NCBI GenBank assembly: GCA_937127165.1
Contig: CAKZLR010000032.1
Location: 1-46,565, forward strand
Reading direction: 5' to 3'
Source: an uncultured Candidatus Peregrinibacteria bacterium
Lineage (GTDB): Bacteria; Patescibacteriota; JACMRA01
DNA: 46,565 nt
The notes under the pieces were generated by a model. The model saw only the letters and a program-made list of their open reading frames with translations, searched no databases and had not been told where the DNA came from. The position numbers and the translations under genes were made by a program. Positions within the stretch are counted from its first letter, which is position 1. Each line of letters opens with the position of its first letter. Positions 1-46,565 of the stretch are shown here, in pieces.

Positions 1-372
1 TCCTGCCAATAGAGCCCCTGTCAAATTAGCTCCTGCCAATAGAGCCCCTGTCAAATTAGCTCCTGCCAATAGAGCCCCTGTCAAATTAGCTCCTGCCAAT
101 AGAGCCCTTCTCAAATTAGCTCCTATCAAATTAGCTCCTTCCAAATTAACCCTTCTCAAATCAGCTCCTGCCAATAGAGCCCTTCTCAAATTAGCTTCTG
201 TCAATAGAGCCTCTGTCAAATCAGCTCCTGCCAACAGAGCCCCTGTCAAATCAGCTCCTGCCAACAGAGCCCTTCTCAAATTAGCTCCTGCCAAATTAAC
301 CCTTCTCAAGTCAGCTCCTATCAAATCAGCTCTTTCCAAATTAACCCCTCTCAAATCAGCCCCAGCTAAAAC
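1..372. repeat. 15/30-bp periodic tandem repeat array (the coding pentapeptide repeats of paralog B)
   Basis: tcctgccaatagagcccctgtcaaattagc is repeated perfectly at 1-30, 31-60 and 61-90. A near-copy lies at 91-120, and degenerate 15-bp units continue to about 372. Confidence 0.9.
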
Positions 373-786
373 TAATCTTTGTGGTGATGGTTCTATTCCT
401 AATTCTTGTAATTCTTGTAATTCTTGTAATAAATTAGTCCATACCATATATTTGCCTTTATTTATTGCTCCTTTAATCATTATCATTATTAATGAATATA
501 ATAATTTTTCTGATTTTAGATCAGGGATTCTTTCTAGATCAGGGATTCTTTGCATGATAGCATAAAGTAGTGGGTAATTTGATTTTAAATATTTTTCAGA
601 ATCTGGTAGTTTCAAAGACTTCATTTCTTTTAAAATTTTCTCAGCTTTATCAATTATTGATGTTGCTGCATCTTTCACCGCTAATTTTATATCTGTAACG
701 TTACGTCTAACTTTTTCAGCACTTTCTGAGATAATGCCGCCTAGAAATTCATCAAACTTTTCGATCAATCCTTTCAATCTTTTCAT
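1..786 (-). CDS. Pentapeptide-repeat protein, paralog B, main body. The 3' end runs off the window, so it is absent from the ORF track.
   Basis: The minus-strand frame is open from ATG 786-784 to position 1 (262 codons). It translates MKRLKGLIEKFDEFLGGIISESAEKV...LQELQELQEL...LAGADLRGVNLERADL...(ANLTGALLAG)n, with A(D/N)LxX pentapeptide periodicity. It is collinear with ORF 2719..4170. Confidence 0.75.
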   Translation of the reverse strand, partial: MKRLKGLIEKFDEFLGGIISESAEKVRRNVTDIKLAVKDAATSIIDKAEKILKEMKSLKLPDSEKYLKSNYPLLYAIMQRIPDLERIPDLKSEKLLYSLIMIMIKGAINKGKYMVWTNLLQELQELQELGIEPSPQRLVLAGADLRGVNLERADLIGADLRRVNLAGANLRRALLAGADLTGALLAGADLTEALLTEANLRRALLAGADLRRVNLEGANLIGANLRRALLAGANLTGALLAGANLTGALLAGANLTGALLAG

Positions 787-794
787 TTTTTCTT

Positions 795-977
795 TTAATT
801 TTTTTTTTCTTCTAATTCTATTAAAGAAGCCGGATTCTCTTCTCCGGTTTCACCACGACCAGTCCCTACTTCTCCTTTTCTTCCTTCACCACCATAACCA
901 CCTTCAGGTGCCCAAAACTTTTTTGCAGAACCTACAGATAAATGAATGTTAGAAAGTGTAGATATAGATATAGACAC
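795..977 (-). CDS. N-terminal segment of pentapeptide-repeat paralog B, separated from its body (786..1) by a frame change at an A10 tract
   Basis: MSISISTLSNIHLSVGSAKKFWAPEGGYGGEGRK is almost identical to the N-terminus of ORF 2719..4170. The ORF stops one codon after the poly-A run (minus strand, 808-799). Confidence 0.55.
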   Translation of the reverse strand: MSISISTLSNIHLSVGSAKKFWAPEGGYGGEGRKGEVGTGRGETGEENPASLIELEEKKN

Positions 978-1155
978 AACGAATAATTGAGAACATTTAT
1001 TAAATGGATTAAATGATAACTCAAATAATTGAGTTAACTGAAACCAAACTTAATTATAACACACTTTTTATATTATCTGCAAATCTTTTTTGTCTCAAAG
1101 TTTCGGTGATTCTAAAGAATAGTTCTACAATTTAGAGTTTTTAAGTTTTTTTAAA

Positions 1156-2580
1156 TTACTTCAAACTATCTAAAACCTTTTTGATTGCTGTGAGTTTTCG
1201 CTCTATTTCTAAATATTCTTTTTCAGCCACAGAATCAAACACAATACCACTACAAGTTTGCGTAAAACCCTCGCTATAACCACCTTTTTCTTTAATAAAG
1301 AAACTTCTGATGGGAATACAAAAGGTACAATTACCATTAAATCCGAAATGACCAAAAGCCCCGCCATATGGCCCTCGTGGTTCGTTCTCGTTTTGATTAA
1401 TAATTTTAATGGTTTCTATTTTTGGAGCCCCAGTTAATACCCCACCCGGGAAGACACTAGCAAGTCCAGTGAACATATCTTCATTTTCTTTCAAAATTCC
1501 CACAATCTCGCTAGAAATATGTTGAACATGGCTAAATTTTTTGATGTCCATCAATCGACGAACTTTTACTGTGCCAAACATAGATACTTTACCAATATCG
1601 TTGCGGTGGAGATCAACTAGCATGTTGTGTTCAGCAATTTCTTTAGGATCGTTTAGAAGTTGTTTGGCTAGCTCTCTGTCTTGCTCCACAGTCTCACCTC
1701 TACCAATCGTTCCGGCTAAAGGGAAAGTTTCGATTTCGCGATTTCTGGCCCTAAATAACAACTCTGGACTGGCCCCTAAGACAATTTCTGTATCAAATTT
1801 GCAATAAAACATATAGGGAGAAGGATTGACCTCTCTCAATTTTTCATAAATCTGTAAATATCCATTACCAGTTAGTCTGTATTTTGACTTAAAACCAACT
1901 TCACATTGAAAGGAGTTGCCAGCTTTAATTTCTTCAATAGTTCTATTAACTATTTCTTTGTGTTGATTTTTATCGATTGAGTCTCCGAGATATTCAATAT
2001 TTATTCTTGTTTTTTTAGGTTTAGTTTGAGCAAGCTGCAAAATCTTTGGAAGCCTAGAACTGGAATAATAAAAGTAATTAATCTCACCGGTCATTTCGTC
2101 ATATACTAATCCGTCGGTATATACTCCAAAATGGAATTGCTGGAAGTCTGGATGTTCCGATAAATTGAGTTTTGGTTCAAAATAATTGATTGCTTCATAT
2201 GATATATAACCAACTAAACCACCAGCATATGTTCTAGAAATTATGTTCTGTGGAACAATTTGCCGCAGTACCCAATAAGGATTGATGTTTTCTAGTTTGA
2301 TACAGTTATCAATCACTTTCAAATTTTCCAAATTTTCCCAAATCTCTGATCCATTTTGGTTTAGTTTAATTATTAAAGTCTGTTCTTTAGCGAATATAGT
2401 GGTAATGGGATCAAAACCAATGACCGAGTAACGAGAATCAAAGTTTTGGTCACCAAGAGATTCTAGAATAAAGCAGTTGGTAAAAGTCTGTTCGACGATT
2501 TGAAAAAACTCAAAGAAATCTATAGGTAGATGAACTTTTTGGTAAACAGGTTTTTGAGGTAGTTTGATCTTAGGAAACAT
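1156..2580 (-). CDS. trpE: Anthranilate synthase component I (chorismate-binding TrpE/PabB family, TrpE-like)
   Basis: It has an ILES-X10-S motif (FILESLGDQNFDSRYS) and PLAGT rather than PIKGT (ETFPLAGTIGRG). Other family motifs are EHNMLVDLHRNDIGKV, GGVLTGAPK and RGPYGGAFG. Confidence 0.8.
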   Translation of the reverse strand: MFPKIKLPQKPVYQKVHLPIDFFEFFQIVEQTFTNCFILESLGDQNFDSRYSVIGFDPITTIFAKEQTLIIKLNQNGSEIWENLENLKVIDNCIKLENINPYWVLRQIVPQNIISRTYAGGLVGYISYEAINYFEPKLNLSEHPDFQQFHFGVYTDGLVYDEMTGEINYFYYSSSRLPKILQLAQTKPKKTRINIEYLGDSIDKNQHKEIVNRTIEEIKAGNSFQCEVGFKSKYRLTGNGYLQIYEKLREVNPSPYMFYCKFDTEIVLGASPELLFRARNREIETFPLAGTIGRGETVEQDRELAKQLLNDPKEIAEHNMLVDLHRNDIGKVSMFGTVKVRRLMDIKKFSHVQHISSEIVGILKENEDMFTGLASVFPGGVLTGAPKIETIKIINQNENEPRGPYGGAFGHFGFNGNCTFCIPIRSFFIKEKGGYSEGFTQTCSGIVFDSVAEKEYLEIERKLTAIKKVLDSLK

Positions 2581-2661
2581 AAGAACTTAGATAAGTAAAA
2601 ACGCCGACTTTTATAAATCAGTCAAGTCAGGCAAAAAACTTTACACCAAATCAAGCAACAA

Positions 2662-2693
2662 CAAAAAAACGACCCAAGAAAATACTTGGATCG
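2662..2693 (-). terminator. Rho-independent terminator downstream of pentapeptide-repeat paralog A
   Basis: The minus strand reads cgatccaag-tatttt-cttgggtcg followed by ttttttt. That is a 9-bp stem (one G-U pair), a 6-nt loop and a T7 tail, 26 nt after the stop at 2719. Confidence 0.6.
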
Positions 2694-2718
2694 CATAAAA
2701 ACTCTTCTTAATTGGTTT

Positions 2719-4170
2719 CTATTCTGAATCTGATAGGGTTGGAGTAGGTTGTGGATCTGAAAAGATACAGCCCTCGTCCACGATAGCACCTCGACTTTTT
2801 AGGTAGTCTCGGGTTACTGGCTGCCTTTTTCCCTTTCTATTAATATAATAAGCTTCTCTGAAGTCACATCCTTTAAAATTAGCTCCTTTAACAATAGACA
2901 ATGTAAAATTAGCCCCTTCAAACTTAGTTCCTTCCAACCTAGCCCCTGTAAACCTAGCCCCTGTAAAATCAGCCTCTGTAAAATCAGCCCCTGTCAAATT
3001 AGCCCCTGTAAACCTAGCCCTTGTAAAATCAGCCAATGGCGAAATAGCCAATGTCAAATCAGCCAATGTAAAATCAGCTTCTCTAAAACTAGCTCCTGTC
3101 AAATTAGCCAATGTCAAATTAGCTCCAGCTAAAATTAATCCTACTCGTGATGACTCCATTAATAATCCTCGTAATAAATCAGTCCATACTATATTAGTCC
3201 ATACTATATTTCTGTTTTCATCCATTCTTTTTGTAATCATTACCGTCATTAATGGATGTAATGATCTTCTTGAGTTTGCACTATAGAGAGCATGGAATTC
3301 GAACCTGAGAGCATAAAGTAGTGGGTAAAATTTTAATTTTAATTCTGGGTAAAATTCTAAACAAGTCATTAAATATTCTTTATATTTTTCAAAATCTGAT
3401 AGTCCCCAAGACTTAATTCCTTTTATAGTTTCCTCAGCTTTATCAACCACTAATCTTGTTGCTTCTTTCACCACTATTGGCATATATGCCCCATTTATAA
3501 CTCTTTTAGCACTTTCCGAGATAAGATTTTCTAGAAATTTATCAAACTCTCTGATCAAAAAAATACGCTTCTCGTTCACGACGTCCACGGTAGCATCTCG
3601 ACTCTCTAACCAGGCTGGGGTCATTGGGTGTATTTCTCCCTTTGTAGTATTTGCAGTAATTGCTCTTTCAATCGTTGTCATTATTAATGAATGTAATAAT
3701 TCTTCTAATTTTACGTCAGAGATTCTTCGGTTGATAACATAAAGTAGTGGGGAATTTGATTTTAAATATTCTTCAAAATCTGGTAGTTCCAAAGACTTTA
3801 TTCCTTTTATAATTTCCCTAGCTTTATCAATTATTAATCTTGTTACATTTTCCACTACTGATTCTATAGTATTTAGGCCATTTTCAACTTCTCTAGCACT
3901 TGTCAAGATAATCTCGTTTAGAAATTCATTAAACCCTTTGGTTAATTCATACATTTCTCTTTTCTTTTCAGCTTCCGCTTGTGTATGCTTAGCTTTCGCT
4001 TGTGTGTGTGCTTCTAAATTCGGAGAGAATTTACCTCCTGGAGAGGTCGGATCCTCAGGATACATTCTTTCTTCTTTTCTTCCTTCACCACCATAACCAC
4101 CTTCAGGTGCCCAAAACTTTTTTGCAGAACTTACAGATAAATGAATGTTAGAAAGTGTAGACATAGACAC
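2719..4170 (-). CDS. Pentapeptide-repeat protein, paralog A (Gly-rich N-terminus, two copies of a helical module, C-terminal pentapeptide repeats)
   Basis: The C-terminal region reads ANLTLANLTGASFREADFTLADLT...ARFTGANLTGADFTEADFTGARFTGARLEGTKFEGANF. The module F(N/D)xFLxxxIxxSAxxV...DKAxExIKGIKSxxLxDFExY occurs twice internally. Confidence 0.85.
   Translation of the reverse strand: MSMSTLSNIHLSVSSAKKFWAPEGGYGGEGRKEERMYPEDPTSPGGKFSPNLEAHTQAKAKHTQAEAEKKREMYELTKGFNEFLNEIILTSAREVENGLNTIESVVENVTRLIIDKAREIIKGIKSLELPDFEEYLKSNSPLLYVINRRISDVKLEELLHSLIMTTIERAITANTTKGEIHPMTPAWLESRDATVDVVNEKRIFLIREFDKFLENLISESAKRVINGAYMPIVVKEATRLVVDKAEETIKGIKSWGLSDFEKYKEYLMTCLEFYPELKLKFYPLLYALRFEFHALYSANSRRSLHPLMTVMITKRMDENRNIVWTNIVWTDLLRGLLMESSRVGLILAGANLTLANLTGASFREADFTLADLTLAISPLADFTRARFTGANLTGADFTEADFTGARFTGARLEGTKFEGANFTLSIVKGANFKGCDFREAYYINRKGKRQPVTRDYLKSRGAIVDEGCIFSDPQPTPTLSDSE
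2860..3140. repeat. 15-bp periodic coding repeats (the pentapeptide region of paralog A)
   Basis: There are repeated units such as agcccctgtaaacct / agcccctgtaaaatc / agccaatgtcaaatc. They are more diverged than the array at 1-372. Confidence 0.8.
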
Positions 4171-4260
4171 AACGAATAATTGAGAACATTTATCAAATGA
4201 ATTAAATGATAACTCAAATAATTGAGTTAACTGAAACTAAACTTGGCCGTAACACACTTT

Positions 4261-5355
4261 TTATTTTTTTGCAAATCTTTTTTGTCTCAAAGTTTCGGTG
4301 ATACTGAAGATGATTATAATAAAAACTAATTGGCTGAACAACAGAAATGGTTTGTAGTCAGTTTGAATTAGTAAAGCTGACTGGGCGGTGATGGTTATGA
4401 TTAAACTAGTAAATACCAGCACGGATATCTTGTTTACTCCTAAATCAACCAACCGAAAATGCCAATGCAAACGATCTCCACTAGAAAACGGGTTGCGACC
4501 ATCTAGTAGTCTTAGACCCCAAACAAATACCAAATCGATCACAAACCAACCTAGGACACTACTAGCTGTAGCAATTTTGGCACCCGACAAAATGGCTAGC
4601 ACTCCAATTACAAAGCCAATAACCCAGGAGCCACCTTCACCTAAGTATAATCTAGCGTTAGGAAAGTTAAAAGGTAAAAAACCGAGTATCCCAAACACCC
4701 AAATCATCGCAAACACAAATATCAGTGGTTGATTGACATGACTAAACAGGCTTACACTAGCCACAGACAACAAACCAATAATACCCACACTACTAACCAA
4801 ACCGTCGTGTCCATCCAAAAATTTAGTAGCCCCGGTGCAAAACAAAAGCCATAAATAAGTGATAATCTCAAAAATATAAAGAATATCTGGAATATATTGG
4901 TTAAACGGAGGAGAGATAGCCTTGATTTGTAGTCCGCCAGCAAACATTGCCAGCAGTATGGCAGTGTTGATAAAAATCAGTTGATATTTAGCGGATAATT
5001 TATATTTGTCGTCCAGAAAACCCCCGAGAATTAAAATTGAAATTGCCACCAAAACCCAAATCAGCCTAAACGGCTCTAGATTTTTACCAAGTTCTTCGGT
5101 TAGCTCAAACCAGTTAAATTTGTTGATTAGCCAAACTATTCCCATCAAAAAACTACAAACTAAAGCAAAACCAGTTCCTCCAAGCAAGGGTATTGGAACC
5201 GGCTGTTTTTTACGGTGAGGCTCTAGTTTGGGGTCGTCTACAATTTTGTATTTAGTTGCTACTTTTAGAAGTAGTTTGGATAGTGTCCATGAGGCTATGG
5301 CTGAAATAAATATTAAAATCAGTAAAAGTTGAGTTAATTGCCACGACAAAATCAT
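4261..5355 (-). CDS. Glycosyltransferase family 4 polyprenyl-phosphate sugar-1-phosphate transferase (WecA/TagO/MraY-like)
   Basis: It is a polytopic membrane protein with the motifs GGFLDDKYKL, TKFLDGHDGL and GDRLHWHFRLVDLG. Confidence 0.75.
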   Translation of the reverse strand: MILSWQLTQLLLILIFISAIASWTLSKLLLKVATKYKIVDDPKLEPHRKKQPVPIPLLGGTGFALVCSFLMGIVWLINKFNWFELTEELGKNLEPFRLIWVLVAISILILGGFLDDKYKLSAKYQLIFINTAILLAMFAGGLQIKAISPPFNQYIPDILYIFEIITYLWLLFCTGATKFLDGHDGLVSSVGIIGLLSVASVSLFSHVNQPLIFVFAMIWVFGILGFLPFNFPNARLYLGEGGSWVIGFVIGVLAILSGAKIATASSVLGWFVIDLVFVWGLRLLDGRNPFSSGDRLHWHFRLVDLGVNKISVLVFTSLIITITAQSALLIQTDYKPFLLFSQLVFIIIIFSITETLRQKRFAKK

Positions 5356-5385
5356 ACAAAAATAAAGTAGGGGAAGAAGGTTTTT

Positions 5386-6393
5386 TTAGATTATTTCGTG
5401 CAGTCTGTTTTGTTCTATAGAAGTTTTAATTTCTCTAGCGATTCGCCTACCGGTACTCATTGGCACATCAAAAATTAAATCGGAGTAAGGTGATCCATTG
5501 ATAAATAAGTTAGTACCAGCGACGATTCTAGCCGATATTTCAATTACATAGAATTTTTGATCTGGGGTGACAATGGTTTCAAGACAAAAAGGCCCATATA
5601 GACCTCTGGTTGGACAAATTTCTTTGGAGATTTTAACTACATTTCTACCCATTTCGTATAGATCCGCTAGTAATGACTCCCGAACAACTAGTGGGCTGTT
5701 ACCAATTACTACAAAAGAAGGATCCATCTGTAGGTGCATCTGGGTAGATGCAGTCAACCTGCCAATCCCATCAACATTGGTTTCGTATCTTCTATCCAAA
5801 CTTAAAATCTCTAAACGATCTTGTAAAAGTGAGTAAAAATAATGAATATAAATAGGACAGCCTATGATATACTCCTGAATCAGGATTTTATTTAGATCAA
5901 ATTGTCTTGTTTTCATTTCTTGTTCAAACTCTTCCCTAGACGACACAAAAAAATAGCCACTACCTCCTCCAGCTCCATACATCTTAACTATGACTGGACG
6001 GTCAATTTGGGTATAATCATCAAAAATTTTGGGCAAAGTCAAACCAGCTCTACTTAGCCAATCCATTTGTTTTTGACGGTTGCTTTCCCACTTAAGAATA
6101 TCTTTATTACCAAAATATTTAACCTTCATCTGGTCATGTTTTTGTTGATCGATGTAGGCTACCAGGGAACCATGTGGCACAATAATAGCCTCTTGCTTAA
6201 GCAAATAATCTTCTACCTTAAAAAAATCGTGGTAGCTATCCAAAGTAATTACTTCATCAGCAATTGGAAACAGTTCGGTATAAATTTTGGCTTGTTTTTT
6301 GGTAGAAATGAGAATAGTTTGAAAACCTTCGTCCTTAGCTCCTTTAACAATCTGTAGGGCACTGTGACTACCAATTGTGGCAATTTTAGGCAT
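5386..6393 (-). CDS. purP: 5-formaminoimidazole-4-carboxamide ribonucleotide (FAICAR) synthetase, archaeal-type ATP-grasp PurP
   Basis: MPKIATIGSHSALQIVKGAKDEGF, DRRYETNVDG, GPFCLE, EISARIVAGTN and STGRRIAREIK match my recollection of the Methanocaldococcus PurP family. The longest ORF extends to 6453, but the homologous N-terminus begins at the ATG at 6393. Confidence 0.8.
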   Translation of the reverse strand: MPKIATIGSHSALQIVKGAKDEGFQTILISTKKQAKIYTELFPIADEVITLDSYHDFFKVEDYLLKQEAIIVPHGSLVAYIDQQKHDQMKVKYFGNKDILKWESNRQKQMDWLSRAGLTLPKIFDDYTQIDRPVIVKMYGAGGGSGYFFVSSREEFEQEMKTRQFDLNKILIQEYIIGCPIYIHYFYSLLQDRLEILSLDRRYETNVDGIGRLTASTQMHLQMDPSFVVIGNSPLVVRESLLADLYEMGRNVVKISKEICPTRGLYGPFCLETIVTPDQKFYVIEISARIVAGTNLFINGSPYSDLIFDVPMSTGRRIAREIKTSIEQNRLHEII

Positions 6394-6539
6394 ATAAGAC
6401 TTATTTAGTGAATACTTGTTGAATGTCAAACAGTTGAGTGGTAGTGGTTGCATAAAATCAGGCTTAAATTAAGCAAAAGTAACAGTGTTTTCTAGAGTTA
6501 TTTTATAGGACTTGACTTATCTATGTTTTTAAGTAGCAT

Positions 6540-6568
6540 TTGACAGTCAACACAAATTGAAATGTAAT
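6540..6568 (+). promoter_or_regulatory. Candidate sigma-70-type promoter for tRNA-Leu
   Basis: TTGACA (6540-6545), a 17-nt spacer, then TGTAAT (6563-6568). It lies about 15 nt upstream of the tRNA 5' end. Confidence 0.4.
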
Positions 6569-6583
6569 ATGGTTGGTGAGCAA

Positions 6584-6670
6584 GCTCAAATGGTGGAATT
6601 GGTAGACACGCTAGTTTCAGGTGCTAGTGCCGGCAATGGCGTGAGGGTTCGAGTCCCTCTTTGAGCACCA
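6584..6670 (+). tRNA. tRNA-Leu (anticodon CAG), class II with long variable arm, CCA encoded
   Basis: The acceptor stem gctcaaa/tttgagc pairs. The anticodon arm is ctagt-ttCAGgt-gctag, the T-arm is gaggg-ttcgagt-ccctc, and the 3' end is ACCA. Confidence 0.9.
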
Positions 6671-6796
6671 GTTGCAATAGTTAATGATAAAAATTAGTGT
6701 AAAAACAATAAAATAAAAGTACCTTTAAATTTGTTAGGTACAATCAGGTTTCGATGTTATTACGGCATGTTTTTCGAGTTTTTGAAACCCTAAACC

Positions 6797-6825
6797 TTGA
6801 CTTTTGTTTTAAACTTATTTATCCT
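6797..6825 (+). promoter_or_regulatory. Candidate promoter for the small membrane-protein gene
   Basis: TTGACT (6797-6802), a 17-nt spacer, then TATCCT (6820-6825). It is 26 nt upstream of the ATG at 6851. Confidence 0.3.
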
Positions 6826-6850
6826 TTTAGTTGGTTAAACGTTTTCTGTT

Positions 6851-7039
6851 ATGTTCCGTTCAGATGATCCAAACAAAACTTTCGTAATTTATACTGGTAT
6901 AGGCATTATTGTTGGGGGTATTTTAGGAGCAATTTTAGGAATGATCCTAAGTAATTTTAGTCTTTGGTTGAGCTTGTTTGCTACAGTTGGAGCTTTAATC
7001 GGTGTTGCTGTTTTTTATTATCAAAAAAGCAAGTATTAA
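6851..7039 (+). CDS. Small membrane protein (two predicted TM helices), hypothetical
   Basis: This is a 62-aa ORF with the Gly/Ile/Leu-rich hydrophobic segments IYTGIGIIVGGILGAILGMIL and LWLSLFATVGALIGVAVFYY. Confidence 0.5.
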   Translation: MFRSDDPNKTFVIYTGIGIIVGGILGAILGMILSNFSLWLSLFATVGALIGVAVFYYQKSKY

Positions 7040-7519
7040 GAGTTTTGATTTGAAACCTTAAATGAATTTACATTATTAGTTCTATTAGCTTTTCTACACT
7101 GGATCTAACCCGATATTATACTTAGTATTATTCCTATCAAAAAACCAAGAAAAGAACAACACACAAGTATCAACATGTGCCATTTTACAGGGATTTTTCT
7201 GAAAGATTTCCAAAATTTGTCGATCATACTATTTTTAATAAAAAATATCTGATATTGCCACATAATAACTCTAAAAACAAATTTCAACCTATCAAAACGT
7301 TTAAAAACGACGAATGTCTGATTGAATCGGATCGCGAGTTTGTAGATCTTTTGGACAAAAAGTTGACTAGAATTATTTTTTCGAGTTTTTTGTATCTCGA
7401 AAAGTTTTTGCCTTATTTTTCAGGTATTTTTTTCACAAAAAAAGTCACAAAAAAGGTGGGCTATTGGCTAGGGAAAATTCTACTGCACTATTTTGACTCT
7501 GTCAAAAAATTTTTAGGTT

Positions 7520-8716
7520 ATGTACACTATCAAAAATTCGGATATTGCCAAAAGGTATAATGTCTCTAACTCTACGGTAACCAGGTGGATTAGCTTGGCA
7601 GAAGAAGGTAAAAACAACCTTCAATTGTATAAAGTCAAAGGTAAAGTAAGGATTTTGGACAATGCCTATAACCATGCCGAAATTGCAAGATTGGTGCAGG
7701 AAGGTAAGAAATACCGCAGTAATATTGTTTGCAAAAGAGTTAGTGCTCAAAAAGAGTTGTATGACTTACTTAGTGAAGAGGATATAATAGATATTATCCG
7801 AGATATAGAGCAAAGAAAAACAATTAACAGTAAGTATGCCTACATTGGAGAAGGTGCCAAACTGTGGGATCAAGCTTTTAGCTTGGATTTAAGGCAATCT
7901 AGTTCTGAAACAGTCCGTTTGATTCAAGAATTAACTGGGTTTTTGTTTTACACGATGGCTTTAAAGCCCGAAGAGCCAATCAATATAGTAGATTTGGGTT
8001 CTGGAAACGGAATGGCGATTAAACCGATCATTCAAAAACTTATGGAAGAAAGGGTAATAAAAAAATACATTGCTTTGGATATTAGTAAACAAGTAACCCA
8101 AATTACTCGGCAAAATATCAGCAGATCTTTTCCCAGTTTAGAAATATTAACCTACCAAAGAGATTTTGAAAAAAGTAATTTTACTAAAATTATTTTGGAA
8201 AACAAGGCGATTGACGATGTTCCTAATTTAATTTTTCACTTAGGAAATATACTGTGTCAGTATAAAGACAGGGTTAGGGTGTTAAAAAATATCCAAAATG
8301 GAATGAGTGCTGAAGACTTATTGGTAATTGACTTTTTGTTGGATAATGAAGACAATTATTTCAATCTAGCCTATTCAAAATCTGATTTAGTGAACAAGTT
8401 ACACCTCTGGATTCCTAGAATGTTAGGAATAGATGTTACCAAGTGCGAGCAAAAAATAGAATCGGAACCGAAGTTTGGATTTAATATCAAATACTTGATC
8501 CTAGATAAGGATTATGAAATTAGTTTTGATTTGTTTGGCAAGCGAAGAGTGTTTGAGTTGTTTAGTGGAGAAAAATTGATTTTGTGGAAAAGGAATTTGC
8601 TAACTTTGGAGACTTTTTTGGATGAAGCAGATCGAGCTGATTTGCAAGTGGTTAATTTATCAATAGAAAAAAATGGTAACAGTGCTTTGGCTATTTGTCG
8701 TATCAAGACTACTTAA
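7520..8716 (+). CDS. HTH domain fused to a class I SAM-dependent methyltransferase (EgtD/Methyltransf_33-like pattern)
   Basis: The N-terminal HTH reads IAKRYNVSNSTVTRWISLAEEG. SAM motif I is IVDLGSGNG. YIALDIS, FHLGNILCQY and LLVIDFLLD...AYSKSD parallel the EgtD-family pattern YvPvDIS / FLGSTIGN / lllG.D...AY.D. Confidence 0.65.
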   Translation: MYTIKNSDIAKRYNVSNSTVTRWISLAEEGKNNLQLYKVKGKVRILDNAYNHAEIARLVQEGKKYRSNIVCKRVSAQKELYDLLSEEDIIDIIRDIEQRKTINSKYAYIGEGAKLWDQAFSLDLRQSSSETVRLIQELTGFLFYTMALKPEEPINIVDLGSGNGMAIKPIIQKLMEERVIKKYIALDISKQVTQITRQNISRSFPSLEILTYQRDFEKSNFTKIILENKAIDDVPNLIFHLGNILCQYKDRVRVLKNIQNGMSAEDLLVIDFLLDNEDNYFNLAYSKSDLVNKLHLWIPRMLGIDVTKCEQKIESEPKFGFNIKYLILDKDYEISFDLFGKRRVFELFSGEKLILWKRNLLTLETFLDEADRADLQVVNLSIEKNGNSALAICRIKTT

Positions 8717-8779
8717 AAAGTAAGTGTTTATAAATTTTTATAGTACGCTATCTAAAATCCTAAAAGAAGAATTTTTAGT

Positions 8780-9424
8780 ATGCAAGTTTTAATTATCGAC
8801 AACTATGACTCTTTTACTTATAATTTGTATCAATGTATAGGAGAAATCTTGTCCCGGCAAAGTTTTGTGCTGGATGTAGTTCGTAACGACGAGCTAACTT
8901 TGAATCAAATAAAATCTCGCAACTATGATCGCATTATAATATCGCCTGGTCCGGGTGATCCCTCAGATGAAGCTTATTTCGGGGTTTGTAGTCAAGTTAT
9001 TTTAGAAATAGGTAAGAGTGTGCCAGTGTTTGGGGTGTGTCTTGGAATGCAAGGAATGGGACATTATTTTGGCGGTCGAGTGGTTAGAGCAAAATTACCA
9101 ATGCACGGCAAAACTAGCCAGATTATACACAACAGCAAAGGAGTTTTTGCGAAACTGCCACAACAAATTGAAGTTATGAGATATCATTCACTCGTGGTTG
9201 ATCCTATAACCTTACCAGATGATTTAGAGATAACAGCAGTAACCGTACCTATAGAGTTACAACACTTAAAGTTTGAAGAGATAATCAAAGATCATTTAGA
9301 CAAAATCGAGATAATGGGTTTGTGCCACAAGCTTTATCCCATCGAAGGAATTCAGTTTCACCCCGAATCTTTTGCCACAGAAGGGGGTATGACTATACTT
9401 ACCAATTTTCTATTTAGAAATTGA
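8780..9424 (+). CDS. trpG: Anthranilate/aminodeoxychorismate synthase component II (class I glutamine amidotransferase)
   Basis: The sequence has VLIIDNYDSFTYNLYQ, the catalytic Cys in GVCLGMQ, and the His/Glu pair in IQFHPESF. Confidence 0.85.
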   Translation: MQVLIIDNYDSFTYNLYQCIGEILSRQSFVLDVVRNDELTLNQIKSRNYDRIIISPGPGDPSDEAYFGVCSQVILEIGKSVPVFGVCLGMQGMGHYFGGRVVRAKLPMHGKTSQIIHNSKGVFAKLPQQIEVMRYHSLVVDPITLPDDLEITAVTVPIELQHLKFEEIIKDHLDKIEIMGLCHKLYPIEGIQFHPESFATEGGMTILTNFLFRN

Positions 9425-10301
9425 TTCCAAAAAAATTTAGAGTGGATGTGAAAATTCTTTTGCCTGGACCTTTTATTTGAATATCTGGGAAATCTGCCTG
9501 ACCTACCGCTTCTACTTTTCTCAAAACTCTTTTACAATTATCAAACATTAAATTATCTTTTAGTTCTACTTGTCTTATAAATTCTTTCAAAAACTCACTT
9601 CTGTGAAGTATAAATTCATAATCCACAAACAAGTTAACCACATCTCCTGAGTCCTCTAAACTATCTACAAAATTTTCAATTTGCTTAAAATTTCCCATCT
9701 CAAAAATTTTTTCTAAGTCGTTACTCAGAATTTCGTTTTGGGTTAGGATTTTAACGTTTTCGTCTTTATTAGTATATACAAAATCTGGATGTCGAAAACT
9801 GTTTGTTAGTTCGGTGTTACTGTTGACTACTCCTTCTAAATCTAGTAAGCGGATTTCTCTTATTAGTTGGTTACTTAAATATAAATCCCTGCAATGGAAT
9901 GTATAGACAGCTGCATTTATAGAATCTCTAAGAAGTTGAATATAATGCAAAACTTGATTTCTAAACTCTTCTGGAGAGTAACTATTGTTTTTTGGTTTTG
10001 AGTTTATTTGCCCCAAAAACTCGACCCTTTGATGTTTAGCCAAGTCTCGAAACCCTTCAAGGTCAAATCTGTGTTCATTCAGTTGTCTAAGTAGACAAGC
10101 GGGTAGGCTAAGGTTGATATGAAAATTGGAATAATAATGCAGTAGTTCTAAAATATAGTTACTGATGAGCTGGTAATTTTCTCTTGGCGTTTCTAGCAAA
10201 AATTTGTTAGTGTCGAAAATGTTTTGATAGTCTTTATTTAAATTATCTGATTTGCGTATGTAATTTTCACTAAAATTTAGGTAAAAGCAAACCCTAGTCA
10301 T
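9414..10301 (-). CDS. Hypothetical protein
   Basis: This is a 295-aa ORF with coding-like composition and no motif I can name with confidence. Its 3' end overlaps the convergent trpG by 11 nt. Confidence 0.55.
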   Translation of the reverse strand: MTRVCFYLNFSENYIRKSDNLNKDYQNIFDTNKFLLETPRENYQLISNYILELLHYYSNFHINLSLPACLLRQLNEHRFDLEGFRDLAKHQRVEFLGQINSKPKNNSYSPEEFRNQVLHYIQLLRDSINAAVYTFHCRDLYLSNQLIREIRLLDLEGVVNSNTELTNSFRHPDFVYTNKDENVKILTQNEILSNDLEKIFEMGNFKQIENFVDSLEDSGDVVNLFVDYEFILHRSEFLKEFIRQVELKDNLMFDNCKRVLRKVEAVGQADFPDIQIKGPGKRIFTSTLNFFGINF

Positions 10302-10593
10302 CCTACTTTTAATTTATGTTTATGTATCTTTCAACTATGAAGTATAGTTTATATTTTGTTTTTATGCAAGTTTTTCGCTAAGCTAGGTTAATTTTTCGAG
10401 TATTAATGTATTAATAAATAAATACTTTTATTTTGGAAATGAGCTGTAGCCATAAACAAAAAAGTAAAAAAGTTTATAGACCCAATTTTGGTTAAACCGA
10501 GTATTTGACAAATTACCTTACCAAAGGTTCAAAACTTGATGAATAATGTTCATGCTTGATTTACCCTGTTAGTTAACTGAAGTTTTTTAAAGA

Positions 10594-11228
10594 CATATCA
10601 CCATTTACTTCAATCGCAAAACTGTGTCTTTGGTTATTACTCCAGATCCAAAACCACATATAAAGGCTTCTCCCAATATACCACTCTCAAAGATACAAGA
10701 GCTTATAAAAGCCAAGCGAACTGGATTAATAAAACACTCGCCAAAATCCAAGACCTAAATTTTAGGAAAGATCAATTAAAAAAAACGAATAAAATAGTTC
10801 TCTCTGAAAGAGAGTACGACATAAAATTTAACGAAACGTGTCAACTTATCTGTCGCAGATAATACCTGTATTTTACCTAAAAACTTAACTGTAAAACAAG
10901 GTTTGATTAACTTTTATAAACAAAAATTGAATGAATATCTAGATCAAACAGTTACTAAGTTTCCTACAGAAATGCACCTAAGTTAAACCAGCTTAGAATT
11001 ACCAGTGCTTCAAACAGATTCAGTTCATGTAATAATCGTAAAAGGACTTTTTTAGTTGGTTGAATGTTGTATTACCAACTTGGGTTATAGATTACACAAC
11101 AAGTTCACGAACTAGTTCATCTAAAAGAAACGAACCACTCTCAAAATTTTTGGAAAATATAGCACAAAATATTACCTAAATTACGAGCTGGCCAAAAAAT
11201 GTATCAAACAAAAACCCACACCAGCTAA
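10594..11228 (+). pseudogene. Decayed YgjP/DUF45-type (M48-like) zinc metallohydrolase gene
   Basis: The family N-terminus ITIYFNRKTVSLVITPDPKPHIKASPNIPLSKIQELIKAKR lies in one frame from 10594. The signature VHELVHLKETNHSQNFW (11106-11153) lies in another frame. The remnant is interrupted by TGA, TAG and TAA stops and by frame changes. Confidence 0.65.
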
Positions 11229-11303
11229 ATTGGCTTTAATAAAATCTAAACAAAACTTGATTATTTAGACCCTAGGATTAAGTGTTGAATCTGGTTCTGA
11301 TGG

Positions 11304-11834
11304 TTAAGGGTTGCTTACTTGTGGTTGTGTGTCATTCTTTTTGCTAATAACCAAAGCAAAAATAGCACTGAAAATCGAACCAGCAAACAAATTGAAAATT
11401 ACTGATACAAAAAATTGATATATGAAATTAAAAACAGGAGTAGGCTCTCTATCTCCATCTGTAGTTAATTGTGTATTAAACCCCATATCTTGAAATATAG
11501 AAGATATTTGATTTCCAACTTCTAAAACATTCTCAGCAAAAACTGCACTAGCTATACCTGTAATGAAACCATACGTGAGCCCAATAGTCAGACTAAATAA
11601 AATACCAGCTAAAAACCTCTTTTTAAAATTCTCTAGATTATCTTCATTCATTATAAAATAGAGTAAAATTAGATAAGTTACTAAAGATACTAGACCAGCC
11701 AGCAGACTTATAGAAATCATCATAGTACCAAGTGATATAAAATCTATCAATCCAAAAAATAAACCAAAAGCTGTACCAAAAAGGACCGACTTACTTAGAT
11801 TTTGCACAGGTATACTCATAGGCATACTTATCAT
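11304..11834 (-). CDS. Integral membrane protein, hypothetical
   Basis: This is a 176-aa ORF with about 5 hydrophobic helices and no recognised motif. Confidence 0.6.
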   Translation of the reverse strand: MISMPMSIPVQNLSKSVLFGTAFGLFFGLIDFISLGTMMISISLLAGLVSLVTYLILLYFIMNEDNLENFKKRFLAGILFSLTIGLTYGFITGIASAVFAENVLEVGNQISSIFQDMGFNTQLTTDGDREPTPVFNFIYQFFVSVIFNLFAGSIFSAIFALVISKKNDTQPQVSNP

Positions 11835-12204
11835 TTAAAAATTTAAAATACACAAAATAAAGTTAGTGTTAATGATTGTTAATGATTAAATCAATTTAAT
11901 TCAAAAATTAAATTCAAAGTTAAATTCAAAATTTGAATTAGGAAGGAAAAATTTTGGTGATTTTGTCAAGATATTTGTTTAAGTGAATTGATCAAAAAAA
12001 ATATTTGTTAACAACACTCAGAGAATTTCTTAAAGCTTAAAAGAATTAGTTGGATTATTTATAAAGTCAAATAAGGCCGATTAATAAGCTTAATGATGTC
12101 AGTATTGGTATAATTGATATAATACATTCAGAGTATCTACAAAGACTCTTGTTTAGAGTTGTGAAATGAAGCAAATTTTATGTTAATTTTTCAGATTTTA
12201 CTAA

Positions 12205-13986
12205 TTACAATGCTAATAAAAAAGCACCACTATACCAAAGTGGAATATTAGAAACTTTTATTTGTTCAGTTTTAAGCCAGAATTCGGGATTGGTTAAATC
12301 TAAACTAAGTCTAGTCTTAGCCTCAAAATGTTGTTTAAAATTAGTAATATTCAAATCTAATTTATAGTTGTCTTTAAGCCGTTGTAAGTTTGCACAAAAA
12401 TTATCTATTTCAAAATCTTTTTTAACAAAGATACAGGGGACTGGGTTTGGATTATGGGCTGTGTCTACAAATTTTCGACCATCAACCTCCACTTCACCTA
12501 CCACTTCTATATTACCGTGATCGGAAATTAAAAGTATTTCCAAATTTCCAGTATCAACCAATTTCATAATCCTGGCTAGCTGAGTGTCCAAAAACTCCAA
12601 AGTTGTTATTGCCGCTTGTATATCACCAGTGTGTCCTATTATATCTGGAGCGGCATAGTTAGCTATAATATAGTCATATTTTTGATAATTTTGCACAATG
12701 TAATCGGTTATTTCTCGAGTTTTCATCTCTGGCATTTCGGCATGAGATTGTACTTTATTAGAAGGAATCAGTTTATCTTCTTCACCCTCAAAAACTATTT
12801 GTTGGCAACCGTTGAGGAAAAAAGTAACATGATTGTATTTTTCGGTTTCGGCTATGTGTAATTGAGTTTTACCCATCTCAGCAATTCTTTGAGCCAAAGT
12901 ATTTTGACTTGGTTGAGATCTAAAAATTGGATAACACCCATCGGTATGGTTCGGGTTGAAATTCTCAAGGCTTGAGTCTAAATAAATTTCACCACCGGCT
13001 CCGTAATCGTTAGTAGTTAAAATTGTCCAGTTGGCTTGCAATGTTCGATTTAGACCACTTAAAATTATGGTCAGCTGTCTAAGACGATCGGTTCTAAAGT
13101 TAATTAACCAAATGGTTTCACCTGTTTTTATACCATATCCACTTGACACTTTGATAGGAGTAATGGTTTCATCAAAATTATTTTGGGTGTAGGATGCTTC
13201 TGACAGTTGTTCTAGGGTTTTTTGAATTTCATCAAAGGTTACTTTTTCTGAGTGTGGTGTAAAAGATCTAAAGTTGATTTGGGTGTTTAGTTTTTTTGCA
13301 AAAAATTCTTTAATTTGATGATAGGATTTTTCTAAAATTTCTTGATCTAAGCAAACTTCTAAACCCTGCCAATTTCGTTCGTAATTTTTGTCTCTGTCCA
13401 TCAAATAAAAACGGCCACCAAGGCTGCCTAGGGTTATTTTGGTTTTTTGTTCCTCATTTAATTGCAAACTCTGCATAAATTTCTGCCAAGTTGTCACTAG
13501 ACTTTGGCGATCTGAATCCCGTCCATCTGAAATTAAATGTAGGATGACCTTGTCTGCTCCTGCATTAAGACTAGAGTTAATCGCTCCTATCCAATGTCGC
13601 ATATCAGAATGTACACTAGAAGTAGAAAAAAGCCCAAATAAGTGAATAAATTTTGGAAACAGAGCAAATTTTTTGACAAGCAAATTTTTGGGGTCAAAAA
13701 GTTGGTCATCAGACAATTGGGAAAAATTACTTAGCGAAGATTCGGTAATTTGTAGACTAAGCTGTTTGACAAGTTTTAGCCCACCGATGTTGGTGTGACC
13801 CACTTCACTGTTACCAACTAGTCCATCTTCCTGACCCACAAATTCACCATCAGCATTAAGAGTTATCCAGGGATATTGGCTAAGAATTTTTCTAAAAGTT
13901 GGCATTTTAGCGAGACTTACGGCATTACTGGGGGCTGCAGGAGAAAATCCCAAACCATCAAGAATACACAACATTTTGGTAGGCAT
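12205..13986 (-). CDS. gpmI: 2,3-bisphosphoglycerate-independent phosphoglycerate mutase (longer than typical)
   Basis: Family motifs are LCILDGLGFS, NSEVGHTNIGG, HLISDGRDS, APDIIGHTG and ISDHGN. At 593 aa it is longer than the roughly 510 aa I recall as usual. Confidence 0.85.
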   Translation of the reverse strand: MPTKMLCILDGLGFSPAAPSNAVSLAKMPTFRKILSQYPWITLNADGEFVGQEDGLVGNSEVGHTNIGGLKLVKQLSLQITESSLSNFSQLSDDQLFDPKNLLVKKFALFPKFIHLFGLFSTSSVHSDMRHWIGAINSSLNAGADKVILHLISDGRDSDRQSLVTTWQKFMQSLQLNEEQKTKITLGSLGGRFYLMDRDKNYERNWQGLEVCLDQEILEKSYHQIKEFFAKKLNTQINFRSFTPHSEKVTFDEIQKTLEQLSEASYTQNNFDETITPIKVSSGYGIKTGETIWLINFRTDRLRQLTIILSGLNRTLQANWTILTTNDYGAGGEIYLDSSLENFNPNHTDGCYPIFRSQPSQNTLAQRIAEMGKTQLHIAETEKYNHVTFFLNGCQQIVFEGEEDKLIPSNKVQSHAEMPEMKTREITDYIVQNYQKYDYIIANYAAPDIIGHTGDIQAAITTLEFLDTQLARIMKLVDTGNLEILLISDHGNIEVVGEVEVDGRKFVDTAHNPNPVPCIFVKKDFEIDNFCANLQRLKDNYKLDLNITNFKQHFEAKTRLSLDLTNPEFWLKTEQIKVSNIPLWYSGAFLLAL

Positions 13987-14191
13987 AGAAAAACCGAAAT
14001 ATAACCAAGCAAGTTAATTTGATGGTAACAAGGTTGTCAAGCTGGCTGAAAATGATTTTTTGACGATGATTGTGTTTGAGAATTGAGGCGACTAACTCAT
14101 GGTTAGGTCGAGAGAGTTAAAATCAAACGTCTTATGAATTAATTTGAAGTCTTGTTAGGAAGTAAAAAACATCCTAATATTCTCAAGTTCC

Positions 14192-14311
14192 TATGAAAAA
14201 ATAGTAATAATTAATAAATTAATAAAAAATAAAAATAATAAAAAATAAAAATATAAAAATTAATGAAAAAATAATAAAAATTAATAAAATGATAAAAAAT
14301 TAAAAATTGAG
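14192..14311. other. C-free A/T block with AATAAAAA-type repeats, a candidate DNA unwinding element
   Basis: By direct count, 120 nt on the + strand contain no C and only six G. The block sits between divergent genes about 670 nt upstream of dnaA. Confidence 0.3.
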
Positions 14312-14414
14312 CTTGTAATACTTCACTATGTGAATTTTTGACAAAAATTACTAAAACGTAAATGACTTGCGGGTTATTAAAATAATATTAAAATAATATT
14401 AAAATAAAAGTTTT

Positions 14415-14726
14415 ATGTCCGAAAATAGTAAGTTTTTAGCAGGTTTGGAAGAAGGTTTTGCTAGAATAATATCTCTGATTCTGACTTTGATATTTTTTCT
14501 TATTTACGTTGTAGCCGTAGAAGAAGTGGTGTTAAATTGGCTCCAAGCTTTAGCTTGGCTTGGGTTGTTTTGGCTTGTTTATGAAGTTATTTCACTTTTG
14601 TTGTTCAGTGTGTTTGTATTTTTTACCAAAAATAAAATTTCTAAGCGAGATTCTAGTGTGGAGAACAGCCAAAAAACGCCATCAGACAGCGAGTCGTTTA
14701 TGAATAACTTCACAGAAGGATCATAG
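14415..14726 (+). CDS. Small membrane protein, hypothetical
   Basis: This is a 103-aa ORF with two to three hydrophobic helices and a Ser/Glu-rich tail. Confidence 0.5.
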   Translation: MSENSKFLAGLEEGFARIISLILTLIFFLIYVVAVEEVVLNWLQALAWLGLFWLVYEVISLLLFSVFVFFTKNKISKRDSSVENSQKTPSDSESFMNNFTEGS

Positions 14727-14983
14727 TTTGATAATTGTAATTCCTGTGATTGTGGTTTCTGTGGTGATTGTGGTTCCTGTGATTTTTAAGTTTCTATTAA
14801 TTCAATGACTCCCTTCCATACAGAATTTATCTACTTTTTTTAAATAAATCTACTTTTTTTAAACCTTGACAAAGATAGTAATTTTCAAAATGGTGAGTGT
14901 CACTTTAAAACAAGCAGTGTCTATCTGCTCTTTGTTGTTTTTGTTAGGAAATTTTATTAAACCTTATTTGATTCGTTGTAGAC

Positions 14984-16414
14984 ATGCCAGCACTAAAAGA
15001 CTATTGGCCACTAGTTATGGAGGACCTTAAGGGTAGGTTGAGTGCAAGCAATTTTAAAGCTTGGTTCTCGTTGGTAGACTTTGCTGAAATTCAAGAAAGT
15101 GGTCGTAAGCTGGTTATATCTGTACCTTCTGATTTTCACAAAAAATATATTGATAGTAAGTTTCGTAAAGAAATATTTGCCTCTGTCGTCAAGTATTATC
15201 CTCAGGTTATTCACGTTGGTTATAAGATAGTTAAACCTGCTGAAACTAAAAACCAAGAGATTCAGCAAGCTCTATCTTTAGAACCTTTATCAGACGATTC
15301 TTTTGAAAAGCAGCCGATAGACAATGCATCTGAGCCAGAACCAATATCTAGTTATTTACCTAAAAAAAGCCTAAATAATCTCAACCCAAAATACACTTTC
15401 GAAAATTTTGTTGTTACTAGAAATAATGAATTAGCAGCAAATGTAGCGATGGCGGTAGTGGAGGATATGGGTAAGCTATACAACCCTTTGTTTATCCACT
15501 CTAAAGTTGGTCTTGGTAAGACTCATCTACTGGAGGCTATAGGTAATAAAACTGTTGAAAAACGACCGACTTTTAATGTCAAATACATTCCCGCCGAAAC
15601 TTTTATTAACCAGTGGATAATGAGTTTGCAAAGAAAAGAAACCGACAAATTTAGAGACTATTACAATTCGATTGACTTGCTTTTGATTGACGATATTCAG
15701 TTTTTTACTGGTAAAGAAAGTACTCAAGAGATCTTTTTCCATATTTTTAATTACCTTCACCAAAACAATAAACAAATTGTTTTAACTTCTGATAAGCCCC
15801 CTCAAGAGCTTATTGGTATTCCTGAGAGATTGGTTTCAAGGTTTAACTCCGGAATGGTGGTTGATATTACCAAACCTGAATTAGAGGATCGTTTAAGTAT
15901 TCTTCAAGACAAGATAGCTCGCATGCAGCTGATTATTGATGACAAAAAAGTTTTTAAAATTGCTGAAAAGATCAGTACCAATGTACGAGACTTGGAGGGA
16001 GTTTTAAACAAAATTCAAGCTAGAATCAAGTTAATGCCACATTTGGACTTTGACGATCGTGACCTGGACAGTATTTTGTCTAGCTATTGCAATCACGAAC
16101 CAACTTTAGATGAACCTATTAAAGGCTTAAATCCTGAAGCAGTACTTCAAGCTATTTGTCGGATTTTTTCCATTCAAAAACAAGATATAATAGGCAATAG
16201 TCGTGAAAAAAATGTCGCTCTAGCTAGACAAATTGCTTTTTGGTTTTATAAACATGAATTAGATTTAAGTTACCCTGTAATCGGCAGATTGTTTGGCGGT
16301 CGCAACCACACCACCGTTATGCATGGACACAACAAAATCGAGGAATTACTTAAAACTAATCCTAAAATTAAAGATAAGGTAATGATGGCTAAAAAAATGT
16401 TGGCGGGAAGCTAG
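14984..16414 (+). CDS. dnaA: Chromosomal replication initiator protein DnaA
   Basis: It has Walker A GLGKTHLL, Walker B LLIDDIQF, sensor motifs, and the C-terminal DNA-binding region VALARQIAFW...GGRNHTTVMH. Confidence 0.95.
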   Translation: MPALKDYWPLVMEDLKGRLSASNFKAWFSLVDFAEIQESGRKLVISVPSDFHKKYIDSKFRKEIFASVVKYYPQVIHVGYKIVKPAETKNQEIQQALSLEPLSDDSFEKQPIDNASEPEPISSYLPKKSLNNLNPKYTFENFVVTRNNELAANVAMAVVEDMGKLYNPLFIHSKVGLGKTHLLEAIGNKTVEKRPTFNVKYIPAETFINQWIMSLQRKETDKFRDYYNSIDLLLIDDIQFFTGKESTQEIFFHIFNYLHQNNKQIVLTSDKPPQELIGIPERLVSRFNSGMVVDITKPELEDRLSILQDKIARMQLIIDDKKVFKIAEKISTNVRDLEGVLNKIQARIKLMPHLDFDDRDLDSILSSYCNHEPTLDEPIKGLNPEAVLQAICRIFSIQKQDIIGNSREKNVALARQIAFWFYKHELDLSYPVIGRLFGGRNHTTVMHGHNKIEELLKTNPKIKDKVMMAKKMLAGS

Positions 16415-16509
16415 TCTGGATATTTATTTTGTAATCTTGACTAAAAGATTCAATAGATCTAGCCTTGTCAATTGTTGTTCTGTTTTTACCTAAATTTTAG
16501 TGTTTTGTT

Positions 16510-17079
16510 ATGCTCAATTTTTCAGATGTTAAAATAGGTTCTGTAATTAATTACAATAATCAACCTTGTGTGGTTATTAAGTGTGATTTTTTAAGAATGC
16601 AACAGCGAAAACCAGTCAAAAAATGTGTTCTCAAAAACTTGATTACAGGAAATAATATGGAGTACAATTTTAAAAGTGGTGAATCTGTGGAAGAAGCTGA
16701 ACTTCGCAAGGCTTCGGCAACTTTTATGTATATGACTGATGATACGGTCAGTTTTATGGTATCCGATACTTACGAAACTATTGATTTGCCTATAGAGATT
16801 TTGGGTGGTAAAGAAGGTTATCTAAAAGAGGGTTTAGAGGTTAACATTCAATACTTTAACGAGGAACCTATTTCTGTTGAATTGCCTATCAAAGTTAGCT
16901 ATTTGGTCACTCAAACTGAGGATTATGTAGAAAAAGGTAATACTTCAGGTAATGTTTTTAAAGATGCTGTAATTGAGACAGGAATTACGGTTAAAGTACC
17001 AGCTTTTATCAAAACTGGTGATAGAATAATTCTCAACACAGTTGAAGATGAATATGTTTCGAGGGATACTGAAAAGTAG
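16510..17079 (+). CDS. efp: Elongation factor P
   Basis: The 189-aa length and three-domain pattern fit the family. Supporting strings are VKIGSVINYNNQPCVV..., LKNLITG, and the C-terminal VKVPAFIKTGDRIILNT..EYVSR. Confidence 0.9.
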   Translation: MLNFSDVKIGSVINYNNQPCVVIKCDFLRMQQRKPVKKCVLKNLITGNNMEYNFKSGESVEEAELRKASATFMYMTDDTVSFMVSDTYETIDLPIEILGGKEGYLKEGLEVNIQYFNEEPISVELPIKVSYLVTQTEDYVEKGNTSGNVFKDAVIETGITVKVPAFIKTGDRIILNTVEDEYVSRDTEK

Positions 17080-17884
17080 GAGACATATTGTTAATCTATA
17101 GTTTTTTAATGATTAAATTTGATTTTTGATTCCAGGTTTTGTATAGTTTTTGTTTTGTATGAATTTGCGAGTGTGTATTTGTTGTTGTCGTTTTGTCTGA
17201 GTTTAAAACTAGCTTCAGATTGAGCAAGCAGATTGCTATTTTTATTTTTCAGTTTAACCAATCTTCATTTTTTACCGCTTATTTAGTAGTAATACAGATA
17301 ACCTATTTTGTGATAGTTTTACAAAAATCTAGAAACATGGTTAAATTAAACTTCATTTTTTTCAAAAAACCATGCCAGAGAATTTAAAACCAAGAAGTGA
17401 AAGAGCACCTACCACCAGTAGAAAGATTGTAGAGGTTATAAGACGAGGTTTAGTGATCATTGATAATTTAACCTAAAAATTTAACCTATAAAATTAATAT
17501 TAAAATTGATATTAATAAGGAAATATTTTCCGTATTCCTATAGTTTCTCCTTCAATAGCTGGAGCACTTGGTATTGATCCTAATACCGTATTGCAATGTG
17601 GTATTGTCAGTCTTGCAAGTACTGGGTCAGTAGAATCTGGTTTGATGTTTCTGTTATGTAAAACAGATAAGAAGTTGTTTATTACTAAGTTGGTATTGAA
17701 TATGGTGAATTACCAGCTTTGGCTGATTATGTGGAAATTTCAGATTTATCCGAAAATGATAAAATTGGTAATAAACTGAAGAGTTTATTTGTATAACGTA
17801 ATATAACGTAATAAGATTAAATCTAACCGATAAACTTATTTTCACTTTTGGAAACCTAAAAACTGCTTAATAGATCTTTCTTAA

Positions 17885-18770
17885 ATGAAAAAGAAGCTAT
17901 GGTACACAAAACCAACAGACTTTCCTGGGGAACCTGTCGTAAAACAGAAAAATTTATAGGTCTTGACCAGAGGGATTGCCAGAAGAGGTTATAAAACGCC
18001 TAAGAGCAATTTATCCGGATTTTGGAGGCCCGATCAACTTTAATTAAGAGATTTTGTTAGATCAAATACAGGAGATAAGAAATCGTCAGGTTGACATAGT
18101 TTATTACCTCATAGATAATCGTCCAAAATTTGGTGTATTACAAGTAGTATTTGTTTTTTTCGTAGTTTTGTTATACTACATATCGGGATAGTTTTGAAAG
18201 ATGGGGGTAATCATTTTTTTGCATCTATTTGTAGTTGCTGAAAATAATCCAGAACCCGAGAGGATTATATAAAAAAGATGTATGAAGAGGAAGGAGAAAC
18301 TAGTATTTTTGACCCGTTACGTCTATTTTATGATAAATATTTGGGAGATCTCCCCAAAGACGACCAAACCAACCAGCCGTTCCAGCGATGATTTACTAGC
18401 ATATCTTTTAGAACAATCAAATAAAAATCTAGTTCACGACTTCGGATAAGAGAAGCTTAGCTATTGAATCTTCTCAACCACTACAGAGACAAACGGAGCC
18501 TGCATCACGGACAGAATCCGATAATCCTGTAACAACAATTGTTGGGTGGTTTAAGAATGCTTAGAATGTAATTGATGATTGGTTTTGTAAACAGTTGCAA
18601 AAAATACGACAGAGAGGTTAGAAAATAATGGGGAGAATATTCAAAAGGAGATAAGAACAGCAGAGCAAGATCTTTTAAATTAGCTCAACGAAGAAAATGA
18701 AAGCCTTAGGAAAGCAAGATGGAAGTTCGAGAGGGAGCTGGGAAATAAACAAAGAAGTAGACTATCTCGG
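17885..18770 (+). pseudogene. Unidentified decayed coding region (protein-like open segments in alternating frames)
   Basis: Examples are PEGLPEEVIKRLRAIYPDFGGPINFN*EILLDQIQEIRNRQVDIVYYLIDNRPKFGVLQVV... and MYEEEGETSIFDPLRLFYDKYLGDLPKDDQTNQPFQR*. They are broken by stops and frameshifts, and I did not recognise the family. Confidence 0.35.
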
Positions 18771-18817
18771 TGATTTTTGGTAACATTCTTTTTGCTGCTT
18801 AAGAAGCAAATTTAAAA

Positions 18818-19273
18818 CTAATTTGTTTCTTGCCAACTTTTTAGGATTGAGTGAGGGTTTTGGTAACCTCGAGAGGTTAAGAAAGCTAGAACTTTTTGTT
18901 TAGTTTTTGGTTCGATATTTTGCCAGTTTTTAATTTTATATTTTTGGGCAATCTTGTTTTTTAATTCAAGTGGGGTTTGTTCTTCAAAATTTTTTAAAGC
19001 TGAAATAATAACTTCGTTCGGTAGCTTACGACTTTTTAGTTTTTGCATCAACCATTTTTTACCTTTGGACTGACCATAATGATATACTAGATTTTGAGCC
19101 ATTCGTTGCTCATTAATAAAGTTTCGAGATTCAAGCCAATTTAAAGATTGGTTGATTTTGGTTTCAGAAAAACCTTTAGCTTTAGCTTTGGCTGTGAGTT
19201 CGTTTTTGCTATAATCTCTGGCAGAAAGGAGCCTCAAAAAGTATTTTGTTAGTTGGTCTTGGTTGTCCTGCAT
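18818..19273 (-). CDS. recX: RecX family regulatory protein
   Basis: YFLRLLSARDYSKNELTAKAKAKGFSE and the repeated three-helix pattern over about 150 aa fit RecX. Confidence 0.7.
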   Translation of the reverse strand: MQDNQDQLTKYFLRLLSARDYSKNELTAKAKAKGFSETKINQSLNWLESRNFINEQRMAQNLVYHYGQSKGKKWLMQKLKSRKLPNEVIISALKNFEEQTPLELKNKIAQKYKIKNWQNIEPKTKQKVLAFLTSRGYQNPHSILKSWQETN

Positions 19274-19285
19274 TTTACTAAAAAG

Positions 19286-20101
19286 TTAATTTTGTGCACG
19301 AATTTCAGTAATTATCTTTGGGTTGGAGATAGCCGTTTGACCAATTAAGACGATATTAAAACCTTTGGTAAATAATTCTTTTGCTTGACTGACTTGTTGT
19401 ATTCCGCTAAGCGAAGCCTTGAGTAAGTTCTTAGGGAGCAAGTTGGCAAACTGAAAACTGTGAGTATAGTCCACTTGAAAAGTTTCCAGATTGCGATTAT
19501 TGACTCCCAAAATAATTTTATCATGAGCTCTCAATCTATTTATTACAGGTAACACAAAGTCTAGCTCCTGCTGGTCATAAACTTCCACCAACGGTTGTAA
19601 GTTTAACTGTAAACTGAGGCTAAGCAACTCTACAAAATTATCTGGGCAAGCTTTATAAATCAGCAAAATCAAGTCAGCTCGGTAAGCCTTGGTTTGATAA
19701 ACCTGGTAAGGATCAATAATAAAATCTTTACGAAGTAAAGGGAGAGAAGTTTGGCTTCGAATCTGGTCAAAAAGTTCTAGACTACCACCAAAAAAAACTT
19801 GATCTGTCAAAATAGACAGAGCATTAGTTCCGTTTTGTTCATAAATTCTAGCAATATTTAGAAGGTTTTGGGAACCAATTAAACTACCAGCACTAGGGCT
19901 TTTGGGTTTGATTTCAGCAATTACTTGAAGTTGATTTTGGTGTTTTAGATGAGTTGGAGTATAATTATCTAATTTTATTTTTGCCAGTAAGGCGGGTAGG
20001 GAAGTTTGTTGTTTTTGATTAGCCACCACTTTGGCAGTGTTTTTCAGAATTTTACTTAAAAATGACATATTCGTTTTTTCGCTAATTACGGTTAAACTCA
20101 A
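19286..20101 (-). CDS. trpC: Indole-3-glycerol phosphate synthase
   Basis: Family motifs are IAEIKPKSPSAG, LSILTDQVFFGGSLE, LRKDFIIDPYQVYQ, ADLILLI and GVNNRNL. The likely true start is the ATG at 20068 (MSFLSKIL), which removes the overlap with the upstream gene. Confidence 0.85.
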   Translation of the reverse strand: MSLTVISEKTNMSFLSKILKNTAKVVANQKQQTSLPALLAKIKLDNYTPTHLKHQNQLQVIAEIKPKSPSAGSLIGSQNLLNIARIYEQNGTNALSILTDQVFFGGSLELFDQIRSQTSLPLLRKDFIIDPYQVYQTKAYRADLILLIYKACPDNFVELLSLSLQLNLQPLVEVYDQQELDFVLPVINRLRAHDKIILGVNNRNLETFQVDYTHSFQFANLLPKNLLKASLSGIQQVSQAKELFTKGFNIVLIGQTAISNPKIITEIRAQN

Positions 20102-20762
20102 TATGTTGGTGATATTTTTTCATTGCAGTTAGTACCAATTCTACAAATTCGTTTAATGGTATATTGAGAGTTTTTTCACAAGTTTTGATTAATTCGCGAT
20201 TCACTTGGGCAGCAAAACTTTTATCTTTTAATTTTTTGATTACACTTTTAGCTTCAAGATCTTGAATTGACTTGGATGGTCTGACCAAGGCACAAGCATT
20301 GATAAAACCTGTAAGCTCATCAGCCGCAAAAAGAGTTTTTCTAAGCAAAGTATTAGCTTCAATTCGGGTTCCACTTTCTTCAAAACCAACCTTTTGACCA
20401 TCTACAATCACAAAACCGTAATGACTGAAAGCATCGTCAATAATTTCTGTAGGAATTTGGTTTTGTAAAAGTAATTCTCTAGTTTGGTTACCACAATGGA
20501 TACTAGGGTCTTTGCCACAAGCATCCCAGTCTGTATCGTGAATTAAACCTACCAAAGCCCATCTTTCAGCTTCGTCACTATCACCTAAATGATTGGCTAG
20601 TTCGAACATTACAACTTCGGTGGAAATAAGGTGAGAGAGTAAAGTAGGAGTAACATAAATAGAAAAAAGTTTAGAAATATTGTTTCTTTGGATGGTAAAG
20701 AGTTTATAAGAAATTGGTTTGGGAACAGAAATTGAGGTAGAGTTGACTGGCTGTAGTGACAT
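20082..20762 (-). CDS. HD-domain metal-dependent phosphohydrolase
   Basis: LLSHLISTEVVM...WALVGLIHDTDWD supplies the H...HD motif, and there is a downstream AFSHYGF histidine. The size and pattern match small HD hydrolases. Confidence 0.7.
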   Translation of the reverse strand: MSLQPVNSTSISVPKPISYKLFTIQRNNISKLFSIYVTPTLLSHLISTEVVMFELANHLGDSDEAERWALVGLIHDTDWDACGKDPSIHCGNQTRELLLQNQIPTEIIDDAFSHYGFVIVDGQKVGFEESGTRIEANTLLRKTLFAADELTGFINACALVRPSKSIQDLEAKSVIKKLKDKSFAAQVNRELIKTCEKTLNIPLNEFVELVLTAMKKYHQHIEFNRN

Positions 20763-20916
20763 ATATTGTTGTTATTTGGAGTAATCTTTTAATTTTTGAT
20801 TGTTTCTCGAGAGACTTGGTTGTTTTTCGTGAATCCAAGGTTGATCAAGAGATCAACGATCTTTAAAAAAAAAGGGTTAAACAAAAAAACTCCTTTGTCA
20901 AAGGACGAAAAATAAA

Positions 20917-21396
20917 TTAGTTAATTTGTATACAATTTTTACAAATTTCCTTAATTTTTTTAAGGGCTGACTCAAAACCGACAATTCGTGTGGGCATAAT
21001 ATGATCTTCAAGGCCAAGTTCTACTAACAAGTTTGAGTTATCAGACAAAATATCTTCTGGCGTATTTCCATTGTATACGTTAATCAAAATAGCCACAAGA
21101 CCAGCTACAATTTGCGAGTCACTACTACCTTTAAAATACATTTTTCCGTTTATTTTTTCACCAACTAACCATAATCTAGAAGTGCAACCTTGAACTCGAT
21201 TTTGCTCTGTTTTTTGGTTGTCATCAACAGGATTCAGTTTTTTACCTAAATCTATTATAAGCATATATTTTTGCTCCCAATCGTCGCAATTCAAAAAATA
21301 CTCGACAAGTTTGTTTTTTTGTTCTATAATAGGCATTATAATAGGCATACAAAATTTTGTCGGTTTGACAATTAGTCGTATTTTAACTATTTCCAT
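20917..21396 (-). CDS. sufE: SufE-like Fe-S cluster assembly sulfur acceptor
   Basis: Family motifs are DDWEQKYMLIIDLGKKL, VQGCTSRLWL (the conserved Cys) and GSSDSQIVAGLVAIL. The true start is probably an internal ATG (21348 or 21336). Confidence 0.75.
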   Translation of the reverse strand: MEIVKIRLIVKPTKFCMPIIMPIIEQKNKLVEYFLNCDDWEQKYMLIIDLGKKLNPVDDNQKTEQNRVQGCTSRLWLVGEKINGKMYFKGSSDSQIVAGLVAILINVYNGNTPEDILSDNSNLLVELGLEDHIMPTRIVGFESALKKIKEICKNCIQIN

Positions 21397-21427
21397 ATTG
21401 ATGATTTTTTAATAAAAATGCAAGGAT

Positions 21428-22123
21428 ATGAGAAATACTAAAGAGTATGATGCAAAGGCTTTTTTGGCGATCTTTGGTCTTTTTAGTGTTCTTTTTTTAC
21501 TTATTTTAACAGAGATTTTTGCTTTTGATGAACATAAGCCCAGTAGATTTTTCTTAAAACCAAACCGCACGGAACCTGTAGTGGCTTCTGTGTTTGAAGA
21601 TGTTAGAAATTATAGAACAAACCAGACAAATGTTAAAATTTATTTAACTACTCAAGACCTATTGGTGGGGTCTTGTAGGTCTACTGTGGGTGTGGATAGA
21701 GTGATCTATACAGACTTAAATCCGATCAGAGATAGACTAAGTGCTCTTTTTGAGGGTCCAACAATTGGGGAAAAAGCGAATGGATATGTTTCTAGTTTTG
21801 AAGGATGGAATCAAGTTTTTATGGGTACAGTGTTACAAAAAGATGGAACTTTGTTAATTCGTTTTAGTGAAGAGGTTACTAATCCAGAAAGCCATTTTTA
21901 TCTAGGCAAATTTGACAGTGATTGTGGAAGGGGTGTATGGCAGCAGATTTATCAAACAGTGAAAGCCGATCCTCGGGTTAAGTATGTAATTTTTATGGTT
22001 AATAATGATCCTTTAGTTTGGAATAAATATATTACTAGATTTGAATGCCCTCCGATCAAAACAGAACAGATGACCGATGAAGATTTCGTCTTTATACAGA
22101 AGCAGTGTGGTGTAAAAAGATAA
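21428..22123 (+). CDS. Membrane-anchored/secreted protein with a GerMN-like domain
   Basis: It has an N-terminal hydrophobic anchor. VKIYLT...LSALFEGPTIGEKANGYVSSFEG...GTLLIRFSEE...VKYVIFMVNND follows the GerMN pattern. Confidence 0.5.
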   Translation: MRNTKEYDAKAFLAIFGLFSVLFLLILTEIFAFDEHKPSRFFLKPNRTEPVVASVFEDVRNYRTNQTNVKIYLTTQDLLVGSCRSTVGVDRVIYTDLNPIRDRLSALFEGPTIGEKANGYVSSFEGWNQVFMGTVLQKDGTLLIRFSEEVTNPESHFYLGKFDSDCGRGVWQQIYQTVKADPRVKYVIFMVNNDPLVWNKYITRFECPPIKTEQMTDEDFVFIQKQCGVKR

Positions 22124-22260
22124 CAATAGTTAAAAAAGGTTATTAATGCTGATATTCTGTTTAGACCTTTTCTGAGATGCGCATAAGACGTAAAACTTGG
22201 TAATGAAATAAGAAGAGGGTTTTCTTGACATTAACCTAAAAACAAGTCACTGCTTCACAG

Positions 22261-23712
22261 TTGGTATGTAAATCTATGTATTTTTCATATAGAAAAATCT
22301 TTTTAAGATCTTTTGCTGTATTTTTTCTAGGACTTAGTCCTTTTTTGACGGTTTATTCACTGGGATATAATTTAGATATTGACCAAGTCAAACTGACCCA
22401 TTCTGTAGATATTACAGTCAGCACTATTCCAAGTGGTGCCAGTGTTTATAACAATGAAGTTAAGGTAGCTACGACTAATGTTGTTGGCTCCAAATTGACT
22501 GCTAGGGATGGAGAATTAGTAAATTTAAAAGTAGTTAAAGATGATTTTTTGTCTGAAAAGTTTGATATATGGGGTAAACCCAACCAAAACACTATTGCAA
22601 GACTCTCTCCTTTAGTTTTACTACCCGCTAAAGGCAAAATGATATCCTCGGATGATAGGAAAAAATTACTATCTCTGATTAATAAAGATTATCTTTTATA
22701 TTCACAAAACAATCAACTTTTTGCCCAACTTTATAGTTTTGCTGGAATTCTTGGTAATCCTGAACCTGTGGCTTTGGCTTCTCCAACTCTAATTTCTAGA
22801 ATTGATCAAAATTATTGGGAGGATTTGTTTGATGGTATTTATTGGCAAAGTTCAAGCGATTTACTTTTGCACCGCTTTCAAGGAAATTGGTATTTATTTG
22901 ATTTAAGAAGAACAAACCTAAATATTTTAGACGTGGTTAGATTAGATGAAACTAGCGTTTTAGCTCTTGATGATCAAAAAAAAGTCTGGATTATAAACTT
23001 TTTTTCTTTACCGAACCATCCGACCAGTTTAATTACATTTTTAATTGGTGAAATTGACGGTATATCATATACTAGATCTCCGGATAGTATTTGGTTTTGG
23101 AGAAGTGATCGAATATTCAGAGTACCAAGAGGGAATATTAGATTATTTGCTCAGAATACAGATATTTATGAGTATCTACGATTTGAAAATTTTGGTAGAA
23201 TTGCTAGAAACACAAAAGTTGACGACATTTTGGACTCAAAATTTGTAGTAAAAGCCGTGCACCAAGGTTTAGCTTTTAAAATTGATCATTATATTTACTA
23301 TATTCCTGATTTTGCTCGAAATCAACCAATTTCAATTGCTCAAGATGTGCTTGCTTTTTCCACTGCAGGCAATACTCTAATTTGGCTTGATAACCAATTT
23401 AGTCTTTATACTGACAATCTTAATCTGAACAGCAAACAATTTATTGGAAACTTGAATTTAAATCTAAATAAAATCGATAAAAGGCAACTAAAAGTAATTT
23501 ATTATTTCAAATGGAGAAGGGTTTTAGTTTATACACCAAGTCAAGTTTTTGCTGTTTGGTTTGACAAAGATATTATTAATTATAGTGTGGTTGGTTATCA
23601 TCCAGTTTTATGGATCGACAATGCCTTTTGTGAAAGTGAAATTGTACAGGATTTTCAATTTTGTTCTAAAGAAAACAAGTTGTTCGCCTATCGTAACACA
23701 GATTTATGGTAA
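22261..23712 (+). CDS. Membrane-anchored hypothetical protein with a PEGA-like N-terminal domain
   Basis: The TM segment is FAVFFLGLSPFLTVYSL, followed by VSTIPSGASVYNNEVKVATTN (PEGA-like). The remaining roughly 380 aa are unrecognised. The first ATG is at 22276; the ORF-track start is a TTG. Confidence 0.55.
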   Translation: MVCKSMYFSYRKIFLRSFAVFFLGLSPFLTVYSLGYNLDIDQVKLTHSVDITVSTIPSGASVYNNEVKVATTNVVGSKLTARDGELVNLKVVKDDFLSEKFDIWGKPNQNTIARLSPLVLLPAKGKMISSDDRKKLLSLINKDYLLYSQNNQLFAQLYSFAGILGNPEPVALASPTLISRIDQNYWEDLFDGIYWQSSSDLLLHRFQGNWYLFDLRRTNLNILDVVRLDETSVLALDDQKKVWIINFFSLPNHPTSLITFLIGEIDGISYTRSPDSIWFWRSDRIFRVPRGNIRLFAQNTDIYEYLRFENFGRIARNTKVDDILDSKFVVKAVHQGLAFKIDHYIYYIPDFARNQPISIAQDVLAFSTAGNTLIWLDNQFSLYTDNLNLNSKQFIGNLNLNLNKIDKRQLKVIYYFKWRRVLVYTPSQVFAVWFDKDIINYSVVGYHPVLWIDNAFCESEIVQDFQFCSKENKLFAYRNTDLW

Positions 23713-24039
23713 GTAAGTTTTTTGTCGAATCTAGACTACTTAAGTAGTAAGTTTTCAAATTAGTAAGTTTTCAAATTTTATTTACAAAGTAAATTATCAT
23801 AATAATTAATAAGTATCATAATAATAGCTTCACTTTTAGATCACTAAAAATGTGCTTTCTCCCTCTGTCAATCAGTGGGTCAGGGTGATTTTTGAAAAAA
23901 ATAAAGGGTAGGTAATTATTTACGGATTGGGGATAAGATCAATCCCTCTTCTACTAACTCTAACTGCGAAAAACTTAATGTTAAATGTTGGCTTATAATT
24001 TCTTCTAATTTCTAGCTAGTGGTTGTTTGTAATACTTTT

Positions 24040-24068
24040 TTGACAACTAAAAGACAGAATAGTATATT
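24040..24068 (+). promoter_or_regulatory. Candidate promoter for the 991-aa protease gene
   Basis: TTGACA (24040-24045), a 17-nt spacer, then TATATT (24063-24068). It ends 44 nt before the ATG at 24112. Confidence 0.45.
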
Positions 24069-24111
24069 TTGCACTAGGTTTGGTAATTTAATTTAAACAA
24101 GAAATAAAATT

Positions 24112-27087
24112 ATGTCCGACACTACTTCTACCAAAGATACTCTTACTTCAGATTCAACCAATACTTTTCAACAAAAAGTTCAACCGGAAATTTCCTCTAA
24201 AGATCAAACAGTAGGATCTTTGGCCTTTGAAGGCAATCAAGGTGATGTATCAAAAACTGTAGGTGCTTCGGAAGTGGAAATTGATCCTTTAATTGAGCTT
24301 GAAATTCAAAATTTAGAGAATCAAAGACCAGTGAGTATTTTTCATAATAGAAAAGTATCCTTAATTATTGCTATTTTAGTTGTATTGATTTTTGTTAGTA
24401 TAGGGGTTTTGGGTTATATGTTCTTTACCCAAAAACAAGGTAATTTAAATTTTGGCGGGGACAGAGAAGAGTCTTTAGTAGAGCAGAAAATAGAAGAGAA
24501 AATCGTTATCGAAAATGAAGATTCAAAAATTTTGGACGAATTAAAACACAAACTGGTTTATGGCTCTGCAGATTCAAACACTAACTCAAACGAGACAGGA
24601 TTTGTAAAATATTATTCTCCTACAATCAATACTTTGCTTCAATTTTCTGCAGAAAAATATAGAATTAGAGAAAATTTTATCGGGGTATTTTTTTCTTTTA
24701 TAGGTGGGGGGTTTGATATTAATAACTATGGTAAAATGTTTGTAGTTAAAAAAGCTAATCTAGATACTCAAATTCTTGAATTTTTAGTAAAGGAAAACGA
24801 AAATCTAAGTGATTTTGAAATAATTAGTAAAACAAAAGATAAACTTAGCAAGCTACATATTCGCTTTTCTCAGCCGGCCTCTGCTTTTGAAAATTCTTCA
24901 AAATTTAAGAAAAAAGAAAAAATTTATCTAATTAGAGAGTTTTCAGACCAATTTTTAATAGCAGAGTTAGTTTTCGATCAGAATTTCGAGATTGAGCCAC
25001 ATGAAAAAAATTTTACAGCCATATTATCCACAGCAATAATCGATCCTAAAATTGATAACGAGATTCAGGTCGTACTTTCTGACTCTAATCTTACAACCAC
25101 TTTTGATAGAACAAAATGGGAAAATTCGTTTATATCTAGCAATAGTGCTAATTTTAAGTTTCTCAACAAAGGTGAAAAGCCAGAAATACAATATCCTAAC
25201 ACCACATTAGGATTAAACACTACTCATCTTTTTGGGGATCGTACAAATCAAGATGAAGAGCAATATTTTGAAGACATCATAGTTAAAAGTATAAAAGACA
25301 CCTATCAAAATAAAGATTTTGTCGAAGAGGATAAAAGCAAACAAAAGATTGGGGATATAGAATATTTTGTATATAGTTTTAGTTATAAATCTTTTGAAGT
25401 AGATAAAGATAAAACCTTTGGTTATGTTTATTTGTCCAAATTGCGAGATGACTTATTATTAGAAATAAATTTGAGAACAAAAGGTAGAGATTCTGTAGGT
25501 TTTAAAGAAAGCCAAGAAATTATAAAAAATATTAGATATAAAGAGAATATAGATACTCTATCAACATCAGAAATTATTCAAAATCAATTTAAAGATAAAA
25601 TAAAAACCGCTGGTCAAGTACTTGGCACCAATTCTGTCGAAATTGATACTTCTACAATTTTAGCCAGACCTGCTACTTTAAGAATATTTAACAAATCTTG
25701 TATCAATTTAAAATTTAGCACTAAAACTCCTTTGTATGGTTTGGCAGGAAAAACTGAAACTGTTTGTTCAGCGACATTTGGTACTGGATTTTTCATAAAC
25801 AAAGATGGATATTTACTTAGCAACAGTCATGTAATGACGCCTAACAAGTATCAAGTATTAAAAACTAGCATGAGTATTCCGATGAATGAATCTTTTTGGA
25901 AGAAATACATACAGGAATTAAAAATCAATAACCCAAGTTTAGTGATAAATGAATTGGTGGTATTAACAACTTTATTTGAGCAAGAGAATATGAAGGTTTT
26001 GGAAATGGTTCCAAATTACACCAATTATGCGGGCAAAGATATTCCTTTTGAGTTTGATACTAATCTCAACTTAATTAACTCAAAAAATTATATTAAACTT
26101 GATTTAATAGACACTAAAGGTGATTCAAGTAGTACGGAAGATATAATTTTAGCAACCTTTAATCAATTACCAGAAAGCTTAATAGGTACTTTAAGGAAGC
26201 AAGATATAGCGCTAGCAAAAGTTAATAAACCGGAGCACGAAGATTATCCCTTTATTGAATTAGAGGATCCTGAAATTGTCACTTTAGGAGGGTCAATAAC
26301 TATAATTGGTTTTCCAAGTAATGCCCACAATACCGCAGCCTACTCCGAACGAGCCTCAATGATATCCACTATTACTAAAGGTACAATTAGTGCTATCAAA
26401 CTTAATCCAACTAACGAGTTTAAGATTGTACAATTTGATGCTTCTATATCTGGTGGAAATAGTGGCGGACCTGTCATAAATTCATCTGGTAAAGTTGTAG
26501 CTTTAGCTACATGGGGGTTGAACAGTAAGGATTCTGCAGTTTACAATGCAGGAACTTTTGTAGAAGAAGCTCAAAAATTGATTTCAAAAAATAATGTTAA
26601 AATAACTGATGGAAAGTATAATAATGCGATTAAAAAAGCTCTTTCTGATTTTTCTAGAAAAGATTATGTGTCTGCTAAGAAAAATTTTGAAACAGCAGTG
26701 TCGCTTTATCCACCAGCCTTAGATTCTTTGTCTCCCCTGATTAAAATTTCTCAAAACAAAATTGATAGAGGTGAGAGTATAGATCAAACAACTTCTAATA
26801 GTGAAAGTTTGAGTAGTAAAACGAGTGTTGCTAATTCCGAAATTCAAGCCCAAGACGGAGTACTGGCTGGATTGTTAAAAATTGTAGCGGAAAATAGAAT
26901 GCTAGTGATCATTAGTTTGATCTTGTTGGTGGTTGTACTGCTACTAATTCTTATACTAATTATTTTAGTCTCTCATTCTAAGAAGAAAAGACAAGAGCAA
27001 ATTAGATTAGCCAAACTACAAGAACTTTATAGACAAAGACAAATGCAGATACAGGCTCAATCACAAATAAGATCAGTATTTCCTTAA
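24112..27087 (+). CDS. Large double-anchored envelope protein with a trypsin-like (S1C/HtrA-type) serine protease domain
   Basis: The two TM segments are SLIIAILVVLIFVSIGVLGYMFF and MLVIISLILLVVVLLLILILIILV. The catalytic triad context is GTGFFINKDGYLLSNSHV (His, 25828-25830), DIALAKV (Asp, 26203-26205) and GGNSGGPVINSSGKVVAL (Ser, 26461-26463). Confidence 0.8.
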   Translation: MSDTTSTKDTLTSDSTNTFQQKVQPEISSKDQTVGSLAFEGNQGDVSKTVGASEVEIDPLIELEIQNLENQRPVSIFHNRKVSLIIAILVVLIFVSIGVLGYMFFTQKQGNLNFGGDREESLVEQKIEEKIVIENEDSKILDELKHKLVYGSADSNTNSNETGFVKYYSPTINTLLQFSAEKYRIRENFIGVFFSFIGGGFDINNYGKMFVVKKANLDTQILEFLVKENENLSDFEIISKTKDKLSKLHIRFSQPASAFENSSKFKKKEKIYLIREFSDQFLIAELVFDQNFEIEPHEKNFTAILSTAIIDPKIDNEIQVVLSDSNLTTTFDRTKWENSFISSNSANFKFLNKGEKPEIQYPNTTLGLNTTHLFGDRTNQDEEQYFEDIIVKSIKDTYQNKDFVEEDKSKQKIGDIEYFVYSFSYKSFEVDKDKTFGYVYLSKLRDDLLLEINLRTKGRDSVGFKESQEIIKNIRYKENIDTLSTSEIIQNQFKDKIKTAGQVLGTNSVEIDTSTILARPATLRIFNKSCINLKFSTKTPLYGLAGKTETVCSATFGTGFFINKDGYLLSNSHVMTPNKYQVLKTSMSIPMNESFWKKYIQELKINNPSLVINELVVLTTLFEQENMKVLEMVPNYTNYAGKDIPFEFDTNLNLINSKNYIKLDLIDTKGDSSSTEDIILATFNQLPESLIGTLRKQDIALAKVNKPEHEDYPFIELEDPEIVTLGGSITIIGFPSNAHNTAAYSERASMISTITKGTISAIKLNPTNEFKIVQFDASISGGNSGGPVINSSGKVVALATWGLNSKDSAVYNAGTFVEEAQKLISKNNVKITDGKYNNAIKKALSDFSRKDYVSAKKNFETAVSLYPPALDSLSPLIKISQNKIDRGESIDQTTSNSESLSSKTSVANSEIQAQDGVLAGLLKIVAENRMLVIISLILLVVVLLLILILIILVSHSKKKRQEQIRLAKLQELYRQRQMQIQAQSQIRSVFP

Positions 27088-27321
27088 GATTATCAATACT
27101 CGTGATCAAATTTTTCTCAACTAAGTTGTCTAAGATAGATTTTGTGATATATTTTATTTTATTTTATTTTATTTACAGTTGTTTTTAATTTTTACAATAA
27201 TCCGAGGGATAGTCATTTTTAATGTAGAAATGCTAAGGATATGTATGTATACTGCAAACCTAATTATGATTAAAAATAAAGGTTATAATTAGTTCCAAAA
27301 TAAAGCAGCTATCAAAATTGT

Positions 27322-27350
27322 TTGACAAAAATACTAGTCTAAACTACATT
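27322..27350 (+). promoter_or_regulatory. Orphan candidate promoter in the spacer upstream of tRNA-Thr
   Basis: TTGACA (27322-27327), a 17-nt spacer, then TACATT (27345-27350). No ORF of at least 60 aa follows, and the tRNA starts 233 nt downstream. Confidence 0.35.
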
Positions 27351-27582
27351 GTTAGAAACTTAGACTAAATAGATTTCTTGTGAAGAAGATACAACCATCT
27401 GGTGGTTTTCGTTATAAAAAACTTTCTAAGTATTAAGCTCTTTACCTGAAAGGTTTGTTCGCTTGGTGTTTACTATAGAACTGATTGGTTGTTGTGTGGT
27501 CTCTGTGTAGCACCTTTCCATAACAAAAATTTTCTTTTTAAGGTTTATTTTTGTATTCTTAAACAAACCTAAACAGCTATAG

Positions 27583-27658
27583 GCCGATGTAGCTCAGTTG
27601 GTGGAGCAAGTCTTTCGTAAAGACTAGGTCGCAGGTTCGAATCCTGTCATCGGCTCCA
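27583..27658 (+). tRNA. tRNA-Thr (anticodon CGU), CCA encoded
   Basis: The acceptor stem is gccgatg/catcggc, the anticodon arm is agtct-ttCGTaa-agact, the T-arm is gcagg-ttcgaat-cctgt, and the 3' end is TCCA. Confidence 0.9.
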
Positions 27659-27850
27659 TAAAATTTTCCTACAAATTCCTTAAAATACTTATTTTTGAAG
27701 TGGGATAGTTATTTAAACCAAATTTATTACTTGTTTTGCACAACTTACTTACCCATCTTTTTTAATTTAATTATCTATAGGTATTTTTGTGGAATTTTGA
27801 GGATCAGATAAAAAACATTGATTTAACTAAATAATTATTTAAATGAATTT

Positions 27851-29584
27851 ATGCCTGAATTATTTCAAACATTAGCTACCATAGTTGCTATTTGTGTTGC
27901 CGCTTACTTTGCTTACCAGTACAATTTATTAAAAAACACTCCTGGTTCTAGTGGCTTTTCTCAAGCGGATATAGAGAAAAGAATAGCCGAAAAAACAAGA
28001 GAATTAAAAGTGGAAAAAGATCAAGAAATTGAGGTTATCAAAAAAGAATTGACAGAAAAGCAAGCCGAAAAAGAAAAACTTTTGAGAGCAGAAATTTTGG
28101 AAGAGTTTAAAGCTAAAAACGATATTCTGGTTCAAAAACAAATGTTGGAAATGCAAGCTAAAATTAAAGAAGAGGAAAATGAGATGCGGCAGCGGATTTT
28201 GGAGACTCAAGTTAATCTTGATAAACGAGAGGCTTCATTGTTGGAAAAACAAGAGAAATTGGTTAAAGAAAGAGAAGAGTTGGAACAGGTAAAACTGCAA
28301 TTGAGAGACATTAAAGATAAACTAAAAAGCAAACAAGAGGAGCTTGCTCAAAAAGAATCAGAATTACAAGCCGAATTAGATAGAAAATTAGAAGAAGTAG
28401 CAAAATTATCTAAAAAAGAAGCTAGAGAGAAAATTATTCAGCAAACTACTGAAGAAATGGGTGAAGAATTGCTATCACTTCAGCAAAAAATTCTTGATAA
28501 TGCGCGAGAAAGAGCTAACGAAGAGGCTAGAAACATAGTAGCTATGGCGATTCAAAGATGTTCTAGTGAAGTAGCAAATGAATTAACGGTTACTACCGTT
28601 AAACTATCTAGCGAAGATGAAAAAGGTAAAATTATTGGTAAAGGTGGTCGAAATATTCAATGGTTAGAAAAAACTCTTGGTGTAGAGTTTATAATTGATG
28701 AAACTCCAGAAGTAGTAACTATTTCTGGTTTTAGTTCCATAAGAAGACATATAGCTAAAAGAAGTTTGGAAAAATTACTTGAAGACGGTCGTATTCATCC
28801 TTCTTCTATTGAAGAGATGTACGAAAAAGCCAAAAGTGAGATAGCTCAGGAAATCGCCCAAGCGGGTAAAGAAGCAGTAGAGGAATTAGGGATTGTGGAT
28901 TTTCCTGCCAAACTTATTCGTATTTTAGGCAGACTGAAATTTCGTACTAGCTACGGTCAAAATATGTTAAAACATAGTGTGGAGATGGCAAGATTGGCTG
29001 GTGCTCTGGCCAGACAGCTAAACGAGTATTTTCCTTCTTCTTCAAATCCTATAGATGTTGATATTTGTGTTAAAGGAGCACTACTGCACGATATTGGAAA
29101 AGCCTTGGATGAAGAGGTTGAACCAAAATCGGATCATGTCACTTTGGGTGAAAAAATTTGTGATATGTTTAATTTAGATTGGAGAATTAAAAAATGTATT
29201 TCTAGCCATCATTCTACAGGCGGAGATGTACATAGCTATCTTCATAAAGAACGTGGCTTTTGTATAGAAGCAGCTATAGTAGACGCTTGCGATAATATAA
29301 GCGGAGGTAGACCGGGTGCTAGAAAAGAATCAATGGAGGCTTATTTCCAAAGAATGGAAGCTTTGGAGAACATAGCCAACTCTGTAGATGGAGTTTCAAA
29401 AACTTGGATTATGCGAGGAGCTAGAGAGTTGTGGGTATTTTTTGATACAAGTAAAATATCTGCCGCAAAGATGCATTCAATTACTAGAGAAATAGCTAAA
29501 AGAGTTAGTTCGGAGATAAAGTTTCCCGGTGAAATCAAAGTCATTGGTCTTTGGGAAGGTAAAGTTATTGAATATGCTAATTAA
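27851..29584 (+). CDS. rny: Ribonuclease Y
   Basis: It has an N-terminal TM helix, a long Glu/Lys coiled coil, a KH motif (GKIIGKGGRNIQ), and an HD domain (KHSVEMARLAG...LLHDIGKA). Confidence 0.9.
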   Translation: MPELFQTLATIVAICVAAYFAYQYNLLKNTPGSSGFSQADIEKRIAEKTRELKVEKDQEIEVIKKELTEKQAEKEKLLRAEILEEFKAKNDILVQKQMLEMQAKIKEEENEMRQRILETQVNLDKREASLLEKQEKLVKEREELEQVKLQLRDIKDKLKSKQEELAQKESELQAELDRKLEEVAKLSKKEAREKIIQQTTEEMGEELLSLQQKILDNARERANEEARNIVAMAIQRCSSEVANELTVTTVKLSSEDEKGKIIGKGGRNIQWLEKTLGVEFIIDETPEVVTISGFSSIRRHIAKRSLEKLLEDGRIHPSSIEEMYEKAKSEIAQEIAQAGKEAVEELGIVDFPAKLIRILGRLKFRTSYGQNMLKHSVEMARLAGALARQLNEYFPSSSNPIDVDICVKGALLHDIGKALDEEVEPKSDHVTLGEKICDMFNLDWRIKKCISSHHSTGGDVHSYLHKERGFCIEAAIVDACDNISGGRPGARKESMEAYFQRMEALENIANSVDGVSKTWIMRGARELWVFFDTSKISAAKMHSITREIAKRVSSEIKFPGEIKVIGLWEGKVIEYAN

Positions 29585-29922
29585 TTAAATTATATAAATT
29601 AAATTATATTATAAGTTATAAGGTCAAAAAAGTCGGTTGTATATATACACAATAATTTAGAGAAGATTAGAGAAGATTTACGAAGTTTCTGAAATACTCA
29701 ATTTAAATAGTCATGTTAGGTGTTATTACATAAATTTTAGATTAACCGATCTTATATTTCCTGTATTTATAGATATTGTTTTTTGTGCAGATTTAATATA
29801 ACTACTTTTCCTATATAATAGATGATAGAACAAGGATCATAGTTTTGTGGAATAAGATTAAAAATGAGTCTTGACATAAAACATTGCTTGTAGTTTTTTT
29901 GTACAAAATTTTATTTTCATAA

Positions 29923-30435
29923 ATGACCCCAAGACTAGTTTCTTCATATTATATCTCAATTTTGTTTGCTACTGTTTTGTTTCAGTTAGATGCTCTCAGA
30001 TGGTTGGTAACTACTATTCACAAGTGGATTGCTAGTGGTTTACAAACTATCACTACCGTCACTATTCCTTATTGGGTTTATTGGTTTTTAATGTTATTTA
30101 CTGCCTTTTTGATCATCACCTTTCTTAGAATTTTTATAATTGACCCGTTGGAACTCCATGTTAATGATTCCGAAACGCGAAACTGGCAAGTTTGGTTTTT
30201 TGCTTTTTTAGTTTCAGGATTGCTTATTTATATTCTTAATCTCAATTTTGGTCAGCCTATGCCTTCGGAGTTCCCTGGTTTTGTAATTAAAATTTTTCAG
30301 GGTAGTCGCGATACGTCTGGGGTAGAAATTAATTCAGCGGCAGAAAGTAACTTTTATTCAATATTTCCTTGGATTTGGCAACTTGGTCCAATGATGTTTA
30401 TGTATTATTATGCTAATCAGGTAAAAAGTAAATAA
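29923..30435 (+). CDS. Integral membrane protein, hypothetical
   Basis: This is a 170-aa ORF with about 4 hydrophobic helices and no recognised motif. Confidence 0.55.
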   Translation: MTPRLVSSYYISILFATVLFQLDALRWLVTTIHKWIASGLQTITTVTIPYWVYWFLMLFTAFLIITFLRIFIIDPLELHVNDSETRNWQVWFFAFLVSGLLIYILNLNFGQPMPSEFPGFVIKIFQGSRDTSGVEINSAAESNFYSIFPWIWQLGPMMFMYYYANQVKSK

Positions 30436-30567
30436 ATTGAGCTTAATAAAGGGTCGGTTTGTGATGTTTAGTGGTTATTAACTTGGATTTATCAAATTAT
30501 ATAAGGGGGTGATTTTCTCGCCAGAAGGGTCTTTAGTTTATAAGATATTTTTTTACCTAACTCTAAT

Positions 30568-32136
30568 TTAGGCTTGGGTCTTTATTAAAAGTATTTTATT
30601 ATTTCCAAGATCAGAATTATTTTCATGGTTGTATAAATCTTGTTTATAGTCCGATCTAATTAAACCCAAAGATATTAACATAATTACTAAATTATTAACA
30701 ACTAGAGCAAAGGCAGTAACAGCTCCAGCGTCGAGATTTATTTCAATTAGTAAGAAAGTGATTATTAATTGCGCAATAGTTCCCAAAACAGAAATTAATA
30801 CAGGTTGCCAAACTCGCTCTCTGACAAAAAAATACTTGAATAAAATCTCGTTAACTGACTGAAATACTAGTCCCATAGTGGCTATTCTAGCTAGTAAAAT
30901 AATATAATCTGCATTATCTTGACCTTTACCAAATAGCTCAAAAAACCACAACACTACCGGAATTAAAATAAAAGTTAGCACGCCTCCAACTAGAGATAAG
31001 ATTGCTACCTTTTCAGTGTAAGAAAACAGTTTTTTCCAAAAAGGTTTAGTGTCAGTTTTGCTGGAGTGAAATAATTTGGCTAAGTCAGGAAAAAATACTG
31101 TACCCACAGCCCCAATTAACACTAAAAATAGAGCTTGGATAGATAGACCAATATCCAAAGCAGTGACTTGACCCTCGTTTTGAGCAATAAAAATAATAAT
31201 TAAGTTAGCAAGCACTGCTCCGTTAATTAAAAAAATTCTAGGTAAGAATAACTTGCAAGTTTGAAAAAAATCTTGTTTATGATATTTGAAAGATTGCCAC
31301 ATTTTAGTTGGTGAGAGTAGCAGCTTGGTATGTAAACCTAGCCTAGTAGAGGTTATCCAAAAAAGTAAAGAAGCTATAGTTGCCCCCGTAGTCATACCTA
31401 ATGCTACCATAATGTAATCATTTGGTTTAGCAATTAACAATGAGGCAACAGTACCAATATTATAAATTACACTAGCAGAACTAAACACTAAAAACTGTTT
31501 TTTCATTGTTAAATACACACCAAAAATGCTTTGTAAAGAAAATAGCAATGGTCCGGTAAGTAAAATTCTGGTTACTAAAATATAATCATCAAAAATTCCA
31601 GAATTAGTATATAATTGAATAATCTCTGTACTAGTTAGAAATTTTAGAACAGACTCTGTAAAAACCATCAAAATAGCAACGATAACAAGCATGATGGATA
31701 ATAAAACGAATAAAACTAAATTGAAATATTGTGATAATAACTTTTGGTCATTAGTTTTGGCTTCTATCCTAGAAGCAACTGGCAGAACTGATGTAGCAAT
31801 TGTTCCCATGACTAAAAAAGAGATTATAGTTTCTGGTAATTTAACTGCAGAGAGTAGCAAATCCGAAGAAATTTGATCCATTTTTTGATAGATCAAAATT
31901 TGTCTAATAAAACCAAGACCTCTAGAAAGAAATAAAAAGAAAGTGATAATTAAAACAGATTGTACGGTAGGTTTAAAAACCCTAGATAAGAGTTCTCTAG
32001 ATAAGAGTTGGTAAATTCTTGGAGGGAAATGTCTTTGCAAAAATCTACCTAGATATTTTTCCAAAGAAGTTTTAGTCTCAGAAGCAAAATTATCTGAAGA
32101 GGTGTTTTTTGTTGTTAATTTTAGTGGTAGACGCAC
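30568..32136 (-). CDS. murJ: Lipid II flippase MurJ/MviN family
   Basis: It has about 14 TM helices. The N-terminal LSRGLGFIRQILIYQKM matches the MurJ signature SR.lGf.R, and the roughly 520-aa size fits. Confidence 0.7.
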   Translation of the reverse strand: MRLPLKLTTKNTSSDNFASETKTSLEKYLGRFLQRHFPPRIYQLLSRELLSRVFKPTVQSVLIITFFLFLSRGLGFIRQILIYQKMDQISSDLLLSAVKLPETIISFLVMGTIATSVLPVASRIEAKTNDQKLLSQYFNLVLFVLLSIMLVIVAILMVFTESVLKFLTSTEIIQLYTNSGIFDDYILVTRILLTGPLLFSLQSIFGVYLTMKKQFLVFSSASVIYNIGTVASLLIAKPNDYIMVALGMTTGATIASLLFWITSTRLGLHTKLLLSPTKMWQSFKYHKQDFFQTCKLFLPRIFLINGAVLANLIIIFIAQNEGQVTALDIGLSIQALFLVLIGAVGTVFFPDLAKLFHSSKTDTKPFWKKLFSYTEKVAILSLVGGVLTFILIPVVLWFFELFGKGQDNADYIILLARIATMGLVFQSVNEILFKYFFVRERVWQPVLISVLGTIAQLIITFLLIEINLDAGAVTAFALVVNNLVIMLISLGLIRSDYKQDLYNHENNSDLGNNKILLIKTQA

Positions 32137-32140
32137 AAGT

Positions 32141-32977
32141 TTAGCTTAATTTGGTAATTTCTGGATTTAAATAATTTATTCTAACTATAACTTCTAAAAA
32201 TGGTTTTTTGTCTAACTTCTTTTTTGGTTTTGGTAAGTCAGCAACCGGAATTTCTCTGTCCGTACCGGCTAAAAAACCAGTGAGGATTGATTTATTAATA
32301 CCCACAATTTCGCCGTTTTGGTTTCTCAAGAGATAAATTACATCAATTTGTTTAACATCAAGCCTATCATCATTTCTAAAAATGATATTTATTTTATAAG
32401 ACTCTCCATCTGGATTTTCGTTAATTGTAGCTTGTCTTTGAATAATTTTTGGCGGTTGTGGGAAATTAGGTGAGTTAGGGTTGTGAAGGATAAGAGTGCT
32501 GTTAATTTCATCTGGTTGAACCCTTAGTTTGGAAGCTCTAGGATTTCGTGTATAAACTATTATATAAGTTTGTTCATCAGGAAGCAAAAATTCGTTAGAG
32601 ACAGTTCGTTGCTCCAAAACTTCACTAGTTTCAGAAAGAACTTGATAAGTATAAACCCAAGGGAAAAAACCAACATCTGGATTAACTTTATTATTAACAG
32701 AAGCAAACAAAACTTTTTGACCGTTTATCAAATCTATAACCTGAGTTGGACCAATAATGTACTGTTCTGCTGTAATGATTTTAGGTATGACTAAATTTTG
32801 TTTAGCTACAAAATTATCAAAATAAACCCTAGCCGCAAAAGGTGCTACATTTTCATAAAACGGTTTAACTAACAAACTAAGTAAGATTACAGTTATCCAT
32901 GTAGTCAAATGAATCCGAAAAATCTTGATAAAGTCAAGCCTAGTCTTAAAATAATTTAAGTCTTTCCGTAAAGCCAT
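32141..32977 (-). CDS. N-terminally anchored hypothetical protein
   Basis: This is a 278-aa ORF with a single TM segment (WITVILLSLLV). It lies 4 nt upstream of murJ and is likely co-transcribed with it. Confidence 0.6.
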   Translation of the reverse strand: MALRKDLNYFKTRLDFIKIFRIHLTTWITVILLSLLVKPFYENVAPFAARVYFDNFVAKQNLVIPKIITAEQYIIGPTQVIDLINGQKVLFASVNNKVNPDVGFFPWVYTYQVLSETSEVLEQRTVSNEFLLPDEQTYIIVYTRNPRASKLRVQPDEINSTLILHNPNSPNFPQPPKIIQRQATINENPDGESYKINIIFRNDDRLDVKQIDVIYLLRNQNGEIVGINKSILTGFLAGTDREIPVADLPKPKKKLDKKPFLEVIVRINYLNPEITKLS

Positions 32978-32998
32978 AGTTCGTTGTTCGTATATTTC

Positions 32999-33277
32999 CT
33001 AGAACAAGGATTCTCGCACAACCGGTGGTCTGTTATTTAAGGGTCTATTAAAACTTTCGCTAATACTTTCAACTACTCTGCTAAAACTAAAAGACAAAAA
33101 TATAGCATTAATTATAAATAATGTAATTAATGTAAAAAGCACAAGGGTTGTCTCCTGTGGTCGGTAGCTATTTTGATAAAAGTTAAATATAATTATCAAA
33201 AAATAGATAACACAAAATAAACCGCAAAAAATAGCAAAGAAGGCAGCAACACTGACAAAAGTTATTCCTTCTATCAT
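32999..33277 (-). CDS. Small membrane protein, hypothetical
   Basis: This is a 92-aa ORF with two long hydrophobic helices, located between trxA and the murJ-proximal gene. Confidence 0.5.
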   Translation of the reverse strand: MIEGITFVSVAAFFAIFCGLFCVIYFLIIIFNFYQNSYRPQETTLVLFTLITLFIINAIFLSFSFSRVVESISESFNRPLNNRPPVVRESLF

Positions 33278-33315
33278 AAATATTAAACGACTTTATACGT
33301 CAACCTAAATTTAGG

Positions 33316-33669
33316 TTATATATCAATGACATTTTGGGCAGCCTGCATCAATTTTGTCTTAAAAGTTATTGGTTCTTGCCCACCTATAAACTTTGAGACA
33401 ATTTCGTAACCACCGTTTTTGGTAGCTCTAAATAAAATAAAAGTAGGTATACTTTGAATACCAAACTGCATTGATAATCCTTGCTCTTCATCAACGTTGA
33501 CTTTAACGAATGTTATTTGCGACAACTCTGGATCTTGGCTAAAACGATCTATAATTGGAGACATCATTTTGCAGGGTGGACACCAATCTGCATAAAAATC
33601 AACTAAAACATATTTGGAAGTTTTAAATATATCTTGAAATTCTTTTTGATTAATGTGTTTTGCAGACAT
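33316..33669 (-). CDS. trxA: Thioredoxin
   Basis: The WCPPCK active site (DFYADWCPPCKMM) and the roughly 110-aa thioredoxin length fit. The sequence also has IPTFILF. Confidence 0.9.
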   Translation of the reverse strand: MSAKHINQKEFQDIFKTSKYVLVDFYADWCPPCKMMSPIIDRFSQDPELSQITFVKVNVDEEQGLSMQFGIQSIPTFILFRATKNGGYEIVSKFIGGQEPITFKTKLMQAAQNVIDI

Positions 33670-33847
33670 AAGAAAAATAAAGAATTTAAAATAACCAACT
33701 GTGTCTAAACTTAAATTTTTTTTTGGTCAAGGGTTTTTGTTATTTTTTTGTTTTATCCAAAAATAATAGACTTTAAAAAACTAACTAACTAACAATCGTT
33801 TGACGAAAAAATTTGACCAAAAAGAATTTTTACTGTACTGTAAAAAG

Positions 33848-34435
33848 ATGATTGCAATTATTGATTATAAGGCTGGTAATATAGCTTCTGTACAAAATGC
33901 CCTCAAGCAACTTGGGTTTAGTTTTGTGTTAACTGATGATATTGACACTATTAATAGATGTTCACATATTATTTTACCCGGCCAGGGCAGAGCTGGTACT
34001 GCCATGGAGAATCTTAAAACCAAAAATCTTATTGAGTTAATCAAAAAAACCACTAAACCCTTTTTAGGTATTTGTTTAGGTATGCAAATTTTAGCTGATT
34101 GGAGCCAAGAGGATAATACAGAGTGTTTAGGAATAATTCCCGGCCAAGTTAAATTATTTGACACAAAAAGTCTTAAAGTACCTCATATGGGCTGGAATAG
34201 TGTGCATTTTGAAAAGGATTCAGTTTTATTTGTAGATATACTTCAGGATAGTTATTTTTATTTTGTACATTCTTTTTATTTTGAGGCAGCAACAGAATAC
34301 ACTCTAGCCAGTTGTAATTATGGTCAAAAATTTGCGGCAGTAGTTGGTAAAGGTAACTTTTTTGCAACTCAATTTCATCCAGAAAAATCTGGGGAAGCAG
34401 GTATGAAAATGCTCCAAAACTTTTGTAGAATTTAG
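33848..34435 (+). CDS. hisH: Imidazole glycerol phosphate synthase glutaminase subunit HisH-like amidotransferase
   Basis: Family motifs are IAIIDYKAGNIASVQNAL, LPGQG, GICLGMQIL, VPHMGWN, YFVHSF and TQFHPEKSG. The ORF-track start (33800) is a TTG; the homologous N-terminus begins at the ATG at 33848. Confidence 0.85.
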   Translation: MIAIIDYKAGNIASVQNALKQLGFSFVLTDDIDTINRCSHIILPGQGRAGTAMENLKTKNLIELIKKTTKPFLGICLGMQILADWSQEDNTECLGIIPGQVKLFDTKSLKVPHMGWNSVHFEKDSVLFVDILQDSYFYFVHSFYFEAATEYTLASCNYGQKFAAVVGKGNFFATQFHPEKSGEAGMKMLQNFCRI

Positions 34436-34814
34436 ACTTTTTTACTTTAATACTTTATACTTGAAATTTTCAATAAGTTTACTACAAGAGGTGTAGTTAT
34501 TGTGTTACAATTTGATTAAACCAAACTTGTCCAAAAATAATAAAAGATTTAAGCTTGTTTTGATTTTTCTAGAAAAACAAAGATCAACTTTAAATCTTTG
34601 GCTTTTTTACTTCATTTAATTTTAAAAAGCAAAAGAGTAATTGTTCTAAGTTTTTTAGCGATAATTACTAACATAAAAGTCAATTTTAAACTTTCAAATT
34701 TTAAACTTTCAAAGTTTAGATAATCTTGACAAAAAATAAATTTAAAAAGTCTTCTTACATCCTCCCTATATTCGCTTATAAGATACTTTTCCCCTAAGTA
34801 AAGATAAATTATGT

Positions 34815-37004
34815 ATGTTAATCATTGTAGAATCCCCTGCTAAAGCCAAAACTATTGGTAAAATCTTAGGTTCCAAATATACAGTCAAGGCTTCGGCTGG
34901 TCATATTCGCCAAATCTCGGATACGAACACTACTGCTGATGGTCGTAAATTGGAAATAAGTGGTATAGATATAGATAATCATTTTCAACCGATTTTTGAG
35001 ATAAGTAATGATAAGAAAAAAATTGTTTCAGAGATCAAACAACTTGCTAAAGCGGCTAAAGATGGTATATTGTTTGCAACAGATTCAGATCGGGAAGGTG
35101 AGGCTATTTCTTGGCATTTAGCAGAAGTTTTGGGAATTAAAGATAAATCTAAAGTTCAAAGATTAGAGTTTCACGAAATCACTGAAAAAGCTATTAAACA
35201 GGCGATTGCTAACCCTAGACAATTAAATTTAAAACTTGTTGAAGCTCAACAGACTCGGCAAATATTAGATAAATTAGTTGGTTATAAACTCTCTCCTGTG
35301 TTATGGTCGGTTATGGGTAATTACAAACTCTCAGCTGGGAGAGTGCAGTCCCCTACCTTAAGGTTGATTTGCGAAAGGGAAAAAGAGATTCAGGCTTTTG
35401 TTAGTGAAGAGTATTGGGAAATTAAAGGAATTTTTGAAGCCACAAAAAAAGTTTCTAACCCTACGTTTCGATGGCACACAAAAGAGAATGCTTTAGACAC
35501 AGAAAAAGAAGGTGAAACTAATTGGTTTAGGTTAAATAAGGTGAAAGGCGAAAAATTGCCCGAAAAAATAAATTCTAAGGAAAATCTTATAAATTTGCTA
35601 GATGGTTTAGATTGTATTAGTGAGTATACAGTTTGTGGAGTGTCACAGAAAACTGAGAAAAGTTATACTAAACCACCGTTTACCACTTCCACACTACAAC
35701 AATCTGCTTCATCTAAACTTGGCTATTCGCCAAAAATGACCATGCAGATTGCCCAAAAATTGTATGAAGGTGTAGAAATTGATGGTTCGCCAACAGCTCT
35801 TATTACCTATATGAGAACCGATAGTACTAATTTATCTGACGACTCTATTCAAGCTTGTAGAGAGTTTATTGCTCAAAATTATCCTCAATACTTACCACCC
35901 AAAGCTAAATTTTATCAATCTAAAAGCCGCAATGCTCAAGAAGCTCACGAAGCTATCAGACCCACAGACCCATTAATTACTCCTGCTAGTTTAAAAGGTA
36001 AATTAGACCAGCAACAGTGGAAATTGTACGATTTAATTTGGAAACAAACAATTGCTTGTCAGATGACAGACGAAATTCGTCAGAGAGTTACCTTTGTACT
36101 TCAAAACAACCGACAAGACGAATTTACTGGATTTATCACTTGGACAACCCATCTTGGTTTCAAAGCGATTATGGATGATAGTCTCACAGAAGAAAAAGAA
36201 GGTAAAAGTTTATTACGTCAAGGTGACAAGATGTATTTACAGGAAATCTTTTGTTTTCAAAAATTTACTCAACCACCCACTCGCTACTCTCCTGCTAGTT
36301 TGGTTAAAAAAATGGAGGAACTGGGGATTGGCAGACCGAGCACATATGCGACAATTATTTCCACACTATACGAGCGAGGATATGTGCAGGAAAACAACAA
36401 AACTTTGATACCAACCTCGTTGGGTATGAAAATAAATGAAATTTTGACTACCACCTTTACTCAGGTTACTAGTAGCGAAATGACCGCCAAAATGGAAGAT
36501 GATTTAGATAGGATTAGTAAAGGAGAAATAGATTATGAAACAGTTTTGAATGATTTTTGGTGGGATTTTAAAAAACTAGTCGACTCAAAATCAGAGACTC
36601 TTAAAAGAGATCGTCAAAAATACCGCGATACCGAAACAGAAGTGCGATGTCCAAAATATGGTGACAAAATGATCCTAAAGATTGGTAAATTTGGCGAATA
36701 CTACCAAAATCCAAACCACCCTGAATGCATATATCCTAAAAATTTTAAAGAATATGAAGCTGCTTTAAAAGAGGCCCAAGCAAAATTTGGGAACCTAGCA
36801 GAAGGGTTATTTTGTGAGGAGTGTGGTAAACCTTTAATTGTTCGTGTTTCCAAAACAACTCTAAAACCTTACATTGCTTGTCCAGACTACAAAATAGGCA
36901 ATAAACATACAATTAAATCCATTGCCTCCTTACAAGTCGGTGAGTCAAATAAACTACCTACAGGATTCAAAGCTAAATCAAATTCTAGAAAAAAGAAAGA
37001 ATGA
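34815..37004 (+). CDS. topA: DNA topoisomerase I
   Basis: Family motifs are IVESPAKAKTIGKILG, TDSDREGEAISWH (Toprim), the active-site YMRTDS and RPSTYA. The C-terminus carries Cys-containing zinc-ribbon-like repeats (FCEECGKPL...ACPDY). Confidence 0.95.
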   Translation: MLIIVESPAKAKTIGKILGSKYTVKASAGHIRQISDTNTTADGRKLEISGIDIDNHFQPIFEISNDKKKIVSEIKQLAKAAKDGILFATDSDREGEAISWHLAEVLGIKDKSKVQRLEFHEITEKAIKQAIANPRQLNLKLVEAQQTRQILDKLVGYKLSPVLWSVMGNYKLSAGRVQSPTLRLICEREKEIQAFVSEEYWEIKGIFEATKKVSNPTFRWHTKENALDTEKEGETNWFRLNKVKGEKLPEKINSKENLINLLDGLDCISEYTVCGVSQKTEKSYTKPPFTTSTLQQSASSKLGYSPKMTMQIAQKLYEGVEIDGSPTALITYMRTDSTNLSDDSIQACREFIAQNYPQYLPPKAKFYQSKSRNAQEAHEAIRPTDPLITPASLKGKLDQQQWKLYDLIWKQTIACQMTDEIRQRVTFVLQNNRQDEFTGFITWTTHLGFKAIMDDSLTEEKEGKSLLRQGDKMYLQEIFCFQKFTQPPTRYSPASLVKKMEELGIGRPSTYATIISTLYERGYVQENNKTLIPTSLGMKINEILTTTFTQVTSSEMTAKMEDDLDRISKGEIDYETVLNDFWWDFKKLVDSKSETLKRDRQKYRDTETEVRCPKYGDKMILKIGKFGEYYQNPNHPECIYPKNFKEYEAALKEAQAKFGNLAEGLFCEECGKPLIVRVSKTTLKPYIACPDYKIGNKHTIKSIASLQVGESNKLPTGFKAKSNSRKKKE

Positions 37005-37270
37005 ATCATGTATACCACAAACTCACCTCAAAAAGCTACACCTTCGAGTTCAAAACCTTCAGACTTAGTAATCACCAAGCTTTGTTTCTAACTCTCTGAT
37101 CTTTTTAATTTTAATTCTGCTTTTCTTGTTTATTCAAACTTTATGATACTAACTATCCAACCAAAAGCTTTTAATTCTTACTTATCCTAAGTAGTGAAGA
37201 ATAGACAACTCATTTATTAGTTCCTTGCAAGACCCTCGTCTGTATTCTCTAGACTATAATCCCCCATTAA

Positions 37271-37504
37271 TTATCTGAATCTGTACCATTTATCTAGAAG
37301 TCTGTTAGCCGTATCTGGATCTTTACGCATTTGCTCTTCTAAACCAAGAAGTTCTTTTAATAGTTCATCATCACGACGTCCTCCTGGCGAATTTTGAGAA
37401 TCAAGTACCGACTTACGGCCATCAAGATTATGGTTATATTCTTTGAAATCTTCAAAATCAAAGATAGGATGCCTGTCCTGAGAAAACTTTTTTGTTTTTG
37501 TCAA
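37271..37504 (-). CDS. Small hydrophilic hypothetical protein (TTG start in the ORF track)
   Basis: This 77-aa charged ORF is isolated within a roughly 0.9-kb gene-poor spacer and has no recognised motif. Confidence 0.3.
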   Translation of the reverse strand: MTKTKKFSQDRHPIFDFEDFKEYNHNLDGRKSVLDSQNSPGGRRDDELLKELLGLEEQMRKDPDTANRLLDKWYRFR

Positions 37505-37930
37505 GAAAGAAATTCAATTACTGTATACTTTATTATCTAGTTTTCTAGAAACTATAATTACTCCTATCTATGTATATTTTGTAGAGATAACCCCAAAAAC
37601 TTTGTAGTTAAAATTTAAGAAAGATATATTTGAATCAGTATTTATCCACATCTAATTCAGTTCTTCTTTATTTTATTGTAATAATAAATTTATCTACCCT
37701 TCAACGTAAACAATAATAAATACAAACCTAAGGTTTAGTTAATTTGAGAATATCTAAAATAGACTAAATTATTTCGGCTAAAGTACACATATGTTATATA
37801 CGTTCCAAGTAATAATTGAATATCTGCATACATAATACTATTTTGTCAGCTCTGATATTTCAAAAACAAAAAGAAAAGCATAATTTAATCAATACTTTTT
37901 CAAAAAGACCATATTTAATACCTACTTAAT

Positions 37931-38581
37931 TTATAACTGTTTAAAGATAATTTTCTGAACAAAATTTTTACCTGATTTAAAAATCCAACCCTCAAACAAA
38001 AAACTACTATTTGCTAAAATTTGCCAATGAAAGTTGCCTTCAGAGTCGTTTATCAAATAATTGTTTAACTCCCAGTCTGGTAAAATCGATTGTAGTTTTA
38101 GTAAAAACTCTTGGCTTTTGGGAGACATAAAGTCAATTGCAGGCCGAATCTCCAGGTTGAGATCTTGAATACACTTGCAAATTTTGAAGGTTTGTGCTAT
38201 ACATTCGCTGTAATCTTCGCGATTGATTATCTGTTCTTCGTTTTGGTTTATCCAAAAAAAATAGTCCAAGTATTTTAAATATCTGTTCTTTTCGTTTTTA
38301 TTGCCAATATAATTCCATTCAGCTAAACAATCCTTTTTAGCCATCTTTTTAATTTTTTGCCAGAGTTTCGTAGTCACCTCCAGAGAATTTTCAAGAGTAT
38401 CACTTTTTACAAAAACCCTTCCTTGGGTTGTACTTAAGATAAAATACCTTGCACTAAGAAATTCTTTGTATTCTGCAAGTTCTGGAGGTAAGATTTGGAA
38501 ATTAAGCTCTATAAAAAAAAGCCAAATCTGTTGCCAAAAAGCTAAATCAAACGATATTTGCTTATTTTTGTGTGCTGGCAT
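37931..38581 (-). CDS. Hypothetical protein
   Basis: This is a 216-aa ORF with an ATG start and a soluble-looking composition. It has no recognised motif. Confidence 0.6.
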   Translation of the reverse strand: MPAHKNKQISFDLAFWQQIWLFFIELNFQILPPELAEYKEFLSARYFILSTTQGRVFVKSDTLENSLEVTTKLWQKIKKMAKKDCLAEWNYIGNKNEKNRYLKYLDYFFWINQNEEQIINREDYSECIAQTFKICKCIQDLNLEIRPAIDFMSPKSQEFLLKLQSILPDWELNNYLINDSEGNFHWQILANSSFLFEGWIFKSGKNFVQKIIFKQL

Positions 38582-38722
38582 TTTGATTTATTTATTTATA
38601 AATAAACTTTCTTGACACAAATAAAAAAAAACGGTTTTTGTGAAGACTAGGTTTTATCAGTCGTACAATTTCTCGGTAAGTTACCGAATTTTTAATGTTT
38701 TTCAAGTTTATTATAAATTTTT

Positions 38723-39319
38723 ATGCACAGCGACCTAGAATCAGATTTTCTCACAAATCCAACTCGATCTTTTGACCCTAAAAATGTCGTAATTACTTCT
38801 AAAAAGTTTTGTCGTAGACATGTTTTTAGAGCCGGAGCGGTAGTGTGGACAAAGCACCGTGGAAAAGACTTTTATGTAGTGTTTCGTTCTCTCAGCAGAC
38901 CTTACAGAGGAATTCAGATACCTGGCGGAAGAGTAGAAAGAGTGGAAAACGTTGCCCAAACAATTATCCGAGAAATTAAAGAAGAGACTGGTTTAGACAC
39001 TCGTATTGTCTGTCCTCTTGGATATATGTTTTTTGAAAACGATGTTGACGGGTATTCCAACTTGCAAGTCTTTTACATTGTAAGACCAGTTTATCCTTTA
39101 GATGTCAAAAAAGTTTGGCAACACACAGATAAAGACGAAAGTCAGCAAAAAGTTGAATGTTGGTGTGTTCCCGTGGAAGAAAATTGTGAGTTTTTATCTC
39201 ACAACCAACATGAAGTGATACAAATGTTTAGGCAATGGTTGGAAGAACATAAAAAGTCGGATACTAAAAACCAGCAAACACAAATCCTATTTGACAAAAA
39301 GGTTATAAGTAAAAAATAG
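38723..39319 (+). CDS. NUDIX hydrolase
   Basis: The Nudix box is GGRVERVENVAQTIIREIKEETGL (G-X5-E-X7-REUXEEXGU). Confidence 0.8.
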   Translation: MHSDLESDFLTNPTRSFDPKNVVITSKKFCRRHVFRAGAVVWTKHRGKDFYVVFRSLSRPYRGIQIPGGRVERVENVAQTIIREIKEETGLDTRIVCPLGYMFFENDVDGYSNLQVFYIVRPVYPLDVKKVWQHTDKDESQQKVECWCVPVEENCEFLSHNQHEVIQMFRQWLEEHKKSDTKNQQTQILFDKKVISKK

Positions 39320-39360
39320 CTGTCCTTTTAGGTTTTAAACTTAAATCACTAAAAAGTAAA

Positions 39361-39834
39361 ATGCAGTCCTTAATTCTTTTTTCGGATGGTGGCAGTAGAG
39401 GTAATCCTGGTCCAGCTGCTTTTGGGGTTGTACTTTATGCTAGTCGCGAGAAATTGGAATTTTTATCAAAAGAACCTTCTAAAATAACTAGCAGATTGGA
39501 CTTTTTGGAAGATCATAAACAATATTTAGGAAAAGAAGTAACAAATAATGAAGCAGAATGGCACGGGCTAGTAGCAGGGTTACGGATAGCTTCAAAGTAC
39601 TGTTCACAAATTAAACATTTAAGGGTGTATTTAGATAGCGAGTTGGTAGTTAAACAACTGTTAGGTGATTATAAAGTCAAAAAACCTGAACTGAAACCCT
39701 TTTTTGAACAGACTAAAGAACTACGAAATAATTTTGAATATGTTGAATTTATTCATATTCGTAGGGAATTTAACCAATATGCTGATAGTTTGGTAAATGA
39801 ATGTTTAAATAATAAACATGATATTTATATCTAA
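39361..39834 (+). CDS. rnhA: Ribonuclease HI
   Basis: The DEDD context is present: SDGGSRGNPGPAAFG, TNNEAEWHGLVAGL, YLDSELVVKQL and NQYADSLVN. Confidence 0.8.
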   Translation: MQSLILFSDGGSRGNPGPAAFGVVLYASREKLEFLSKEPSKITSRLDFLEDHKQYLGKEVTNNEAEWHGLVAGLRIASKYCSQIKHLRVYLDSELVVKQLLGDYKVKKPELKPFFEQTKELRNNFEYVEFIHIRREFNQYADSLVNECLNNKHDIYI

Positions 39835-39872
39835 TTTGCTATTTAAATTTGCTATTTATCCTAAGTTTTAGA

Positions 39873-40856
39873 TCAATTTTCTAATTGAACAATTTTGTTT
39901 ATCTTATCCATAAGAGACAAGCTTATACTAGAATTATCTAAAATAGGTATGAAAAGTAAACCTTGTGTAACTTTTTTTTGATCTAAGTCAAACAAACATC
40001 TGTAAAAATTTTTTGCAATTTCTGCTATTCTCTCGCCGAGATAAATGGTATTATGGATAGATTTTATCTTTTCAAGATCACTTAAAGAACCTCCAAAAAT
40101 AACCGTTTGACCGTGCTTATATTGTTCAAGCTCAATAAAACTTTTCACCCAAATTATTGGTGTTATTGGAGCATAGTGTTTGTATTTACTGCCAGGAATA
40201 ACCATTTTAGTTTGGGTTGAGCTGTTATCCAGTATTTGAACATGTCTAAATTTAGTTTTTTGCACAGCTTTAGCTAATTCCGGCTTACCAATTATACCTT
40301 GTCTGAAAATTTTTATAGTGTTGTTATCTCTGGCATCTATTATAGTTGATTCCATTCCTATTTGACATTTCCCCCCGTCTAAAATTCCTGCAATTTTATT
40401 GCCCAAGTCTTGTTGTATCATTTCTACATCAGTTCCACTAAATTTGCCTGAAGTATTAGCTGAAGGACCTACTAGGGGTAAGTCAATTTTCCGAAGCAAT
40501 TCTAGAGTTAATGGGTGACTAGGAATGCGAGCCACCATTGTAGGTAGACCGCAAGTAGCCGGCAAAAGGGGAGAATCAGTAGTTATATCAAGCAAAAAAC
40601 TAATAGGTCCAGGACAAAATTTTTTCATCAAAAATTTAGTTAATTCTGGAATTTTAGCATATTTTCTAATCTGTTTTATGTCATAAAAATGACAAATTAA
40701 AGGATTATCTCTAGGGCGATTTTTAATTTTATACACATTTTCCACAGCTAATAGATTGCTAGCTACTGCACCCAACCCATAAACAGTTTCAGTAGGGAAC
40801 ACTACAACCTCGCCCGATCTAAGAAACTCAACTGCTTGATCTATAGTCAATAACAT
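39873..40856 (-). CDS. tsaC: L-threonylcarbamoyladenylate synthase (Sua5/YrdC type with a C-terminal Sua5 domain)
   Basis: VVFPTETVYGLGA, NRPRDNPLICH and GPSANTSG fit the family. The roughly 327-aa length is consistent with a YrdC plus Sua5 domain pair. Confidence 0.85.
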   Translation of the reverse strand: MLLTIDQAVEFLRSGEVVVFPTETVYGLGAVASNLLAVENVYKIKNRPRDNPLICHFYDIKQIRKYAKIPELTKFLMKKFCPGPISFLLDITTDSPLLPATCGLPTMVARIPSHPLTLELLRKIDLPLVGPSANTSGKFSGTDVEMIQQDLGNKIAGILDGGKCQIGMESTIIDARDNNTIKIFRQGIIGKPELAKAVQKTKFRHVQILDNSSTQTKMVIPGSKYKHYAPITPIIWVKSFIELEQYKHGQTVIFGGSLSDLEKIKSIHNTIYLGERIAEIAKNFYRCLFDLDQKKVTQGLLFIPILDNSSISLSLMDKINKIVQLEN

Positions 40857-40898
40857 TTCTAAATTTTTGTATTTTTATATAGATATATAAAACAATGT

Positions 40899-41648
40899 TT
40901 AGTTACTACTCACAATTCCAATTATTCTGCTAAATTTTTCTGGCTTTAAAGAAGCTCCCCCAATCAAAAACCCGTCAATTTCCTCAATTTTCATTAATTC
41001 TACAACAGATTGATCATCTACACTACCTCCGTATAAAATTTTTGTTTTTGAATTTAATCCAAGCATTTTTAGCTCTTGTAAAATAAATTTAGTCACTTCA
41101 ACAATAATACTATTATCAGCCGTTTTGCCGGTACCAATAGCCCAGACTGGTTCATATGCAAGATATATTATTTGGTCGTCTTCTAGTCTTATATCTTGCA
41201 GACCTTGCTGAATTTGCTCGGATAATTCTGTATGGTTAATATCTGTGGTTGTTTTATCTTCTTGATAACCTATACAAAATATAGGGGTTAGTTTAGATTG
41301 TAAACAATGTCTTATTTTTTTATTAACATCTTGATTTGTCAGATGATTGATTTCTCTAGTTTCTGAATGGCCAATAATACTGTATTGACAACCCAAATCA
41401 ACTAGCATAGGCCCACTAATTTCGCTTGTCAAAGATCCAGAATCTTGGGTAGAAATGTCTTGAGAACCTATTTTAATATTTGTTTTTTTAGACATTTCAC
41501 AAACTAACGGAAGATAAACAAAAGGAGGACACACAACAACGTGAACAGACAAAGATTTGCTTGATTTTATAACCTCTTCAAAAAGATTAGTAGCTTGAAA
41601 ACTACTTGTAGGATTCATTTTCCAATTGAAAAAAAGCTTTTTGGGCAT
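40899..41648 (-). CDS. tpiA: Triosephosphate isomerase
   Basis: Family motifs are FFNWKMN, IIGHSETR, AYEPVWAIGTGK and IGGASL. Confidence 0.9.
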   Translation of the reverse strand: MPKKLFFNWKMNPTSSFQATNLFEEVIKSSKSLSVHVVVCPPFVYLPLVCEMSKKTNIKIGSQDISTQDSGSLTSEISGPMLVDLGCQYSIIGHSETREINHLTNQDVNKKIRHCLQSKLTPIFCIGYQEDKTTTDINHTELSEQIQQGLQDIRLEDDQIIYLAYEPVWAIGTGKTADNSIIVEVTKFILQELKMLGLNSKTKILYGGSVDDQSVVELMKIEEIDGFLIGGASLKPEKFSRIIGIVSSN

Positions 41649-41856
41649 GTTTTATTCTATAATTTTATTCTATAAATGATTAAAGCAAATTTATAAACAT
41701 TCAGTTATTTTGTTTTTTGTTTCACTCTTAACAAGGTTTTGATGATAATCACTTTTTAATTATTTAATCTAAATAACTAATTTTATAGATTTTACGAGTT
41801 GTTCAATTTTTAACTGTTAAGTACTCTTATAATTTTATTTATAATTCTATATATTT

Positions 41857-41942
41857 TGGTGCGGTCGAGAGGACTTGAACCTCCACACCATAACTGGTAC
41901 TACCACCTCAAAGTAGCGTGTCTACCATTCCACCACGACCGC
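41857..41942 (-). tRNA. tRNA-Leu (anticodon GAG), class II with long variable arm, CCA encoded
   Basis: On the minus strand the acceptor stem is gcggtcg/cgaccgc, the anticodon arm is ctact-ttGAGgt-ggtag, the T-arm is ggagg-ttcaagt-cctct, and the 3' end is ACCA. Confidence 0.9.
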
Positions 41943-41978
41943 TCAGTCGAAAAAAGCTATTTTACTAACGGAATTTTG

Positions 41979-42449
41979 TCAAGATGATTGGTCCTGAATT
42001 CCTCCTAAAAACTCTAAGACTTCTATAGGGTTTTTTATAGGATTAACATTTTCAAAAACTTTAACAATCTTACCCTCTGGGTTGATAACATAAGTATTTC
42101 TCTTGATGCTTTGATAAGTTTTTCCCATTAATTTTTTTTCACTAAGTGCTCCAAAAGCTTTGGCTACAGATTTGTCTAAATCAGATAAAAGAGGGAAGTT
42201 GAGATTATATTTTTGAGCAAATTTTTTATGTGATTCAGGGTTATCTGCCGATATACCAATAATTTTAGCATTACTATTAGCAAAAGTCCGAATAAGATCT
42301 CTAAAACCACAAGCTTCTTTGGTGCAACCGGGAGTATCATCCTTGGGATAAAAATAAACAATAAGCCAACACCCAGCATAGTCATCTAGTTTATGCAAAG
42401 CATTATCTTGATCTAGCAAATTAAAATTTGGAGATTGAAGCATAAACAT
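41979..42449 (-). CDS. bcp: Peroxiredoxin (Bcp-type thiol peroxidase)
   Basis: YFYPKDDTPGCTKEAC carries the peroxidatic Cys motif. FPLLSD and the roughly 156-aa length also fit. Confidence 0.85.
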   Translation of the reverse strand: MFMLQSPNFNLLDQDNALHKLDDYAGCWLIVYFYPKDDTPGCTKEACGFRDLIRTFANSNAKIIGISADNPESHKKFAQKYNLNFPLLSDLDKSVAKAFGALSEKKLMGKTYQSIKRNTYVINPEGKIVKVFENVNPIKNPIEVLEFLGGIQDQSS

Positions 42450-42525
42450 TAGGTTTAAACCTGGACTGGGACTAGCTTATTTGTCTTAATTTGTCAATTA
42501 ATTTGTCAAATATATTTGAATTGTT

Positions 42526-43929
42526 TTAACCTAGATTAAATTTATAATTTATAGAGTTATGTTTGAGTTTTAATTTGTTATGATCTAGTAAAATTTTAAG
42601 AACTAAGGCAGTGGTTGTAATTAGAGCTATGACATTGTTGATTGTTACGAATTGAAATAAAGATAAACCAGCTAAGCCAATTAACACTGGATTGATTAAA
42701 ACTACTGTTTGAATGATTAAGAAAAAAACCAAAATAAAAATTGTACCATAGTCATTTTGACTAACTAGATATTGAGAAGAAACAAAAATGATATTGTACA
42801 GAGCTACAAAAATTGAAAAGTAGAGTATGGTATAAATCTGAGAAATATATTCTGTACTGTTCATTATAGCTAGCAGAATTGGCCCAAATAGCCAAAACCC
42901 AATACCGATTGCAAGTGCGATCATACTAACCGCAGCAACTGAAGTAAGATAAAGCTTAATATTTCTACCTTTGGCTGAATAAGCTACAAAAGCACCTAAA
43001 AAAGCTATTGATCCGAAGTGAATAATTTGACCAAAAGTGAATAATACTGCAAATAGATCACGATCTTCGTTTTGTAAATTTCTTTCAGCGATGATCGCAG
43101 AAACATTTAAAAAAGCAGATAAGACAAAAAAGACAAAAACTGTTTTAGAAATACTAATAAATTCTGTTGTAAGGTCAAAAACGGTAGTTTTATCTGATGA
43201 TGGATTTTTGCAAACAAAATTTTTATCTTCTTGAAGTTTTTTCTCGCGATCATATCTTCGGATAACCCAAAGACTGTGACTAAGTAAAACTAAGGCAAAA
43301 ATCATATAACCTAACGGTAAAGCATATAGATCTAAGCCAACAAGTAACATTGCAGTGGTAGCTAAAGGTCTGGAAAAAGTAGACAGTAATATCCCGATCG
43401 AAAAATCTTTGATTTTTAGCATACCTAAAAGGTAGCTACTATGTAGCACCGCATAACTTTGTAAAAACAAGTTTGCGACTATAGTTGTAGCTAGTATCCA
43501 ACTATCTGAAGGGCTAGCAAATCGCACAACCCAAATTATGAAAGGTAGAATTGGGATAGAAAACAGAAAAATTTTCAGCAACCCTCTTTTCATAAAATTG
43601 AGGTAGTTTTTAGCAGTTATATCACTATTTTGCGTATGGTGGGCTGAAATTTTTTTGGTAAATTCTGCTTGTAAAGCTACATAAATAACCAAACTAATTG
43701 CAATAGTACTATTAAGAGCAATCCATTTAGGGAAAAAATCTTTATCTGTGATATTTCTAACAATAATTGGGACTGTATAATTTATAGTCGCCACTATTAG
43801 GTTAACTATAAAAACAATTCCCGAGGATTTTAAAAAAGAGTTTGATTGAACTTTAAAGTTCAATTGTTTTAAAAAAATATTTTGTAAAAATTTATCAAAA
43901 ATAACCAATAAAGACATGTAAGTAAGCAC
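42526..43929 (-). CDS. Polytopic membrane protein, possibly a MOP/Wzx-type polysaccharide flippase
   Basis: It has about 12-14 TM helices over 467 aa and no sharp motif. The ORF-track start is a GTG, with an ATG four codons downstream (43917). Confidence 0.5.
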   Translation of the reverse strand: MLTYMSLLVIFDKFLQNIFLKQLNFKVQSNSFLKSSGIVFIVNLIVATINYTVPIIVRNITDKDFFPKWIALNSTIAISLVIYVALQAEFTKKISAHHTQNSDITAKNYLNFMKRGLLKIFLFSIPILPFIIWVVRFASPSDSWILATTIVANLFLQSYAVLHSSYLLGMLKIKDFSIGILLSTFSRPLATTAMLLVGLDLYALPLGYMIFALVLLSHSLWVIRRYDREKKLQEDKNFVCKNPSSDKTTVFDLTTEFISISKTVFVFFVLSAFLNVSAIIAERNLQNEDRDLFAVLFTFGQIIHFGSIAFLGAFVAYSAKGRNIKLYLTSVAAVSMIALAIGIGFWLFGPILLAIMNSTEYISQIYTILYFSIFVALYNIIFVSSQYLVSQNDYGTIFILVFFLIIQTVVLINPVLIGLAGLSLFQFVTINNVIALITTTALVLKILLDHNKLKLKHNSINYKFNLG

Positions 43930-44163
43930 AAAAAACTAGCAAGTGTTAAGAATAACCTGCTTATTGTCAATTAGACTAAAATTTTGAATGGATGATCCGT
44001 TGAAATTTATATTCTTTAAACAACAGTCTAAAAATTATTGATTTTGGTATGAAGCTTTTGTAGGACTCTTGACAAAATCAAATAGATCTTGAATAACGAG
44101 CAATGTTAATTGCTACCTATTTAATTAGGTTTCGATGGTTGTTATTGATTTTGGTAAGTTTTT

Positions 44164-44604
44164 ATGGTTATGGCTAATATGGCTAATAAAAAAACTACGA
44201 AGACCTCAACAAAAGATAAGCCATATTTTTATGGTTGTGGTAGAAGGAAAACTTCTACGGCTAGGGCAAAATATTATATTTCTGATGAACCATTAAAAAT
44301 TACCGTTAATAAACGAGCTTTTGAAACTTATTTTCCAGAGTTATTTAGGAAAAATATAGAGATTTTGGTTGCTAATGTTGGAATTAAAAGTGGTAATATT
44401 GATTTTTTCATTAATGGGGGAGGTTTGTCCTCACAGTCCCAAGCAGCTAGGTTGGCTCTAGCCAAGGCTCTATTAGCTAAAGACGAAGGATATAAACCAA
44501 TTCTAAGATCTTTTGGTTATCTTACGACAGATATTAGAATTGTGGAACCAAAAAAAGCTGGTTTAAGAAAAGCTAGAAAAAGAGAACAGTGGTCGAAACG
44601 TTAG
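44164..44604 (+). CDS. rpsI: 30S ribosomal protein S9
   Basis: YFYGCGRRKTSTARAKYY, GGGLSSQSQAARLALAKAL and the C-terminal RKARKREQWSKR fit S9. Confidence 0.9.
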   Translation: MVMANMANKKTTKTSTKDKPYFYGCGRRKTSTARAKYYISDEPLKITVNKRAFETYFPELFRKNIEILVANVGIKSGNIDFFINGGGLSSQSQAARLALAKALLAKDEGYKPILRSFGYLTTDIRIVEPKKAGLRKARKREQWSKR

Positions 44605-44637
44605 TTTTTATTTTAAAGTTAAAAGTCGTAAAGATTT

Positions 44638-44919
44638 ATGGCTCATAAAAAGGCAGCAGGTGCAGCAAAAAAGAACAAGGATTCAATTTCTAAGAGAAGA
44701 GGTGTCAAGGTGTTTGGTGGTCATAAAGTTTTACCCGGACAGATTCTAGTCAGACAGCTGGGGACCAAGTTTCATCCTGGTTTAAATGTTAAAAGAACTT
44801 CTGACGATTCCTTGATTGCTTTGAAGTCTGGGATTGTTCAATTTTCTAAAAAGAAGGTTATAGCGTTTACTGGCAATATAACCACAAGAAGATTTGTTAA
44901 CGTTATTGAGACAGAGTAG
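44638..44919 (+). CDS. rpmA: 50S ribosomal protein L27
   Basis: The sequence reads MAHKKAAGAAKKNKDSISKRRGVKVFGGHKVLPGQILVRQLGTKFHPGLNV. Confidence 0.9.
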   Translation: MAHKKAAGAAKKNKDSISKRRGVKVFGGHKVLPGQILVRQLGTKFHPGLNVKRTSDDSLIALKSGIVQFSKKKVIAFTGNITTRRFVNVIETE

Positions 44920-45585
44920 TTGTTAAAGTTTTTAATGACCGAAGAATCTCTGAAAAACGATGAAGAGACTAGTTATGCTAGTCTTTCTTCTCGTATCCTG
45001 GCAAAAATTATAGACTTGTTTATAGTTTTCTTACTTACATTAAGTATCGCTATTCCTTTAAATGGAATTGTAGCAGCTGTAAAAGTAAATGATTTTAGAA
45101 TTTACATTAATTATATTTCTCAAAATCCAATTAGCTTAATTCAAGCTAGAGACCAAGCAATTAATAATGATAATTTTTTGTTTTCTTGTAAAAACACTGA
45201 AGATCCAGAAAAGTGCAAAATTGCTCTACAATATGCCAAAAACCAAACAGCAATAGTTATAGGTATTTTAATTTTTGTCTACATTTTATATTTTAGTCTA
45301 TTGACAAATTCAAAAATTGAAACTACCCTCGGGAAGTTTCTACTAAAAATACGGGTTGTTAGTAGTAATCTAGGAAGACCGTCTTTAATTCAAGCAATTA
45401 CCAGGGAAGTTCTCATGATCTTGATATTTGTTGTGACACTTTTTAGTGTTTATTACCCAAGTATTAGAATTGTTGGAGAGGTTTTAGAATTACTGGTTTT
45501 TGCTAGCATCGCTAAGGTAGTCTTTTCAAAAGATAAAACTGCGATTCACGATAATTTAGCATACACTAAAGTAATTAAAAAATAA
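44920..45585 (+). CDS. RDD-family membrane protein
   Basis: SRILAKIIDLFIVFLLT is an RDD-like N-terminal motif, followed by three hydrophobic helices. The first ATG is at 44935; the ORF-track start is a TTG that abuts the rpmA stop. Confidence 0.6.
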   Translation: MLKFLMTEESLKNDEETSYASLSSRILAKIIDLFIVFLLTLSIAIPLNGIVAAVKVNDFRIYINYISQNPISLIQARDQAINNDNFLFSCKNTEDPEKCKIALQYAKNQTAIVIGILIFVYILYFSLLTNSKIETTLGKFLLKIRVVSSNLGRPSLIQAITREVLMILIFVVTLFSVYYPSIRIVGEVLELLVFASIAKVVFSKDKTAIHDNLAYTKVIKK

Positions 45586-45608
45586 TCAAAATAATCAAAA
45601 AATTTCAT

Positions 45609-45794
45609 ATGGCTGTACCTAAAAAAAGACTAACCCACAAAAGAGTTCGAGATAGAAGAAGCCAGGGTCACGGCAAAGTAAGGAAATCTCAACTCGCTGT
45701 TTGTGCCTATTCTGGAGCAAAAGTTAGACCCCATACCGTCTGTCCTATCTCTGGATACTATAAAGGCAAGAAAATAATTTCAAAATTAGCCTAA
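45609..45794 (+). CDS. rpmF: 50S ribosomal protein L32
   Basis: MAVPKKRLTHKRVRDRRSQ at the N-terminus and the 61-aa basic character with Cys residues fit L32. Confidence 0.85.
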   Translation: MAVPKKRLTHKRVRDRRSQGHGKVRKSQLAVCAYSGAKVRPHTVCPISGYYKGKKIISKLA

Positions 45795-46286
45795 ATGTCG
45801 GTTTTGGAAATGTGGACTAAAAATTTTGTTATTTGTTTGTTTAGTGCGGTATATCAAAATATTTTTTTACAAGATTCCAAAGATTTTATAGACATCGAAG
45901 AGAAAGCTCAAATGGGTTTTGATTGGTCTGTAGTTTTGGATACTTTAAATTTATCTCAAGACTTGCCAAACACAGATCTTTTGCAAGATTCACTAACAAA
46001 AATAGTCCAAAATGAATCAAAATTTGAGAACATTCTTCAAAAATACCTCTCAGACTCAAAGAAAACATATAAAATTGTTAAAGCTATTTTATTTACTTTT
46101 CTTCAAGAACTACAAGAAATAAAAAAATCTAAAGAAGAAATACCTACAACACTTTTAGAATATTATCAACCAATAGCTAAAAAATATGTCAGAATTGCTC
46201 AAGATTATATTGGTAGTGAAAATGCATCGTTGGTACATGCAATAACGATCAAAGTAATTCAAGATGATCCTTCAACTCTTCTCTGA
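45795..46286 (+). CDS. Hypothetical protein, possibly NusB-like
   Basis: KIVKAILFTFLQEL and VRIAQDYIGSENASLVHAITIKV loosely follow the NusB C-terminal pattern (r.iLr.a.yEl ... laK.f.g.e.a.kfvN.vL). The match is weak. Confidence 0.35.
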   Translation: MSVLEMWTKNFVICLFSAVYQNIFLQDSKDFIDIEEKAQMGFDWSVVLDTLNLSQDLPNTDLLQDSLTKIVQNESKFENILQKYLSDSKKTYKIVKAILFTFLQELQEIKKSKEEIPTTLLEYYQPIAKKYVRIAQDYIGSENASLVHAITIKVIQDDPSTLL

Positions 46287-46384
46287 AATTACTTTTTATA
46301 TACTAGATTACACCTCTACTATTTAAAGTTCCATGGGATTATCATCTTTCCTCTTTCTTTTAAACAATTTTAAATATTCCAGAA

Positions 46385-46564
46385 CTAAAAACCAAGTTTG
46401 AGTATATTCTGCAAGTTTATCACTTTAAAAAACATCCACAAGCCTACTACTCTTGTTAAAAAGAGTTTAGGGGGCTCAGGAATGAATCTAATGATAAATA
46501 ATCCCCACGAAGTGTTACCAAAGTAACTCAAGGAGCTAGGACTTGGAATCAGGTGGAATTGACC
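46385..46564 (-). CDS. Possible 3' end of a gene whose start lies beyond the right window edge
   Basis: The minus-strand frame is open from the window edge to TAG at 46387-46385 (59 codons: GQFHLIPSPSSLSYFGNTSWGLFIIRF...). It has no motif and is short. Confidence 0.25.
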   Translation of the reverse strand, partial: GQFHLIPSPSSLSYFGNTSWGLFIIRFIPEPPKLFLTRVVGLWMFFKVINLQNILKLGF

Positions 46565-46565
46565 G

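What the first reader, a model, noticed from the sequence alone, without database searches (positions are those of the whole stretch)
784..977. Pentapeptide-repeat paralog B is split at an A10 tract lying on an A_AAA_AAA slippery heptamer
ORF 795..977 (-) encodes the same N-terminus as the intact paralog 2719..4170 (MS..STLSNIHLSV.SAKKFWAPEGGYGGEGRK). It stops at 797-795, one codon after a run of ten A (minus strand, 808-799). The rest of the gene (786..1) is homologous to the paralog from about residue 75 onward and lies in the -1 frame. That frame is already open across the run (..RIRRKKKLKEKMKRL..). In the upstream frame the run reads ga[A AAA AAA] aat taa, which is an X_XXY_YYZ heptamer next to the stop. 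Three events would each yield ...IELEEKKKLKEKMKRLKGLIEKFDEFL..., a full-length protein collinear with the paralog: a -1 ribosomal slip, one extra A added by transcriptional slippage (known for runs of 9 or more A/T in AT-rich reduced genomes), or an A11 allele from slipped-strand mispairing. At the same place the intact paralog has an interrupted run (aaaagaaaagagaaatg). This therefore looks like an on/off or ratio-setting switch rather than random decay. A homopolymer sequencing error is the trivial alternative.
Basis: partly seen in the sequence, partly recalled or inferred. Interest (0 to 1): 0.7.

Follow-up and report, generated by a model that had tools for sequence, protein, structure and literature searches.

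The report
Pentapeptide-repeat gene split at variable poly(A) run
A gene for a repeat protein in an uncultured AT-rich bacterium is really broken at a run of A's whose length differs between near-identical populations (9 or 10, never in frame), which looks like an ordinary slippage mutation in a fast-changing gene family, not a programmed recoding signal.

Summary
The minus strand carries A10 at 808-799. A 60-codon leader ORF (977..795) stops one codon after the run. The body of the gene continues in the -1 frame to the window edge.

The run is the only indel in 14,148 bases between the window and a 99.95 %-identical metagenome contig. Three independent assemblies carry A9 and the window carries A10. 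Both lengths are out of frame, so this is not an intact gene hidden by a sequencing error.

With A9, a -1 ribosomal slip meets a stop after one codon. No stimulatory RNA structure follows the run. Programmed -1 frameshifting is therefore not supported.

The 426-codon body is intact. It has its own ATG (786-784) 8 nt after the leader's stop, in the A-rich context that this genome, which shows no Shine-Dalgarno motifs, has at all its starts. Genes here otherwise avoid A runs longer than 8.

The likeliest history is an in-frame A8 that expanded to A9 and then A10 by replication slippage. That uncoupled the leader from a body that may still be translated on its own. A DNA-level on/off switch or rescue by RNA polymerase slippage remains possible but untested.

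The family is an orphan and varies between strains (mosaic allele, nonsense allele, conserved ends).

The parts
799..808 (-). Poly(A) tract. It is A10 in the window and A9 in three related metagenome assemblies. It is the site of the frame break.
   Evidence: It is the longest homopolymer in the window and the only indel in 14,148 aligned bases against L001.
795..977 (-). Leader ORF of 60 aa: GTG start, ...IELEEKKN, TAA at 797-795. The first ~34 codons are nearly identical to the N-terminus of paralog A. With A9 the ORF is 74 aa and ends at a TGA.
   Evidence: It has no Pfam or NCBIfam match.
801..807 (-). A_AAA_AAA heptamer in the leader's frame (window allele).
   Evidence: No stimulatory structure lies downstream.
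1..786 (-). Body ORF of paralog B, starting at ATG 786-784 (MKRLKGLIEKFDEFL...). It has a helical domain followed by a pentapeptide-repeat array. It is cut by the window edge and is 426 codons in L003.
   Evidence: The chance of a 426-codon open frame is about 3e-19. Gene callers start it at this ATG in three assemblies.
870..1118 (-). Duplicated 5' module shared with paralog A (4310-4069), 91 % identical. It contains a fossil of the 3' end of the glycosyltransferase gene, a promoter-like site (1098-1070), a hairpin (AACTCAA..TTGAGTT) and the first ~36 leader codons.
830..847 (-). Small GC-rich hairpin CCGGAGAAGAGAATCCGG, 21 nt upstream of the run. Its significance is unknown.
   Evidence: one terminator-like site found against 0.2 expected.
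2719..4170 (-). Intact paralog A (483 aa). The leader, a linker, two copies of the helical domain, pentapeptide repeats and a C-terminal tail lie in one frame.

Best explanation
Paralog B is a real split gene produced by replication slippage at an unstable poly(A) tract. It is not a programmed recoding site.

The ancestral gene, like paralog A, most likely read leader-linker-helical domain-repeats in one frame, with an in-frame A8 (..EEKKLKEK..). The tract expanded to A9, the allele in three metagenome populations, and then to A10 in this window. That put the 57-codon leader out of frame with the 426-codon body.

The body keeps an ATG (786-784) 8 nt after the leader's stop. Its upstream context is extremely A-rich and lacks a Shine-Dalgarno motif, which is the kind of context seen at every start in this genome. 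The expected main product is therefore a leaderless 426-aa pentapeptide-repeat protein, made by independent initiation or by termination-reinitiation. RNA polymerase slippage would add at most a minor full-length fraction.

Shown: the split, the tract polymorphism, the intact body, the start context, and the avoidance of long runs in coding sequence. Inferred: the A8 ancestor, use of ATG 786, and the absence of selection for the tract.
For: 1. The A run is the only indel in 14,148 bases against L001, alongside 6 SNPs. It is A9 in L001, L003 and L004 (two JGI samples and one ENA sample) and A10 only in the window. Neither length is in frame.
2. All other indels between the window and the related assemblies lie in intergenic AT-rich sequence. 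They include an intergenic A9 that is A8 in one assembly. The tract therefore behaves like unconstrained sequence.
3. None of 34 ORFs has a GGAG, GAGG or AGGA motif upstream. Their leaders are 79 % A+T. ATG 786 has 85 % A in positions -20 to -1. Gene callers chose this ATG in three assemblies.
4. The body ORF is intact over 426 codons in L003 (chance about 3e-19).
5. All 5 KKK motifs in the 34 ORFs are interrupted by AAG, although AAA:AAG is 748:144 overall. The longest coding-strand A run is 8. Runs of 10 or more number 1 against about 5.9 expected. A8 is therefore within the coding norm, and A9-A11 are not.
6. B's leader has also lost the ATG used by A and A' (ATG to ATA). Only the GTG remains.
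7. The family is clearly under relaxed or diversifying pressure. One population has a nonsense allele of A, another has a mosaic allele, and inter-assembly differences concentrate in A and B.
Against: - The populations compared differ by only about 0.1 %. The intact body and the absence of further lesions therefore say little about selection.
- Use of ATG 786 is inferred from context only.
- In paralogs A and A' the leader is fused in frame over 72 codons (chance of such an open frame about 0.0007). The leader is therefore probably functional, and losing it may matter.
- An uninterrupted A9/A10 tract in a genome that otherwise purges long runs could equally be a tract kept by selection as a switch.
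- +1 insertions are the commonest RNA polymerase error in A runs (PMC5574713), so the A10 allele could give a non-trivial fused fraction.
Confidence: 0.5

Rival explanations
1. Phase-variable (contingency) locus. Slipped-strand mispairing changes the tract length reversibly. A8 or A11 gives the leader-bearing full-length protein (ON). A9 or A10 gives the leaderless product or none (OFF). Selection keeps the tract long so that the population hedges its bets.
For: - Tract length differs between populations that are otherwise 99.9 % identical.
- The tract lies in the 5' part of the gene and is uninterrupted, in a genome that interrupts all other KKK motifs and is depleted of long runs.
- The gene family varies between strains and has conserved ends, as many contingency gene families do.
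- Known contingency loci behave this way (PMC5084427, PMC3025981).
Against: - Only OFF lengths were seen in four assemblies.
- Three assemblies from different samples share the same A9, which argues against very fast switching.
- An intergenic A9 run varies in the same way, so the polymorphism needs no selection.
- Nothing shows that the protein is a surface or interaction molecule that would benefit from switching.
Confidence: 0.2
2. Recoding by transcriptional slippage. RNA polymerase stutters on the A9/A10 template and adds (or removes) A's. A fixed fraction of mRNAs then encodes the fused full-length protein, and leader-only, leaderless and full-length products are made in a set ratio.
For: - The run is 9 or more A's, the length at which bacterial polymerases slip (PMC5009743).
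- +1 insertions dominate in A/T runs (PMC5574713), and +1 is exactly what A10 needs.
- Precedents exist. Citrobacter tssM1 has A11 before a stop and frameshifts at 20-25 % (PMC4256274). Blochmannia and Buchnera have frameshifted genes at poly(A) tracts (PMC3017870).
- The split is present in all four assemblies and the body is intact.
Against: - The A9 allele, found in three of four assemblies, needs -1 or +2, which are less frequent events.
- The frame relation is not conserved between alleles, unlike tssM1 or the endosymbiont cases.
- No RNA data are available.
- The timescale is too short to show that the frameshift is maintained.
- The hairpin at 847-830 is 21 nt from the run, too far to act as a slippage stimulator of the terminator-like kind (own knowledge).
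Confidence: 0.12
3. Young pseudogene. The frameshift inactivated B. Neither the leader nor the body gives a useful product, and the ORF is intact only because too little time has passed.
For: - Two successive out-of-frame lengths occur.
- The leader's ATG is lost.
- Paralog A carries a nonsense allele in one population, which shows that the family is dispensable there.
- It is an orphan family with no relatives among 5.8 and 1.84 billion proteins.
Against: - The 426-codon body has no lesion in any assembly.
- It keeps a start codon in a favourable context.
- It keeps a promoter-like site and a terminator module.
Confidence: 0.13
4. Programmed -1 ribosomal frameshift on A_AAA_AAA next to the stop.
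For: The heptamer is present in the leader's frame in the window allele, with a stop one codon later.
Against: - With A9 (three assemblies) a -1 slip reads AAT TAA and stops, and the body is then in +1/-2 (and direct reading).
- No downstream structure: z-scores are -1.0 and +0.46, and the first helix begins about 30 nt after the heptamer.
- No Shine-Dalgarno motifs were seen at any of 34 starts.
- A_AAA_AAA is much less shift-prone than A_AAA_AAG (PMC5009743).
Confidence: 0.02
5. Homopolymer miscall. The true length is in frame and the gene is simply intact.
For: Only that the window's A10 is unique among the four assemblies.
Against: - Three independent assemblies give A9, which is also out of frame.
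- The window shows no other homopolymer discrepancy in 46 kb against the other assemblies, apart from one run where another assembly (L029) is the odd one out.
Confidence: 0.03

Closest known systems
Frameshifted genes at poly(A) tracts in AT-rich endosymbionts (Buchnera, Blochmannia), described as rescued by transcriptional slippage (PMC3017870; PMC5009743)
   Same: An AT-rich genome. A single-base indel inside a run of 9 or more A's splits an otherwise intact ORF. Polymerase slippage could restore the frame.
   Different: In those cases the frameshift is conserved between populations and species, in essential genes. Here two different out-of-frame lengths occur in a dispensable orphan paralog. 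This genome is depleted of long coding runs rather than rich in them. The body also has its own start codon just after the stop.
Citrobacter rodentium tssM1: A11 before a premature stop, 20-25 % transcriptional frameshifting, both products needed (PMC4256274)
   Same: A poly(A) run lies just upstream of a stop, and the rest of the protein lies in another frame.
   Different: In tssM1 the run length and frame relation are fixed and the function has been shown. Here the length varies (A9/A10), the break is near the N-terminus rather than before a C-terminal domain, and nothing has been tested experimentally.
Simple-sequence contingency loci of Neisseria, Haemophilus and Campylobacter (PMC5084427; PMC3025981)
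   Same: A homopolymer in the 5' coding region, length polymorphism between near-identical genomes, and a variable gene family.
   Different: No ON allele was observed. The tract is poly(A), not the poly(G/C) typical of Campylobacter and many Neisseria loci (own knowledge). There is no evidence of tract over-representation or of a surface-exposed product.
E. coli dnaX -1 programmed frameshift (A_AAA_AAG with an upstream Shine-Dalgarno-like element and a downstream stem-loop; PMC5009743)
   Same: An all-A/Lys slippery heptamer followed closely by a stop.
   Different: There is no stimulator on either side. The heptamer is A_AAA_AAA, and the required frame shift is not conserved between alleles.

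Membership tests
Programmed -1 ribosomal frameshift site | X_XXY_YYZ heptamer in the zero frame | tested here: met
   A_AAA_AAA lies at 807-801 in the leader's frame in the window allele.
Programmed -1 ribosomal frameshift site | Stimulatory element: a downstream stem-loop or pseudoknot 5-9 nt away, or an upstream Shine-Dalgarno-like sequence | tested here: not met
   Folds of 812-700 and 798-730 do not differ from shuffles (z -1.0 and +0.46), and the first helix starts about 30 nt downstream. No Shine-Dalgarno-like motif was seen at any of 34 starts.
Programmed -1 ribosomal frameshift site | The site and the frame relation are conserved in relatives | tested here: not met
   Three assemblies have A9. 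The body is then in +1/-2, and a -1 slip terminates at once.
Transcriptional-slippage recoding site | Uninterrupted A or T run of about 9 or more | tested here: met
   A10 in the window and A9 in L001, L003 and L004.
Transcriptional-slippage recoding site | The frame is restored by the common slippage product (+1) | tested here: inconclusive
   Met for A10 (+1 gives A11). Not met for A9, which needs -1 or +2 (direct reading; PMC5574713).
Transcriptional-slippage recoding site | The frameshifted arrangement is maintained over evolutionary time with no decay of the downstream ORF | tested here: inconclusive
   The split and the intact body are present in all four assemblies, but these differ by only about 0.1 %. 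No more distant relatives exist in the databases searched.
Transcriptional-slippage recoding site | mRNA run length is heterogeneous relative to DNA | not testable with these tools
   No RNA data.
Phase-variable contingency locus (simple-sequence repeat) | A hypermutable repeat within or upstream of the reading frame | tested here: met
   The A9/A10 tract lies between the leader and the body.
Phase-variable contingency locus (simple-sequence repeat) | Tract length is polymorphic among very close relatives | tested here: met
   It is the only indel in 14,148 bases against L001, and A9 versus A10 across four assemblies. An intergenic A9 varies as well.
Phase-variable contingency locus (simple-sequence repeat) | Both ON (in-frame) and OFF lengths occur in populations | tested here: not met
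   Only out-of-frame lengths occur in four consensus assemblies. Subpopulations within samples could not be examined.
Pentapeptide repeat protein (PF00805) | Tandem A(D/N)LXX pentapeptides that match the Pfam model above its cut-off | tested here: met
   B scores 137.6 bits and A 88.5 bits, against a cut-off of 20.2. The tandem array has 15/30-nt periods.
Pseudogene | Disrupted reading frame plus further disabling lesions | tested here: inconclusive
   There is a frameshift and loss of the leader's ATG, but no lesion in the 426-codon body. Divergence is too low to judge constraint.

The most novel reading that the evidence does not exclude
The A tract is a selected switch in a strain-variable, lineage-specific 'cassette' family of pentapeptide-repeat proteins. 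The family has conserved promoter/leader and tail/terminator modules and recombining middles. Tract length, at the DNA level and/or through polymerase stuttering, sets the ratio of leader-bearing to leaderless protein in an uncultured bacterium that shows no Shine-Dalgarno motifs. That would be a contingency system outside the host-associated pathogens where such systems are known.
Probability: 0.15. Interest if true: 0.55.

Novelty: new member of a known kind. Interest (0 to 1): 0.3.

Why it matters
For annotation, this is a true split gene and should not be 'repaired' as a sequencing error. It should not be labelled a programmed -1 frameshift either.

It also gives a small, clean example of a poly(A) tract that is the fastest-changing site in a 14-kb region of an uncultured bacterium. 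That genome otherwise purges long runs from its genes.

If the tract proved to be a selected switch, it would extend contingency-locus or slippage-based expression control to an environmental lineage and to an orphan pentapeptide-repeat family whose ends are conserved while its middle recombines. On present evidence that is a minority possibility.

Tried and rejected
1. Relatives of the non-repeat domain.
   - A word-indexed search of 5.8 billion proteins found only P0001, a fragment of paralog A from the same organism.
   - An exhaustive HMMER profile search of 1.84 billion representatives found the same single hit.
   - Protein-pattern scans of genome contigs and metagenome contigs found nothing.
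   - A DNA pattern spanning the run with a variable gap found nothing in metagenome contigs.
   - No cross-species comparison of the site was therefore possible.
2. Exact-product look-ups.
   - The window's paralog A and the 60-aa leader are not on record.
3. Identity of the organism.
   - DnaA, RNase Y, MurJ and topoisomerase I show that it is a bacterium.
   - The nearest TrpE sequences in GTDB representatives are only 51-56 % identical. They are MAGs labelled Leptospiraceae, Patescibacteria and others. None of those loci has a family member. The lineage stays unresolved.
The window encodes tryptophan and purine synthesis genes.
   - Sample and accession numbers were not found in the literature library.
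4. Rfam. Nothing besides three tRNAs in the window, and nothing at E up to 1 in 700-1200. The conserved 5' module is not a known RNA family, and its fold is not better than shuffles (z -1.3).
5. An early idea that the organism is an archaeon, based on a PurP-type gene, was dropped.
6. Structure of paralog A from the single sequence. Confidence was low (mean pLDDT 54.6). It was used only as a weak hint that residues 1-49 are disordered and that a long helix spans the site equivalent to the run. No fold search was run on it.
7. Promoter-like sites are no more frequent than in shuffles, so they are treated as leads only.

Full report
WHAT IS IN THE SEQUENCE

On the minus strand the window reads ...tta gaa gaa aaa aaa aat TAA aag aaa aaA TGa aaa gat tg....
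- The run of ten A's occupies 808-799. It is the longest homopolymer in the 46.5-kb window, which is 32.5 % G+C.
- ORF 977..795 (GTG start, 60 aa) ends at TAA 797-795, one codon after the run.
- The -1 frame is open from about 848 to position 1 and reads ...NRIRRKKKLKEKMKRLKGLIEKFDEFL... followed by pentapeptide repeats (PF00805, 137.6 bits).
- This body is homologous to the intact paralog A (4170..2719, 483 aa). Identity is 36 % overall and 46-48 % over the helical domain.
- A11 or A8 would join the leader and the body in one frame.

Four details need amending.
1. The body's ATG is at 786-784.
2. The gene is cut by the window edge.
3. An A10 run is not itself above chance. A first-order Markov model expects about 5.9 A/T runs of 10 or more, and one is seen.
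4. Paralog A's 'aaaagaaaagagaaatg' aligns with the stretch just after the run, not with the run.

RELATED SEQUENCES

The non-repeat domain is an orphan. Only one hit came back from 5.8 billion proteins and from 1.84 billion representatives searched exhaustively. That hit, P0001, is a fragment of paralog A from a JGI metagenome contig that is syntenic with the window.

Over 14,148 aligned bases that contig (L001) differs from the window by six substitutions and exactly one indel. The indel is the A run, which is A9 instead of A10.

Exact-product look-ups of the neighbouring TrpE gene returned two more assemblies: L003 (ENA ERZ27245459) and L004 (JGI 3300025104). Both are at least 99.9 % identical to the window and both have A9.

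With A9 the leader ORF is 74 aa and stops at a TGA 35 nt past the ATG. L003 carries the whole body. It is 426 codons with no lesion, and its tail and 3' flank are 93 % identical to those of paralog A.

The gene is therefore split in all four assemblies, by two different out-of-frame lengths. This excludes 'intact gene plus a miscalled homopolymer'. The window shows no general homopolymer problem. In about 46 kb compared with seven further contigs, every other indel is intergenic. The only other homopolymer difference is an intergenic A9 (38623-38631) that is A8 in one other assembly.

WHAT THIS MEANS FOR THE THREE PROPOSED MECHANISMS

*Programmed -1 ribosomal frameshifting.* In the A9 allele the body lies in the +1/-2 frame, and a -1 slip reads AAT TAA and terminates. 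The frame relation that a programmed site needs is not conserved. No RNA structure follows the heptamer (z -1.0 and +0.46). No Shine-Dalgarno motifs that could act as an upstream stimulator were seen. A_AAA_AAA is also a weak shift site compared with A_AAA_AAG (PMC5009743). This reading is rejected.

*Transcriptional slippage.* Runs of 9 or more A's do make bacterial RNA polymerase add bases (PMC5009743). +1 insertions dominate in A/T runs (PMC5574713). A10 needs +1, whereas A9 needs -1 or +2. Precedents are tssM1 of Citrobacter (A11, 20-25 %; PMC4256274) and frameshifted genes of Blochmannia and Buchnera (PMC3017870). Some fused mRNA is likely on physical grounds. Nothing here shows that it is used.

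*DNA-level phase variation.* The tract is clearly unstable, but only OFF lengths are seen. Three samples share A9, and an intergenic run varies in the same way.

GENOME CONTEXT

The organism is a bacterium, with DnaA, RNase Y, MurJ and topoisomerase I. Its nearest TrpE in GTDB representatives is only about 55 % identical.
- None of 34 ORFs has a GGAG, GAGG or AGGA motif upstream, and their leaders are 79 % A+T. This resembles bacteria that initiate without Shine-Dalgarno pairing (PMC6847099).
- ATG 786 is preceded by aaaaaaaattaaaagaaaaa (85 % A) and lies 8 nt after the leader's stop in the A10 allele. Gene callers start the body there in three assemblies. A leaderless 426-aa product is therefore a realistic default.
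- Coding sequences here avoid long runs. The longest coding-strand A run in 34 ORFs is 8. All five KKK motifs contain an AAG, although AAA outnumbers AAG 748:144.
- An in-frame A8 (GAA GAA AAA AAA TTA, EEKKL) lies within that norm, whereas A11 does not. The most economical history is A8 to A9 (shared by three populations) to A10 (window).
- B's leader has also lost the ATG that A and A' use (ATG to ATA) and gained a 6-nt duplication. Only the GTG is left.

THE FAMILY

A and B share near-identical ends and diverged middles.
- The shared 5' end is 249 nt at 91 % identity. It includes a fossil of the upstream glycosyltransferase gene's 3' end and a promoter-like site.
- The shared 3' end is 212 nt at 93 % identity and includes a terminator.
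- In one sample the gene in the A slot is a mosaic allele. It is A-like at first and B-like further on, with the leader in frame.
- In another sample A carries a nonsense codon.
- Differences between assemblies in the first 14 kb fall mostly in A and B, and TrpE between them has none.

The family is dispensable or diversifying, and it recombines. In A the leader and linker stay open over 72 codons (chance about 0.0007), and in A' the leader is also fused in frame. The leader is therefore probably a real part of the protein, which is why a switch cannot be dismissed. A low-confidence model of A suggests that residues 1-49 are disordered and that a helix spans the site equivalent to the run.

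VERDICT

- The split is real and sits on a mutable tract.
- It is not a programmed -1 site.
- There is no positive evidence that it is a selected switch.

The best explanation (confidence about 0.5) is a replication-slippage frameshift in a fast-evolving orphan paralog whose body can still be translated from its own ATG. The rivals are phase variation (0.2), a dead young pseudogene (0.13), functional transcriptional slippage (0.12), a miscall (0.03) and -1 frameshifting (0.02). It is a new member of a known kind, and interest is modest (0.3).

Noticed in passing
window 1118-870 vs 4310-4069; L003 3443-3654 vs window 2869-2659: Paralogs A and B share near-identical 5' (249 nt, 91 %) and 3' (212 nt, 93 %) modules, while their middles are only about 36 % identical at the protein level. 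B's upstream module contains a fossil of the last ~16 codons of the glycosyltransferase gene that precedes A. This shows duplication or gene conversion from the A locus.
   Followed up: partly
L022 7192-7896 (ENA ERZ27245459, k141_84880), equivalent to window ~4170-3659: In a genome background that is otherwise 99.9 % identical, the gene in the 'A slot' is a mosaic allele. It is A-like at first and B-like further on, with a short repeat region. 80 of 81 differences in 7.7 kb fall in this gene.
   Followed up: partly
window 3406-3408 (L001 10758): Paralog A carries a nonsense mutation (TGG to TAG, Trp255) in JGI sample 3300010288. It is intact in the window and in sample 3300025104.
   Followed up: yes
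window 38623-38631; 29597-29601; 14208-14220; 41832-41852: All other indels between the window and related assemblies are intergenic. They comprise an A9 that is A8 in L029, a 13-nt AT-rich insertion in L024, and small A/T indels. They serve as controls for homopolymer instability.
   Followed up: yes
whole window (34 ORFs): No Shine-Dalgarno-like motif lies upstream of any of 34 ORF starts, and the leaders are 79 % A+T. Long homopolymers are depleted (1 run of 10 or more against ~5.9 expected). Every KKK motif is interrupted by AAG despite 84 % AAA usage.
   Followed up: yes
window 5386-6453 (-): A PurP-type gene (DUF1246 + DUF1297, ATP-grasp), which I know mainly from archaea (own knowledge), sits in a genome with bacterial DnaA, RNase Y, MurJ and topoisomerase I. 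The lineage has no close relative among GTDB species representatives (TrpE at most 56 % identical).
   Followed up: no
window 847-830 (-): A GC-rich hairpin, CCGGAGAAGAGAATCCGG followed by CTTCTTTAAT, lies inside the leader ORF 21 nt upstream of the A run. It looks like a terminator (1 site found against 0.2 expected). Its role is unknown.
   Followed up: no
window 977-960 vs 4170-4159: B's leader reads GTG TCT ATA TCT ATA TCT, whereas A and A' read GTG TCT ATG TCT. The ATG that gene callers use for A is ATA in B, and there is a 6-nt TCTATA duplication.
   Followed up: partly
window 3993-3631 and 3588-3166 (-): Paralog A contains two tandem copies of the family-specific helical domain. B and the mosaic allele contain one.
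   Followed up: partly
window 1-360 (-); L003 2739-3432: B's pentapeptide array is built of near-identical 30-nt units (about 22 copies, with a higher-order 195-nt period). The window edge and several metagenome contig ends fall inside it or inside the shared A/B modules, probably because assemblies break at repeats.
   Followed up: no
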